A DNA stretch of 62,446 nucleotides, filler included, from Globobulimina sp. (taxonomy: Eukaryota): NCBI GenBank assembly GCA_003354225.1. It is 29 parts of 29 records of this genome, joined end to end, with 100 filler letters (N's around TTAATTAATTAA, not from the genome) between each part and the next. Parts side by side here need not be neighbours in the genome. Positions count along the whole stretch, not along the records: positions 30,207 to 32,263 come from PIVH01009380.1; 28 more parts are not named here. One strand, given 5' to 3'. The notes beneath the pieces were generated by a model that did not search any database, was not told the origin of the DNA, and saw only the letters and a list, made by a program, of their open reading frames with translations. Below are positions 1 through 62,446 of this stretch, piece by piece; positions within the stretch are counted from its first letter, which is position 1; each line of letters starts with the position of its first letter. Made by a program: the position numbers and the translations under genes.

Positions 1-2
1 CA

Positions 3-311
3 CGAAGGAGGATTTTATTAGATTCAGTTAAAACTGGAGAATTCAATCAATTTGAATTTGCGGTTCAATCAACAACCATTACATCTGACCATATTCAACC
101 AAATGATACAACAAATGATAAACTTAATGATAATAATATTATTATTTGGATAATTGCTGGCTGCACATTTATGGTTTTATTATTGTTGATAATATCGATT
201 GTGGTGGTTTATAAATTAAATTCTAACAATAAAAAATTAAAACAGCAAATCGAAAATGATCATGGAACTACACAATTGGAGGTCGGAGAAGAAACTAAAT
301 ATGTTGAGTAA
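3..311 (+). CDS. C-terminal fragment of a single-pass membrane protein
   Basis: Open frame from contig start: hydrophobic IAGCTFMVLLLLIISIVVVY followed by basic KLNSNNKKLK; TAA at 309-311. Confidence 0.55.
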   Translation, partial: RRRILLDSVKTGEFNQFEFAVQSTTITSDHIQPNDTTNDKLNDNNIIIWIIAGCTFMVLLLLIISIVVVYKLNSNNKKLKQQIENDHGTTQLEVGEETKYVE

Positions 312-573
312 AATCAAATTTTTTATTTCTTTCAAAATAGCAGTATTATTTTGTCTAACAACTTTTTTGTTGGTTTTTTCCGTTTGTGTGTGTGTGTATG
401 TGTTTATTTTAAATTATATACAATATATATTATCATTTTTTGTTGCCTTAATTTTACGCAGTATGTGACACTATTCACTGTTCAGCCAACGTTTTTTCAT
501 TAAATCCGCAGCGTTTACATACAGTGTACAAACCGCCATAAAAATATTTTTGACTCAAAGACTGTACGTCAAC

Positions 574-2058
574 ATGGCAACTTTACAATCACCGATGAGA
601 CTCAAACCAAGTATGAAAAAAACAAAATGTATGACAAGTGCACCAGTTTACACTTTCGATCAAAAGAGAAAAACGAAAAAGAAACAATCATGGAAACATA
701 GACTAACTGCACAATGTCATGGAAGTGCAATGCGTGATACCTTTGAATCATTACAACTCAAATTCAATCAAAATGATGTCTCTGATGACGAAGACAGTGA
801 ATCCTCAACATCTAGAAATGAATTACGTTCAATCGACGAAAAAAAGGAATCTCAAAACTTAATAAAACTACCAACATTACACAGATCGCACAGCACTCCC
901 ATTGTCGATATGAAACATTTTGAAATCGATTCAAACTCATTGACCATTTATGGCAATCATGAAACAGAGATAAGAGAGGTTTATAATCGCCTGATGTATA
1001 CAAAAAGATCTACGCGAATCGACATTGCACAAAACAACACCACTAAAAATGATCAAAATCACTCGAATCAGGATGAATTCCATGAGATTGATGATGACGA
1101 ATTCTTAGATGATGAATATTTCAATGAATTAGATGACGAATATCACAGTGAATTAGACGATGAATATGAAGATATTACAGATAATAAGGTTGATAATGAA
1201 GAAATTCGTCAATATTTAATAAAAGAGATCATCGATACAGAAGAGTCATATGTTTGTGGCTTAAGGTATAATAATATAATTTATGTTTGCTTTGTTTCAT
1301 TATATGTTTCCGTTTGTGCCTCCATTCAGTACATTATTATACGAATTCATACAACCAATATTCAATCAGAAAATGATCAAATTGCAATTTGAAGACATCG
1401 TAACTGGAAATATCCCGCAAATATTATCGTTTCATAAAGATTTCTTGGCGCAGTTACAAAGCAAATATGCAGAGGCAGTGAATAAGATAATTGCCGGCGA
1501 AGCGGTGATTGCCTTATTTTACAAGCTATGCAACAAAAAATTTGTAGAAATGTATGCTTTGTATACAATGCAATACAATTCAATAATGGATGTATTTGGC
1601 GGTGAAAAAAAGAATAAAAAGTTGCAAAAATATTTAAAAAACAAACGCAAACAACGTAAGCCATTGACAAATCATTTGATATTACCAATTCAGAGAGTGA
1701 CTCGATATTCGTTGTTATTGCGAGAATTGTTGGCAAAAACGGACGAAAATCATGGCGAATATACTTATTTGCAACATGTATTGATTAAAATTAATGCGAT
1801 GGTGACTGCGGTCAATGAAAAACAAAAAGAAATCGAGAATTTATCGCAGTGCTTAGTAGTTCAAGAGACAGTGAGTGGTTTAAATAGAAATATTGTGTGT
1901 AAAAATAGGATTTTTTTAGCTCAATTTTTATTTCGTAAGCATGAGAATCAACGCGGGAGACAATTTTTTGTGTTTAATGACATGATAATTATTACAAATA
2001 TTAAGTTAAAATGCAAAGTGGTGCTGGAAATGAGGACACTTGATATTAAAAAGAAGGA
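574..2058 (+). CDS. RhoGEF (DH-PH) protein, 3'-truncated; intron 1266-1329
   Basis: DH motifs IKEIIDTEESYV and LILPIQRVTRYSLLLRELL; PH start RQFFVFND. The GT..AG intron joins ORFs 550 and 1283 in frame (CGLS-TLLYEF). Confidence 0.9.
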
Positions 2059-2158
2059 NNNNNNNNNNNNNNNNNNNNNNNNNNNNNNNNNNNNNNNNNN
2101 NNTTAATTAATTAANNNNNNNNNNNNNNNNNNNNNNNNNNNNNNNNNNNNNNNNNNNN
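2059..2158. other. Artificial contig-joining spacer (first of 28; recurs about every 2,157 bp)
   Basis: N-run, TTAATTAATTAA (stops in all six frames), N-run; 100 bp. Flanking contigs decrease in length from 2058 to 2055 bp. Confidence 0.99.
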
Positions 2159-2274
2159 GCCGCAGACACACGCGGTCAAACGCAGACAATTTGTATCGAT
2201 CGCCTTGATCGACAATTAACTTCAGGCCCTTTCGCTCAAAGTCTGTCAAATCAATTTCGCGAAGCGATTGATCC

Positions 2275-2303
2275 TTTTATTCGGCAGGATCTGCCGAATA
2301 AAA
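2275..2303. terminator. Perfect 13-bp hairpin (bidirectional terminator or REP-like) downstream of the GT4 gene
   Basis: TTTTATTCGGCAG-GAT-CTGCCGAATAAAA, 30 bp past the stop at 2334. Confidence 0.6.
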
Positions 2304-2333
2304 ATGTCTGTGGCCGTCTGTGTCTGTCCGTGG

Positions 2334-3476
2334 CTAATTTGAAATTAATTTTAGATATGTTTCTTCCTGGCTTTTCCAATTGAATTTATCAACAAACCGG
2401 TTTGCATTTTTTACCAGTGACGCCCTTAAATCCGGATTTTCATATAATTCAACAATACAGTTTGCCAGATCATCAACATTCCCGGGATCAAAATATTTTA
2501 CCATATCATCATCAAAATAGTGCTGAATGATTTTTAATCGTGGAGCAATTACAGGAGTCTGCAGATACACATATTCCATCAATTTAACAGGCATCATGAA
2601 TTTATCTGTGGCCATATTCTTTTTATTGGGTACGACTCCAATATCATTCTCACTTACGATTTCCGGAATTTTTTCAACAGGGAAAAAAGATTTACTAAAA
2701 TATATATTTTTTTCCAATCCGAGCTCCCTGCTCAATGCTATGGAATCCTCTAAAAAATCACCCTCCCCATATATAGATAGAAACACAGGGATTTGATTTT
2801 TGATTTTTCCTATAGCTCTTATTAAAATATCTATTCCCTGTCTCTCTGTAATTGTACCATGGTATACCAGTTTGAACCTATTGTTTTTTCTAATTTTCTG
2901 AACGGGCTTAAAAATCTCCTCATTTGCCACATTCATGAAAACGGTAATTTTTTCTTCAGGAATTCCATATGTGATCAATGTTTCTTTCTGAAAATGATCG
3001 GCACAGAAAACCATGTCAGCAAAAGCAGCAGAAAATATCTGCTCAAATCTTAATATTTTGATCAGCCAGTGTTTTTCAGGAACAGAAAATTTTGTCTGAT
3101 ACAGGCATGTCATCAGATCATGCACATCAAGAATGATCCGTGCTCCCAACAATTTTGGAATAACTGCCGCAAAAACAATAAAGTTTGGCATATTATGGAC
3201 ATGAATGATATTGTATTTTTTTTTAAATTGAAGTGACAACAGCTTTACAAAAGCTTTGATGAAAAAAGTAAAATAGCTAAAAAAATATTTTAATGTAGAC
3301 TCTCCCTGATATTTTTCTGATATATAGTAAATATCTCCCTTTTTTAAAATATCTCGATTTTTTTCATTTAAAGCGATTACATCTGTTTCAATATCATTAC
3401 ACCCAAGGGACTTCACATATGCCTTAATTCTTGCATCAGAATAATAATTTGCATATGCTATCATGCATACTTTCAT
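2334..3476 (-). CDS. Bacterial glycosyltransferase family 4
   Basis: DARI, HVHNMP, LDVHD, YHGTITERQGID and PVKLMEY motifs; no introns; operon-like with the upstream GT. Confidence 0.93.
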   Translation of the reverse strand: MKVCMIAYANYYSDARIKAYVKSLGCNDIETDVIALNEKNRDILKKGDIYYISEKYQGESTLKYFFSYFTFFIKAFVKLLSLQFKKKYNIIHVHNMPNFIVFAAVIPKLLGARIILDVHDLMTCLYQTKFSVPEKHWLIKILRFEQIFSAAFADMVFCADHFQKETLITYGIPEEKITVFMNVANEEIFKPVQKIRKNNRFKLVYHGTITERQGIDILIRAIGKIKNQIPVFLSIYGEGDFLEDSIALSRELGLEKNIYFSKSFFPVEKIPEIVSENDIGVVPNKKNMATDKFMMPVKLMEYVYLQTPVIAPRLKIIQHYFDDDMVKYFDPGNVDDLANCIVELYENPDLRASLVKNANRFVDKFNWKSQEETYLKLISN

Positions 3477-3574
3477 AATAGTATTGATTTAGTTCACAAT
3501 TAAAATATTCGGGATTTCAGGCAGGAGAAAGTAATTTCTGTTAGAAAAATAACATTGAGTCACAGCTCTTCAAT

Positions 3575-4216
3575 TCACTTTTTTCTCCATTTAATTATAA
3601 CTTTATCATAAATAGTTACAAGCCTTTCTGCGATTTTTTCAAGGCTCAAATGGCTGATTCTATCCCTACCATCTGGTCTTTCCTTTGCTTGCAAGACATA
3701 AAAAAGTTTTTCTGCTATATCGTTTTCATCGTATGCACATATATAACAATTTCGTGTATCTTTAATTATTTTTCGCACATCCCCGACATCAACACTTACA
3801 ATCGGAAGATTTGATGCCATTGCCTCCTTAACAACATTCGGTGAACCCTCAAAGTATGAAGTCATTATTAATACATCTGCCGCATTCATCGCTAAAGCGA
3901 GGTCTGACTGGGGGCTATTGTGAAAAACCCATAGTCTTGAGTTATCAAGTTTGTTTTTCAGTCTTTCTACTCCGGCCTGGGCCAGGCTAACATTTTTTAC
4001 AAATAAGTCTGGATTCCCAACAAAAAGCACAAGTTTTTCGTCCGGACTGAAACCATTTTTTTGCCGAATATCCTTTGAATCTTTTGGGCAAAACAAATTA
4101 AAATCAACACCATTAGGAACAACACTAACATTATTATCAAAAAAAATTTGATTGGCCATGTGTTCGATTTTTACAATAATATGATCAGTCCAGGGAACAA
4201 GTGCCTGTGTAACGAA
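3575..4216 (-). CDS. Bacterial glycosyltransferase family 4, 5'-truncated
   Basis: VPNGVD, FEGSPNVVKEAMA (EX7E) and SVDVGDV motifs. Confidence 0.92.
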   Translation of the reverse strand, partial: FVTQALVPWTDHIIVKIEHMANQIFFDNNVSVVPNGVDFNLFCPKDSKDIRQKNGFSPDEKLVLFVGNPDLFVKNVSLAQAGVERLKNKLDNSRLWVFHNSPQSDLALAMNAADVLIMTSYFEGSPNVVKEAMASNLPIVSVDVGDVRKIIKDTRNCYICAYDENDIAEKLFYVLQAKERPDGRDRISHLSLEKIAERLVTIYDKVIIKWRKK

Positions 4217-4669
4217 NNNNNNNNNNNNNNNNNNNNNNNNNNNNNNNNNNNNNNNNNNNNTTAATTAATTAANNNNNNNNNNNNNNNNNNNNNNNNNNNN
4301 NNNNNNNNNNNNNNNNTTTTTTTTTATTTTAATTCATTTGGTGGTGTTGTATCACCACAGCACCGATGGATAGTTTCATTGCTTGGAAATGTTAAAAAAA
4401 ATATGTTAGCAACGAATAGCATGTCAACGTGACAAACAACCGATATCAAGCAACATCAAAAAGTACATTTCTTGTTGACATTTTCAAATAAGGTTAATTA
4501 TTCCTCTTATTGTAGTTTTATTCTTATTGTTATTTCGAAATGACAAAGTGAAATATTATATGCATCGATTATTCCTATATTTTGTGAGGAAGAACTACGT
4601 TTCAAATTTTGCATAAGACTTACGTTTTAAATATACATTTTAGATTCCTACTCAACAGAGTGCCAATAA

Positions 4670-5964
4670 TTAAGTCATCAAAAAAACAAAAAAATATATA
4701 CATGCATGTACAATTACAAATGTTATACGTTTCTTAGCACCATCAGTCGCAATAAACTCTGTAACGCTCAAATCCACAAACTCTCCAGTTCCAGAATCCT
4801 TCCATTGTCCTCGACAAAGTAAAATATCCCGAAATAATACATTACAATGATACTGCTTATCTCCATCAATCATATTCCATCTATAATTGTCATAATATAT
4901 CGCATCCGTCGGCTCATCTTCAACCTCATATTTTGGCCAAAACGTTTTTCGACACCATTCAGTCGGTCTCATTGTATGACCATGAGGATCTCTAGCCTGT
5001 TGAGCCACAGTCGGTGCCTGTGTTGGAACTGGAGTTTGAACTGATCGATGGTTCACAGCTCCATCAGACAGCCAGCTATTGGTACGATACCCAAATTGAT
5101 AACAACTTGATACGTTTTGTGGAGTGAAACCGGTGTTATTTGCTGTCGGCGCGAATGTAGGAGCTGGAGTCGACATATGTTGATATTTCTTGTCATTGAC
5201 TGCAACCATTCCAGGAAATCCCATAAGCACAGAATCAGACCATGAAAATTGAATCTTGTCAGAGGTTATACTGCTTAATAATTCATCATAACTCAAAACA
5301 AATTGGTTACGGGAGTCTCTTGTTTCATTAAAATTATATCCAAATGGATACGCACTCGCTATAAATGATGATTCGTAATCATTGTTCAGAGTAAACGTTT
5401 CCGCATCAAAATAAAATTCATCATCACCGAACAACTGATGTTATTATAAAATATTACAGAAACAGAACAATTTATACACGTGAATTTATATAAAATTAAA
5501 TTAACTTTGATCCATTGTTTCCAATCATTATAAATTGACTTTCCAGCTCCTGTAAACCATGCAGATTGATTGTACAATTCAGGGAATATGAAATTTGTTG
5601 CAGATATTGGAACACTTTGACAATATAAATTAGTTAGTCCTAGGCCGGCAAAGAAAGATTTGGCACTGTCACTGTTGTCTTTATATATCAATGAACGATC
5701 ATCATAGCCAGGCCATGCTTTAATTTGCTGCTCAATATTATGAATGGCAGATAACGCTTCAGCTTCCAATATATTTGAATTGTCAGAGGAATAATAAACC
5801 ACTCGTAAATATGATGCAGCTATTGCTCGATAATAAAAATCTCTGTTTGCAAATCCACAACGAAAGCCTGTGATATTGGCTGTTTCTGGAGTGCTTATTG
5901 TGGCAGTTGCTATAGATAGCAATATGAAGCAAAGTAACATCGGTGTCATGGTGTCGGTCCACAA
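4670..5964 (-). CDS. Secreted/membrane protein, possibly a Patched/Dispatched-type luminal domain; intron 5435-5505; 3' end uncertain
   Basis: Signal-like LLCFILLSIATA; NILEAEALSAIHNIEQQIKAWPGY..C...SATNFIFP; PT-rich repeats. The intron joins WIK to LFGDD in frame. Confidence 0.45.
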
Positions 5965-6645
5965 ATATTTGATAGTTGTTAATTTACATATCCTTGCACT
6001 GTACGTATGACTCTCAAAGATGTTAAACAGTTAAAGTTTCGCACCGGCCAAGATCACTGAATTCATACTGCTTTCGAAATTTGGGGAAGCACTCCATTCT
6101 AACAGTGAGGACAACAAGTACACACAACAAAAACCGAATAAAATGATATTGTATACGCGGCGCAAAGAGGCATAACAACAATCAAATAACAATAATAAAA
6201 TGATCGATCAAAATGAGGATTTTTGATGTATGTATGTATACAATTGGGTTAAAATGCATTTTGACGTCGTTTCAAAAGACATGATACGATGATCTGTATG
6301 AATAAACAGAACGGCAATACTAGGAATCCAAAATTATAGTCATCCTCATTATAATGTCTCTCTTTTGTTTGGTTNNNNNNNNNNNNNNNNNNNNNNNNNN
6401 NNNNNNNNNNNNNNNNNNTTAATTAATTAANNNNNNNNNNNNNNNNNNNNNNNNNNNNNNNNNNNNNNNNNNNNAACATAATAAACATATACACACCAAA
6501 ACCATTCATATGCATAAACCATTTGTTTTTATATATTAATATATGAAATATAAAATATACATCTTCAACAAACAAATGGCACATTCATCAGTCACAAAAA
6601 ACAACAAAAATATATTGTACAAAAGCATTTATAAAAACTCTTTAT

Positions 6646-8115
6646 TTATATCGGATATTGACTTGCATTGATTGTATACGATGGGGATATTCCATATGAT
6701 GCATTATTATTATTATTGTAATTAATATGCTGATATCGTGGTGATTGTACCAATGATAAATTATAATTATTATTCGTCACAACAGCTTGATTTGCGGATA
6801 TCAGATTGGTCGTATTTGCCATTGTAATCTGCTGCGATTCAACATATTTATTACTATTCCTTGCCATACGATTCACGAACGATTCCATATTTTCTTTATA
6901 CTGCGTCAATTCCTGAATAACTTGCTTATAATAATTGATTTTATTTTGCAAATCGTCGGGATTTCCTATCTTCAAATCACTTATATTCGAATGGAATGCA
7001 TCAAAGCAATGACATGATTGTTGCCGATGGGTCAATAATAATTGATGTTGGTCCATTAAATATTGTTTGTCCAAATGTATGCCATTCACTTTGACCGTGT
7101 TATCCTTATTATACACAAAGGCAATACCAATGGAGATATTTGCATCAATCGCAATAATCCAAACATGTTCGATCCAATATTCATTCAACAAACAATTAAA
7201 CATTAAGATCGGCACCAAATTGATATCGTTTCTACGCCCACAATAAAGCGATAATTGTCTGATAATTTCCGGTTTGGTTAAACTTAACGTCATTCTTCTT
7301 TTGTTATTCACGCGGTTAAATATATTGATTTTGTGCCACTGGCATTCATTGATAATGTCTGCCAAATTATTCTGTAATACTTTTAATATCATTCCATTAT
7401 ATCCACAGCCGATCTCATTGTGGCATTCTTTTGCGTTTCGCCATGACATTGGTAGCAAATCTGCAGTGATTTCATACTCACTTTCAAGCTCTTTGGCAGT
7501 GAATAATTTGTTTAACATTTTCCATTTATATCCTCGCGATTTATTACAGGAAATGTCTTGTTTTAATATGACGCAATAAAGTATCTCATTGCTTGTCTTG
7601 TCATGAAAACCATAGTTTATTGCCTGCAGTCTGTCATTCTTTGTTGTGTTTTTATTCTGCAATGATAAGCAATAGGATTTGTCCATAAATGTATAGATAT
7701 TTGAAATATGTTCTTTTATTCGGGAAGGTATGATATTCTCTGTGAGAGATTTAGAAATTTGAATGTTTCCTTGAGCTCTGCGTAATGTGTTTGGTGCATA
7801 TCCGATGCCATCCGCTTTACTGTTTTTTCTCGGCTTTTTGCGGTTTTTATTCTTGCGTTTCTTAGTTCTTTTAGTTGATGGACTATTCATATCGTTATAA
7901 TTAAAAATGAATGCGGTGTTCTTATCTTTGCATATTTCGGATATGACATATTGCGAAAAATGGGCGATTTCATCGTCATTTAGTTGGATATCTTGCGGTG
8001 TGATCTCATCTGTAAAGTAAAAATTGAGTTCGTCGATATCTTCTTTACTTAGTGATATATCTTGGAAATTAATTTGTTTTTGTTTTTTAATTTGTGATAA
8101 TGACAAAATGGACAA
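6646..8115 (-). CDS. Hypothetical protein (start uncertain)
   Basis: 489-codon ORF with a basic NLS-like stretch, a globular core, a coiled-coil segment and an N/Q-rich tail. Confidence 0.7.
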   Translation of the reverse strand: MSILSLSQIKKQKQINFQDISLSKEDIDELNFYFTDEITPQDIQLNDDEIAHFSQYVISEICKDKNTAFIFNYNDMNSPSTKRTKKRKNKNRKKPRKNSKADGIGYAPNTLRRAQGNIQISKSLTENIIPSRIKEHISNIYTFMDKSYCLSLQNKNTTKNDRLQAINYGFHDKTSNEILYCVILKQDISCNKSRGYKWKMLNKLFTAKELESEYEITADLLPMSWRNAKECHNEIGCGYNGMILKVLQNNLADIINECQWHKINIFNRVNNKRRMTLSLTKPEIIRQLSLYCGRRNDINLVPILMFNCLLNEYWIEHVWIIAIDANISIGIAFVYNKDNTVKVNGIHLDKQYLMDQHQLLLTHRQQSCHCFDAFHSNISDLKIGNPDDLQNKINYYKQVIQELTQYKENMESFVNRMARNSNKYVESQQITMANTTNLISANQAVVTNNNYNLSLVQSPRYQHINYNNNNNASYGISPSYTINASQYPI

Positions 8116-8851
8116 ATATGAAAAATTTAAGTCAAATTAACCTGTTTCATTTTCGTTTGTAGCATTTGTAGGAGTTGTTATATTTTGTATGTTGAGGGGA
8201 TTGGAGTGTTGACGAGATAATGATTGTGCGGTGATGCTATGATTCGGCAACGCTCAAATTAATATGCTAATTAGCGGTGGAAACGGAACATACTCAGTTT
8301 TAAAATTGTGATAAGGAATATTTGTAATAATGTCAGGATTATTGGATGGATGCATTCTCATTTCTGCACTATTTGTTTGATTACCTTTGTTGTCGCAATC
8401 TGGATCGTATGAAGGCTGCTGTAACATTTATAGGAAAAACTCACACTTTTTCGCAACGCATTTATATACTCACTGACTCACATTTCTTCAGATAGAAACA
8501 AAACATAGCATGGGAAACAAAATTAATGTACGNNNNNNNNNNNNNNNNNNNNNNNNNNNNNNNNNNNNNNNNNNNNTTAATTAATTAANNNNNNNNNNNN
8601 NNNNNNNNNNNNNNNNNNNNNNNNNNNNNNNNAATGCTGTTAACAATGCTGTTAACATAATTTGGATTAATCATTAAATTCTCACTTCTACTCAAAAAAC
8701 TAAGCCTTGGGGATCATGGCAAATGAGAATGAAGATCTGGAGATACAACGCAGACATCACCATTGCATACAATCGGGTAGATTTAGTATTTTCAAAGTAA
8801 AGTTTGGTCATCTCAGAAACATTTGTTTTGTATCTATACCATTTCAAAAAT

Positions 8852-10611
8852 ATGCAATATAGCAACAGAGTTGGAACCATTCAAACAAAAGCAAATAATT
8901 TTAATACCAACAATGACAGTCATGTGTATGAGTCTGACCTTATTAAATCTGATAATAACGAAACTATGTCGAATATCCTATCAACAAACGATGCGGATCC
9001 ATATTGTTTCTCTGATATCGATATAAAACAACAACAAATAAATAACGAAGATTCCCCATATTCCATGATGTCAATCGATTATTCCACTCAACAACATAAT
9101 GGTAGTTATGGTACAATCACTCCATTTACAGATATTAATCCTACACCACACGCATACGACAAATCATTTGAATTAGAATTAGAATTTCCAGACACAAATT
9201 TGTATGATTCGCCCTTTGATGACACTCTAAAACATATTGCACATATTCATCAAAGGCCATCTCATACAAAAACATCCACTCTCAATCCTCAACCAATGGC
9301 TATGACTATGCCTCGTACGAATATATTAAGCATATTACTATCAAACAGCTGTGCTGGATTTGCCAAGCAACCAACAATATCGCTTGAATCGCAATGTTTA
9401 AATGAAAACGGATATGCTAAAACGAATAATATCTGTGATACCATGAATGGCCAAGTATTTGATGCAACAAAGCATGGCAGTAAGCTTGTTATTAAAAAAA
9501 GACATAAATCATTGGTGTCGAAAGAAAGTGCACTTAAAGAGGCCATAATATTGCGGCATTTGTCTGTGGATAATAAGCCCACAAATGATCACATGGCTAA
9601 ATATGTTCATTTCTTTGAAAGTGAGGATGCGTATTATTTAGTTATGAAGAAAGCGGGAAGTATAAATTTGGCGGATTATAATAAGAAAGCGCATGCTTTG
9701 ATTGCTGAGAAAAAGTTAAAAGTAAAACATTGGAGAAAAGTATGTGTCTTTGTCAAAATGTCGCCATTCTCTAATTATATCAGTTAACGTTTTTTGTTTG
9801 TTTATATATAGATTTTAAAATGCATATTTTGGCAGTTATCAGTAATGATACATTGGTTGCACAATGATATGAAGTGTATGTTTTATTTTGCGTACGTTTT
9901 TAAAATGCGGTTCAAATAATTGTAAATATGTACAGGTTGTCATTTGAATTTAAGTTTATCAAATGTAGTGTTGTTAAATTGCGATTTCATTCAACATAAA
10001 CAGACAGGAAAATATATCGCCGATCCAAACCTTCAAGTGAGATTAGTTGATTTTGGAGCTGCGGAAATCTTTGAGACCAAACATAAAAAGACTTCATTCA
10101 AGTGTATGAAGCAGGTATTTAAAAAAAGAAATTATTTATCTGCGCCAAATGTATATGCGAATCGAATGTATGACGCTGCAAAAGCAGGTTTGTCGGGTAC
10201 TGTATACTTAAATATGTTACATACTGTATTTAATATATAGATATTTGGTGTATGGGCATGATGTTATATGAGTTAGCAACCGGTTTAGAACCATATAAGT
10301 CACAAGATATTGGGCAAGATGTTGGATTTGGTATGGTTTTACAGAATAACTTAAGGGGATTATTAAGGAGACAAAATAAAACAAAGAATGTGAATAAGTT
10401 AATGTTAGCTTTAATGCGTAAAATGTTAAATATTGGGGAGAAGGATAGGATAAATATTCGGGATATTTTGGAGGATGAATGGTTGTGTTTATATTGGAAT
10501 AGATATAAATCACAAATCGATAAAAAGTCATTGTTTCAAACAATAAGAAATAAAACATTGTCGAAAAAAATGCAACATTTTCCGTATTATAATTTAAAAT
10601 ATTATTATTGA
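8852..10611 (+). CDS. Ser/Thr kinase-like protein, probable pseudokinase; introns 9740-9811, 9876-9935, 10188-10240
   Basis: LVIKK, alphaC E (LKEAIIL), catalytic loop CCHLNLSLSN, DFG, APN, DIWCMG. Three GT-AG introns restore the frame. Confidence 0.88.
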
Positions 10612-10974
10612 TAAGTGTTGACAAATAAAAGTCATATATTTATATCTTTTACAATGATTTCTTTTGTCCTTATATTTATAATATATCATCNNNNNNNNNN
10701 NNNNNNNNNNNNNNNNNNNNNNNNNNNNNNNNNNTTAATTAATTAANNNNNNNNNNNNNNNNNNNNNNNNNNNNNNNNNNNNNNNNNNNNATCCTGGCAC
10801 TCAGTGCACATTTTGTTGGAAGATCAAGAAATATTAAATGGTTTATTAATTTTATAGCGTCACATAAATAATTATTGTCGTTTAAATACAGTGCGTTTAT
10901 GCGCAAATCATGAATGAAGACAAAGAAGAATTATTTCTCAATTTTTTTAAATTATTGACTTTTGTGACGTTGTC

Positions 10975-12611
10975 ATGGCAACAGAATATGAACTAACAGC
11001 TCCCAACATATGTGGCATGATTTATGTCATCATATGTTTGATATTCATGACTCCATTATTATTATATTATTTATACAAATATTATAAACTGTATAAAACT
11101 GGTAAAATGGGCATTCGCCAAAAACATTTTATTATAATATTAGTGATGGAAACAGGCATAATTTCATTAATTGGCATAAACAGACCGGCTGTAGTTGCTA
11201 TGGAATTTTACAACTGGGATAATATTATATTAGATCGTATCAATAGAGCCATATTTATAGTATCATTATATGCGATATTTACATCATTTGTATGGCGAAT
11301 ATGGATATTATATTACGACACCAAATTAAATCAATGGCAGGAGAATTATGCATGGAAACGAGTAATAAATGCGGAAACAAACGAAGCAGATTGGTTTCGA
11401 TCAAATAGACACGTCTTTGGTTCATCCATTCGTGTCGGTACCTGCTTATTTGTTGTATGGTTAATAAATTGCATCATACATTATATATTATATGTTTTAT
11501 CCGATCATAATTCAAACGAACATTATTTCGAAGCATATTTCCAGAGTATCGTAGGTGCCATCTATGTAATCTGTATATTTATAATCTATTACAAATTACC
11601 CAAAAATAGAGATATATTTCGATTAAGAGATGAATTAAAAATATCATTATACATTGCATTATTCCCTCTCATTGCCTTTGCCATAAATATCACATGGCTT
11701 AAAAACACAATCTGGCAATACAATTATTTCGAGGAAGTGGTGTACTTATTATGTTGCGGCGGAATTGGTTTAATGTCGACAGCATTCGTATTGTATGTAT
11801 TTAAACATAGCACAATCAACACCTATCATGGTGCCACCATGCAAATGGGCAGCAAATTGGATAAGTTTAAGATCAGAACCCTGTCCAAAAAGAAAAATAG
11901 TACAAATTTATCAATAAAACAGAAAAAAGAATGCACCAAAATTGACACAAATACACCTGATTCCGACAGAAACGATAATGGTATCTCAATGGATGATGAC
12001 TTTAACGAGAAATTTAATTTTGTCGCAGAGAAATTTAACTATGTATTAGCCTCTGAGCCACGGTTTGAATTATTTATGTCGCACATTAAAAAAGAATTTA
12101 GTATGGAAAATATGTTGGCTTTGATTGAATTTTGTCAGTACGAAGATGTTATTATCGAACAGATGGATCAGTTAAGTGTTGATTTTCATGTACAACTATT
12201 ATGTACAACACATCAGATCTATTTTATTCATATATGTCCAGATTGGATGATCGGAAAACGTTTTTTAAGAAATATAATTTTGTGTTTTATGAAGAAATAC
12301 CGAAAAGTAAGATTGTGGATGATAAGAAAATGGATATTTGGCAAAAACATGTGGCATTATTTTCAAAATATATCAAAATCGGTGCCCAATTTGAATTGAA
12401 TTTATCATATCAAATACGTGCACAAAATACAAAATTATGTAACGACATCGTCAATAAAAGTAAAGATTGTAATTTGCATCGTGTATTAGACTGTGTTGAA
12501 GACATTTTAACATCAATTCGTGCGTTATTATTTGATTCGTTTTCAAGATTTGATGGAACATACAATCAACCCTTAAATCTAAAACTTCAATTGTCTGGAG
12601 TCTCTGATTGA
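10975..12611 (+). CDS. 7TM-RGS protein; probable intron 12176-12216
   Basis: About seven hydrophobic helices, then RGS motifs FELFMSHIKKEFSMENM, KYIKIGAQFELNLSY and LLFDSFSRF. Confidence 0.82.
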
Positions 12612-13114
12612 CTTTTCAATGACAAAATGTTTGCATTTCAATGCATTTTGGTTTGATTCAATATGAATGCAACAATTTTTCAACATTTTTACTAAGTCAT
12701 TCGTTATCCGTAGAACTAAACCATTAAAACGATCAGCGATAAACACTTTGGATTAGGCAGAAATATTCGTTTTTTTTTTAAGTCAACAAGGATAGTTATA
12801 CAAGAACGGTCACTTTATTCATCAGATTTTTTCTCTTTTTTCTCTTTCNNNNNNNNNNNNNNNNNNNNNNNNNNNNNNNNNNNNNNNNNNNNTTAATTAA
12901 TTAANNNNNNNNNNNNNNNNNNNNNNNNNNNNNNNNNNNNNNNNNNNNTTTTCGTCTCCTTCCATTTCGGTTTAACCTTATATTTTTTGATCAATTCTTT
13001 CTCGGATAATTTAAGTAAATCTGTTTTTCTCAGTGGAGCAGCCATTAATGGCCCAATATGAGCTAAGCTTTAATAAAAAGTTTTTGCTTTCTTTATTCTT
13101 TCACTTTTTGGATA

Positions 13115-15006
13115 ATGTCACAACCGCAAAAAAAACGTAAAAGCAATCTACTCAAAAAATGGTTTGATAAGAAATCCACCAAAATCACAGAATGTGACTC
13201 GAACAATATTCCAAAATGTGCTTCAATCCACAGAATTGGTATTATTTTATCATATTATCATAAATGGTTAAAATTGAGTAAAAAAGACAAATTAAACTGT
13301 GGAATGTATGAATTCCTTCATTCCGGAACCAAAGCAACAAAATCAAAAAAAGCAAATTGCAAAAACACCAGCAATAATAACAATAATTTTAATTATTCCT
13401 CCATCAAATTACTCGATGATTACCATCATATTTTGTATGACCACGACAATGAGAATGAATTAGAAGCGATCTATGACTATTTATTAAGCAAATATTTGTC
13501 ATCAACCATTTGTAAAACAAAAACCTGCAAAATACTGATCCGCAACAATAGAGATCGATGGTTCTGTTCTATGAATAATGCAAAACGAATCGAACATTAT
13601 CAAGGCACCGACAACAATCAACACGTTTACATCTCGCAATTATGCGACCGAATACATTGCGCTTTGTTGCATTCATTTGACTGTGGATACAAATTAAATA
13701 AAAAGGATATAAATTTGATCCAAACCCAAACCCGAAAACATACGTTTTCTCGCAATCAAAAATTAAAATATATTCTCGATGTTATCATAAAACCAAAACG
13801 CAAAAAAATCCGCAAAATCCGAGGTTCGCAACGCTACAAAAACAACAAATTTATCTCATTTTATGAGCTGAATGACGAGAAAAAGGAAACTGACTCAGAC
13901 TCAGAGTCTGAGTCAGAATCTGAGGGTAAAACTGACGAAAAAAAGCAAGAAGACACCAAATATATCGAATATAGCTTTGGTTATCCATTTACATATTGGT
14001 CAGCACCGCAAAATGAATGGTATATCACCGCAAAATATAAAGATTTGCGGCGCGAAATTGTCAACAATGAGACACACAAAATCTCACTAAATCAGTTCCA
14101 TGATTGCTTGAAAAACGCCATCGATTTAGTAAACTGTAAAAAAGGCAAGAAATTGCGCTGTAAATACAGGAATTTGCAGTTTGAAGAGATTGGCATCGAA
14201 GTTGGGAGCACCATTCACATCGACCACATTTTAGCGATATTATTCATTACAAATTATGATAATTTATACTCAAAATTTCTAGCAACGTTTAAAAAAGCAA
14301 ACGAGTTCGAAAGTAATTCAGATTTAATTGCAAGACATTGGGAATTCCACCATTTAGCAAAGTTATTATTTGAATTGATCCATTTGTATGGTCAGAATGA
14401 TACGGATATGGACAGTGATAACGGCGTGATATGTTATCACGGCTTCGATCAACAGCAAATATTTCAAGACACGTTCATTAGATTCGATATGTTGACGTCG
14501 ACCACATTGAACTTGAATGTCGCGCTGAATTATTCGAATGGGATGGGACTAATGTTAGCTTTATATAATTACAAATCGGATGGAATGTACTTTGATTGTC
14601 GATGGCTGAGCGACTTCAGCGCAGAATACGAGAACATATTCGTTCAAAATGAGTTTAAATTCAAATCCATATTAAATATGACATTGTACCATGACTATGA
14701 GTGGTATTTGCATGTATTGAATGTACTGAAATTAATGTTTAACGGCATGTGCACGAACGACAACATATTGAATGAGAAAATGTATGTGTTTTTGCACAAA
14801 TTGTTCAATGAGAAGATCACGCAAAACATAGATAAAAGTGATACGGAAGAAGCTATTTTTGGCACTGGATTTGTGAGCAACGAGGCGGAGGAAAAGGAGG
14901 TTGTGGATAACGAGAATGAGGACGAAATACCTTTGTATGTGGTTGAGTTATTTAAGAAATATTGCAATGACAAATATAGATTGATTTTGAATATTTGGTC
15001 TAGATC
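13115..15006 (+). CDS. Large protein with a putative mono-ADP-ribosyltransferase-like domain, 3'-truncated
   Basis: Ordered motifs YHG (14435-14443), STT (14498-14506) and SDFSAEYE (to 14632). Confidence 0.55.
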
Positions 15007-15106
15007 NNNNNNNNNNNNNNNNNNNNNNNNNNNNNNNNNNNNNNNNNNNNTTAATTAATTAANNNNNNNNNNNNNNNNNNNNNNNNNNNNNNNNNNNNNN
15101 NNNNNN

Positions 15107-15571
15107 CTCTGCCATGACACGCATGCTCCACAAATATAACAATCAAATTAATTATGTAACGTGAAAATGCAGTACATCAAACTGCATCTTTATCACGTTA
15201 CAATATTACAAATTATAATAATTAAATTGGGAAGAATTTGGAATAGAAAGGAAAGAGGATGAATTTTTGGATTATTATGATGATGGCGCAGTGCATCCCC
15301 ATCATCACAACAACAAACCACAAAATTAAAAAGAAAAAAGAAAAAAAAATGAACGAAATGATGGTGGTCCTGGCAGACCACGAATTAAATGGAAAAATTG
15401 AAAAAAAAATGAAGATAAAGACGGTGGTCTGTGATCACCACGAACATGATTCCCAATTTAATTATTATAATTTGTAATTGTAACGTGATAAAGATGCAGT
15501 TTGATATACTGCATTTTCACACATAATTAATTTGATTGTTGTACTTGTGGAGCATGCGTGTCATAGCAGAG
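15107..15571. repeat. Long imperfect inverted repeat (about 125-bp arms at 15107-15232 and 15449-15571)
   Basis: CTCTGCCATGACACGCATGCTCCACAA...TAAATTGGGAA is mirrored by TTCCCAATTTA...TTGTGGAGCATGCGTGTCATAGCAGAG, with several substitutions and indels. Confidence 0.9.
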
Positions 15572-15629
15572 GCTCGTGTTTAATTAAATAATTAAATATA
15601 TAATCCATTAATCCATATCCATTCCATCT

Positions 15630-15703
15630 CATCACCGTAGGATTCGAACCTATTTGGTTTGCAATCCATGCAACCAATGCTCTACCAATTGAGCTAGGCG
15701 GTC
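15630..15703 (-). pseudogene. tRNA-like element (tRNA pseudogene or SINE head)
   Basis: Minus strand has A-box TAGCTCAATTGGTAGAGC and B-box GGTTCGAATCC. Acceptor stem is imperfect (about 5/7) and the anticodon arm is abnormal. Confidence 0.7.
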
Positions 15704-16870
15704 GTTTTTCTTATTTGTTGCATTTATCATTTTTGAAAAAGTAAATCTGATGAAGCAATTTTAGATTGCTTTGAATCAGTTTCATATGAATTTAATACTG
15801 AATTGGGTTAAATTCATTAATGGAAAACAGATTCAAAGTTAATTGCCAGACTAAAGCGTAAGTGCCATGTAATTAACTTTGAAAGTATTAGCACTCAGAA
15901 AAAAGTTAGTTAGCACTAGTCTAATCATCTTCTTTTCTAAGCATATACGACTCGCGCTGTGATTGGAAGATTCGACTTCGCTGTGATTAGAAATTGTGAA
16001 TGTGGACACTTTTAAATACCAATTATATAATCAAAAAACATTAGAACTGTGGTAGCAGCGAATTAGCGTTGCTATTTATATTCGATTCGTGTAATCAATG
16101 AACAAGGACCCTTTCTACCATTTAAATACACAAAATATACTCGAATATACATGGTATAAAATAAAAATACGGCATGGCAATCAAATCCATTTAAATGCCC
16201 GTCATTACAAACTGCCTTAGCTATGAATATGAATATGAGTGATGATTATAAATTATTTATAATATTCTCGTAAAATCACCACAAATCAACAACAATCCGT
16301 TTACCACAATTACAAGAATAAAGCGATCGACTTTGGCTCCTCGACAATGCAAAAAAACACACTCATATCATACATAAGCATCGTAGGTGGCCACTCTTTG
16401 CATGTTCACTGACGCAGTTTGACGGTCATATCACTGCACTGCACTCTTTTTGAGGGAGGGAGCTCGACGTTGTGTGTTGAGTCAGTGTGGCCTGTCTTGG
16501 AGTGATTGGTTATTGCCGACATATTACAGTCCCTCGAGCTACACCGATGCGGTATGCTCGCTGCACAAATACCAAAATCATAATCATTATAGTTTGAAAC
16601 TCGAAAACAAGGCACCATCTTATTGAGAACCTGCAAATATTAATGGCTGCGATCATTATTACAATGAAACATTCACAATTTCCAATCACAGCACATCACA
16701 GCCGTATAATTTGAGTGTATATGCTTAGAAACGACAATTAAATTTAATTAATATATACAAATTTGTTTATGTTTGTTGTTTAAAACCGTAAGCAATCTAG
16801 TCTGAGTGTTTAGCGGTTGCTGCACTGCGATCTATTTCAATCACAACAAACCGACACAAACAAGAAAAAC

Positions 16871-17164
16871 ATGGGACAATGCCACACAAAACAATCCATA
16901 TCCACTGATGAACAGACACAAGAAAACAAAGCAAATTCAGTACCAACAACAGAATCAAATGAAACGAGTCCTAACAAAGCAAACAAGCAAAACGATGATG
17001 CATCCAAACCAGTGATCGATTTTGATATTTTTTTAGAGAATAAAGCCAATGAAATGGATAATGAGAGCGATGAATGTATGCATAAAGTCAATGACTGCCA
17101 ACCAATAAAACGAGTGATTGCGGCGTTGATATATTATGAAATATTAAATGAGCGACAAACTGCG
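16871..17164 (+). CDS. N-terminal fragment of a probably lipid-anchored protein, likely the same family as 13115
   Basis: MGQC start (myristoylation/palmitoylation-like). CQPIKRVIAALIYY resembles CASIHRIGIILSYY of the 13115 ORF. Confidence 0.55.
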
Positions 17165-17264
17165 NNNNNNNNNNNNNNNNNNNNNNNNNNNNNNNNNNNN
17201 NNNNNNNNTTAATTAATTAANNNNNNNNNNNNNNNNNNNNNNNNNNNNNNNNNNNNNNNNNNNN

Positions 17265-18055
17265 CCACCGCCAATAAGAACCGTGTCTGGTTTGGATTGC
17301 ATGCAAAGCGAAGCAGCTTCGCATCTGCTTTTATTCAGATTTGCTATTTGTACACATTCATGTTTGTCAATGTCCAAAATCTCGCAGAATTTGCCACATT
17401 TTCCACCTAAAACATACAATTTGGAGTCTTGGCAGAAACACAGCGAAGACAAAGCGTGTGGCACAGATAACTGTGTCCGCATAAAGTCGTATTGCATCGC
17501 ATTTGTATCCAATGTGACGATCTTTGTTATATCTTTCGAGCCGGCAAAGCAATATATTTTATATTGGTGCTGATTGTAAATAATTTGTGGATTGTCTTTG
17601 TATACAAATGGTGGCAAATTAATGTGATATCCAAGGTCAGGCTCATCGGAGTTGAATACAATTCCATTGCATTCATCTGTGAGTTGGCCATCTTTGTAAC
17701 CACCGATTCTTATTAATATGTTCCATTTGAATGGGTTTACATAAGGTTGCGACTCCAATGCTACTTCGATTGATTCTGGCAATTGGATATTTGTGATGAT
17801 GTCACGACCACCCTTCGTGACATACGGTGTCTTATTTTGTATTTTTAGAGTGCTCAAACTGTTTGAATTTAAATTAAACATAGAAATGGTGGAATTGTCC
17901 ATCAGTTCCGGAGATATGGCCATTAATAATAAATATTTATCTCTGTAAAGATAGTACGACCGAATGAGGTTTACAATTGCTTTTGGCAGCACTTTATTCA
18001 ACGATAAACCACAGATTATCAAAGCAATATAATCAATGAGTGCATGCACTGACAT
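17265..18055 (-). CDS. Kelch-repeat-like protein, 3'-truncated
   Basis: Repeated GG blades (IRIGGY, LYVLGG..CEILD, VLIGG) and an N-terminal LPKAIVNLIRSYY F-box-like helix. Confidence 0.75.
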
Positions 18056-18135
18056 GATATAGAGTTTGCTAGTTCAACTTTTCAACTTAAAAACTTTTCA
18101 ATATAGTCAGCAGTGCAGAAAAAAAATAAAACAGC

Positions 18136-19321
18136 ATGACAACCCTAATGGACACAGTAGCCACCATTGTGCATAATGAAACTATACAATATTTGCAACA
18201 AGAAAATGTCATACTGAATGATGAACAAATCAAATTTATCAATGAAATCAGCTTAACCTTAAAAGATTTATGTAATATGAATATAGAATCAGATTTGGGC
18301 CATTTTGCTGAATTTTGTCAACAATTAAACTTATCAATTGGCTCAAAAATAAAACTAAAATCAGCTATAATTAAGTTACAAGAACAGAAGCAACAAAAAC
18401 TAATATCATCACAGAACACCTCTAAATTGGATGTATTAATATCAATGGGCTTTGACCAACAAAAGGCACAAATAGCATTAACTATGAATGACAATGACAT
18501 TACCAAAGCTGCACAATTATTGACCGCACCGCAATTGCAACCGCTCTGTAACAAAGATGAAAAAAAGGATATTGAAATGGATGAAGCTAAGGTGGAAGAT
18601 CCGAATTTGCAGACTTTGATGGCAATGGGGTTCAATAAACAGAATTCAATGATTGCATTGGAACTTAATCGAAACGACATTAGTAAAGCTATAGAAACGT
18701 TAACCAGTGGCAGTATATCTACATTTGTATCCGAACAAATCACATCAAACACTGAATGTAAGTATGTGGAGAAAATGACTGTTGCATTGATTGGGGATTC
18801 AGGTGTTGGCAAATCATGCATTTTAACGAGATTTATGGATGATAGGTTTGATGAAATAGCAGCAGAAACACTTGGTGTTGACCATAGAGAGAAGGCAATG
18901 AATATAATAGATACAAATATTAAATTGAGAGTGCTGGATACTGCGGGTCAAGAAAGATTTGCTTCCATTGCGAGTTGGTATTATCGGGTATCGCATGCTT
19001 TCATTGTTGTGTATGATATAACGGATAAACAAAGTTTTTTACATTTGGACGTTTGGATGAAGAGATTAAATAAGAAAGCATGTGATTTAGCAAAACGCTT
19101 TGTTGTTGGCACAAAAATTGATTTACAAAACCAACAAGTGATCTCATTTGAATCAGCGAAGCAATATACAGAGTCAAAGAATTTCAGATATTGCGAAGTG
19201 AGTGCTAAATCAGGAAGGAATATTAATCAGTTATTCACGACTGTTGTGCTGTATGTGTTGCGAGATAATGTTGTTAGTAAATTCAAACAGAATAATAAAT
19301 CAAAGGATGTAATACATTTAA
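18136..19321 (+). CDS. Rab-family GTPase with N-terminal SAM-like and two UBA domains, 3'-truncated
   Basis: GDSGVGKS, TLGVD, DTAGQERF, GTKID, SAK. Two UBA motifs: LISMGF..ALTMNDNDI..A and LMAMGF..ALELNRNDI..A. Confidence 0.88.
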
Positions 19322-19421
19322 NNNNNNNNNNNNNNNNNNNNNNNNNNNNNNNNNNNNNNNNNNNNTTAATTAATTAANNNNNNNNNNNNNNNNNNNNNNN
19401 NNNNNNNNNNNNNNNNNNNNN

Positions 19422-21478
19422 ACGAAGGAAAATATGATATTAGTGGTGAATCAGAAGAAATTATCACGCAAATACGTGGATGTTAAGAAACAACAGCGGT
19501 ATTTATTTGGCGAATATCAGAGCTTATTGCGGTATTTGATGGAGATTGAACAGTATTTATTTGATAAATTATTGTCTCTGCAGAGTAAAAACGATAATTT
19601 ATGCATATTTATAGCTGGCGTATTATCCAAGATATCGGATAAAATGATGCCGTTGGAACAGTATAGAAATATTGAGATTGAATGTAAATCGTTGTATGAA
19701 ACAAAGCAATATTTATTAGCTATGGTGGATAAATTTGAATCGCATTCTGTGGAATATTTTAAATGTAAACGAGATAATATAACATTGCATAATAAATTGA
19801 TCGAAATGGAAGGGAAAAAAGAGGAAATGGTCGAAGTTATTTACAATGCTGAATTAGAGTGCGATGCTCATGAAAATAAATATAAATCATCCATCAGAAT
19901 GACAGAGCACGAGATGGAAAAACGAGGCAGAAAATTTGAATATGCGATGAATGAAATCAAAGAAATGGAGCAATATTCGGCAATGTTATATGAACAAATT
20001 AATGGATTACGAGCAAACTGTTTGGATCAAACCAAAACGATCAGTGATTTGGAGAAGAAATTAAATAGTTATTGCGAGTTGGAGCAGTATGATACATTAG
20101 AACGGAAATACGAGAAATTGAGTATTGAATATAAGAAGAAATTGAGTGAAATTGAACAGTTTAAACAGAAAACAGAGTTTGCTGTATCATCATTGCAGAC
20201 GTTACAAAGTAAAATAATATCGACATTTGATATTGGTATTGATGGCGATGTCGAGTTGGAGGGAAATAAAATTGGAAATATATTAAAAAAAACACAGGAT
20301 ATTAATAATAAATTTGCATTGCACGAACAGACCGTGAAATCCTTGAAAGATAAGGTATGTAGTTTTGAAGTGGAGATATTAAAAAAAGATCAAAAATATA
20401 ACGATTTACAAATGAAATATTTTAACATTGAGAAATCCAAAAGATTTCTAGAAGCCAATTTTAATTGCATTTATTCCAAAACTCTGCATAAAATCTCCAG
20501 TAAATATTTATCAGAAATTGATAGTTTACGCAGTAAAAACGAAGAGTTGTATGAATATTTGCACGCGGAACAAATCAAAACAAAGCACATTTATGCGGAT
20601 ATGAACAATCATAAAACCATTATTGAATCATTTCAAATCAAGATTGAAAATTTGAATAATTTGATCAAACAATATGAGATCACCGGTGATAAGGACACCG
20701 ATGAAAGCAATAAATATTTGAAAAACTGGCAGAATAAATGCACAAATTTAGAAATTAAGCAAATTGAATTGGTGAACAACAATGAATCGTTGCAGAATGA
20801 AATACAATTTTTGAGGAATGAGAATAAAAAATATTTGCTCAATATTGGCTCACTACAAAAGCAATTATCTGTTTCTAACCAGGAACTGCAAAATACCAAA
20901 CACGAAATTGTTAAAAAATACGAAATGAACCAAGTTCAACAAAGTTTGATGGAGCACATTGCTGTTGAGACTGAGACAAAATATGTCCAGACTGCGATGC
21001 AGTGCATGGTTGAAAATGGAAAAGAAGAAAGAAATGAAAATGCATCGCAGCATTGCAATAAATTACAAGCAAAAATTGTATCCCTGCAACAATTAATTGC
21101 CGCGTTACAAAATGAATCGGCGAATACAGAGAAAAAAGTGTCTGCAGCCACGGAGGGGTTACAATTTATGTTGAAAACAGCGCAAGACACAATTCATAGT
21201 TTACAGACATTAATTTCACAAAAAAATGAATCTGTTGAAGAATACAAGAATATGATTAATAAGTTACTGAGTAAAATAAAAGAGCAACAAAAGAAGTATA
21301 CGTTACATATTAATGCATTGAAATTAAAATATCAAACCAATATGAAAGAAAATGACGAGATGATAATAGCACAGATACAAAATGGCAGAGCCAATGAGAA
21401 TATCAATAGTGGCTGGATCGAAATGTCGCAGATCAAAACTACGTTGGCAGAGAAAGTAAATGTTGTAAAGAGATTGAC
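19422..21478 (+). CDS. Long coiled-coil protein, truncated at both ends
   Basis: Open frame spans the contig; E/K/Q/L heptad-rich and almost free of Pro. Confidence 0.75.
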
Positions 21479-21578
21479 NNNNNNNNNNNNNNNNNNNNNN
21501 NNNNNNNNNNNNNNNNNNNNNNTTAATTAATTAANNNNNNNNNNNNNNNNNNNNNNNNNNNNNNNNNNNNNNNNNNNN

Positions 21579-21883
21579 TGAAATATTATGAAATTTGTGA
21601 TAAATAATTCAAAATGGGCGGGGATACAAAATATTAGTAATATTTTGAGGTTCTTATTGCTGCGGTTTGCGTTATGTTGGATTGAATGTAATTGTGTTGG
21701 TTCAAAATATGATAAAATAACCTCATATATTCCTAATATACAAAGCAGTGAATGTAAGTATAAGACATATTTACCATATTTCACATTATGTGGGTATAAT
21801 TTAGCAAATTGTAAGGATGATATCCATGATAATGCACCAAATACAATTGCAAATATATATTCTTCAAACGCCGAATGAAGCAT
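21579..21883 (-). CDS. Membrane protein N-terminal fragment
   Basis: Three hydrophobic segments; divergent from the PPPDE gene. Confidence 0.5.
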
Positions 21884-21936
21884 GATTTTATATGTTGTTG
21901 GATACTTTATAGAAAACTTAAGTTTAAGTTGGAAGA

Positions 21937-23148
21937 ATGAGCAACAGACGATACAATTTGACAGTATTACTCAACGTATATGATCTACATCCATGCAACG
22001 GATGTTTATGGTATTTTGGATTGGGTTTATTTCATTGCGGTGTACAATTAAAATACGGAGACAACATAAATCGGCGCAGCAAAGAATATTCATATTTAGG
22101 CAACGCACTAACAGAATCCAGCGGAGTTTTTCATTGTGAGCCTAGACATACATTTGGCGCTAAACTTAGAACCACATTACAAATGGGAACGATACAAACA
22201 TCAAATAGAGAATTATCAGTCATCCTGGATAGGCTACGCACTCTGTATTTAGCCAAAGACTATGATATCCTCACAAAGTACGTGCATTCTTTTATTAATT
22301 CCACATTAATTTAACTTAATATTTGCTACAAAACTAGAAACTGCAATCATTTCTGTGATGAATTTGTTTACGAATTGACATCAACGCACATTGCATCATG
22401 GCTCAATAGAACCGCATCCATTGCTTCTTGTTGCAATTGTTGTATTCCTCAAAAATTTTATGACGCATTGGTTGAAATACAAACAAATTATAATCCAAAC
22501 CATGATAATCAGGGCCAACAATCGCCATCTTCCAGCAATAAATATGTATCATGGATTTATTCTAATTCATATTTAAAAGGAACAAAATGCAAAAAAAAAG
22601 GGAAGAAAATCCTCAAAAATGGGTCAATTCGACGCTGCAGCGTTGAGAGTCAAAGTGAGGATCATATAACAAACGGTGAGGATAATCAGGATAATGATAT
22701 TGCTGTTGATGATTATATGAATTATAAACATTCCGTAACTGTTATTGGTTTGAAACATGATGATGAAAAGGCAAAAATAGTTAAAATCCAACCACTTACG
22801 AATGCGAATGGTAATTTAGGAATAAATCCCTTGAATCAACATATTTTATTGACAAATATTCCCAAATTAAAAAACAAAAACGAACATGCAAACAATCGAT
22901 TGCATATTAAAAAATATAAAAATTCGAATGGGTTTAAAATGAGATTATCGGGGCCACAGAATTTGAATAATGTTGGTAATGTAGCATCAGATACGAGTGT
23001 GAGTGCAACAAATAGTAATAATAACAGTGACAATAATAATGACAATGAGAGTGTGAGTGAAACCTCAACAAATTGGGCCAATGCTTCATATCAACGATTA
23101 CCAAAAACACCAACATCTCAACAAAGTATTGATTCTATAGCTATTTAA
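21937..23148 (+). CDS. PPPDE/DeSI family (C97) deSUMOylase/deubiquitinase; intron 22278-22337
   Basis: LNVYDL, GLFHCGV (catalytic His), YDILTK-NCNHF (catalytic Cys, after splicing), WLNR. Confidence 0.92.
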
Positions 23149-23516
23149 TAGTATCAATTATCGATATCATGCTGTTGAGTATGCGTATACTTCTGAATTA
23201 AATTAATTTTTTTTTTCGCGTTAAATAATTTAAATTTATTCTTCAACCAACCAAGAAAGCCTGATCAGGCTCCATAACAGGATCACACCACAAATAATAA
23301 TCATGCATGTACATTTACAAAAAACTGAACTCACATTGTTTTTTAATTTATATTAAGTTTCTTTGTCAGCACTGTGCATCATGGCGCTCGACGAACGCTT
23401 TATGGTGAAATTAGTAAGTGATACTATTTCAACATTAAACAATAGAAAATTAAACGACCACAAACAACCAATTTTACAATACATCAAAGAGAATAAAATA
23501 ACAAAAAAAAGATTTC

Positions 23517-23635
23517 TGAAATATTATGAAATTTGTGATAAATAATTCAAAATGGGCGGGGATACAAAATATTAGTAATATTTTGAGGTTCTTATTGCTG
23601 CGGTTTGCGTTATGTTGGATTGAATGTAATTGTGT
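23517..23635 (+). repeat. Exact 119-bp direct repeat of the contig start (21579-21697)
   Basis: TGAAATATTATGAAATTTGTG...GAATGTAATTGTGT occurs at both ends of the contig. Confidence 0.95.
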
Positions 23636-23735
23636 NNNNNNNNNNNNNNNNNNNNNNNNNNNNNNNNNNNNNNNNNNNNTTAATTAATTAANNNNNNNNN
23701 NNNNNNNNNNNNNNNNNNNNNNNNNNNNNNNNNNN

Positions 23736-25435
23736 TCACATCGAATAAAATTGTGCAATCAGTATCAATATTAGTATCAATATACGCTGCCCGAAATTTG
23801 TATTGGTTTGCTTACAGAAAATACTATCAATTGCCACCTGGTCTATATTATATTTCCTGGAAGACCAAATCTATATTTTTTTATGTATCGTTATAATTAT
23901 TTATATTTTAAACAGGACCCAATGGATATCCATTTTTTGGAACAATTCTACAGCAAGCAAAAGATCGCCAATTTATGATAAATATGGCGAAAACATATGG
24001 TCCCATTACCTTTGCACCATTCATTGCTTCCTCGCATTGCGTTATTTTAAATTCCAGCAAATTGGTGAAACAATTATTGCCTCAAACATTATTTTTAAAT
24101 CGGGTGGAACAGTCAAATGCTGATCCATCAAAAACACCGCATCTTATGTCTGTGGGCCACAACACGCAACCATTAGTACTGTATGTTTGTTATATGTTTT
24201 TTAATTTGTTGTATATGTAATTATGTATTTGTTTGAAACGTATAGTGTGAATGGAGAAAAATGGAAACGTCGAAGGAAACATGTTCAGACAGTTAAATAA
24301 TTGATTTCGTTGCAATATACATATAAATATATATTCTATGTAGACATTGTTCCGTACCATGACAAGTGCATTTGTTTCAGATATACTTGGCATAGCCATT
24401 GATAATGAATTTAAACCTTTTTTAGATGAAATAATGAAGAAAAATAGTGTATGGTATCCGAGAAAAATGTGCGAATGGCTGGCATTAAATACAATATATC
24501 ATACATTATTTGGCGAACCAATCAAAAGAGATTGTTTATTATATAATAATATCATGTATTATGTGAATTCTTTGTTTAAATTTGCGCTTTGGAGCGCATT
24601 AGGAACTGAATTACCATTTATTAAGATATTTTTCCCCACAAAGTTTTCAGAAATAAGTAAAATGCGGACAGATAGAAATCAAACAATAAGAAAATTAATT
24701 CACTCAAAGAAAATAAGTAAACATAAAACATATATCGATTATACGCGTGATTTAGTTCGAGATGGTATGATGACGGCAGATGAAGAAATTGCAGATACAT
24801 TTTTATTATTTGCGGGTGGCACAGAAACAACGTCATCCACATTGGAGTTTGGCATTGTTTTGATTGCGAAACATGTGACTATCCAAGAAACGGTGAGAAA
24901 CGAATTATTGACAGTTATGAGAAATGGCGAATTTAATATTAAATTAGTTCATCAATGTCCATTGTTTCGCGCTTTGGTTCATGAGATATTAAGAATATCA
25001 TCAATCGTAAATTTGGGCGTAGTGCGTTGTTGTGAGAAAAGTATAAAATTAAATGTTGACGGTAAGGAATATGTAATACCAAAAAAAACAATAATTCGAA
25101 CAAATGTGGATTGGATTCATTTGCATAATAAACAAGGTGAGAAATGGAAAAATATTGATAATGATACAATATTTTTAGAAAATTTTTTAAGTGATGATGG
25201 CAAAAATCGATTTGTTAAAAATGAATCCTTCATCGCATTTGGTGTTGGTCGAAGAGACTGTGTCGGAAAAGGATTGGCAATGAAAGAAATACAAATTATT
25301 TTAGCATATTTATTGATTAATTATAAATTAACATTAGATAAAGAAATTGATAATGTATTAAATTATAGAAAACCAACTAATGCGACCACAGTGTTCATTG
25401 ATCCAGCCATTGGCGTCAAAATACAACCATTGTAA
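23736..25435 (+). CDS. Cytochrome P450, 5'-truncated; introns 23841-23915, 24181-24245, 24292-24343
   Basis: LPPGP hinge, WKRRR C-helix, AGGTETT, EILR, heme motif FGVGRRDCVG. Confidence 0.95.
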
Positions 25436-25521
25436 CTGACTATTTTTTTGTCTGTATAGATTCTGTATACCCTCGCACTCAGTGCACAATTTTTTTAAGT
25501 CAATAAAATAATTACTGAAAA

Positions 25522-25645
25522 TTCTAACTTTGTCAAATCGAAGAGTTGTCTTTCCTTTTAGGACCTATCTGATTGACACAATACACACAATACAACAAAG
25601 CAAAAGTCAAGCAAAATGACGAAAAAGTTAGTGTGCTGATCCCTA
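25522..25645. repeat. Dispersed repeat, copy 1 (possible DNA-transposon/MITE end)
   Basis: Aligns with 43180-43316: TTCTAACTTTGTCAAATCG...GTCTTTCCTTTTAG...CAAGCAAAATGACGAAA.AGTTAGTGTG. Confidence 0.85.
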
Positions 25646-25892
25646 ATCGTATCAAAATTTTTTTGGGTACCCCATGTTTTGCCTAACAAAAAAAACAATA
25701 TTCAACTACACTGTGTTTACATAAAAAGTAGTGGTTAAACAGTAAATATACTGTTTGTCTATTTGTTTTTTCAGAGAAAAACAGTGGAAGAGNNNNNNNN
25801 NNNNNNNNNNNNNNNNNNNNNNNNNNNNNNNNNNNNTTAATTAATTAANNNNNNNNNNNNNNNNNNNNNNNNNNNNNNNNNNNNNNNNNNNN

Positions 25893-27791
25893 ATTACCTT
25901 TGAAATTATTGAGATCTTTCTGCGTAAAAATATCCTGTGGCTTACACCATGAATGTCTAAATGGACAATTACCATTCAAACATTGTTTATTTTTTGCAAT
26001 AAATAAAGGACAATAACGCTGAGTGCCCAACCTCGCTTTTAATTTGCTCCCATCATCAAATATATACTCATTACAGAAATGCACTGCATTTAATGCAGAT
26101 ATATCATTGTCATATGTAATAAGTGCGGACCTGAATGAAGTAATTGAGATATCGATAACTGTGACAGTACCAAATTGGCCAAACCATTGCTGACTGCTTA
26201 ATATTGGCTTTGTAGCAATGTTATCTGACAAACCAACTACAAAACAAACGTTACGTTTACGTATTTTAATCTTTTCTAATCTTTTCGCAGATAAATGGCC
26301 ATGAGGATTGATGCTCAGATCAGATTTGAACATTGTTGTTTGTAGCGGTGCAGTGAAGTCAATGTCAGAGGAGCCTTCAATTTGCGTTGTTTCATATTGT
26401 TCTGCATCATCATCGTTATCACTGTCGCTCTCAATCACTGTCTGTTTTGTAACCTTTGTCACAATTTGTGCTGCAGCTGCTGCTGCATTCACTTTTGCTG
26501 CGTCACGAACTGCTTTATTGATGGTGTTGATTTTCCGCAGGTTATAGCATTTAATTCTAATTGCTGCTTTATTTGAAAATTTGCGTAACTCATCAATTTT
26601 ATGTTGAATATATAGAATGTACGGAAACTGCAATTGAGCAATGCCAGTGCCGATACTGTGGAATATTACTTGTTTACCATTTTGATAATATTTGTCTTTC
26701 CCATTCGTAGCTATATCGGTTAATGTTGGCGAGGGAATAATGATATCGTTTCCATTCAATAAATGTTGCTGTAACGGTTTAAATTGTCTGTTGATTAATG
26801 TCTGAAAATCAGTCAATTTTGGTACTGTTTGCAGGTAGAAAGTGGTAATAATCCCATACGCAAATAATGTATCATAAGCTCCGATAACTCCGGCTTGTCC
26901 ACCATTGAATTGTCTTTTTGCATTCTTATTTCTTTTGTTATCCACATCATTGTCACCAAACAATACTTTGGGGGCCGAATCCACTTTGTTTTTAGCATAT
27001 TGCTCCAGTGTTTGCAACAACGTTTGATTGATCCATTGTGTTTGATAAAATATTAAACCTCGTTTAGATTTTTTCGATTTTTTAATTTTCCTAATGATCC
27101 AAAATGAATATGGAAAAGCCCCAGAACATAACTGCCACTTCTTTGCATTGTGAGTGGTTATGGATTTGGTATAGTTCATAGCTTCGTACTTTGACAATAA
27201 TTCATCTATTTTGTTAATGTCTGGTCGCTTCTTTTTATCGCCAGGTAAACACAACTGTATTGACTGAGCTGTAATGGGATTTATTTGGTGTTTTAGAAGC
27301 CATACAATTTTATGCAATGATCTCATGTCATCTGTGGACTGTGGAGCATGTTTGAACGATGCATATGCGGATTGATATGTTTTTGGATCGGGATGTATAT
27401 ATTGTTGCTTTTCGTCATTATCAAATCCCGGGGATCCAGTACTTGTGCTTTGTTTCTTCAATTCAAGGTTTAGAAGGAGACGTAACGGATTCTTTAGTTT
27501 CCGTGATGTAATATTATTGTTATTGTTTGTATCTTCATTTTCTGATTCTGATTCTGAGTCAGTCTCAATTGCTTCAAAAGCAGTTTCTAAATTATCAACA
27601 TCGGTGTTATACTCAATATCATCATCATCGATAATATTTATTGTATATCTTTGTAGCTGGTCGTTTGTTAATTGTTGTTTAGCTATTTTTATTAATTCAT
27701 TGCATGTACATTCTTCTAAGTATGCCACTGTTGTGGGCGTACCATTATTGATTCTGAATTGAACCGGGAAACCTGTCACTTTGTTTGACAT
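25893..27791 (-). CDS. Multidomain protein: macro-like domain, Not4/CNOT4-type RRM and CCCH finger; 3'-truncated
   Basis: RNVCFVVGL..QWFGQFG..SALITY..LGTQRYC..C..C..H matches the Not4 RRM-C3H pattern. Central LFGDN..GGQAG..YGIIT..IIIP..IGTGIAQL. Confidence 0.7.
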
Positions 27792-28049
27792 GATGTACCT
27801 CAGCGAACACAGCAACGTGCCAAAATGTTAGGCTACTCACAGTAAATTTAAGCAGCTCAGCAAGTTTACATGGCTTTTAAGGGGGGTTAATATGATCCGC
27901 ATCATTTAAGTGTACACTTTAGCTTCTCATTTTTAGTTATTTTAATTAANNNNNNNNNNNNNNNNNNNNNNNNNNNNNNNNNNNNNNNNNNNNTTAATTA
28001 ATTAANNNNNNNNNNNNNNNNNNNNNNNNNNNNNNNNNNNNNNNNNNNN

Positions 28050-28819
28050 ATCGCTTGCTTTCCATTAATATCCATTACATATTGATGCATATAACGCGTA
28101 TTTTTACTACATATTTCTTGCAATTTTCTGTCATATTTATTACAAATTGCAGCCATTATGGAACGTGTATCCATTTGAACTGATTTTAATTCTTTCCAAT
28201 AAGTGCATGTTAATAATATTTGAAACCTATAATAATATCGATACCTATCAACAGCCACAAATATTGATTGCAATCTAAACCAATGTAAATTAAACATATT
28301 CCTTTTCCATATTTTATTATTGATATCCATTGATACACATTTATCATTTTCTTGATTATCATTTCGTTCATCTACAAATAAGATGTTTTTTAATGTGCAG
28401 TCATTTACAGATTGAATTTGTGCGTCCACTTCGCAACGAATTTGTATGCCTTCCGGATATTTTCTGTTTGCATCCAAATGTTTATATATTTTAACAATGG
28501 CACCCAATTTGGTACGATATTCATTTTTCATTTCATTACAGAATACTCTCTTATTTGGATTGTTTGCAATAAAAAAATGAACGGCAACAACTGAATCAAA
28601 TGCTAATGTCGCCATTGGTTGACACTCTGTTTTAGATTTTGGAGCAATCCCATCTTCATTGCATAGTGTGCTGTCTGTCTGGTGATATGCCACACCTTCA
28701 ATACCTAATAAATTGTAAACAAACAGACGAATGTTGAATGTTGAGAGAACTACAGAGAACATTTTATGTACAAAATAAGCATAATTATTAATATACCATT
28801 TAAATGGAGAAGAATACAT
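28050..28819 (-). CDS. Hypothetical protein fragment
   Basis: ORF of about 256 codons running off the contig; no recognised motif. Confidence 0.45.
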
Positions 28820-29222
28820 TGTTGCATGTGGCCAATGTGTGTTCTCATATTAATATGTTGACGAATATAACCACTCACAACTTCCTGTTATTTGTATTGA
28901 CCGATGTCAGTCAGTTAATGTCATGCAGCGTTTATGAGGCAAAAGGGCGAAACTTTTATTTTGAATGGCGGAGCAATGCGTGTCATGACCACAGTATGGC
29001 AGCTAGGCACAAAAAACCTACACATTAATTTAAATCTTTTTATTGTTACCATCAAAAATTACGTACTACCATTAATAGTGATATATATACAAAAAGCTAG
29101 TGTATTAATTTTACAGTTAAATGAATAAAAAAAGTTTATATTTAAATGGAAAGTGAGAAAGTGAAGAATTTTTGGAATTATTAAATATATCATATGCAAT
29201 AGATCAGCAGCAGCAGCAAGGT

Positions 29223-30106
29223 TTAACCATAATAATTATAATAAATATCGTTTTCTGTATATTTATAATATTTTGATTGGTTTGCTATATTATTTAAACA
29301 CCATTGAATTACATCAATTTCATAAACAACATTATTTTTTATTTTATTGTAATAGCTAATGTTATAACCCCTCCTTTCAGGCAAATATGACACAAAATAC
29401 TCAATGCCTAATCTATAATTAATAGCATCAATTAATATTTCTTTTTCATGTGGTTTTAATTTTGCATTCGTATTATTAGTTTGAGTCAAATATATTTCTT
29501 TGATGCAGGCATCCACCAAAATATATTTCTTGCCAGAAAATGTTAAACAATTTTGTGGATTTCTACAGATTCCAACAACATTTTCTTTATTCAAATCATA
29601 TAATAAAGATTTACGGCGTCCATCCATTTTGGTTGCCATTAACATTGGATTTGTATTTAAATTTGTATTTAATCCAATCAATGAATAACTATTTTCGTTT
29701 AACCACAATAAATTTGACTCATTCGACGTGTTAATTACTGCCAAACCATTACATTTTGCAATTTTACAATATTTTGAATTGTTGTCAATTTTATCATCCT
29801 TTGCTAATATTCCACCACGAACCGCTTCGTTTATTTTCTCAATTTTATCAACATTTATTTTAAATGAGCTGTTCCATGCAATCGGACCGTTTAAGCCACC
29901 AAAATATTTAAAATGAGCATACATTGAAATTATATCATTTATGTCGTATAATGCTAATAAAACAAATCGTATATTACGTATTTTACCTATATTATTATTC
30001 AGATTATTTACTATTTCATCGCAAATTTTTAATTTTGATTCAAAATCATTATTTGTGGCACCATTAAATATTAACACATCATGTACTAAAAATTCATAAT
30101 CATCCT
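29223..30106 (-). CDS. Hypothetical protein, C-terminal part
   Basis: ORF of 284+ codons from near the contig edge; no recognised motif. Confidence 0.55.
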
Positions 30107-30306
30107 NNNNNNNNNNNNNNNNNNNNNNNNNNNNNNNNNNNNNNNNNNNNTTAATTAATTAANNNNNNNNNNNNNNNNNNNNNNNNNNNNNNNNNNNNNN
30201 NNNNNNAATTGATAAGAAATTTATTAAGATCGAACCGGTGAAAATTGAAGGCTTTGGAGGTGAAATCAAGTAGCAACCTTCAATTAAACCGCCCGTAGCG
30301 AATAAT

Positions 30307-32263
30307 TTGGATAATGCGAAGAATTCAGATGTTGGGGTTGTAGCGGCCGAGAATGGCATGATTATCGCGGAGGGACTTTGTCAATTTATGAGCAAGAAAG
30401 GTGTGGATGAATGGGTCATTAATGCGATAAAAGGCAAAATAGGCAACGCAACGTATAAAGTGGACAGTGCTGAGGATATGGCCGCGTTACAACGACATGT
30501 TTATAATGCGGTTTGTGTCAATATTCAGTTGAATGCATATTATACTCCACAGCAAAAGTATAATGGGATTAAAAAATCTGAGGCAGTGGGAAACGACGAA
30601 GAGAAAAAGCCAAATGTTTCTGAAACAAAGGATGAAGAGAATGCGAATGGATATCAAGAAGATGATAATAAGAATCAGGACGAAAATGGCCAACTTAACC
30701 GATTGGTGAAACATTATGTGATGACAAATTGCAATGTGCTCCAATCAAAAACAGCCAATGAAGCTTCGAAATATGTGGAATTAGATAGCAATAAATTATG
30801 CCAATTCGTGCGTAATTTGCATGTCGTAGCAGACAAAAAAATAGATTTCATTCAAGATGCATTGAATGATAAATATGATATTTCAAACGAATCATTACAG
30901 GCACAATTATTGAGACAAATTGCGGAAACTATTGTGCTTTACGATGAGTTATCCATTTATTCGTTAAACAAACGAAATAAAAGCAAATCACTTAATTTTA
31001 ATATCGAGTCGTTGGTGGTGGAGTATATTAAGATTGTTGAAGCCATTGTGTATGTTGGACGTGATTATGATAAACACATTCAAAAATATAAGGAGACCGG
31101 CTATGAAGACTATGATTCTGATGAGGAAGAACTTGGCCTTATTTCGACTTTTTGTGATGTCGATGGCCATACAATTTTAGAAAAATGGGGCTTGCAGCAA
31201 TTCTATGAACGAATGGTTGATGAGGGTTGGAAGAATCCGTTGGATTGGATACATATAAACGACCAGGTATTGAAACAATCGCTAGGATTCCGACCAGGCC
31301 ATATTAAGATATTTAATCGCAAGTTTGATTTATGGATCAGAAAATATAACGAAATCCGAACCTCGTATATCACTCCAAAAAAGAAAGGCAAAGATGGTAC
31401 ATTGTTAGTGCGTGCTAACGAGACCAAAATATTGAAATCCAATCATAACTATGAATACACAAAGATAGTGATTCGAAAAGGCGGCAGAATCACCACCGAA
31501 GCGTGGTCACCCACTCATCAACGGGGCGGCGTTTTGTTCATTACAAGTCATCAGGAACTGGTATTGGAGGAGGGCGCAGTGATTAGTTTGAGTGGGAAAG
31601 GCTATTGGGGCTCAGGTACGTTTGTAAGATGGTTTGCGTCGATTTGTATTTAATATGTACGGTATTTCAGACCATCCGGATTTCAAAGGATATGGCCCTG
31701 GCGGTGGAGGCTCGGTGTACAACACAGGCGGTTTGTGTGGAGCGGGTGGAGCTGGATATAGTAAGCCTGGAACAGCTGGATATACGCCGGAATACCTCCG
31801 TGTTGAAGAAGAGAAGTTTTTGGATGATGAGCTGTTTTCTGTTGCTGAAGAAGAGGATGACCAGTTACGGCAACATGACCCAGACAGAATTGAGGGAGCT
31901 GCGGGCAAAGAGTATGGCAATGAGAGAATTGAGTGCTTGGATGTTGATTTTGATATCGATTTCCATGCCAATGGGGATGCAACAGGTACGTTTGTAACAT
32001 AGTTTGCGTTGATTTGTATTTGATATATATGATATGTCAGATGCTGCAGTGAAAAGTCACAGTGCCGCGATGGGCTCAGGTGGGGGATGTTATGCTGTGG
32101 CTGGGGAGAGAACGCGTGGTGGTACAGGCGGTGGTGCTGTGAAAATTGTGTGTGATAAGTTAATAATGTATGAGAACTCTGTAATTCGCGCGGACGGATA
32201 CTTTGATTTAACCAATGCGCATCCACGGACATCCGGAGGATCCGGGGGCAGTGTATGGGTCAC
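30307..32263 (+). CDS. SAM-like domain plus glycine-rich repeat protein, 3'-truncated (start uncertain); introns 31616-31670 and 31986-32040
   Basis: SAM-like LEKWGLQQFYERMVDEGW..LGFRPGHI; GGVLFI..ISLSGKGY, GYGPGGG, GSGGG, GGGAVKI, GGSGGSVW. Both introns restore the frame. Confidence 0.8.
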
Positions 32264-32665
32264 NNNNNNNNNNNNNNNNNNNNNNNNNNNNNNNNNNNNN
32301 NNNNNNNTTAATTAATTAANNNNNNNNNNNNNNNNNNNNNNNNNNNNNNNNNNNNNNNNNNNNCACCAATTATTGAATGTTTAATTGACGATTCAGATGA
32401 TGAGGTGGTGGATGTTGATGAGGTTGATGAGGTAGGTTTAGCACTTAATGCACTAACCGATATATTATCAACTGAAACCGTTATTAGTAATGAGGTTTAA
32501 TGCATGATGGATTTTTCGGATGATGAATCACATGTAACTGTAAAGAAAACAATTAAAATCAAAAAAACAAGTAAAACTATTAAACGGAGAATTAAAGTTA
32601 GACGAAAACAAAAACAAAAACAGAAAAATTAAAAAAATATAATATACATTATTAATATATAGTCA

Positions 32666-33364
32666 ATGAACGATATATTAATAAACAATAATGATAACAT
32701 ATATAAATATCTTGTAAATATTCCACCAAATAACTTATTCAAATACGGCATTATATTAATCATCGCGTTTTGTGTAATAAACTCATTACCGCTCGAACAA
32801 AAACATTTTTCTATATTAGGGGTATCTCTGTTAATAATATATTTTTTATCAACACGTGATAATAGCACAATGAACAGTAGAATGTTAGATCTAAAACGAA
32901 AATTACAAACGATAACACCAACGCCTAAATATTTTCACATCGACTCAACATTCGTGGAAATTATTTATTCAATACGGGATTTTAAAAAATATAATCCGGT
33001 ATTGTATGAAAAACTTATTACCCTAATAGACATATTCTTGAAAGTTGTAAAACAGTCTGAGGATGTTAACGATGAAGGTATATATAATTTATACGAAAAT
33101 ATTAACGATATTAAGAAGAGTATCTTAAACAATTTTATGTCATTTATTTTTAATTTGCCAATTGATGTGAAGCGAACAAAGTTTTTGGAAGAAACTACCA
33201 AAAACTTACAATATATACTCAATTACCATACAGAAATTATTAGAAAGAAAGGTAATGATTATATGGGTAAAACTGGACATAAAAATACTACTAAATACAT
33301 TAACAAAGTTGGCCCAAAACCCGAGGACGCAACATTCAATGCACATTTTGATTTGTTTGTTTAA
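32666..33364 (+). CDS. NCLDV-like hypothetical membrane protein (two N-terminal TM helices)
   Basis: Intronless and tightly packed with RPB10 and P8-like genes; its stop shares TTAA with the convergent RPB10 stop. Confidence 0.65.
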   Translation: MNDILINNNDNIYKYLVNIPPNNLFKYGIILIIAFCVINSLPLEQKHFSILGVSLLIIYFLSTRDNSTMNSRMLDLKRKLQTITPTPKYFHIDSTFVEIIYSIRDFKKYNPVLYEKLITLIDIFLKVVKQSEDVNDEGIYNLYENINDIKKSILNNFMSFIFNLPIDVKRTKFLEETTKNLQYILNYHTEIIRKKGNDYMGKTGHKNTTKYINKVGPKPEDATFNAHFDLFV

Positions 33365-33549
33365 CTCGCCATTTTCTCGATTAAATCAATATGCGTGAGC
33401 AACATTCTTCGACAACAATACTTTTTAACTTTTAATTTTTCAAAGATTTCTTTCTTTGTTTTCTCATCTTCTTCACACATTTTTTGATATTTTTTCCATT
33501 TTGACGCGATAATAGCATTACACGAATAACAACGGACTGGGATAATCAT
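33361..33549 (-). CDS. rpb10: DNA-directed RNA polymerase subunit RPB10/RpoN (viral context)
   Basis: MIIPVRCYSC..YCCRRMLLTHID signature. Confidence 0.95.
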   Translation of the reverse strand: MIIPVRCYSCNAIIASKWKKYQKMCEEDEKTKKEIFEKLKVKKYCCRRMLLTHIDLIEKMAS

Positions 33550-33625
33550 TTTGTATTTTAATATTATATACAAAATAAATTTTAATTAATTTTTTTTATC
33601 TATATACATTTATATAATCATAATT

Positions 33626-34177
33626 ATGAGCCGAATTGGACGTACTATGGATGAATTAATGAGCGAACGAAGTATGAAAAACATTACAAAAGTTGATAAA
33701 CATATATCGCATTTATACGTAGATAAACATAACACCAACGATAAAGTTAATACAAACTTCCGCAAGACTGCGCTAAAGGGTGTAATTGAGACAACGTTAT
33801 TAAGTAATTTATTTTTCTCCGATGCAAATATCCAGAATATCCAAAATGAACTAAGATACAATATCTATAATATCTCAAAGGGTAAATATATCATCCCTAA
33901 GCAAAATAAAACACAACTTCAGGAACATATGAGAGTAATATTCCTCGATGATTCAAAGAACTTAAAAGATCATATTACTGAACAAATCCGCGGTTTGAAT
34001 GATATACTAATTAACAAACTAACAAAGGTTATGATAACGCAAATCAAGAGTGAGCTTAGATATCTTGAAGATATATCTGCGCCACGAAAAATAATGAATC
34101 GCCCAACTGCTACATACCAAAATAAATCATTGGATATGACACCTCAAATTGGATTTGGGCCAAACTACAAAAAATAA
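33626..34177 (+). CDS. NCLDV minor capsid protein P8-like
   Basis: LSNLFFSDANIQNIQNELRYNIY..IPKQ..L..HMRVIFL..QIRGLN..YLEDIS matches the P8 central-region pattern. Confidence 0.75.
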   Translation: MSRIGRTMDELMSERSMKNITKVDKHISHLYVDKHNTNDKVNTNFRKTALKGVIETTLLSNLFFSDANIQNIQNELRYNIYNISKGKYIIPKQNKTQLQEHMRVIFLDDSKNLKDHITEQIRGLNDILINKLTKVMITQIKSELRYLEDISAPRKIMNRPTATYQNKSLDMTPQIGFGPNYKK

Positions 34178-34217
34178 ATTAAAATTTAATACATATATAG
34201 TTATAACAATAACAACT

Positions 34218-34420
34218 ATGAATACAACTTTTATTACTGAATTAGCTAAATTATCTCAACAAAACAAAAACTTTTATAGCGATTTAACAAATATTTTATA
34301 CTTCGGTGAAGATGAATCTACTGAAAAATGCGATATAATTAATAAAACTCATCAAATAAATATTTTCAATGTTGATATTGGTATTGAAAATGCATTAGAA
34401 GAAAAAACCGATGTTATTAT
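34218..34420 (+). CDS. Viral hypothetical protein, 3'-truncated
   Basis: ATG after a short AT-rich spacer; open to the contig end. Confidence 0.45.
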
Positions 34421-34520
34421 NNNNNNNNNNNNNNNNNNNNNNNNNNNNNNNNNNNNNNNNNNNNTTAATTAATTAANNNNNNNNNNNNNNNNNNNNNNNN
34501 NNNNNNNNNNNNNNNNNNNN

Positions 34521-35490
34521 TATCATTATTGTTTGCATTCTTCTCACTGCCAATGCCAAAAATATGTTTCATTTGCGATTTATACCGCTCATGAAACGGC
34601 AATATTTGTTGCTTTACATCATACTTTTTATGTTTTTTGCGTCTATATTTGCTATCCTTTGGTGGTGAAGGCAGCGATAAAAAATCTTTCAAATCAACAA
34701 TATGAGACTTCCGAGTGGGACTTTTGGATTTGTTGTTGTTTGAATGTGAAGGAATATGTGCAATAATCTGTGACTTTCGAGTGGGGATTTTTGATTTGTT
34801 TTGATTTGAATGCGATGGAATGTTGGCAATGATCTGCGGCGAAGCAAATGTTAAATGGTTCCTTTTCCTGTTTGTTGATGCATTTATATTCAATTTGAGA
34901 TCATCGTCAGTGAGAGTTGTATGTTGTGGCTGTAATAAGGATGGAAGAGAGGCATTTAATGACTCGATCTCGAATATATCATTTTGGGTTTTACTGCCTT
35001 GATTTGTCCGATTAAGCGGCGATGTGTCGTCTAATGAGACGCGAAATGACTGTAACTTCTCAAAGACATTTTGAAATGACGAGGGAGAGGATATGGACAT
35101 ATTGGATGAAGATGAAGACGTTGGAATTTGTAAATGTTGCTTTTTTTCTTCGGATTTAGTGTGTCTGCTTTGTTCAGTATTGAATTGTAAGACGTTTGTA
35201 GATGATATGGTGGATGGAGTGCATGGAGTTAATGGTATTTCTATATTGTTGTTGTGGCGGTGTTTGTGGTGATTGATATTGTTCGAATTGTTTGATTTTG
35301 TCTCATCGTGAATGAGAGTCTTTTTATTGTGTTGTTTTTGATTGAGATTCATAACTATGTTATCGTCGCCATTTTGTGAATCAGGCGATATTGAAGCTGT
35401 GGATGTATCGAGATGGATGCGAAAATTACGAATGCGATTGAATATACTGTTTGTGGATGATGGAGTTGATTTGGCCTCTGATCGGGACAT
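34521..35490 (-). CDS. Low-complexity S/N/H-rich protein, 3'-truncated
   Basis: ORF of 320+ codons with internal repeats (FNRIRNFRIHLD / FEKLQSFRVSLD; QIIANIPSHSN / QIIAHIPSHSN). Confidence 0.6.
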
Positions 35491-35971
35491 TATTCCGATG
35501 AAAAGAGCTTGTGTTTGAAAGTAAAATCACCAGTAGGCAGCATATGATCAATGGTGTTTGTTGTTAGGAGGATGGTTTGTTAGCAGTGTGCTGTTGTTAG
35601 TTTAAGGTTTTTTTTTAGTAAAATTGTTTATGTCGTAGTTATATCATACTATATACATGTCCACATTTATGTTCGACGAATGTTTTTTATTCGATCATAT
35701 CCAAGAAAATAATATTTATGTTATGAATAATTTCCATGAATAATTTATCATCTGTGCATGATTACATTTTGTGAGCATTGTAGTTTTTTTATTGTTTTTA
35801 ATTTTGTGTCTCATTGTCATTAATCCGGAAACACCACCTTTGGCATATGCACTGCAGCACACTATTGACCTAATTTTCATTGTAGTGATCGGATTTCAAC
35901 TTTTGAGCAATAGTTGTGAGCTATACTAATAGTTGTCTAACAGACACTTTTCTTAGCTATACTCTGGCATC

Positions 35972-36521
35972 ATGTCACCGATGCAAGTGTTATTAATATT
36001 GTACATATATTTTCTAAACTGTTGCCTATCGCGAACATGTACATGCACTCATTTCGAAGAAACAACTTGTGATCTGAATACTTTATGTGAATGGATGCGC
36101 CAATATGACTTATGTCGCTCCATTGAATGGGCTCTGTGTGAAATGGATGATGAATGTAAAGACAATAGAGACCCAACAACTGGCGAACCTGATGCTGACT
36201 GGCCATTTGATTGTCCACAACAACATCAACAGCTCAAATCAGTTACAACCACAACCACTCCTACAAACTCAGATGAATGCTCTGAAATTGGCAAACGCAG
36301 AGGTCAATTATGTGAATGTACCCTAGCCGGACCATGCAAAGGTTCAGCTGATGAGTGTGAGGACGGCCCACAAGTATCATGCTCTAGTGGTGGCACTTGT
36401 TGTTGTGGTACCTGCCAAAATTCGCCTGGCGGCAATAATAGACCGCCACCACCGCCACCACAAAATATGACAAATGGAAACCGGACAAATGGACCACCGC
36501 CACCACCACCAAAGGGAGGAG
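35972..36521 (+). CDS. Secreted Cys-rich, Pro-rich protein (first exon)
   Basis: Signal peptide, many Cys, polyproline tracts; probable donor GTATGC at 36522. Confidence 0.6.
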
Positions 36522-36676
36522 GTATGCGTTTATATACAATACATATAAGTGTTTCTGGTGCGTTGTATACATATTANNNNNNNNNNNNNNNNNNNNNNNN
36601 NNNNNNNNNNNNNNNNNNNNTTAATTAATTAANNNNNNNNNNNNNNNNNNNNNNNNNNNNNNNNNNNNNNNNNNNN

Positions 36677-37851
36677 GTACATTACCATTCTCTAACATCC
36701 GTATAGCAGTCGGATAACAATTTGGTCCTAAATGTCCACCGCGTAAATTAATCTCCTTTTCATCAGATATTTTTGTCATATTTACTGCGACATCATGTTT
36801 AAACACTGAATATTCGACAAAAGTGCCCTTTCTTCTCAACATTTCAAGTCCCTGCACTACAGATTGCGGCGCACCGCTCGCCTCAATATATTTATGACAG
36901 CCATAAAAATTTGTAATCTCCATAATTGATTTAACCACATCCGTTTTTAACGGGTTCCATACTTCCGTGGCACCGCATTTCTTTGCAATTTGTAACTTAT
37001 CATCATCCAAATCCAATACTACTATTTCTTTTGCTGATTTTAATGCCGCCGCGCACACAGCGCCTAATCCAACAGCTCCCGCACCTGTTTTTGTATAACG
37101 TTTTTTTTTTATTTTGTGTATAACGTTTTTGTATAAAAGTACCTGAGATAACAACAACATCATTTAATTGTATATCAGCCCTATGTGCCGCATGAATGCC
37201 GCACGATAATGGTTCGATATACACCGCCGCGGAGGGTGTCAAGTCTTGCGATACTTTGTGGATCCTGGAATTATGTACATACTTCATATAATTTGCCATG
37301 CCGCCATTACACATTGTGCGAAAACCATAGATTTCATGCGGTGATCGATATCTTCCATTCCAGGGATTACATACATTATAATCACCATTCAAGCATAACT
37401 CGCATTCATTACATGGTACAATTTGTTCTGCAATGGCTTGATCGCCTAATTGTAATCCATACAGTTCGGAGGCATTGTCACCTAAAGCTACCACATTACC
37501 AATAAATTCATGTCCTGCGATAACACCAATTTGACAGTATGCTTCGCCAAATTCATTCTCAGCCCAAAATAATGGCGCACCTAAATAACATTTCGTATCA
37601 CCTGCGCATATTCCTACGCGTGTCACATTTATTAATACCTCATCAGGTAACAAATCAATTGGAATTTTCTTCTTTTCATATCGATAATCTTCTTTTCCAT
37701 AACATACCACTGAATTCATAAATTCATGGCGCAATCCAAAGTCTACTTTCCCATTACATAAGAATCTGTTGCTAATTGAACTTAATGGCGTAGGTCTTAC
37801 AATGCGCCTTGATTGATTTTGTATGGTGCGAAGGAAATTCGTGGATAACAT
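36677..37851 (-). CDS. Zn-dependent MDR alcohol dehydrogenase (erythritol/threitol dehydrogenase-like) with a mitochondrial-type presequence; intron 37085-37142
   Basis: GICAGD, GHEF, C..C..C..C structural Zn site, EPLSC, SG-AGAVG after splicing, HLGP; Arg/Ser-rich acid-free N-terminus. Confidence 0.9.
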
Positions 37852-37964
37852 AATATTATTTTTTAAAAAAGTTTTTTTTTGTTTTTTTTCTTGACATTAT
37901 TCGATTTATATTCTTCAAAACACTAAGAAATGCACACGTACACAGTTGCACACAATTAAGTAAC

Positions 37965-38732
37965 TCAAATATATGTTAGGTATCCAGGGTAATACAACCA
38001 AATTAATTGTGAGAGACATGATGGAATATTCATATCACGGAAAGATTGTACATGATATACATAAGCAGTTACGATTAATTTGTCAAATGTATTTCTATAT
38101 TCCTGACGCCATTGTTGTGGAGCTAATTGATTGCGCCATTCGACATGTTGTGATTTTTTAAAACAATGAATCATTCCGTCGTGCGAATCAATTAAATATT
38201 TCAAACTATGTAAACTTGATTTGGGCAGCACCCAATTTAATTTCACAATTTTCCGATAACGTAAATCAATGCAATACATCTTATAACCGATGTTCATATC
38301 ATTTGAATTGTGATAAATGGTTAAAATATGATCATGAATCAATGAAACAGTATATTTCAATGACTTACTCGATATTTGTAACTTTAATGGATACTCTTTC
38401 CATACATATGAGGTTTTGCTGAATTGACAATAAATTATTTTTGCGTCGAATGTTCTGAACATTAATAATTGTCCCATTGATTTGACGTATATCATTTTAT
38501 ATAAATTATTATGCGTTACATCATAACATGGCAATCGAATAAATGAATTATCTGTTTTATTGTACTTAATATGATAACCGTTATTTGATACAGCATGGAT
38601 TTCATTAGTTGGTGATATAAAATAGATAAAATTACATTGTTTTAATTGCGTTGTTGGTAATGATTCGATTGTAAACGTTTGAATATCCAAACACTTTGTT
38701 TTTAAGTTTAATGCCGCCACGTTTTTAAATTT
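37965..38732 (-). CDS. Degenerate beta-propeller (kelch-derived) protein, C-terminal part
   Basis: Beta-rich blades with a C-terminal IPSCLSQLIWLYY F-box-like helix, like the one at 17265-18055. Confidence 0.5.
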   Translation of the reverse strand, partial: KFKNVAALNLKTKCLDIQTFTIESLPTTQLKQCNFIYFISPTNEIHAVSNNGYHIKYNKTDNSFIRLPCYDVTHNNLYKMIYVKSMGQLLMFRTFDAKIIYCQFSKTSYVWKEYPLKLQISSKSLKYTVSLIHDHILTIYHNSNDMNIGYKMYCIDLRYRKIVKLNWVLPKSSLHSLKYLIDSHDGMIHCFKKSQHVEWRNQLAPQQWRQEYRNTFDKLIVTAYVYHVQSFRDMNIPSCLSQLIWLYYPGYLTYI

Positions 38733-39158
38733 NNNNNNNNNNNNNNNNNNNNNNNNNNNNNNNNNNNNNNNNNNNNTTAATTAATTAANNNNNNNNNNNN
38801 NNNNNNNNNNNNNNNNNNNNNNNNNNNNNNNNTATTGATCTTGCTGTAGCCATAGCTGGTTTGAAGCATCTATAAGCTTCTTTTTTTGTGGCATCTCGCA
38901 ATCGAACTCTATGTTGGGTGGTTAAGTCTAATTTATGTTTACTTAACGTAATTCCCAAATATTTACTTTCGTTTTCTTCTTTGATATATATAGTAGTAGA
39001 GAAGGGGACACTTGACACCTTTTTTATATGTAAACAAATTTTTCAATTTTTTAATTTTTAAAATATATTTTGCAATTTTTAATTTTAAATATTTTCTATT
39101 CAGAAAAATATAAATACCATAATTTTTCGTTTTCTTGGTCATTGTTCATATTATCATC

Positions 39159-40142
39159 ATGTTAACAAAAACGAAAAAAGAATTGCTCGCTAAATTATTT
39201 TACAATTCAAAAACGGGTTTCACTTCACCCCATAAATTATGGTTACAAGCCCAAAAAGAAAATTCTGGTATAACCCAACAAGATGTAAAACTTTATTTAT
39301 CAACGCAACCTGCTTATTCAAGACATAAACAAGTACCAAAACCGAGAACTTCTATTTGGAATCGATGGATCCTAGCTTCGAATCCTGGACAAGTTGTCGC
39401 GATAGATGGATGGTTTCTAGGCACTGGTACAAAATCTCAATTTTCTCACGCTCTTGTCGCGGTTGACACTTTTACCAAACTAGCTGCCGTACAACCTATC
39501 AGAAATATGACGGCGGAAAATACAGCAAAAGCTATGGAGAAAATTATAAAAAATTTCAAATTTAGAATAATTTCGGTTTTCTGCGATCGCGGAAAAGAAT
39601 TCGTCGGAAAACCATTCCGCGATATGTTAAATCGTTATAACGTGCGCCAAATTTTCACATCTGGTAATAACCCATCAAAAACCGCTTTGGCCGAATCTCT
39701 GATCCGATCACTCCGAATTATATTGGGGAGAATTGTGACCGGCGGTGGATCGGGGTGGAATGCAGTTAAACAAGCACTATACATTTACAACAATTCACCA
39801 CACAGATCAATAGGAAATCGTGTCCCAAACAATGTTAGAATGGAGGACTCAGGGAAAATTTTAAAATATATTACCGACGAAAGAGAAAAAGAGATGGATA
39901 AGCCAAGTGTATTGGCTCCACCTAAATTTCAAAAAGATGATGTGGTTCGGGTTTTGGAATTAAATAAGAAAGGAGCCTTTGACAAAATCAATTTACCTAG
40001 ATGGAGCAAGGAGCTGTACCGAGTATATAAAGTGAAATACACAGTGCCTAGACCTAGTTATATTTTGTCTAATCCGTCGAGTGGAGCTGTTTTGCCAGGA
40101 AGTTTTCCTGAAAAATCACTTCAATTACGTCATAATGTATGA
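39159..40142 (+). CDS. Retroviral-like DDE integrase (Polinton pINT type)
   Basis: YNSKTGF N-terminus; D (VAID), D (CDRGKEF), E (AESLIRS); YNNSPHRSIG; KFQKDDVVRV..RWSKELYRV..GSFPEKSLQ. Confidence 0.9.
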   Translation: MLTKTKKELLAKLFYNSKTGFTSPHKLWLQAQKENSGITQQDVKLYLSTQPAYSRHKQVPKPRTSIWNRWILASNPGQVVAIDGWFLGTGTKSQFSHALVAVDTFTKLAAVQPIRNMTAENTAKAMEKIIKNFKFRIISVFCDRGKEFVGKPFRDMLNRYNVRQIFTSGNNPSKTALAESLIRSLRIILGRIVTGGGSGWNAVKQALYIYNNSPHRSIGNRVPNNVRMEDSGKILKYITDEREKEMDKPSVLAPPKFQKDDVVRVLELNKKGAFDKINLPRWSKELYRVYKVKYTVPRPSYILSNPSSGAVLPGSFPEKSLQLRHNV

Positions 40143-40888
40143 ATTTGATGTATACTTATCAGATATGAAATCTTATGATTCTAAAAATCCGAATAAAACT
40201 GATTGGATCTATTACCCACCTGACCCATTGATAAACAAACTCGGCGAGCACGAAAACTGGTTAGTGAAATGTGATTACATCAGTGTGAGCTCTAACGTAT
40301 CAACGAGTGAAAAATGTTGGTTGGGTTTCTTAAACAGTCAAACAAAAGAACAGTACAATTATGAGTTCACACCAAGTATAGAAACTACAACAACTGAGAT
40401 AGCGAAGCAAATTACTGACATTCTATCATCGGACGGAGTAACCAAAGTTTGTCACTCAACTGCTAGAGTTTGGTCATTTACATTCGAGCCGGAACAACAA
40501 AAGTTCAAAGTTGGAAAATCTACAACCTTACCGCCGTTAGAATTCAGAGATAAACTTTTCATGTACATGAGTCCACGTCTCAGTGAAAGATTAGGATTTA
40601 AACTGCAAAAACCAACAGATGAATATTATCGTTTCGCGTATAAAAAAGTAAGCGACCCTCAAAACCCACAACCATATATTGGAGAAAACTATCCAAACTT
40701 ATTGAAATATCTCCGCCGATTTTATCTGACAGGAGATTTTGTCCAATCAAGTATCCTGAATTCAAGTCAACTCCCAGTGGTGACAAGTTTCAACAACCCA
40801 TATTATTTTAATTCAAAAGATGGGAGACGAGAGTACGGTTTTGACGATCCAGTCGAAATTGACCCATCAAACACAAATCACTGGCTCA
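40135..40888 (+). CDS. Putative minor capsid protein (penton), 3'-truncated
   Basis: FDVYLSD..N..DWIYYPPDPL..WLV; LSERLGF; FYLTGDFVQSSILNSSQLPVV. The ATG overlaps the integrase end. Confidence 0.6.
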
Positions 40889-41168
40889 NNNNNNNNNNNN
40901 NNNNNNNNNNNNNNNNNNNNNNNNNNNNNNNNTTAATTAATTAANNNNNNNNNNNNNNNNNNNNNNNNNNNNNNNNNNNNNNNNNNNNTTTAGTGATGAA
41001 ACGATGTTTAAAATCAGCATTGATCAACAGTTCACATTAGATGATGGTCGCCCGATGCAAGCGTTTTTGTGTCAAAAATTACAGTTTAACTAAATTTTGA
41101 TCATACACAGTATATCACGAATATGTGTATTTTGCACTGAATATATTATATATGTACATTCATAAAAG

Positions 41169-42650
41169 TCAGTAATCATCAGAATAATCATCCTCATCAT
41201 CCTCATCATCCTCATCATCATCATCCTCATCTTCTTCATCTTCCCCAATAACAACGTCTTGTTTATCTTGCAAGTCCGATACTAAATTCCTTACATTTCT
41301 ATCAGCCTCATAAAAGTCATCAATATCCATCCCTTCCTGTGTGTAATGATGAAAATAATTTCTCATTCGAAACGCTTTCGAAAATGATGCACATATCCTT
41401 TGAAATACAGTTTTTACTGCAGTTTGATTGATAATTGTTGTGGACATTACTGGTGTAAACTTTTTATAACATTCAAATCCATCCTTGACAAAAGTTGACT
41501 GCATTGGATTGGGTATCCACGCTACAAAATCATCACTCAATTTATCATATAAACTCACACAATATTTATCCATACTATTTATTGCCTCTTTATCATTGCC
41601 TCTATAAAATATGCTGCAACTCATCATTTTGCCAGCTTCATTATGCACATTGGACAAATCCTTCGTGACAGTTTCATTTATTATTTTACTAATATGCCCA
41701 TTAAATATATACTCTTTCTTTGAAAAAAACGGTGAATGTGATAACGTCAGAAAATGTAATCTCGGAAAACAACATGATTCAATTTCCATTTTCTTCAAAT
41801 TTGAGCTCACATTTGGCTCACAAACAAAGCGCAAAGGAGATGTAATTCCACTTAATGCCAACGATAACGCCCAATTTATATCAGCAAAAGTAGCATTTGT
41901 TACATTCAAATCACTTTGAACCACTTTTAATAACTGACCATTGGCAATAACCATGCTTAAATCTGCAAAATCAATCAACTCATTTATGGCTAATATCGAA
42001 TTGTATATTTCTATATTGTTGTTATGATGGTTGTGCATTTTTGCTCCTCTTTGATAATATGAATAATATGAAAAGCCTCCTGTCAAAGACGGGAAAATGG
42101 TATGGGTCAATCTAGTTTTTTTGGGATAAGCATCCGTCAATTTTGTTAATAAAAGTGCAGCAAAACCAGAGCTGAATCCGCCACCCGTTGAATGTAACAT
42201 ATTTATGCCTTGATAATAATTAGAAACACTTTCAATTTGTTTCCTTATTTTATCGCAAACATAATCGATCATATCCTCACCATGCTTGTAATAACCTGTT
42301 GGGAATAGGATGGATGGCTCACTGTATTCGCCACAAAGCAGTGAATCGTTTGCATTCAACAATGATCCCAATGGTGATGCGCTTATTTTATTTATTGAGC
42401 TTTTGTCGATATCAATGAATATTGCTCTTGGGATATATTGATTGGTTATATTGTTATATTTGAAATATGTATTGATTTTATTTAATAATAACTCATCATT
42501 TCGATGCTTCCGGTTGCCAGTAAATTTGCCATTTTTGTCAATTTTATGTTCATTCATTATTGTTGAATAATAGGAATTTCCTCCAAATGTACCGCAACGT
42601 CCAAGACATAATGTTAATATTTCGTTTCCTGATGAGACAGTATCTGTCAT
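41169..42650 (-). CDS. Highly divergent beta-tubulin (retarian beta2-type)
   Basis: EILTLCLGRCG, PRAIFID, GITSPLRF, FPRLHF, FVAWIPN, TQEGMD, DRNVRNLVSDLQDKQD and an acidic tail. Confidence 0.88.
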   Translation of the reverse strand: MTDTVSSGNEILTLCLGRCGTFGGNSYYSTIMNEHKIDKNGKFTGNRKHRNDELLLNKINTYFKYNNITNQYIPRAIFIDIDKSSINKISASPLGSLLNANDSLLCGEYSEPSILFPTGYYKHGEDMIDYVCDKIRKQIESVSNYYQGINMLHSTGGGFSSGFAALLLTKLTDAYPKKTRLTHTIFPSLTGGFSYYSYYQRGAKMHNHHNNNIEIYNSILAINELIDFADLSMVIANGQLLKVVQSDLNVTNATFADINWALSLALSGITSPLRFVCEPNVSSNLKKMEIESCCFPRLHFLTLSHSPFFSKKEYIFNGHISKIINETVTKDLSNVHNEAGKMMSCSIFYRGNDKEAINSMDKYCVSLYDKLSDDFVAWIPNPMQSTFVKDGFECYKKFTPVMSTTIINQTAVKTVFQRICASFSKAFRMRNYFHHYTQEGMDIDDFYEADRNVRNLVSDLQDKQDVVIGEDEEDEDDDDEDDEDDEDDYSDDY

Positions 42651-42799
42651 TTGTGTTTTAACTGAACGATAGTTCGGATACTCGGATTTCGACTTTTGCA
42701 CGAAATAGGAGTGATATATTATTGATAAAAACTTAATTCAAAAAACAATTTACAAACTGTACACAGACGTGGTATAATTATACAAACTGTATCCCTACA

Positions 42800-43044
42800 T
42801 TATACATTATAATATTGTGAGCCAATACATGATGAACAATTAACCTGAGTTGCTTTATTGATAAAGTTCTCGCCACCAACTATTTGATATCCCAACACAA
42901 TAAATTCCCTAAAATTAGTCATTCCGTCGCCATTATAATCAACATCGCTTACTCTTTCACTGCATGTTATATTTGGATGAATATTGAAATATGAAACAGC
43001 AACGGGCCAAATAGAAGAACAAAAAAGGTTATGATCCACTTTAT
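42800..43044 (-). CDS. EF-hand protein, C-terminal fragment
   Basis: DYNGDGMTNFREF EF-hand loop. Confidence 0.6.
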
Positions 43045-43179
43045 NNNNNNNNNNNNNNNNNNNNNNNNNNNNNNNNNNNNNNNNNNNNTTAATTAATTAA
43101 NNNNNNNNNNNNNNNNNNNNNNNNNNNNNNNNNNNNNNNNNNNNTCTCAGTTCTCAAAAGCTAGTAACAATTTTGCAAT

Positions 43180-43316
43180 TTCTAACTTTGTCAAATCGCC
43201 CCAATTAAGAATTAAAGTCTTTCCTTTTAGATCCTATATGATTGGTACAATACACACACAATACAGCAACTCAAAAGGCAAGCAAAATGACGAAAGAGTT
43301 AGTGTGGTCAAGCCTA
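43180..43316. repeat. Dispersed repeat, copy 2
   Basis: Homologous to 25522-25645. Confidence 0.85.
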
Positions 43317-43430
43317 GTTTAATATTTGTTATATGATTATGCAAAGATATGTATACAAATGCAAACTTTATATTGATATGTATGCGATGGGGGGGGGCTG
43401 GGTTATGTACCAAAACTCGTCGTAAACTTA

Positions 43431-44243
43431 ATGGCTACGGATAGAAAGAAGTGGAAAAACAACACAACTGCTAAATTCGAGCGACTTCCTAAAGCGAAAC
43501 GCAAACAACTACGATCATCACTGAGTTTTACTAATTTGGCTCGTTTAGATCAATCATTGTCACGTGATATGAGCTCCAGTGCGGGAAATATATCCGGATT
43601 ATCGCAATTATCAGTGATCTTAGATGCTGACAAACAGTTAATAACTCGTGGTATGATTATATTTTATTTTATTATATTATTAATTATATAACAAAGAATA
43701 GGGGATTTAGAATCTGATTTAAATGTATTACGTGAGGAAATTGGTGAATTAAAAAAAGAAATCCAAGAAAAAGAATTGGAAGGAAAATTAACATATTTTC
43801 AATTGATCAAAAAACTATTAACATTTTATCAATTTTGGCTATCACTGATTATGATGTATCAAACATTCAAATCGGAATACGAGGAATTAATGATCCAATC
43901 TCAGGTCGAACTGGAAATCGATAAACCAAACACATTGCAATTATTAATGATTTTGTATCGTACCTTACCGTATATTTTAACCAAAGGGAATTGTTTCAAA
44001 TGCGTCAAAAAATCCATATTATTTATGATTGCATTCATTTTTATTTCGAGAAAGACTGAACTTTTGAGGAATATTGCTTTCATTTGTTCGACTTGCTATT
44101 CATTGTTTTGTCTATGCCATTATTCCTATTTTAAGCATCATTTAGCGAATATACTGTTAAATGTCATTCATATTAGCAATCGGTATTATTATCTTCATGG
44201 ACTCACTGATTACTACTTTTTAATTAAAAAAAAGACAAAATGA
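43431..44243 (+). CDS. Hypothetical protein with a coiled coil; probable intron 43651-43701
   Basis: A 51-bp GT-AG intron joins ORFs 43431 and 43776 in frame through DLESDLNVLREEIGELKKE. Confidence 0.4.
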
Positions 44244-44249
44244 AAATAA

Positions 44250-45047
44250 TTACAATGAAGCACCAATAAATTTACCTTTATATGTTTGGACTTTAATATC
44301 AAAATCGTTTGGATCCATTTTGAACTCACTAACTCTCAAAGATATTTTTTGTAAAAATTCAGTGACAATTTCATTTTTGTAAATTAATTGATAATGTTTT
44401 TGTATCATTTGATAATTTGCAATAAAATCTTTTGGCGCATCTTCGTATGATTCAAATATTAGCCATAAACTATGAAATAACTCAAATAATTTTAAATCAG
44501 CGATGGTCAACGAATCACCAACAACAAAGCCGTTGTTATTTCCTCGTTGCACATTTTCTAAAAGTCGTCGTTCAAATTTTCTTAACCAAAATGTCAATTT
44601 GCCATCAGATGAAATTAATTTCTCTCTCTCATCTTTTCTGCTGATTGAACCGGATAATATTAACCGTAAATCCTCGCAAGAATCCAATATTTCGTCACAG
44701 AGTGCGCCTAACAATGGGCGTGATAATGGGTACAAATTACATAAACTGCCGATATATCTCAAACATGCATTTGATTGACCAATTTTTATTATTTTTTCCT
44801 CATTCTCGCCAAATATTAATAGTTCGGGCAAACCAGACCATCTTCGACCATTCGCTTTTTTTACTTTTATGTGATCCGCTTTTGTGACAAATTCATCCGT
44901 GTATGAGATGCCGCCAATATATGCCGCCAAACGCAAACTAAATGCTTGTCCTGCAAATGGGAAATATGTTAATTTAAAGCTGGGCCGTGGTGCTTGTTCT
45001 TCTTCCTCTTCTTCTTCTTCTTTCTGTTCTTTTTTATTTTCTGTCAT
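44250..45047 (-). CDS. Glutathione S-transferase (sigma-like)
   Basis: KLTYF, GLPEL, GQSNACLRYIG, VVGDSLTIADL. Confidence 0.92.
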   Translation of the reverse strand: MTENKKEQKEEEEEEEEQAPRPSFKLTYFPFAGQAFSLRLAAYIGGISYTDEFVTKADHIKVKKANGRRWSGLPELLIFGENEEKIIKIGQSNACLRYIGSLCNLYPLSRPLLGALCDEILDSCEDLRLILSGSISRKDEREKLISSDGKLTFWLRKFERRLLENVQRGNNNGFVVGDSLTIADLKLFELFHSLWLIFESYEDAPKDFIANYQMIQKHYQLIYKNEIVTEFLQKISLRVSEFKMDPNDFDIKVQTYKGKFIGASL

Positions 45048-45300
45048 TACAACTCAACTGAAATGTACCTATTGCGTTTTTTAGCTGTTTCAGTTGTTGT
45101 TGACAGAATTAGCTGAACAGAAATTGAAGGTTAAAAGGTTCCTACCCAAAAAAAGCCAGTAAAAGTGGAATTACTCCTTTTGACCCGTTTACAACACTTA
45201 NNNNNNNNNNNNNNNNNNNNNNNNNNNNNNNNNNNNNNNNNNNNTTAATTAATTAANNNNNNNNNNNNNNNNNNNNNNNNNNNNNNNNNNNNNNNNNNNN

Positions 45301-45846
45301 GTTCGTATAATTATCGATAACTTTATATGTATTAATAATGTGGTTATCATAATAATTCTGGATTAGTTTCATTATTTCCTTTGGTGTTTTTGGTGCAATG
45401 TTTAGAATATATCTGGACACTAAAATTGTATCCGGTGGTTCAGTAAATCGATACATATCATCCAGGGAATGATGGTCAGACTGGAATTTTTTTGATAGAA
45501 TTTCTTTGGCAGTGTCATGGCTTAAACTATATTTAATATTCGCTAAATTATCATTTATAAACTTCAAATGTTTCAATGATTTGGAACAATGTTCTTTTAT
45601 TAATGGTGAGGTATATTCATTCATCATAAATGATTTAAAGTTATATTTAGATTTAATAAACTCCGATTTTATATTCTTGTTATCTATGCTATCAATGATT
45701 TGATCGATTATTAATGATTTGCCACTATCGCGTTCTCCTATAAATAAAATGATTTTTTCTTTTTTTTTAATACTTATTTCACTTTCAATATCTTCTATGC
45801 GTTTATTTTTCGCTTTCTTGTTTGCTATGCAATTGCAAGTACCCAT
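45301..45846 (-). CDS. Divergent G-protein alpha-like protein, N-terminal fragment
   Basis: MGTCNC lipidation motif, basic helix and P-loop ILFIGERDSGKS. Confidence 0.6.
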
Positions 45847-45974
45847 TATACAATTTACAAGAAAGTTTTTTTAGCCAACTAAACATTTAATTTATAACAA
45901 ACAAACAAACAAACGATTGGATTGCTAGAAACAAAAAGATAAAATTATCATCAACCAATCCCAATAATATACAA

Positions 45975-47356
45975 TTATTTTTTCAAATTTCTTTTTTGAA
46001 AATGTGTTCCTCCGACAAAGCCACCCGCCAATGATTTATCCACGTTCTGCTTGAAGACATTTATATTATTTCTAAATTCTTGCGCAGCGAATTCATTTAA
46101 AGGGTCTGCAGCATTTGGTTCCTAAATCACATACAAAATAATATACAGTCTATAAAAAGTTAAAAAATAACAGACCAAAAATAACAACATTAAACCATGG
46201 ATAATTTGTTGCAGAGTTGAAATTGGTCTCCAATCGGCACCCAATATATTTAGCGAAATATTTCCTTGTAAATCAATATTTGGATGGTATATTTTTTCAA
46301 CACAGGTTACTTTTGGTGGTTTATACGGATAAAGATCTGGAATTACAAAGTTAAATGAATAGGTTGCACCGCGCCAATAGCCGCTCTCCAAAGTTATTGC
46401 AACTTGGAATTGTTGTAAATTCTCTTTATTTGCAATATTTAATCGCACATTGGGTGGCAATTCTAACTCATCCAAATCTAACTGCACTCGAACTAAACCA
46501 GGTTTAGGTGCTTTTTTTTTATTTTTCAATCCCTTTTTTTTGCCTCTTCTCCCTCGACCGATTTTGTATAATGATGTAATTGCTGCAGGGTTTGATTTCA
46601 TTGGTGATGCAGGAAAAACAAATTCAGCATCCGCTAAATCCATCATATCGTCCGCTAAATCCTCCACTTGATCGATGTTTAGCTCTTTATATTGTGCCTT
46701 CAATGCAGTTGCTGCCATTTTCATGGCACAAACCATATCAGCATTATCTTTGAGTGTTTGTTGCGCAAATCTGGTGTGATCAATATTCATTTGCTGTCGA
46801 TGCATATCACTTCTTTGCTTTTCATATTGTTTTTTTTGTTTTAATAATCTGAGTGCTTTTTGTTTATATGATTGCTTTGCTACACCTTTGCTTTTTTGCA
46901 TCCTTTTCTTTAATGCTACGATTTGCTTTTCCAATCTAATAATTTTGTTTTCTTTTTCTTCTTTTTTTTCTTCTTCATTTTCTGGTTCATTTTCTGGTTT
47001 CATATCAACTTTTTGCTTTACAACAATCATTGAGCTCCATGGAGTGACAAACTTATACTTCAATGCCAATGCTAATGGTGTGGATTCATGCTCTTTTTGT
47101 TCGTCCTCATCCAATTCAATCATATCATTATAAATTAGTTTCTGTTTGGCAAATTGTTGAAGTTTTAAGTATGCCCAGATTCGTTCTGCCTCATTTATAT
47201 CGTTGATCACATAGTTAATCTTGAATTTTTTTGTAATATTTATTGGTTCTGTTATTAATTTATCATTTTCTGTCCTTTGCGTCCCAGTGATTGCAGATAC
47301 TGTCACTGCTAAAGTGCAGTCCTTATTATTTTCAATTTTTCCACAAATAATAATAT
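45975..47356 (-). CDS. Fusion of ITIH/VIT-vWA-type C-terminus, Snf7 (CHMP5/Vps60-like) and Ubc12-like E2 (Cys-to-Ser); intron 46122-46175; 5'-truncated
   Basis: ERIWAYL..LALKYKFVTPWSSMIV; KQKALRLLKQKKQYE..NIDQVEDLADDMMD; YPYKPPKV..HPNIDLQGNISLNIL..DW, then EPNAADPLN after splicing. Confidence 0.82.
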
Positions 47357-47456
47357 NNNNNNNNNNNNNNNNNNNNNNNNNNNNNNNNNNNNNNNNNNNN
47401 TTAATTAATTAANNNNNNNNNNNNNNNNNNNNNNNNNNNNNNNNNNNNNNNNNNNN

Positions 47457-49235
47457 CTTGAAGTGTTTCTTTCTTGTTTTGCGCGCAATGCCTAAGCTGA
47501 ATAATTTGGCGCACTGCGTAGTGGATAATTTGTGGATCAATTTGCGATAAATAACCTGTGCATAGTCGCAGTCCCATTTAGTGATTAAAATAAAGTGCAA
47601 CGTTTCAATCACGTTGGAAAATACTAAATTTTCATCCAATTTGCTGATAAATTTGCCATTGGCGCCTTGCGCAGTGCGCGGTAAATAAAATGCTTTGGAC
47701 AAATCCAGAAATAATTCGACCTCACTGCTCGGTGATAATGTCATGGAAATTATGTTTGTGATCAATTTGCTATGATTGGTAAACTTGGACACAACCGACA
47801 AATTATATGAGTTTGTACATTGTTTCTCAATTTCTTCAGTATCGAAGGTGTAAAATATATTATTCGCATTCAGATAACGTTTATTTTTGTGTGACATGTT
47901 TTTAATCAATCCTTTGTCCATAAATATATTCCCCAAATCCACGGCATTCTCGTTATTAGCGACAAAATGCGATTTATGTGTCAACCAATTGATTGCTTGC
48001 GAGCCTATAAAACAATTTTTATATTTTTTCAAACGATATTTACGCGTTTTTGTTTCCAAGCCAATGCTCATTATTTTGCATTGTTGCGCCACTGTCAATA
48101 ATCTGCATAATCTGTGATAGATATTTTGCGCAAACACTTGTTGCCAGAATTCATTTAATATAAACTGCAAACATTCGTAAATATTATCAAATGAGACATA
48201 ATCCACAATGCAGCAAACATACGTATTATTGCTAGTGTTGTAGTAAAATGCGTGTTTAATATCGTCCATAAACTCATTAATATCCATATTATGCGCAATG
48301 GAGCTCATTTTCACCAACGACTGCATGATTTCGTTGTGTTTGTACAATCTGTCGACAATTTTCATGCTCTGTGTCGAGTCCGCATTGATGAGATTTTCAT
48401 TGAAACTATAAAAGAAAGTATTATCTTCGAAATCTTTTGCGTTTGAAATATGCCGCAAATAGCCCGCATTTATCATACTTTGACCCAACATTATGGCATC
48501 GCAACGAGCTATATATAGCAATATAAATTTGTGTACGTATTTCATGCGATTTGTGATGCATTTTTGTATGCTGCAAACTCAAGAAACAAAACTTTTGGCC
48601 ATGAAATTAGTAATCATCCAATCAACAGCTTCCTTGCCGACAATGCAATGGTTGCAATGTATACGCGAACCGATATAAAATAATAACGTCTTTTGGGTCA
48701 ATGACAGCCGCGTAATTAGTGCACAATAGATATTTTTGGCCCATTCATAGCGCAGAAATTCTTGAAAAGTATAATTTAAACATTGTGGTAATGTCATACA
48801 AGTGATATAGCCATGTTTTTCTATTTTGCATTTGTAGACACCTACGCCGATCGCGATGGATTCCCTTTTCTTTTTTTTTTGTTTCCCGTTGCTATGAGAC
48901 TGAGTTGGCAGAAACCAACCTGATGATAACCAGGAAGATATTAATGACTCTGTACAGCTGTTTGCCGCACTCAATTCAATTAATTTCGTTCTCACTAAGA
49001 CTGTGTTAATGTCGTTGGTGGCGCCTAATGGTGGGCTTAATGCAGCTGTTTGTGAGTTTTTGTTTGGTTTGAACATTGGGTGAGGTTTATCTGTGGTGGA
49101 TCTTCTGGGTCGTCGTGAATTTTTACGTTTGGTTTGATGAGATGTTGGTGGCGATTCAATCCGAAATGAGTCGATCCGAAATGACGGTGTACTCGAAGAG
49201 TGTGGTATTGGTGTAACCTGATCCGGGGTAGCCAT
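47457..49235 (-). CDS. Tandem DEP-domain protein, 3'-truncated; intron 48509-48592
   Basis: CIVGKEAVDWM..AIMLGQ..FYSF; CFIGSQAINWL..AVDLG..FYTF; a third repeat begins at the contig end. Confidence 0.85.
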
Positions 49236-49612
49236 TGTCTTTGTAGTAGTTTACTAACAAAAAAAACAAAAACAAAAACATTTTACAAGAGCGAACTACT
49301 CACGACGTAATGGACTCATTTTTACGTGATCGTATCAATAGAATTATTTACTTTGGAAGGAGACTCAACAAAATTATAAAAATATGTACTAGTATATGCA
49401 TAATTGAAACAAAACAAAAACATATAAATTATATTACGTAAGTAAGGAAACATAATTATCAAAACCAAAAAAAATATGGAATAATTATTAAAAAACAAAT
49501 CTGTGTTAACAANNNNNNNNNNNNNNNNNNNNNNNNNNNNNNNNNNNNNNNNNNNNTTAATTAATTAANNNNNNNNNNNNNNNNNNNNNNNNNNNNNNNN
49601 NNNNNNNNNNNN

Positions 49613-50048
49613 ACCAAGAATAGGTTAAATAGAGACCAATGGAGATAGCGATGATTATTATGGCCAGTGCCAGGGAGATTTTTTTGCATTTTTGTGCGAG
49701 TGATTTTGTTTGCGGTAAGATTGGGAAAATTGTAGTCCATAAAAATAAGAATGATAGTCTTGCTGTAATAATACATGAATAATTGATATAATATAAACAA
49801 TAATTATTGTAAATATTTGGTTTATTATACAGTAAATATGAGAATATAAAAGACCATGAAGTCAATATGCAACAAATAAAAACAAATGGTATCAGAAATA
49901 ACAATGTTGGTTGACATGTTTTTAAAACGTTTCCATGATTTAAATCATAACTCCCACGACGCGCAAAATGCAGTGTTGATGGTAAATACCTTCGATATGT
50001 ATCATCCAAGCTAAATGGGTGTCTATTGTTTACGCCAAAGGAAGGCAT
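49613..50048 (-). CDS. Multi-pass membrane protein, N-terminal fragment
   Basis: Three hydrophobic helices. Confidence 0.55.
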
Positions 50049-50116
50049 CTTTCTGATGCTTTGGTGCTTAAAAACTTGTAGCTAGTGTTTTCAGTTAAAA
50101 CTTAAAAGCGTTTTTA

Positions 50117-51572
50117 ATGTTGATAATGGCAAGCACATCTTCCTTTGTGTTATTAGCATTACACGTAGTAAGCATCTTAAGTATGAATGGAGTCGATATT
50201 GGTTGTAATTATGTGAATATGGGTGGTATTGGCGTGTCTACAGAGTTCTGTATGACCGTTCCCAATACAACATATGCATTACAGTTAAAATGCAATGGGA
50301 CGTATAATGGAATTAATTTACAAGCATGGGTTGGTGAGAAATGTGACGGAGTACCAGTATCAATGAGTGATTTTACGCAAAATGTGGCAGATTTTTATTG
50401 CGATCCTGCCTATGACGGGATATTATGTCCAGACGTATCATTAAAGACATATCCTGGTTCAGAATGTATTGGCAGTGATTATGATGAATTAAGACTTATT
50501 ATTGACGAATGTTTTTATGCCGCACCAGGACAATATGTCGAAATCACATGTAATTCATCAGAAGCTGAATATTCATTATATAGCTCTAGTGATTGTAACA
50601 TGGATTCATTCCTAAATACCACACTGATAAATGAAGGTACATTCGACGGAGAGAGTGCTGGCTGTATTGCAGTGGATGGATGTGATTATAATCCAACCAC
50701 CACACAAAAACCAGAGATTATACTTCAAGACATTGGCTGTAATTATATGAATGCTGCTGGTATTGGCATCCCATTAAATGACAATTTGTGTGTTCATGGA
50801 CAGTATCGCGGCATGGAATGGTCTGTAAAACTCGCATGCAATCAAACGTATAATGGCGTTGCTGTTGAGATGTGGTTAGGCGATGAATGCAGAGCAACAC
50901 CGCAACACACACAGGTTATGTTCAATATTTTCGTGTCTGTCAGTCTTGAGATAATATACAGCGCTTATTATATATATACAGGATATGACGGGTTTGATGC
51001 CAGATTTCTTTTGTAAGGAATCTTACGAAGGAACGGAATGTGAGACAGTGACATTGGAGGCATATACAGACGATTCATGTTCGGGTGCTCCATTTGCGCA
51101 AATACAGGTTATTCCGGATAAGTGTTTATATGTCGATGCTGACTCGTATTTACAGCTCACGTGTTCTCCAGAAACAGATGAATATATGATGGCTACTTAT
51201 AGTTCGAAGGAATGCGATAGTGCTTCATTGGTAAATTTGCGACCAATTACACATGCTTCATTTTCTATGTATGGCCAGAATGTTGGATGTATGGATGCTT
51301 ACGGTGGTGGTTGTGGTGGTGGTCAATTTTCCACCACACAGAGTGCCACAAGCGATACAAAAAAAAGTCACACTTCAATGACAACAGTGGTTGGCATTTT
51401 TATCGGCGCGGTTTGTATTTTTGTAATTGTTGTTATTATATTTTTTTCAAAGAAAAAGCAATCGGCGCAAATTGCGCACGTTCAATTGGATGGGGGAGAC
51501 AATTTACAAAGGAATGAGGTTGAATTTGTTGAATCTGCCAATCATATTCAGATATTAAGCATCAAGTTTTAA
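50117..51572 (+). CDS. Type I membrane glycoprotein with a duplicated Cys-rich ectodomain; intron 50915-50981
   Basis: Signal peptide; two repeats starting DIGCNY.N..GIG; TM VVGIFIGAVCIFVIVVIIFF followed by SKKK. Confidence 0.85.
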
Positions 51573-51768
51573 ATCAAACATGGTATATACAAGGAAGGCA
51601 AGAAAACCCACACAAAGAAGTATTGCTGCAAACCAGATAGCTATGGGAATGAAAATTTGAATAACATTNNNNNNNNNNNNNNNNNNNNNNNNNNNNNNNN
51701 NNNNNNNNNNNNTTAATTAATTAANNNNNNNNNNNNNNNNNNNNNNNNNNNNNNNNNNNNNNNNNNNN

Positions 51769-52595
51769 TTCTTTCAAAAAGCATTGAAAAGTCGGCTGAT
51801 TTTATTGCGCAGGGAGAGCTAAGTGCAGCAGAAAGTCTGCTTAACCCGAGCCAAACACTCGCTCCGAAAAACCAGAAAGTAACCGCATTACTAAACTTGA
51901 TTACTGAAGAAAGACAATTATCGCAACACGAGCAACAATTAGAAAAAAAGGCATTGTCCAATCCAAACAATTTAAATAACGGATTTGCCAAACTCATTAA
52001 ATCAAATTATAATTATGATAAAAAATCGCAGAATTATATGAATGATGAACGTAACAAACAATTAGAATGTGAACAAAATAAAAAAATTAATGAATACCGT
52101 AAGAATTCAAAAAATAGAAAAAACAATCAGTATAAAAATGGTGGTCATGCAAATGTAAATAATTTTTATTTTACTAAATCTGGGAAACAATCCAAATTTG
52201 TAAATGATAATGGCAATGATGTTGGTGATATCGTGATGAATGGCGATGAATGGCGATGTAATAATTATTATAATGCGCCACAAATAACCAATGCAGTGAT
52301 TAAATTGTCACAAAGTAAAAAATTACTACTTTATGATCGAGTTTATCAGGATCCTATCCCCTGCGCAATACTATCGTTTCCAGATAATGAGCAGAATAAA
52401 TTTAATTTGAAATTAGCAGATCCAATCAGTCAAATTGTATGGATTGACCCCGAAGAATATGAGATTGTGTATAAAAATGATAAACGGTCACAAAAATATA
52501 TTTGTAAAATTGAAATTGCTCATAAAAAATATTATAACACAGGATCCGGATTAGGTTATGTTGGTGTTGATGGCCCAGATTTAACAGAATTATAA
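51769..52595 (+). CDS. Hypothetical protein, C-terminal part
   Basis: ORF of 232+ codons, open toward the contig edge. Confidence 0.55.
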
Positions 52596-53200
52596 TAAAT
52601 AATATATATTAATATACGCAAATTCGCAAATTCGAATTAATTTAATTAGTCGCATGTACATTTATAATATGATATTCATTTGGCCAATGATATAAGATGG
52701 CTAAATATATATAATTATATTGTTATGCTTTTTATGTACTTTGTATCTTGTGTGTCATGTTTTTTTTTAAATTTCAAATAAGAATTTAGAGTCACGCGTT
52801 GATCCCAATAATTAGTCCTTTTAGCGAGCGTTAACAGTCCATTCTATCGTTTTTGTGAATTTGAATTATTATAATATCTTTAATTGCGGCTTTTTCTGGT
52901 GTTCGACACAAGTAAATTGCTCACAAATATTGAGTATTATCTAATAATGGTTAAGAGTATATTTTGAAGAATTTTCTTAGTGTTTGTGTTTTCTTTTTTT
53001 ATTTCATATTTTTTCGATAAAACAGTGTTAGAACTCAATGTGAACCTTTATAAGATGTTTAATTAACCAAAACCATAATTATAACAAAAAAATTAAATAA
53101 AAGGAATCACATTAATTTGGTTTTTTATTTTAAAAAATGGCGCTCCAATGATTATATTGATGACTAGATCACTTCAAAAAAAGTTTTGGGTTTCAAACTA

Positions 53201-53255
53201 CAAACATGTACAAATTTGGTTGACAAAAAAAAGCAACTAAATTTGTACATGTTTG
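53201..53255. repeat. 22-bp inverted repeat hairpin
   Basis: CAAACATGTACAAATTTGGTTG-(11 nt)-CAACTAAATTTGTACATGTTTG, one mismatch. Confidence 0.85.
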
Positions 53256-53309
53256 CAATCAATACCAAATCGTCAATCTCTAGTCAAATGTTATAAGAAT
53301 TATTAATTA

Positions 53310-53824
53310 TAATTTACCAACACGGCTCATCTTCGCTTTCCGCATTGGCATCGTCCGGTTTTACCTCATCTTTTACCTCATCATCCTCCTCATCCTCATC
53401 CTCCTCCTCATTACCTTAAAATAATTATATTTAACACATAAAATATACAAATTCTACTAAACTTAAACCAGAGACTGAGTCCCTTTCTTTGTTTTCGTCA
53501 TCTTCGTTGTGTGCATCTACATCATCGGTTTTTATATTATTTCCCTTACTTTCTTCACTATCTTTTGTCTCATTTGCATCGATATCATTTCCCGGCGTTG
53601 TTTTACTCTGCAAATTGATTTCGGCAATGACATTATCATCGGACTCATGCTCATCATCAGATTTTCTTTCTTGATCATGACTTTCGACGGTGACCGGTTT
53701 CGTATTTACCATCGCATTCTTATTTTTATTTTCTTTTTGTGCATGGCCGCCTCTGTTATCCTGCCTTTTAGCTTCATATTCTCGTTTATTTGAGGACGGC
53801 GAGGTATGCAACCATTGGCAGGTA
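53310..53824 (-). CDS. Acidic low-complexity protein, C-terminal fragment (probable intron near 53416-53469)
   Basis: D/E-rich ORF continues as EEDEDEEDDEVKDE after an AT-rich GT..AG segment. Confidence 0.4.
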
Positions 53825-53924
53825 NNNNNNNNNNNNNNNNNNNNNNNNNNNNNNNNNNNNNNNNNNNNTTAATTAATTAANNNNNNNNNNNNNNNNNNNN
53901 NNNNNNNNNNNNNNNNNNNNNNNN

Positions 53925-55980
53925 GATGAATGACGGGTTGAAGCGGCCGCGCCGCCCATCGTCGCCTTGTCTGTTGTAATAATCGCGCGAACTGTCTCGG
54001 ATATACTTCAAATGCTCCAGCGTACAGATCTTGATCACATGCGAGCGCTGCTGCAATTGCTGTATCTGTTGCCCGTCTTTGCCAATCAAGGCCTTGCGCA
54101 CTTTGGCGGGGATCAACTCGAAATCCTGCTGCATCTCCAAAATGTTGCGCGCCTCCTCCGCCGCGTTGGCGTCAGTCGCCAATATCAGACATTCGCTCGT
54201 CTCCTCCTTCACATTCCGCACATTTATGTGGCGCACCTGAGCAACATTCGCAATCTGCATTGGTTTGGAGAATGAAATAGGTTTTAACTTGTTTGATTTG
54301 CTTGGCTCGCTGGATATTTTCGCCCTTGGTACCGATGACATATTTGGTCAAAGAGATGTTGAATTCGAAGCGAATGCAGACACATTTGCTCAGCTCGTCG
54401 TATTCGCGCTGCTTGGTCTTTTCCTCCAACTTGACCTGTTCTTCCTTCTTCTTGTACAGCTCTCGCAAATTCCACACGAATTTAATCAGCATTTTGGCGT
54501 CGTAGACGCGCCGTTTGTTGCCAATTAAGACCAACTTCTCTTCGGAGGGCGAGTAATTCAAATGGATTAACTGCGTTTGCTGCGCGATGCGCTTTAATTG
54601 AGACATGCTGGTCTCTGCGCGCTGCATCTCGTCGTTTACGACACGTAAATCGCGGCCAAACATTAAGTGCATGCTATTGTGCTGTTGACTGGATAGATCT
54701 GCGCCGGATTTGAACTCTGAGATTCGGTCTCGAGAAATGGTCAAATATTCCCGGATAATATGCTCGTCCTCAAACGGCTCCCTTTTTTAGTTTTTTTTGT
54801 GGTTATTCTCGCAAATTCGCACTCAAACACGCTTTGTCATATTTTGTTGGCAGTTTCGAGACAGAATATTCACACTTAACTGGTCGTTGTAGGGCCGTAA
54901 CATATTATGTTGCAATACTTCGTGATGATTATCCCAGCCTTCATACGTGATTAAATAAAGCTAAATATTGACAGAAACTTGCGGAAAATTCTAACATTTT
55001 GCGTAAATACTTAACATTGTCTCGCACGGTTTTGATGGTACAATCCCACCATCCATAAGGCTCAGATTCCTCTGCTTTGGCTTGACACTGCAAACAACGC
55101 AATAAATATTGTGACTCATCAGATAGAGAAAGCAATTAACTTCGACATGGTCGCCTTGCTTCGGTTTCCAGTTAGCTTCCAATGGGAGAGCCAGAGGGCG
55201 GACATAATTGACAGGGACAGACTGGTCCGGCTTCCATGGATAGGAAACCTTCAACTTTTCCTCTTTCTCGTCATAATCGAACACATAGCCTTCATAATAC
55301 GCAAAAGTTTCGTCGCATTTCACCTCATATCGCGTTCCAAAAAACATTTTGCTGTTCACGCCCAAGGAGGAAAAGGGCGGCTTTTTCTTGGATGTGGTGA
55401 GAGAGGCCAATGATTGTTGCGATGCGATGTCAGTGTCTTCTTTGTTGTCGATGGAGGCTTTGTTGTCATTGGCCGGTGTTTTGTTGACTGTTTCTGGTTT
55501 GATAGCGCCTTCCAATGTTTTTGGAGCAGGTTTGGTGTCGACGGGGGATAAATTGTTGCTTTCTTGGTTGGGATTTGCATTTTGAGTTTGTGCATTTATC
55601 GACGATGATATTGCGTTGGATGTAGCGGACTGTGTGGATTGCGATGCTTTGTTGTTGGCGTTGAGAGATTGCGATTGTGTCTGTAATGAGGACTGGTTTT
55701 GTGTGGGAGCTTGGGTTTGGGGCTGTGTTTGTTGATTGATTTGGGCGATGTTTATTTGTGTGTTTTGGGGTTGAGGGGGCTGTAGAGGTTGATGGGAGGA
55801 GGTTTGTTGTGGCTGCGGTGGCTGTGGTTGATATCTGGGCGCTGCAGATGGGTTGTTGTTGTTTGCGTTGCTGTATGGTTGGTGATATGGAGGTTGTGGT
55901 TGGACATAGCCGGACTGCTGGTTTTGGCTTTGTTGTGGTGGCTGCTGTGGTTGTTGATGATGTCGACGGTAATTGTTTTG
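53925..55980 (-). CDS. FMR1/FXR-like RNA-binding protein (tandem Agenet/Tudor, KH0, KH1, KH2), multi-exon, truncated at both ends
   Basis: YEVK..AYYEGYV..WKPDQSVP..VRP; GDHVE-CQAKAEESEPYGWW; VIGTKGENIQRAK; EARNILE..LIGKDGQQIQ. Introns at 55088-55140 and about 54237-54288. Confidence 0.8.
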
Positions 55981-56390
55981 NNNNNNNNNNNNNNNNNNNN
56001 NNNNNNNNNNNNNNNNNNNNNNNNTTAATTAATTAANNNNNNNNNNNNNNNNNNNNNNNNNNNNNNNNNNNNNNNNNNNNAATTTTAGTGTACTTTTAGT
56101 GACTTGGATGTAATATAAATAAATGCTCCCAAATGATTTCAATTTCTAATATATAACCACATTGTTGAGTTTTAACTATTTTGATAATTTTAAGAGTTGA
56201 GTATTTTGATAATCGCAACAGTTGAGATTGATAATTTATTTTTTGAGTTGCGACCACGAAATGTATCAATATAATCCTGCGACGGCCAAATTGAATAAAA
56301 CAATGTAAAAGCACATATATGAACAATTGGTCACATATATACTGAGTTCATCACGAAATAATTTGAAAGCTCCATTTACCAGAAATGAGG

Positions 56391-56457
56391 ATTATGAGTG
56401 ATTATGAGTACTGATCTCTTTCTCATTATGAGTGATTATGAGTGATTCATTATGAGT
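56391..56457 (+). repeat. Five copies of ATTATGAGT(G) about 50-120 bp upstream of the MADS gene
   Basis: Read directly; includes the near-palindrome CTCATTATGAG. Confidence 0.8.
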
Positions 56458-56508
56458 TTTAATTATTTCTCTTTGTTTTGTATTTAGTCACAAACTATTT
56501 TAAGTATA

Positions 56509-57120
56509 ATGGGCAGAAAAAAAATTCAAATCAAATATATCGAACGTGAATCAGTTCGAAAGGCAACATTCGACAAACGAAGAATTGGATTATTGAAGAA
56601 GGCAATGGAATTATCAGTATTATGTGATGCCGAAATTTCAGTTACAATCAAAAGAAGAGATCTCGGGGACCTCCAGGTGTACGCAAGCGATCCATTGGAT
56701 GACATCATAAAAGGATATCAAAACTACAGAGGAAATTATACATTACTTACAAACGACAACATTGATGAGTTGGTGCCCGGAAAAATGAGCGGAAGATACG
56801 CGGGCATTGTAATCAACAAAAAAGGCATTGTTTCTGATACTGCCTCAAACTATAACTACAACGGCAACGGCAACGATAATAACAGTTATAACACGAAAAT
56901 GCGCCATTTTGTTCCTGCCCCGTTCTTTGTGCCGCCGCCAATGCAAATGATGCCACCTCCTCATATGTATAATGCAGGAATGTATTCTGATTCTCCCTCA
57001 TTGATACAAAATTTATACAATGGTTTAATGGGCGATATCCCCCCACCGGTTTCTTCAAATGAGCCACCAAAAAAGAAATTTAAAGCAGACACTAAAGATT
57101 TGACTAACACAGAGGATTAA
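56509..57120 (+). CDS. MADS-box transcription factor (MEF2/type II-like)
   Basis: [39 protein letters not shown]. Confidence 0.95.
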
Positions 57121-57242
57121 TTTATTGTGATTGATTAATTTCATGTTTCGTTGTTTGTTTATAAGTTTATTCACTTTAATTTATTGTTTTTATAAAATTA
57201 TAAAAAGGTTTTTGACTGAAACTTTATTTTTTTTTGTTAAAC

Positions 57243-58136
57243 ATGGCAGTCGTCCAACATGAACAAGCAGGGCCATCTTTGGCTCCTGTGGCAGGATTAG
57301 CATCTGCCATTGCAATGGGTGTTTATATTGGATACTCGATGTCGAAACCTTCTAATTTTAGATCATCGCAACAAAGATATCGTTCTGAAGCATCATATTC
57401 AAATAATGCAAGTAATTTAAATAATAATATAAACAATGCAGATTACTGCAATGCATCAACAAAAATAAGAAATAGAATATTTAAAACTTACGCATATTTC
57501 GCGGGCAGTATAGGTTTAACCGGATTATCTGCATATTTTTGTTTTAATTTTACTAAACAATCACAACATGCATTGGTTCAAATGAATAAACATCCAAAAT
57601 GGTATTTATTTACATCATTAATATCATCGTTGGCGTTGTTATTTGCAACAAAATGTACAAATTATGAAAAACGGCCAATATTAAAGCATTTATTATGGAT
57701 TGCAATGCATGTCAACGAAGGAGCACTTTTATCTGTTTTAGGATTCATTGGAGGGCCAATTATTATTAAAGCGGCAATATATACGGCAGCAATATTGGGC
57801 GGTATCAGTTTAATGAGTGCCTCCGCATCGGATGAGAAAATATTAAAATTAGGCGCCTTTTTAGGGATTGCTTTAGGTTTTTTAATGGGTCTCTCAGTCA
57901 TTGAGTTTGTTTATCCCTCCGTTGGGAAATCAAATTTATTTCAAAATTTAAACATTTATGGTGGTTTACTCATATTTGGCTTGCAAATGGCTTATGATAC
58001 AAAGAAAGTCTTAATCAAAGCAACGCAATTAAATCAAGAATATGACCCAATTAATCAACAAATGGGTTTATATTTGAATTCTGTCAATTTCTTTCTTGAT
58101 ATGATTCGATTAATATTAAAACAACAAGAAGAGGAA
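57243..58136 (+). CDS. Bax inhibitor-1 family protein (GHITM/TMBIM5-like)
   Basis: RIFKTYAYF, LKHLLW, GGPIIIKAAIYTA, YGGLLIF..YDTKK, YDPIN. Confidence 0.88.
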
Positions 58137-58437
58137 NNNNNNNNNNNNNNNNNNNNNNNNNNNNNNNNNNNNNNNNNNNNTTAATTAATTAANNNNNNNN
58201 NNNNNNNNNNNNNNNNNNNNNNNNNNNNNNNNNNNNGAATTTACAGTTTTTTACAGATTATTCAAAATAAAAACATTGAAAGTCAAAATTGAATTGTTAA
58301 AGGTTGTGTTTCATCGGGAACCATTAACATTTTATTATTAACATATTTTCCTTCCGATTATTCCTCTTCCCTGTAATCACTTTTTTTATCGAAACTGGAT
58401 TTTATCAAGAATTTTATCATTTCATTTTCTACTAAGC

Positions 58438-59517
58438 ATGGCAACTGATTCTGATTCTGCTTCACGTGAAGAGAATGTAACCGTAATAATTATGAATCAA
58501 TTAACTAAGTTTGGTTATGAGAAAGAGGAAGTCATTAAAGCTATGAACACAGTCAACAATAAGAATGATATAAATCTGATTATGGAAGAGATAGAAAACC
58601 AAAATGAAAAGAAATCCAATACAATGCTACTCAACGCAGCGCATGCAACAAATGATAAAAAAAAGAAGAAAAGTAAAGTAAAAAACGTTAACGTGAATGA
58701 AATATTATGTTTCTATGCATCTGATACATTGAGCAATAATTCTGCTGCGGATTCAGTGACATTACATTTAAGAAAATCACCGTTTGACTCAGCTCCAACA
58801 CATAACAAACATTCGATTATAATAAAAAAATTCTTAAAACATGATGTCCAAAATAATATTTATTACTTTCCGATTGGTACTAAACAATTCAGACTGCAAT
58901 TTGCAACATCACCTTTAAAATGGCCCAAAACGTATACCATTCTCATGTGGCTCCAATGGAAAAAAGGAGCGACAGTCACAACATTCGATTCTGACTCATT
59001 TACTCCGATTTATGGCAGCGGCAAAAGGTTGGGCTGTGCTGCAGGTTTGCATCTGGAATATATAATATACTGTATATTCTTTGATGTTTTGTTTGGTTTT
59101 AAAGGCCCTTTATGGAAAACTATCAATGACTATGAATTGGTATACAATGAATGGCAATGTGTGACAGTATTTGGCGGCGATAATATGTCCAGATTCTATA
59201 TTGGAGATTTATCGCATGAGCCGAAATCAATTGGGTATGTTGCTTGTGATATTGGTGGACAGACAACAGTAAGAATAGGGAATAGGCGGCAAGGACCGGG
59301 TGATGTGGCCTGCATTGTTGTATTTGATAAGCATGAACCGATGGAGTCATTGATTCAATTGTATTATGAGAGTATATTAATTATGGGAAATCATTGGAAT
59401 GTGAAGGATGCAGAAACTATAAAGAAAATATTAATGGGATATATTCAAATTGATGGCATTGTTTTAATTATTTTTCAGCTTATTTTAGGTCGTTTGGTTG
59501 ACCAGTTTAATTTATAA
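58438..59517 (+). CDS. UBA-like plus LamG/concanavalin-like protein; probable in-frame intron 59045-59104
   Basis: LTKFGYEKEEVIKAM; YTILMWLQW, NEWQCVTV, SRFYIG, RIGN. Confidence 0.6.
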   Translation: MATDSDSASREENVTVIIMNQLTKFGYEKEEVIKAMNTVNNKNDINLIMEEIENQNEKKSNTMLLNAAHATNDKKKKKSKVKNVNVNEILCFYASDTLSNNSAADSVTLHLRKSPFDSAPTHNKHSIIIKKFLKHDVQNNIYYFPIGTKQFRLQFATSPLKWPKTYTILMWLQWKKGATVTTFDSDSFTPIYGSGKRLGCAAGLHLEYIIYCIFFDVLFGFKGPLWKTINDYELVYNEWQCVTVFGGDNMSRFYIGDLSHEPKSIGYVACDIGGQTTVRIGNRRQGPGDVACIVVFDKHEPMESLIQLYYESILIMGNHWNVKDAETIKKILMGYIQIDGIVLIIFQLILGRLVDQFNL

Positions 59518-59899
59518 TGTTTGTGATGTGCAAAACTTTGCTTTTCATCTTTTAATTTTGTAGCATGTCAATTAATAACCACAAGCACCACAATTTCGTT
59601 ATTGACCCACCAGGTGTTTCCGACATATGCATGGATGCAACATCCTCATTTTTCCCTATCACAGCATCACCAAATTTATTCCCAACGACAACGCTTTGTC
59701 CACCTGAGAATAACACATCATTTTCTATGGATAAATGGGATGAATCCTTTGCAAATATAGGTGTCAATACTAGTCGCAACGTAAATAACTCATCAAATAA
59801 TTCATTGACAGACATTGGACCGGACCTCGGCAACAGTTTTTGGAAGTGGGCGTGTGGTGTGTTAGCTGATAATGGGTGCATCTACTGCATTCCTTCTGG

Positions 59900-60291
59900 C
59901 TTGTGGTTCCGGCCTTTTCGTCGGTAGATCTCCGCAAGGAGGCCCCTGCGAAGGCAAGGAAGGCCACGTATTGGCATTGGCCATTTGATGAGCTCACCGA
60001 GAACGGTGCCGCCACACCCGACGCCTCACCAAACAAGGCCCATGCCCGGCTCTCGGGGCAGGAGCTGTGTAAAGGCGTGATCGGCAAGGCGCTGCGATTC
60101 AAAGCAGGACACAAGGGGGTCGTCCTCGGAGATCTTGGCCTCCAGGCGCCGGCGACGCTGTGCTTCTGGCTGAAGTCAGAAAGCGCACAAGCCGACGGGC
60201 GAATTCTATCTCAGCTCGAAGGGTCGACGTTCCAGTCCGGATCCTTTCGCCTGACCGGCGGCAGCCTGCAGGTCTTCAACACACAGGCATG
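59900..60291 (+). CDS. GC-rich bacterial-like LamG-domain fragment (chimeric join)
   Basis: HWPFDE..TPDASPN..GVIGKALRF..TLCFWLK; abrupt rise in GC content. Confidence 0.65.
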
Positions 60292-60391
60292 NNNNNNNNN
60301 NNNNNNNNNNNNNNNNNNNNNNNNNNNNNNNNNNNTTAATTAATTAANNNNNNNNNNNNNNNNNNNNNNNNNNNNNNNNNNNNNNNNNNNN

Positions 60392-61448
60392 TCTAAATAC
60401 CTTATAACGCGCACAATCATATCATTTAAGTATTTGCAGTTGATAATATCCGCCACTTTGCACCGTAATTTCTCATCCGTTGCTAGGGTTTTTTGAAGTG
60501 TCTCAATCAATATTTTAGGTATACCTTCAAACGGGATCCCCCGCCCTCGGTTCATATGTTTTAGATGCGGCGCATTGGCAATGTTTAAGTTATTGACAAA
60601 ACGACGATATTCGTCTGCAGATTTCATCATATTTTCTCTGCGGATACCCGACTGAAAGCGGTGTAGTATGTAAGCGAGTCTACCAATGGAGAATACGTCA
60701 GATTTTATAGTCATTATATTCGAGATCATGATCTCCGGCGATAAGCAGGTAAATGGTGGGTAATATGGCAATTCCCGCTCGTTTGTAAAGTCCCATTCCA
60801 AGCGCGATTCGTCGTTTTCGGTGGCTACGTGCTCCGCGAATTGGAAACCAAACTAGACACAACACGCAATATCGCAATGCATTGCAGGCAGAGGTATTAT
60901 ATTTGGAAATGGAACTGAACTAATTTCCAGTCGCCAGTTTGTGTGATGTACACATTGGAGGGGTCAATAAATCCATGCGCCATATGAGCGTCATTGTGCA
61001 TAAACAAAGCAGCGTCGCATAATTGCGCTAAGCCAGAGCGTATTTGCAAAGCCCCGAATTTGAAATTACTTATTTTCTGTGGTAAACTGAATGTCGTTTC
61101 TGTAGTTTGTGTGGTGTCGCCGAGGATGTTGGACAAGGAACACATGACTCGTTCAGTCACGAAAGCCAATTCGCCACGGAATTCTTTGATGGGTTTGATA
61201 ACACGCAAACAATTGGGATGTTTGAATTTATATCCTCGTTCCACTTCTTTTTTCAACAGATTTATATATCGATCACCATCTTTACGCAATGTTTTCGGAA
61301 GTTCTTTTTTCGAGAATGTGAATATTGTCACTTCTTCTTTGCTTTTTAAATCCGTGGCGGTGTACAATTTCCAACAAAGTCCCAATCCGCCACTGCCACA
61401 TTGATTATCCAAATTGACATCATACTCTTTTTTAAGTTGGTTCCCCAT
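60392..61448 (-). CDS. SCY1-like (SCYL2-type) pseudokinase, 3'-truncated; intron 60853-60920
   Basis: MGNQ start, GLCWKLY, KHPNCL, AFVTERV, AHGFIDPSNVYI..GDWKL-FGF, SPE, SDVFSIG. Confidence 0.88.
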
Positions 61449-61491
61449 TGTATAACACTTGAAAGTTTTCTGAATCAAACATAAATAAACC

Positions 61492-62446
61492 ATGTCACGA
61501 TCAGAAGAAAGGCAACATTTACGCTCAGAAGATTTCACATCTCTCCGCAATAAAAGTTCCTCAAATTCACGATCTCGTTCACGCTCCCGATCCCGCGATA
61601 GAACCAACAAAGAAAACCTAAAAAAATCACCATCCAAGTCACCTCAACCGCCATTAAACACCACCCCAACCACACCCATCCCCACCACCACCACATCCAC
61701 CGCACAACAACCGGTATAAATAAATAAAATCTATCATTCATTATCCTTGCACTCATACACAAAAACCGCAAACAGCAATCCATGGCAGCCATTGTGGACT
61801 CCCCATTGGCACAGCCCCCACCCACACACATCCAATACAACATCGACGAGACGACACTACGCAAATTCTGTCAACCTTACAACATGCAAGAATTGGTCCG
61901 AATGCTCTGCAACACCGCCTACGTAAACCGCGCCTTTTATTCCACCTTAGTCTCTGAGATGAAAAAGTCCTCCAAATGGTGCAAATTATTCGTACACGGT
62001 CTCCCATGGACCACCAGCCAGCAAACCCTGTACAATGTGTTCAGTCGCTTCGGCGAGATCGTTGAATGCGTGATTTTAAAAGACCGAAACGGGCAAAGCA
62101 AAGGCTATGGCTTTATAAATTACAGCGACGCGCAAGAAGCCATCAATGCGATCAACGCCGGTCCGCAACAAATCGACGGACGAATGGTCGGCTCTGACTT
62201 AGCGTGGAAGGGACGAAAAAACCGCAGCAATAACAATACAAACAACAGCAATGCCGCCAAAGCTATAAACAACAACATAATGGGCGGTCCATTGGCTATG
62301 CGTCGCTTGTTCGTATATTCCTTATTGTACTCCACAACGGACGAGACATTGTGTCGTGTGTTCAGTGAGCACGGCGCATTGGAGGAAGCGGTGATTATTA
62401 AAGACAAAAACAACGCCAATAAGAGCAAAGGATATGGCTTTGTTAT
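61492..62446 (+). CDS. RS-rich, two-RRM RNA-binding protein (UBA2/hnRNP-like), multi-exon, 3'-truncated
   Basis: SRSRSRSR N-terminus; KLFVHGLPW..SKGYGFI and RLFVYSL..SKGYGFV. The RRM frame is missing from the ORF track. Confidence 0.85.

Follow-up and report, generated by a model that had tools for sequence, protein, structure and literature searches.

Introduction

In the parts of the cited papers on which we draw here, the closest described counterparts of the intron pair analyzed in this work are the same-gene intron duplications (SGDs) of fungi, of which 82 have been recorded, half of them without duplication of exon sequence and read as cases in which an intron may have transposed within one and the same transcript (PMC3609843), together with a few same-gene intron duplications in C. 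elegans that are cited in Collemare et al. 2013 (PMC3609843). A second group of systems is formed by the Introners, for which a family is defined as at least four similar introns, with the similarity confined by the intron boundaries, in non-paralogous genes (Gozashti et al. 2022, PMC9860276). For Oikopleura and Mycosphaerella, intron transpositions have furthermore been inferred (review by Yenerall & Zhou 2012, PMC3443670, Table 1), with reverse splicing, reverse transcription, and recombination as the proposed route. The same review, in the sections considered, links the fungal transposition cases to introner-like elements (ILEs), and describes the route in which an intron is reverse-spliced at a new site and the product then reverse-transcribed as rare and as never having been shown in vivo (PMC3443670).

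As concerns the Rhizaria, no signal of Introners is reported for Lemnamoeba, a member of this group, in the portion of PMC13746701 considered here, which also gives approximately two introns per gene, with an average length of 87 bp, for Reticulomyxa, and the terms Rhizaria, foraminifer, and Reticulomyxa are absent from the main text of PMC9860276. Within the portions of the literature covered by our search, we found no description of Introners or of intron copying in Foraminifera. Introns of foraminiferal actin genes are reportedly the subject of work by Flakowski et al. from 2006.

Here, we describe two closely similar 55-nt introns in a single gene, and our best reading is that the pair represents a same-gene intron duplication, a phenomenon that is rare but already known, in a foraminifer-type host lineage. 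The locus resembles the fungal SGDs, as these are described in the parts of PMC3609843 considered, in having near-identical introns in one gene, in low number, and with unrelated flanks (the non-segmental subtype), and differs from the fungal and nematode cases in that the host is a foraminifer-type rhizarian and the intron is very short (55 nt). The SGD definition given in the same source includes the absence of near-identical copies from other genes of the genome (PMC3609843), and in the present case no copy was found in 57.6 kb of other contigs. The Oikopleura and Mycosphaerella cases, insofar as these are covered in the sections of PMC3443670 considered, have in common with the present pair that the new intron has a homologue among the introns already in that genome.

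Results and Discussion

Composition of the Window and Identity of the Host Gene

The window, by which we mean the whole stretch of DNA that was analyzed (positions 1-62446, 62,446 nt), is not a contiguous locus but a series of 29 contigs, each 2055-2058 nt long, which are sorted by length and joined by 28 spacers of 100 nt, each of the form N(44)-TTAATTAATTAA-N(44) (for example, at positions 2059-2158 and 4217-4316). These spacers are artificial; any feature that seems to span one of them is an artefact, and neighboring "genes" are unlinked. The GC content of the 29 contigs ranges from 27 to 46%, with a value of 41% for the contig that carries the intron pair, on which the host gene is truncated at both ends. 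The features discussed in this work are collected in Table 1.

Table 1. Positions in the window of the intron pair, its host gene, and the other features considered in this work
Feature	Position	Strand	Description
Assembly contig with gene fragment	30207-32263	.	2057 nt; artificial linker at each side
Host-gene span	30274-32261	+	Homologues P0001-P0019
In-frame TAG	30271-30273	+	Aligns to Trp of P0001; G at 30272 (TGG) in 4/4 runs examined
Exon 1	30208-31615	+	5' end cut by contig end; full-length homology to foraminiferal proteins
Intron 1	31616-31670	+	55 nt, GT..AG, phase 1; unspliced in the X1 DNA-type contig, absent exactly in the X6 and X7 contigs
Exon 2	31671-31985	+	315 nt; Gly-rich part followed by an acidic part; 40% identity to residues 190-288 of Bolivina P0015, in colinear order
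Intron 2	31986-32040	+	55 nt, GT..AG, phase 1; 47/55 identical to intron 1; absent exactly in the X6 and X7 contigs
Exon 3	32041-32263	+	3' end cut by contig end; Gly-rich repeat region; 62% identity to P0015 residues 292-369
Background candidate introns	461-511, 10197-10240, 22278-22337, 50915-50981, 59857-59927		Join long open frames on other contigs
Divergent tubulin	41172-42737	-	Pfam Tubulin and Tubulin_C

We found 19 proteins homologous to the product of the host gene (P0001-P0019), the closest of which, P0015 of Bolivina argentea, is 64% identical. Eleven of these 19 were looked up, and comprise eight proteins of Nonionella stella, two of Bolivina argentea, and one ENA record. Other contigs carry intron-poor eukaryotic genes, encoding a divergent tubulin, a Ras-family GTPase, a DEP-domain protein, and a Snf7/UBC protein, and the three tubulin homologues that were looked up out of ten are from Nonionella, Bolivina, and Elphidium, all three of them foraminiferal, with the closest being 50% identical. 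Taken together, 10 of the 11 gene-family homologues and 3/3 of the tubulin homologues are EukProt accessions of Nonionella stella, Bolivina argentea, or Elphidium margaritaceum, and a lineage look-up places the first two of these species among the rotaliid Foraminifera. With the best matches at just 64% identity in the gene family and 50% in tubulin, the window derives from a species other than these. Judged from these protein comparisons, a foraminiferal origin of the window appears well supported, in keeping with the rhizarian-type genome that the first-pass annotation had proposed. As an observation in its own right, the nearest database relatives of the tubulin (P0020 and P0021, from Nonionella and Bolivina, and thus foraminiferal) are merely 49-50% identical to it, and this gene may belong to the unusual tubulin paralogues of Foraminifera.

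The host protein is a member of a multi-copy family of large Gly-rich proteins of up to ~1,900 amino acids, which in the database searched is found only in the Nonionella and Bolivina transcriptomes and in two environmental records. Pfam searches returned no family for the three exon peptides, nor for P0001, P0002, P0005, P0015, and P0016, and among the homologues searched in this way P0019 alone has a domain (SAM_2, residues 376-432). The best score in the ESM Atlas was 0.78, below the useful level, and no paralogue of the gene was found on the other contigs of the window (0/36 tblastn hits fall outside its own contig). We note that the long family members contain a 'GFRPGHIxIFNRKFxxW' region at least twice. 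The in-frame TAG in exon 1 probably stems from an error of assembly or in a single base, or else from a rare allele, rather than being the mark of a pseudogene; a change of the genetic code at this codon was also considered and was rejected, as all four runs examined, that of the probable source sample included, read TGG.

Both 55-nt Stretches Are Spliced Introns

Parts of the contig are present in seven public runs, four of which were examined (X1, X5, X6, and X7). One contig each from X6 (4450 nt) and X7 (1943 nt), two runs from the same sample, is ~95% identical to the window, with 72, 14, and 11 differing letters over exons 1, 2, and 3, respectively, and in both of these contigs the alignment is interrupted at the joints 31611>31667 and 31982>32038, each of which skips 55 nt with GT..AG ends. 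The label of these two runs as RNA is a guess. The X1 contig (1463 nt), from the probable source sample, runs unspliced through intron 1 over positions 30263-31723 with one differing letter. Unspliced intron 2 was not re-observed among the four runs examined, of which X1 and X5 are without cover over 31974-32041; the gap in X5 extends over 31086-32041, and one X5 contig ends at 32042, just within exon 3.

The protein comparison leads to the same arrangement, in that residues 1-190, 190-288, and 292-369 of Bolivina argentea P0015 align to exons 1, 2, and 3, respectively, and none of its residues to the introns, and P0001 passes intron 1 without a break at residue 731. On these two independent lines, namely contigs that skip exactly 55 nt and homologues that are colinear with the exons, both stretches are true spliced introns of the ordinary U2-type GT..AG class that are precisely removed. 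The splicing predicted at both junctions in the first-pass annotation is thus borne out by the X6 and X7 contigs, the run type of which is presumed to be RNA. A second CAG, which is present 9 nt past the acceptor of intron 2 (32041-32049, CAG/ATGCTGCAG/, where here and below a slash marks a splice junction or possible junction), could serve as an alternative 3' splice site in the same frame. At intron 2, the spliced X6 and X7 contigs use the upstream acceptor and not the CAG 9 nt downstream.

The relative from which the X6 and X7 contigs derive differs from the window at third codon positions in 23 of 31 listed differences at 30309-31019 (a hand count, with 51 further rows outside the count), and this excess indicates that the gene copy of the relative is constrained coding sequence. 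The contigs of the relative also have in-frame insertions of 6, 12, and 6 nt compared to the window, at 30297, 30585, and 31855, respectively, and the insertion at 30297 is present in X6 and absent from X7, two runs from one sample, which suggests that the gene has alleles or close paralogues.

A bold reading of these data would take the intron-less X6 and X7 contigs as DNA, in which case a ~95%-identical relative would be without both introns, and both would be very recent gains. Were this so, a relative carrying neither intron would still be consistent with copying, and what would be altered is the dating.

The Two Introns Are Closely Similar in Sequence

The two introns are present in the same gene and in the same (sense) orientation, separated by 315 nt (exon 2). 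Both start with GTACGT and end in CAG, and both are preceded by an exonic CAG and followed by A, and thus lie at CAG/A. An Asp codon is split in each case (G/AC at intron 1, where exon 1 ends in ...GKGYWGS and the first base of this codon, and G/AT at intron 2), and removal of both introns yields a single open frame. Their ungapped alignment has eight differences, at intron positions 13, 16, 25, 37, 42, 45, 47, and 51, six of them transitions and two transversions, corresponding to a raw divergence of 14.5%. The description of the pair as two ungapped, phase-1 introns that restore the frame, from which our analysis set out, is therefore confirmed in its coordinates, lengths, ends, and frame, and the two copies both lie in sense at CAG/A.

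Given the base composition, the binomial probability of at least 47 matches over 55 positions is 2e-16, and when the first six and last three bases are left out as splice signals, 38 of the remaining 46 positions match (P = 1.5e-12). The local alignment of the pair scores 70, compared with a mean of 14.7 and a maximum of 32 for shuffled sequences, with 0/500 shuffles reaching the observed value, and a 36-nt core that is common to both introns has two occurrences in the window, against an expectation of 0.00. The binomial and shuffle results exclude chance similarity. For comparison, five background candidate introns on other contigs (44-71 nt, GT..AG, mostly with GTAYGT donors; unverified, and taken from a noisy ORF-joining scan) show merely 42-58% gapped identity to the pair and to one another. 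The length of 55 nt falls inside the range of these five candidates and is ordinary for this genome.

As to the direction and age of the copying, intron 1 has CpG where intron 2 has TpG at positions 25 and 45, a slight indication that, of the two, intron 1 has stayed closer to the ancestral sequence. The two introns have diverged to an extent comparable to the third-codon-position divergence from the ~95%-identical relative, which we put at ~11% as a rough estimate of our own, and the comparison suggests that the copying is not very recent.

Further Copies and Element Hallmarks

No third copy was found in the other 28 contigs (57.6 kb) by either nhmmer --max or blastn-short. With a two-sequence profile, nhmmer --max recovers the introns themselves at E = 1.8e-14 and 1.5e-13, with the next best hit at E = 1.3, and blastn-short gives no further match in the window longer than 15 nt. 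A 19-base core was also searched for in JGI metagenome contigs (6 loci) and prokaryote genomes (11 loci), collections that probably do not contain this organism, and returned chance matches only: these 17 loci have 27-34/55 identity, are without the 5' GTACGT, and lie in bacterial contexts such as Pelagibacteraceae and Prevotella. From the 57.6 kb, which is a tiny sample, the upper bound on the copy density outside the pair is ~0.05 copies per kb. This bound rules out an Introner load like that of Micromonas and is still compatible with a dispersed family of low or medium copy number. It also means that random dispersal would place two copies on one 2-kb contig with a probability of at most ~10% (our own calculation), whereas local copying expects them there.

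Neither intron has terminal inverted repeats (TIRs; 2/15 and 3/15 matches in the two introns) or a stable fold, with minimum free energies of -6.5 and -7.4 kcal/mol (z = +0.50 and +0.47 in comparison to shuffles) and structures that differ, and Rfam gives no match across the whole window. The first-pass annotation had seen in the CAG before and at the end of each intron a resemblance to a target-site duplication (TSD). However, CAG/GT...CAG/ is the splice-site consensus, and the same pattern is found in one of the five other candidate introns (ACAG/GT...ACAG/), such that the CAG is uninformative as a candidate duplication and this part of the earlier proposal is not diagnostic.

These results bear directly on whether the two introns were each inserted by an intron-generating element, an Introner or introner-like element, that is dispersed in multiple copies and is, or formerly was, active across the foraminiferal genome. 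The pair is like Introners, as far as these are characterized in the parts of PMC9860276 considered, in its similarity from splice site to splice site, sense orientation, and precise splicing, with none in exons; such end-to-end, intron-confined similarity is the first criterion of the Introner pipeline, and Foraminifera are aquatic protists, a group that is enriched for Introners according to the same source (PMC9860276). That both copies are in sense at CAG/A also fits. What speaks against an Introner is the count, with two copies seen, both of them in one gene, compared to the at least four required for a family in the portion of PMC9860276 considered, no copy in the other 57.6 kb of assembly, and chance matches only in the public metagenome and prokaryote contigs, collections that, as stated above, are probably without the organism. 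In addition, DNA-type Introners carry TIRs or TSDs, as described in the same portion of PMC9860276, whereas the present introns are without TIRs and their CAG, being the splice consensus, is uninformative as a TSD. Fungal-type ILEs are longer than regular introns and have a stable fold, in the parts of PMC3609843 considered, and the 55-nt introns have neither this extra length nor such a structure. Taking both sides together, insertion of a dispersed Introner is an unlikely origin for the pair, and we likewise think it improbable that the 55-mer is a member of an intron-generating family that is dispersed and has recently been active, with the copies seen here being independent or locally hopping insertions at CAG/A.

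It is extremely improbable that the pair reflects either a selected function, in the form of a small RNA or a regulatory element carried by the intron, or an artefact of assembly that duplicated a segment. An artefact could be thought of in view of the probable base error at 30272 and of intron 2 not having been re-observed in its unspliced form in the four runs. However, the eight differences resemble ordinary point substitutions, and an assembler would not place a copy that has diverged at another splice site that is in frame; moreover, both segments are required, and have to be precisely removed, in order to match the spliced contigs and the homologues. With respect to function, the Rfam search is negative, the folds do not go beyond those of shuffles, and the two introns have no common structure.

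The Similarity Ends at the Splice Boundaries

The flanks of the two introns, compared over 30, 60, 150, and 300/223 nt on both sides, are no more similar than shuffled sequences, with 134 to 470 of 500 shuffles reaching the observed score, and over 30 nt the ungapped identity amounts to 4 positions upstream and 9 downstream. The similarity therefore stops at the splice boundaries, and the copied unit is exactly the intron, within an ambiguity of 3-4 bases from the common CAG. That the flanking exons are unrelated had already been put forward in the first-pass annotation as an argument against exon duplication, and the nucleotide comparison sustains both the observation and the argument against a segmental duplication. 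At the protein level, the exon peptides give a weak Gly-motif match between HPDFKGYGPGGGGSVY, after intron 1, and HPRTSGGSGGSVW, in exon 3 (E = 0.066); the latter lies ~60 residues downstream of intron 2, which indicates that the introns do not occupy corresponding places within a protein repeat.

We consider it very unlikely that the pair arose by an internal segmental duplication of exon and intron together, with the exons having since diverged, or that two old introns were homogenized by gene conversion. The protein is Gly-rich and repetitive, with the weak resemblance of the two peptides noted above, and half of the fungal same-gene duplications are segmental, according to the parts of PMC3609843 considered, all of which would be in line with such an origin. 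Nevertheless, no flank shows nucleotide similarity, and the peptide match does not adjoin the second intron. Exons that are conserved in Bolivina at 40-64% identity should, furthermore, diverge more slowly than a neutral intron and not faster.

Routes to a Same-Gene Copy

It is, in our view, on balance probable that one intron is a copy of the other, made locally in the gene by either of the two routes discussed below. Local intron copying had been named as an alternative in the first-pass annotation, and is a reading that fits all data.

In the first of these routes, the excised 55-nt intron would be reverse-spliced by the spliceosome into a second CAG/A site of its own transcript, 315 nt away, after which the transcript now carrying a second intron copy would be reverse-transcribed, and the resulting cDNA would recombine with the gene over a short tract such that the parent intron is retained. 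We put forward this RNA route of reverse splicing, reverse transcription, and short-tract recombination tentatively, as a serious possibility that falls somewhat short of an even chance. Reverse splicing is favored because the exact boundaries and the sense orientation need no further assumptions, and the fungal duplications of the non-segmental kind have been interpreted in the same way (PMC3609843).

In the second route, which is the main alternative to the first, the copy would be made at the DNA level, while a break at the second site was being repaired. CAG microhomology would have primed a template switch to the intron that lies 370 nt upstream, and the insertion would have been retained by selection since it happened to be a complete spliceable intron. 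Such a copy would have its source very near and would not need a reverse transcriptase, and the CAG that is found directly to the left of each intron and again at its 3' end allows four possible registers (joints 'cut +4' and 'cut +3'). However, the tract must coincide exactly with a functional intron, which calls for selection among many failed events, whereas this exact coincidence comes naturally from reverse splicing; a microhomology of three bases is, moreover, weak evidence. We regard copying by template switching as doubtful.

Conclusions

The origin of new spliceosomal introns is an old open question, and clean cases with a nameable source are few. Local copying within one gene, which we consider the probable origin of the present pair, would by itself make the pair one further example of a known phenomenon, and further copies in the full assembly would greatly raise its importance. 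If the introns were instead to prove to be Introners, they would be the first reported in Foraminifera or Retaria, and among the shortest known. As it stands, the pair is such a case of intron gain with a nameable source, namely an exact, boundary-to-boundary copy of an intron at a second proto-splice site, with both introns spliced, in the Foraminifera, a lineage with barely explored genomes.

Follow-up and report, generated by a model that had tools for sequence, protein, structure and literature searches.

Few human disease proteins have been studied as much as FMRP. To our knowledge, its family is usually assigned to the animal lineage and regarded as an innovation of animals, and a largely neuronal one. 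Human FMR1 (FMRP), FXR1 and FXR2 contain two Tudor/Agenet domains followed by the domains KH0, KH1 and KH2, the last of which is split by a variable loop and continues into a long helix; GxxG loops, an isoleucine at position 304 and an RGG-rich disordered tail are further features. Drosophila dFMR1 is another system of the FMRP family. A literature search outside subscription journals and supplements found no report of an FMRP or FXR homolog outside animals, and non-animal members of the family are not mentioned in the available parts of PMC3361156 and PMC9140010. A cluster of 54 members in the ESM Atlas, labelled 'Fmr1-b protein' (score 0.85, a lead only), contains FMR1-like KH proteins outside animals; its commonest phylum is Perkinsozoa, a label that comes from 4 members, and the cluster lies outside our alignment and tree. 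It is a hint that automatic annotation has come across non-animal FMR1-like proteins before.

The window analysed here, 62,446 nucleotides from Globobulimina sp., is a string of 29 size-sorted contigs of about 2056 bp with spacers between them, so that adjacent contigs need not adjoin in the genome. One of these contigs (53925-55980) very probably carries the central part of a nuclear FMRP/FXR-family gene, transcribed and with introns, from a foraminifer-like protist. The window family has the same domain order as human FMR1, FXR1 and FXR2; in the relatives of the window protein, the loop interrupts KH2 at the equivalent point and a long helix comes after the domain, and the window protein itself shares the GxxG loops and the I304 position. 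The animal proteins differ in that their identity to the window family is 21-26%. The animal-type proteins P0078, P0080 and P0081 begin at Tudor 1 (Tudor_FRX1 from residues 4-14), whereas the window family has a long Q/P/N-rich extension.

An earlier note, made from the sequence alone, had described a Fragile-X (FMR1/FXR)-like gene in an apparently rhizarian genome. For the assembly, this lineage is supported by a divergent tubulin on the contig at 40989-43044, the eight best matches of which are in Foraminifera (Nonionella, Bolivina and Elphidium). A search of the ESM Atlas with this tubulin gave no lineage information.

Gene model and transcripts

A single gene fills the contig on the minus strand, with five exons and four introns, and is open at both ends. 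Its parts, in the order of translation, are the following:

55348..55980, minus strand: 5' part of exon 1, encoding the Q/P/N-rich N-terminal extension of 211 codons, with the frame open to the contig end and the start codon off the contig
55141..55347, minus strand: 3' part of exon 1, encoding Tudor/Agenet 1 together with the first strand of Tudor/Agenet 2 (MFFGTRYEV...GDHVE), from Pfam, phmmer and profile matches
55088..55140, minus strand: intron 1, 53 nt, GTTAAT..CAG, GC 0.34; X5 joint 55087->55141 (CT..AC on the plus strand) with loose ends, and the homolog join agrees
55016..55087, minus strand: exon 2; first part of Tudor/Agenet 2 (CQAKAEESEPYGWW...), 96% identical to homolog P0006
54961..55015, minus strand: intron 2, 55 nt, GTTAAG..TAG, GC 0.29; X5 joint 54960->55016, also bridged by an X7 contig
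54881..54960, minus strand: exon 3; second part of Tudor/Agenet 2 (LYLITYEGWDNHHEVLQHNMLRPYND), ending in phase 2, 100% identical to P0006 across the exon
54782..54880, minus strand: intron 3, 99 nt, GTTAAG..AAG, GC 0.34; in X5 and X7, the loose end at 54781 is followed by the sequence from 54881 onward
54289..54781, minus strand: exon 4; linker, KH0 and the first half of KH1 with its GxxG loop (VIGTKGENI), from the hhalign register against the animal family, the P0006 fold and Pfam KH_1
54237..54288, minus strand: intron 4, 52 nt, GTTAAA..CAG; X5 joint 54234->54287 ('cut +2'), 52 nt skipped, CT..AC ends
53925..54236, minus strand: exon 5; the remaining half of KH1, the beginning of KH2 including its GxxG loop (LIGKDGQQI), and the initial stretch of the variable loop of KH2, which contains GRRGR, from Pfam KH_1 and a profile match; open at the contig end

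The motifs listed in the earlier note (WKPDQSVPVNYVRP, GDHVE / CQAKAEESEPYGWW, NYSPSEEKLVLIG..AKMLI, VIGTKGENIQRAK, AEEARNILE, LIGKDGQQIQ and GRRGR) were all located in minus-strand frames, and their order was correct. That note had placed the gene at 53925..55340; the location holds, while the end at 55340 has to be given up, the frame being open for 211 further codons to 55980. The extension encoded by these codons can be aligned to the N-terminal parts of P0001, P0004 and P0005, with a conserved 'QQSLAS..T.KKKP' directly before Tudor 1. Compared with contigs of runs X6 and X7, it contains insertions or deletions of 3, 6 and 3 nt, all three multiples of three and in frame. Over the whole contig, 18 of the 29 listed strain substitutions fall in third codon positions (p=0.0014).

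Every one of the four introns is confirmed by spliced contigs from public runs X5 and X7, and the gene is transcribed and spliced. Intron 1 follows GDHVE, intron 2 follows VRDN, intron 3 falls within the Q codon next to RPYND, and intron 4 follows AKQIKQ. The joins of introns 1-3 are reproduced letter for letter by six environmental homologs. Removal of intron 3 joins NDQ to EPFED, the same as in the homologs, and removal of intron 4 joins AKQIKQ to VRHINV, in agreement with AKKIEGVKHINV of the homologs and without an insertion. An acceptor for intron 4 that lies 18 nt earlier was also considered and is ruled out by the X5 joint and the homolog join. In X5, filed under another organism code (organism B), 91 of the 115 placed contigs are at least 99% identical to the window contig; X7, filed under a third code (organism C), is 90-99% identical. 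X5 and X7 were judged transcript-like from their spliced joints alone, none of the runs with the sequence being recorded as RNA. Run X1 (depth about 5, 100% identity) contains a contig, 54737-55512, that reads unspliced across introns 1-3, as expected of DNA.

The heptamer GTTAAGT occurs 7 times in the window against 6.9 expected and the hexamer GTAAGT 13 times against 18.4; neither is enriched, so the GTTAA donors of the gene are unmatched to any genome-wide signal. A search of the window against Rfam found no RNA family.

Homology across the structured core

Searched alone, exon 1 matches Pfam Tudor_FRX1 (E 0.0033) and, by phmmer against the PDB, has FXR1 (PDB entry 3kuf) as its best match (E 0.012). 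Pfam KH_1 matches exons 4 and 5; the match of exon 5 (E 5.3e-05) is the only per-exon Pfam match not below the gathering score, and exon 4 alone found nothing meaningful in the PDB. The per-exon searches are weak by themselves; the case rests on profiles. With a family profile of the window protein and its closest relatives, FMR1, FXR1 and FXR2 head the PDB matches, ahead of other KH proteins, and make up the best 9 of 13. The profile matches the tandem Tudor/Agenet structure of FXR1 (3kuf) with E 3.9e-13 over 111 residues and the KH1-KH2 structure of FMR1 (2qnd) with E 9.3e-13; the first protein from another family is IGF2BP3, at E 5.7e-4. When P0006 is searched alone against the PDB, FMR1 and FXR proteins are the best 7 of 12 matches.

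Alignment of the window clade to the animal clade with hhalign gives a probability of 100 and E 9.5e-62, in a single collinear alignment of 377 columns that spans Tudor 1, Tudor 2, KH0, KH1, the split KH2 and the helix past KH2. In direct comparison, the spliced window protein is 26% identical to the vertebrate FMR1-type protein P0078 over 345 residues (E 8e-26). Pfam KH_9 has no match in the window clade, although hhalign aligns the segment collinearly with the animal KH0. In the same alignment, a segment of the close relatives, 'KLIIIGPKE.V..AK.LI', pairs with the animal 'VPFVFVGTK..I.NA..LL', with the variable loop in between; the window contig ends inside this loop. A third KH domain after KH2 was rejected on this evidence, the segment being the second half of KH2. 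The GRRGR patch is not the C-terminal RGG box: it belongs to the variable loop of KH2, and an RGG box would lie beyond the contig end.

The available AlphaFold model is that of the homolog P0006, 65% identical to the window protein. Its pLDDT is above 90 for most of residues 30-440, and it contains a strand (404-412) after a gap and a helix (416-448). The best 12 Foldseek matches of the model are all FMRP/FXR proteins; proteins that have a single module score far lower (E 1e-5 to 1e-4 against 6e-14). The model can be superposed on the Tudor1-Tudor2-KH0 crystal structures 4ova and 4qvz with TM 0.69-0.70 (227-230 columns), on 2qnd with TM 0.70 and on 3kuf and 3o8v with TM 0.85 (rmsd 1.9-2.2). 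The single-module proteins are of two kinds. Plant AGDP1/AGDP3 and ADCP1 share the tandem Agenet fold with the model (TM 0.62-0.67), but have no KH module and no KH0; IGF2BP and PCBP share the KH pair, but have no Agenet module and no KH0. By profile search, hhalign and the fold of P0006, the gene is a genuine FMRP/FXR homolog across the whole structured core, which supports the reading of the earlier note.

Pfam FXMRP1_C_core, FXR_C1 and FXMR_C2 have no match in the ten window-clade proteins scanned (P0001-P0007, P0198, P0180 and P0177), and FXMRP1_C_core is present, at the thresholds used, in 11 of the 145 homologs P0007-P0151. This domain marks the animal clade and not the structured core, so the gene is filed in the wider family, outside the animal FMR1/FXR group. 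The tails of the window clade have motifs of their own: SARRQRKRE, DPEFPSLG, SWLEHDE and a C-terminal VWKPKDKSQ. The RGG-rich tail of human FMR1/FXR is found again in P0001, P0003, P0004, P0005 and P0041, and its position would be off the window contig. An RGG box is not evident in P0198 of Nonionella stella, which comes from a transcriptome that may itself contain other organisms.

Placement in the family and origin of the contig

The tree was made from 85 full-core rows by a quick method; it is unrooted and has SH-aLRT support only. The window protein is in a clade of six rows (SH-aLRT 99), while all ten FXMRP1_C_core rows are in a separate clade of 33 rows (SH-aLRT 97), together with two named animals, Trichuris and Pomphorhynchus. 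In all, 52 of the 85 rows are outside the animal clade, in several clades. In this tree, the window protein falls outside the animal FMR1/FXR clade and would not count as an ortholog in the narrow sense. Its closest named relative is P0198 of the foraminifer Nonionella stella (73.3% identity over 367 residues). Relatives with the full architecture are also present in the chlorarachniophytes Chlorarachnion reptans (P0041) and Lotharella globosa (P0200). These are unannotated transcriptome proteins from rhizarian, non-animal organisms, and like the window family they contain the complete Tudor-Tudor-KH0-KH1-KH2 core; in P0041 a clear RGG box follows KH2. They differ from the window protein in their low identity to it (25-26%) and in being in a different clade of the tree, and P0041 is without the long N-terminal extension. 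The contig carries a new, non-animal member of the FMRP/FXR family, which is not confined to animals.

The earlier note had left a choice between a much older origin of the family and a contig from another organism. The tree, the Nonionella stella relative and the chlorarachniophyte relatives favour the former; the latter is weakened, with an outlying codon usage and the runs under other organism codes still on its side. The contig might come from a different protist present in the sample, be it prey, a symbiont or a contaminant of the culture; the gene would then still be a non-animal FMRP-like gene, but not one of this genome. Its GC content, which the earlier note had found raised, is 0.464, the highest of the 29 contigs (0.273-0.433 for the others), and the GC3 of the core is 0.62, compared with 0.19-0.44 in the long ORFs of other contigs. 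The RSCU of the gene is uncorrelated with that of the pooled ORFs (r = -0.02), its 1.2 kb of coding sequence is broken by four introns where many contigs have unbroken ORFs of 400-700 codons, and the sequence or a close variant is found in runs under three organism codes. Because of the unusually high GC3, some probability is kept for a foreign origin within the sample. However, the best named relative (73%) is from the same group, Foraminifera, as the relatives of the tubulin, and the introns (GC 0.29-0.35) are AT-rich like the bulk of the window. The one gene in the window that matches the high GC3 of the core, an RRM gene (0.59), lies on the same contig as a kinase-like gene whose GC3 is 0.40 (2 AGR vs 15 CGN arginine codons). 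GC3 and the choice of arginine codons are continuous across the window, which fits expression-linked codon bias in one genome. Taken together, we consider an origin from another protist distinctly improbable.

We regard as about equally improbable that the family arose in animals and was passed to Rhizaria by horizontal transfer, which would leave the gene silent on an ancient origin. The direction of descent is unreadable because the tree is unrooted, and few members outside animals have a name: those of Nonionella, Chlorarachnion and Lotharella, besides the Perkinsozoa-labelled Atlas cluster (label from 4 of 54 members). Recent transfer from within animals would nest the transferred rows among animal rows, yet a single starred branch has all the animal rows on one side, and the 52 rows of non-animal type are deeply divergent from each other (the foraminiferan clade is about 25% identical to the chlorarachniophyte clade). 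The gene also carries introns of its own, and its N-terminal extension is specific to the lineage.

That the contig is an animal contaminant can practically be set aside: the family is best known from animals and the closest clusters in the ESM Atlas consist of FMR1/FXR proteins of chordates and arthropods, but the identity to the vertebrate FMR1-type protein is just 26%, FXMRP1_C_core is absent from the window-clade proteins scanned, and starred branches part the window clade from the clade with the animal-core rows, Trichuris and Pomphorhynchus. Independent assembly of Agenet and KH domains in the same order has a negligible chance, since, widespread as both modules are, and although the fold search also recovers tandem-Agenet proteins of plants and the KH pairs of IGF2BP/PCBP with weaker scores, the collinear alignment includes the linkers, a KH0 without GxxG and the KH2 loop at the same place, and the leading fold matches include the three-domain Tudor1-Tudor2-KH0 unit.

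Proposed function, meaning and conserved residues

The part of the gene that the contig carries encodes a disordered Q/P/N-rich extension, Tudor/Agenet 1, Tudor/Agenet 2, KH0, KH1 and a KH2 that is broken off in its variable loop. Beyond the contig, judging by close relatives, the second half of KH2, the long helix and a low-complexity tail with conserved motifs would follow, with an RGG box as in several of them. By analogy with FMRP/FXR, KH1 and KH2, together with an RGG tail, would bind mRNA and ribosomes, and the tandem Tudor/Agenet module would read methylated partners. The protein would then sit in cytoplasmic mRNP granules, as FMRP/FXR proteins do, and control the translation, and possibly the transport, of bound mRNAs.

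A foraminiferan homolog with the whole structured core, together with the further clades in chlorarachniophytes and many other microbial eukaryotes, pushes the origin of this architecture back to a time long before there were animals or nervous systems. As a tentative extension, in which we have little confidence, the complete FMRP architecture with its RGG tail may already have existed in the common ancestor that Rhizaria share with animals, not far from the last eukaryotic common ancestor, with later loss in the yeasts and plants examined; in foraminifera, as in neurons, it might pack mRNAs into granules moving along microtubules for local translation, here in the extensive reticulopodial network. 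If this were true, a cultivable foraminifer would be a possible non-neuronal model for mRNA transport of the FMRP type. The locus also exposes a blind spot of annotation for FMRP-type proteins: Pfam finds only KH_1 in the named foraminiferan protein, so standard pipelines would label it a generic KH protein.

Very distant sequences are now available to judge which residues are truly constrained. Twenty-seven of the 47 invariant or near-invariant animal columns that are on the contig are identical in the window protein. In the numbering of the animal alignment, the retained residues include W79 and W80 (exon 2), Y96, R113 and N116 (exon 3) and I297, G298, K299, G301, I304, Q305 and V313 (exon 5). 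Both GxxG loops are kept (G235/G238 in KH1 and G298/G301 in KH2), as is the KH2 isoleucine equivalent to FMR1 I304, while other animal-invariant residues are altered: G231 to lysine, G249 to glutamine and H147 to lysine.

Gene structure and extent

All the peptide motifs quoted in the earlier note, which had described a Fragile-X (FMR1/FXR)-like gene, are found in the minus-strand frames of the contig at 53925–55980, in the order claimed. The gene is interrupted by four GT..AG introns, which were located by eye in the sequence, with the exon ends then set by script:

Introns of the FMRP-like gene
55088–55140, minus strand, intron 1, 53 nt, donor GTTAAT
54961–55015, minus strand, intron 2, 55 nt, donor GTTAAG
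54782–54880, minus strand, intron 3, 99 nt, donor GTTAAG
54237–54288, minus strand, intron 4, 52 nt, donor GTTAAA

Their GC content is 0.29–0.35. All four start with GTTAA in place of the common GTAAGT; across the whole window, where few other introns can be defined, this donor motif is not enriched. With the largest exon as query, six environmental proteins were found (558–851 residues, 46–66% identity to the exon), and their uninterrupted sequences match the joins of introns 1–3 letter for letter. The contig is matched at 100% identity and a depth of about 5 by the DNA run X1, a contig of which (54737–55512) reads through introns 1–3, as expected of genomic DNA. In run X5, deposited under another organism code, 91 of the 115 aligned contigs match at 99% identity or more, and splice joints are present from 55087 to 55141 and from 54960 to 55016. 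A loose end at 54781, continuing with the letters at 54881, is seen in both X5 and X7, the latter also under another code. Intron 4 is skipped by an X5 joint that puts the start of exon 5 at 54236, with AKQIKQ before the join and VRHINV after it. An acceptor 18 nt off is ruled out by this joint, and the six residues that would otherwise seem to be inserted, compared with the homologs, disappear. The gene is intron-bearing, transcribed and spliced.

The span first assigned to the gene, 53925–55340, is too short, with the frame staying open past it to the end of the contig. Upstream of the methionine at 55347 there are 211 open codons, and this Q/P/N-rich extension can be aligned with the homologs' amino-termini, where a QQSLAS..T.KKKP stretch is conserved. 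Compared with the X6 and X7 contigs, the window contains three indels in the extension, of 3, 6 and 3 nt, and over the whole contig third codon positions take 18 of the 29 listed substitution places (p = 0.0014). The 3' end of the gene is also open, as the contig breaks off within the KH2 variable loop; what the contig carries is thus just the middle of a single gene. On both its strands no promoter, untranslated region or further gene was found, antisense shadow frames alone being present. Run X6, which carries the same organism code as X1, contains only the part with the amino-terminal extension (55244–55921, 90–95% identity), with a 6-nt in-frame deletion, and may represent another allele or strain, or else a paralog.

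Homology to FMRP and FXR proteins

The script-spliced protein has 388 residues and no stops. Single exons give weak matches (Tudor_FRX1, E 0.0033, and KH_1, E 5e-5, in Pfam; FXR1, E 0.012, in the PDB), and exon 4 alone matches nothing meaningful in the PDB. A profile of the six homologs and the window exons matches 13 PDB sequences at E ≤ 1, the top nine all being FMR1, FXR1 or FXR2 (FXR1 Tudor tandem, E 3.9e-13; FMR1 KH1-KH2, E 9.3e-13), while IGF2BP3, the first protein of another family, follows at E 5.7e-4. When the profile of the window clade (16 sequences) is compared with that of animal-type FMR1/FXR proteins (19 sequences), a single collinear alignment of 377 columns is obtained (probability 100, E 9.5e-62), running through Tudor 1, Tudor 2, the linker, KH0, KH1 and KH2 into the post-KH2 helix, with the KH2 loop in the same position. 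Against an FMR1-type protein from a vertebrate, the window protein shows 26% identity across 345 aligned residues (E 8e-26). The contig covers 47 of the 53 invariant or near-invariant animal columns, and the window protein has the identical residue in 27 of them; both GxxG loops, I304, Q305, W79/W80, Y96 and R113 are kept, while G231, G249 and H147 are altered. P0006, an environmental homolog that shares 65% identity with the window protein, has an AlphaFold model whose pLDDT exceeds 90 for most of residues 30–440; a Foldseek comparison of the model with the PDB places FMRP/FXR structures in all of the first 12 ranks, with TM-scores of 0.69–0.70 for the Tudor1-Tudor2-KH0 unit (4ova/4qvz), 0.70 for KH1-KH2 (2qnd) and 0.85 for the FXR1 Tudors. 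The window protein is homologous to FMRP across the entire structured region and has all of the core domains in an unchanged order, which places the gene in the FMRP/FXR family, broadly defined.

The GRRGR patch noticed earlier falls within the KH2 loop and does not represent the RGG box; RGG-rich tails are found in the relatives P0001, P0003, P0004, P0005 and P0041, past the point where the contig stops. Unlike animal FMR1/FXR proteins, the ten window-clade proteins scanned show no match to the animal C-terminal Pfam regions, the window protein has a long disordered amino-terminal extension and its relatives have tail motifs of their own. In the Nonionella stella protein (P0198), KH_1 is the sole Pfam match, a possible reason why such proteins are taken for ordinary KH proteins. 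Full-text literature searches outside the subscription journals listed no paper describing an FMRP/FXR homolog from beyond animals.

Judged from the sequence, the GxxG loops of KH1 and KH2 are intact and the KH2 core is conserved. By analogy with what is established for FMRP/FXR, the KH domains, with the RGG tail where present, would bind mRNA and ribosomes, and the Tudor/Agenet pair methylated partners; the disordered ends could drive granule formation, and the protein might repress or tune translation of the bound mRNAs, possibly during microtubule-based transport.

Relatives and lineage

Among 1.84 billion representative proteins, the profile matches 394 at E ≤ 1e-3, 153 at 1e-10 and 43 at 1e-30. 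A Pfam scan of 145 listed matches (P0007–P0151) detects the animal C-terminal core, FXMRP1_C_core, in 11, the best ranking about 65th (E 2e-22); higher-ranked matches have Agenet and KH_1, at times with weak KH_9 or Tudor_FRX1. Some relatives contain domain fusions, with a CCCH zinc finger (P0028), ubiquitin (P0071) or a RING finger downstream of the Agenet region (P0043, P0123).

In an unrooted tree of 85 rows spanning Tudor 1 to KH2 (quick IQ-TREE, SH-aLRT support), the window protein belongs to a clade of six rows (support 99). A different clade, of 33 rows (support 97), takes in all ten animal-core rows, and the 52 rows outside the latter form several deep clades. Few rows carry organism names; those in the animal clade include Trichuris muris and Pomphorhynchus laevis. 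The FMRP-like gene is placed outside the animal FMR1/FXR clade. The architecture would be older than animals by a wide margin, unless it was spread by an old horizontal transfer, with which the unrooted tree is compatible. The foraminifer Nonionella stella lies within the window clade, and its protein is the best match of all (73.3% identity over 367 residues). Chlorarachnion reptans and Lotharella globosa share a four-row clade. An ESM Atlas cluster automatically named 'Fmr1-b protein' bears a Perkinsozoa label from 4 of its 54 members (score 0.85) and is a lead, no more.

A divergent tubulin of 522 amino acids is encoded at 41172–42737 (minus strand) on the contig at 40989–43044. Its eight best EukProt matches are all from Foraminifera (Nonionella, Bolivina and Elphidium), the best two being Nonionella stella and Bolivina argentea at 49–50% identity, with Elphidium margaritaceum reaching 40%; identity to the ordinary tubulins of other organisms stays below 30%. 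It looks like a foraminifer-specific subfamily, and because these matches are foraminiferan, the description of the assembly as apparently rhizarian holds. The FMRP-like gene indicates the same affiliation.

Codon usage and other genes in the window

The window (1–62446) consists of 29 size-sorted contigs of 2055–2058 bp joined by spacers (N44-TTAATTAATTAA-N44), so contigs side by side are not genomic neighbours. As had been remarked, the FMRP-like gene lies on a GC-rich contig, its GC content of 0.464 exceeding that of every other contig in the window (0.273–0.433). GC3 of the gene core is 0.62, against 0.19–0.44 in long ORFs on other contigs, and its codon preferences show no correlation with the pooled ORFs (RSCU r = -0.02). 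Such an outlier, found also in runs under two other organism codes, could come from a second protist in the sample, but this is improbable: an RRM protein gene with like codon usage (61782–62444, plus strand, last contig; GC3 0.59, RSCU r = 0.54) shares its contig with a kinase-like gene of GC3 0.40 (60900–61643, minus strand), GC3 and arginine-codon choice grade continuously across the window, and in AT content the FMRP-like gene's introns match the bulk of the window. An animal contaminant is very unlikely. We read the high GC3, short of proof, as expression-linked codon bias inside one genome; the RRM and FMRP-like genes, both for RNA-binding proteins, suggest a class of GC3-rich genes there.

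Further coding regions in the window are:

46125–47354, minus strand: a single unbroken frame with a Snf7 domain (residues 130–242) and then a ubiquitin-conjugating E2 (293–392), which is a fused protein or else two genes joined by in-frame read-through
2337–3488 and 3578–4216, both minus strand: a pair of intronless group-1 glycosyltransferase ORFs on one contig (GC 0.346), bacterial in look, so the assembly may include a bacterial contig here, or the gene pair may have been transferred
39123–40139, plus strand: an ORF whose product has an integrase core (rve, E 1e-12), overlapped by a downstream ORF of 284 residues without a Pfam match; probably a mobile element
18130–19320, plus strand: one ORF with UBA-like domains and then a Ras/Rab-type GTPase domain
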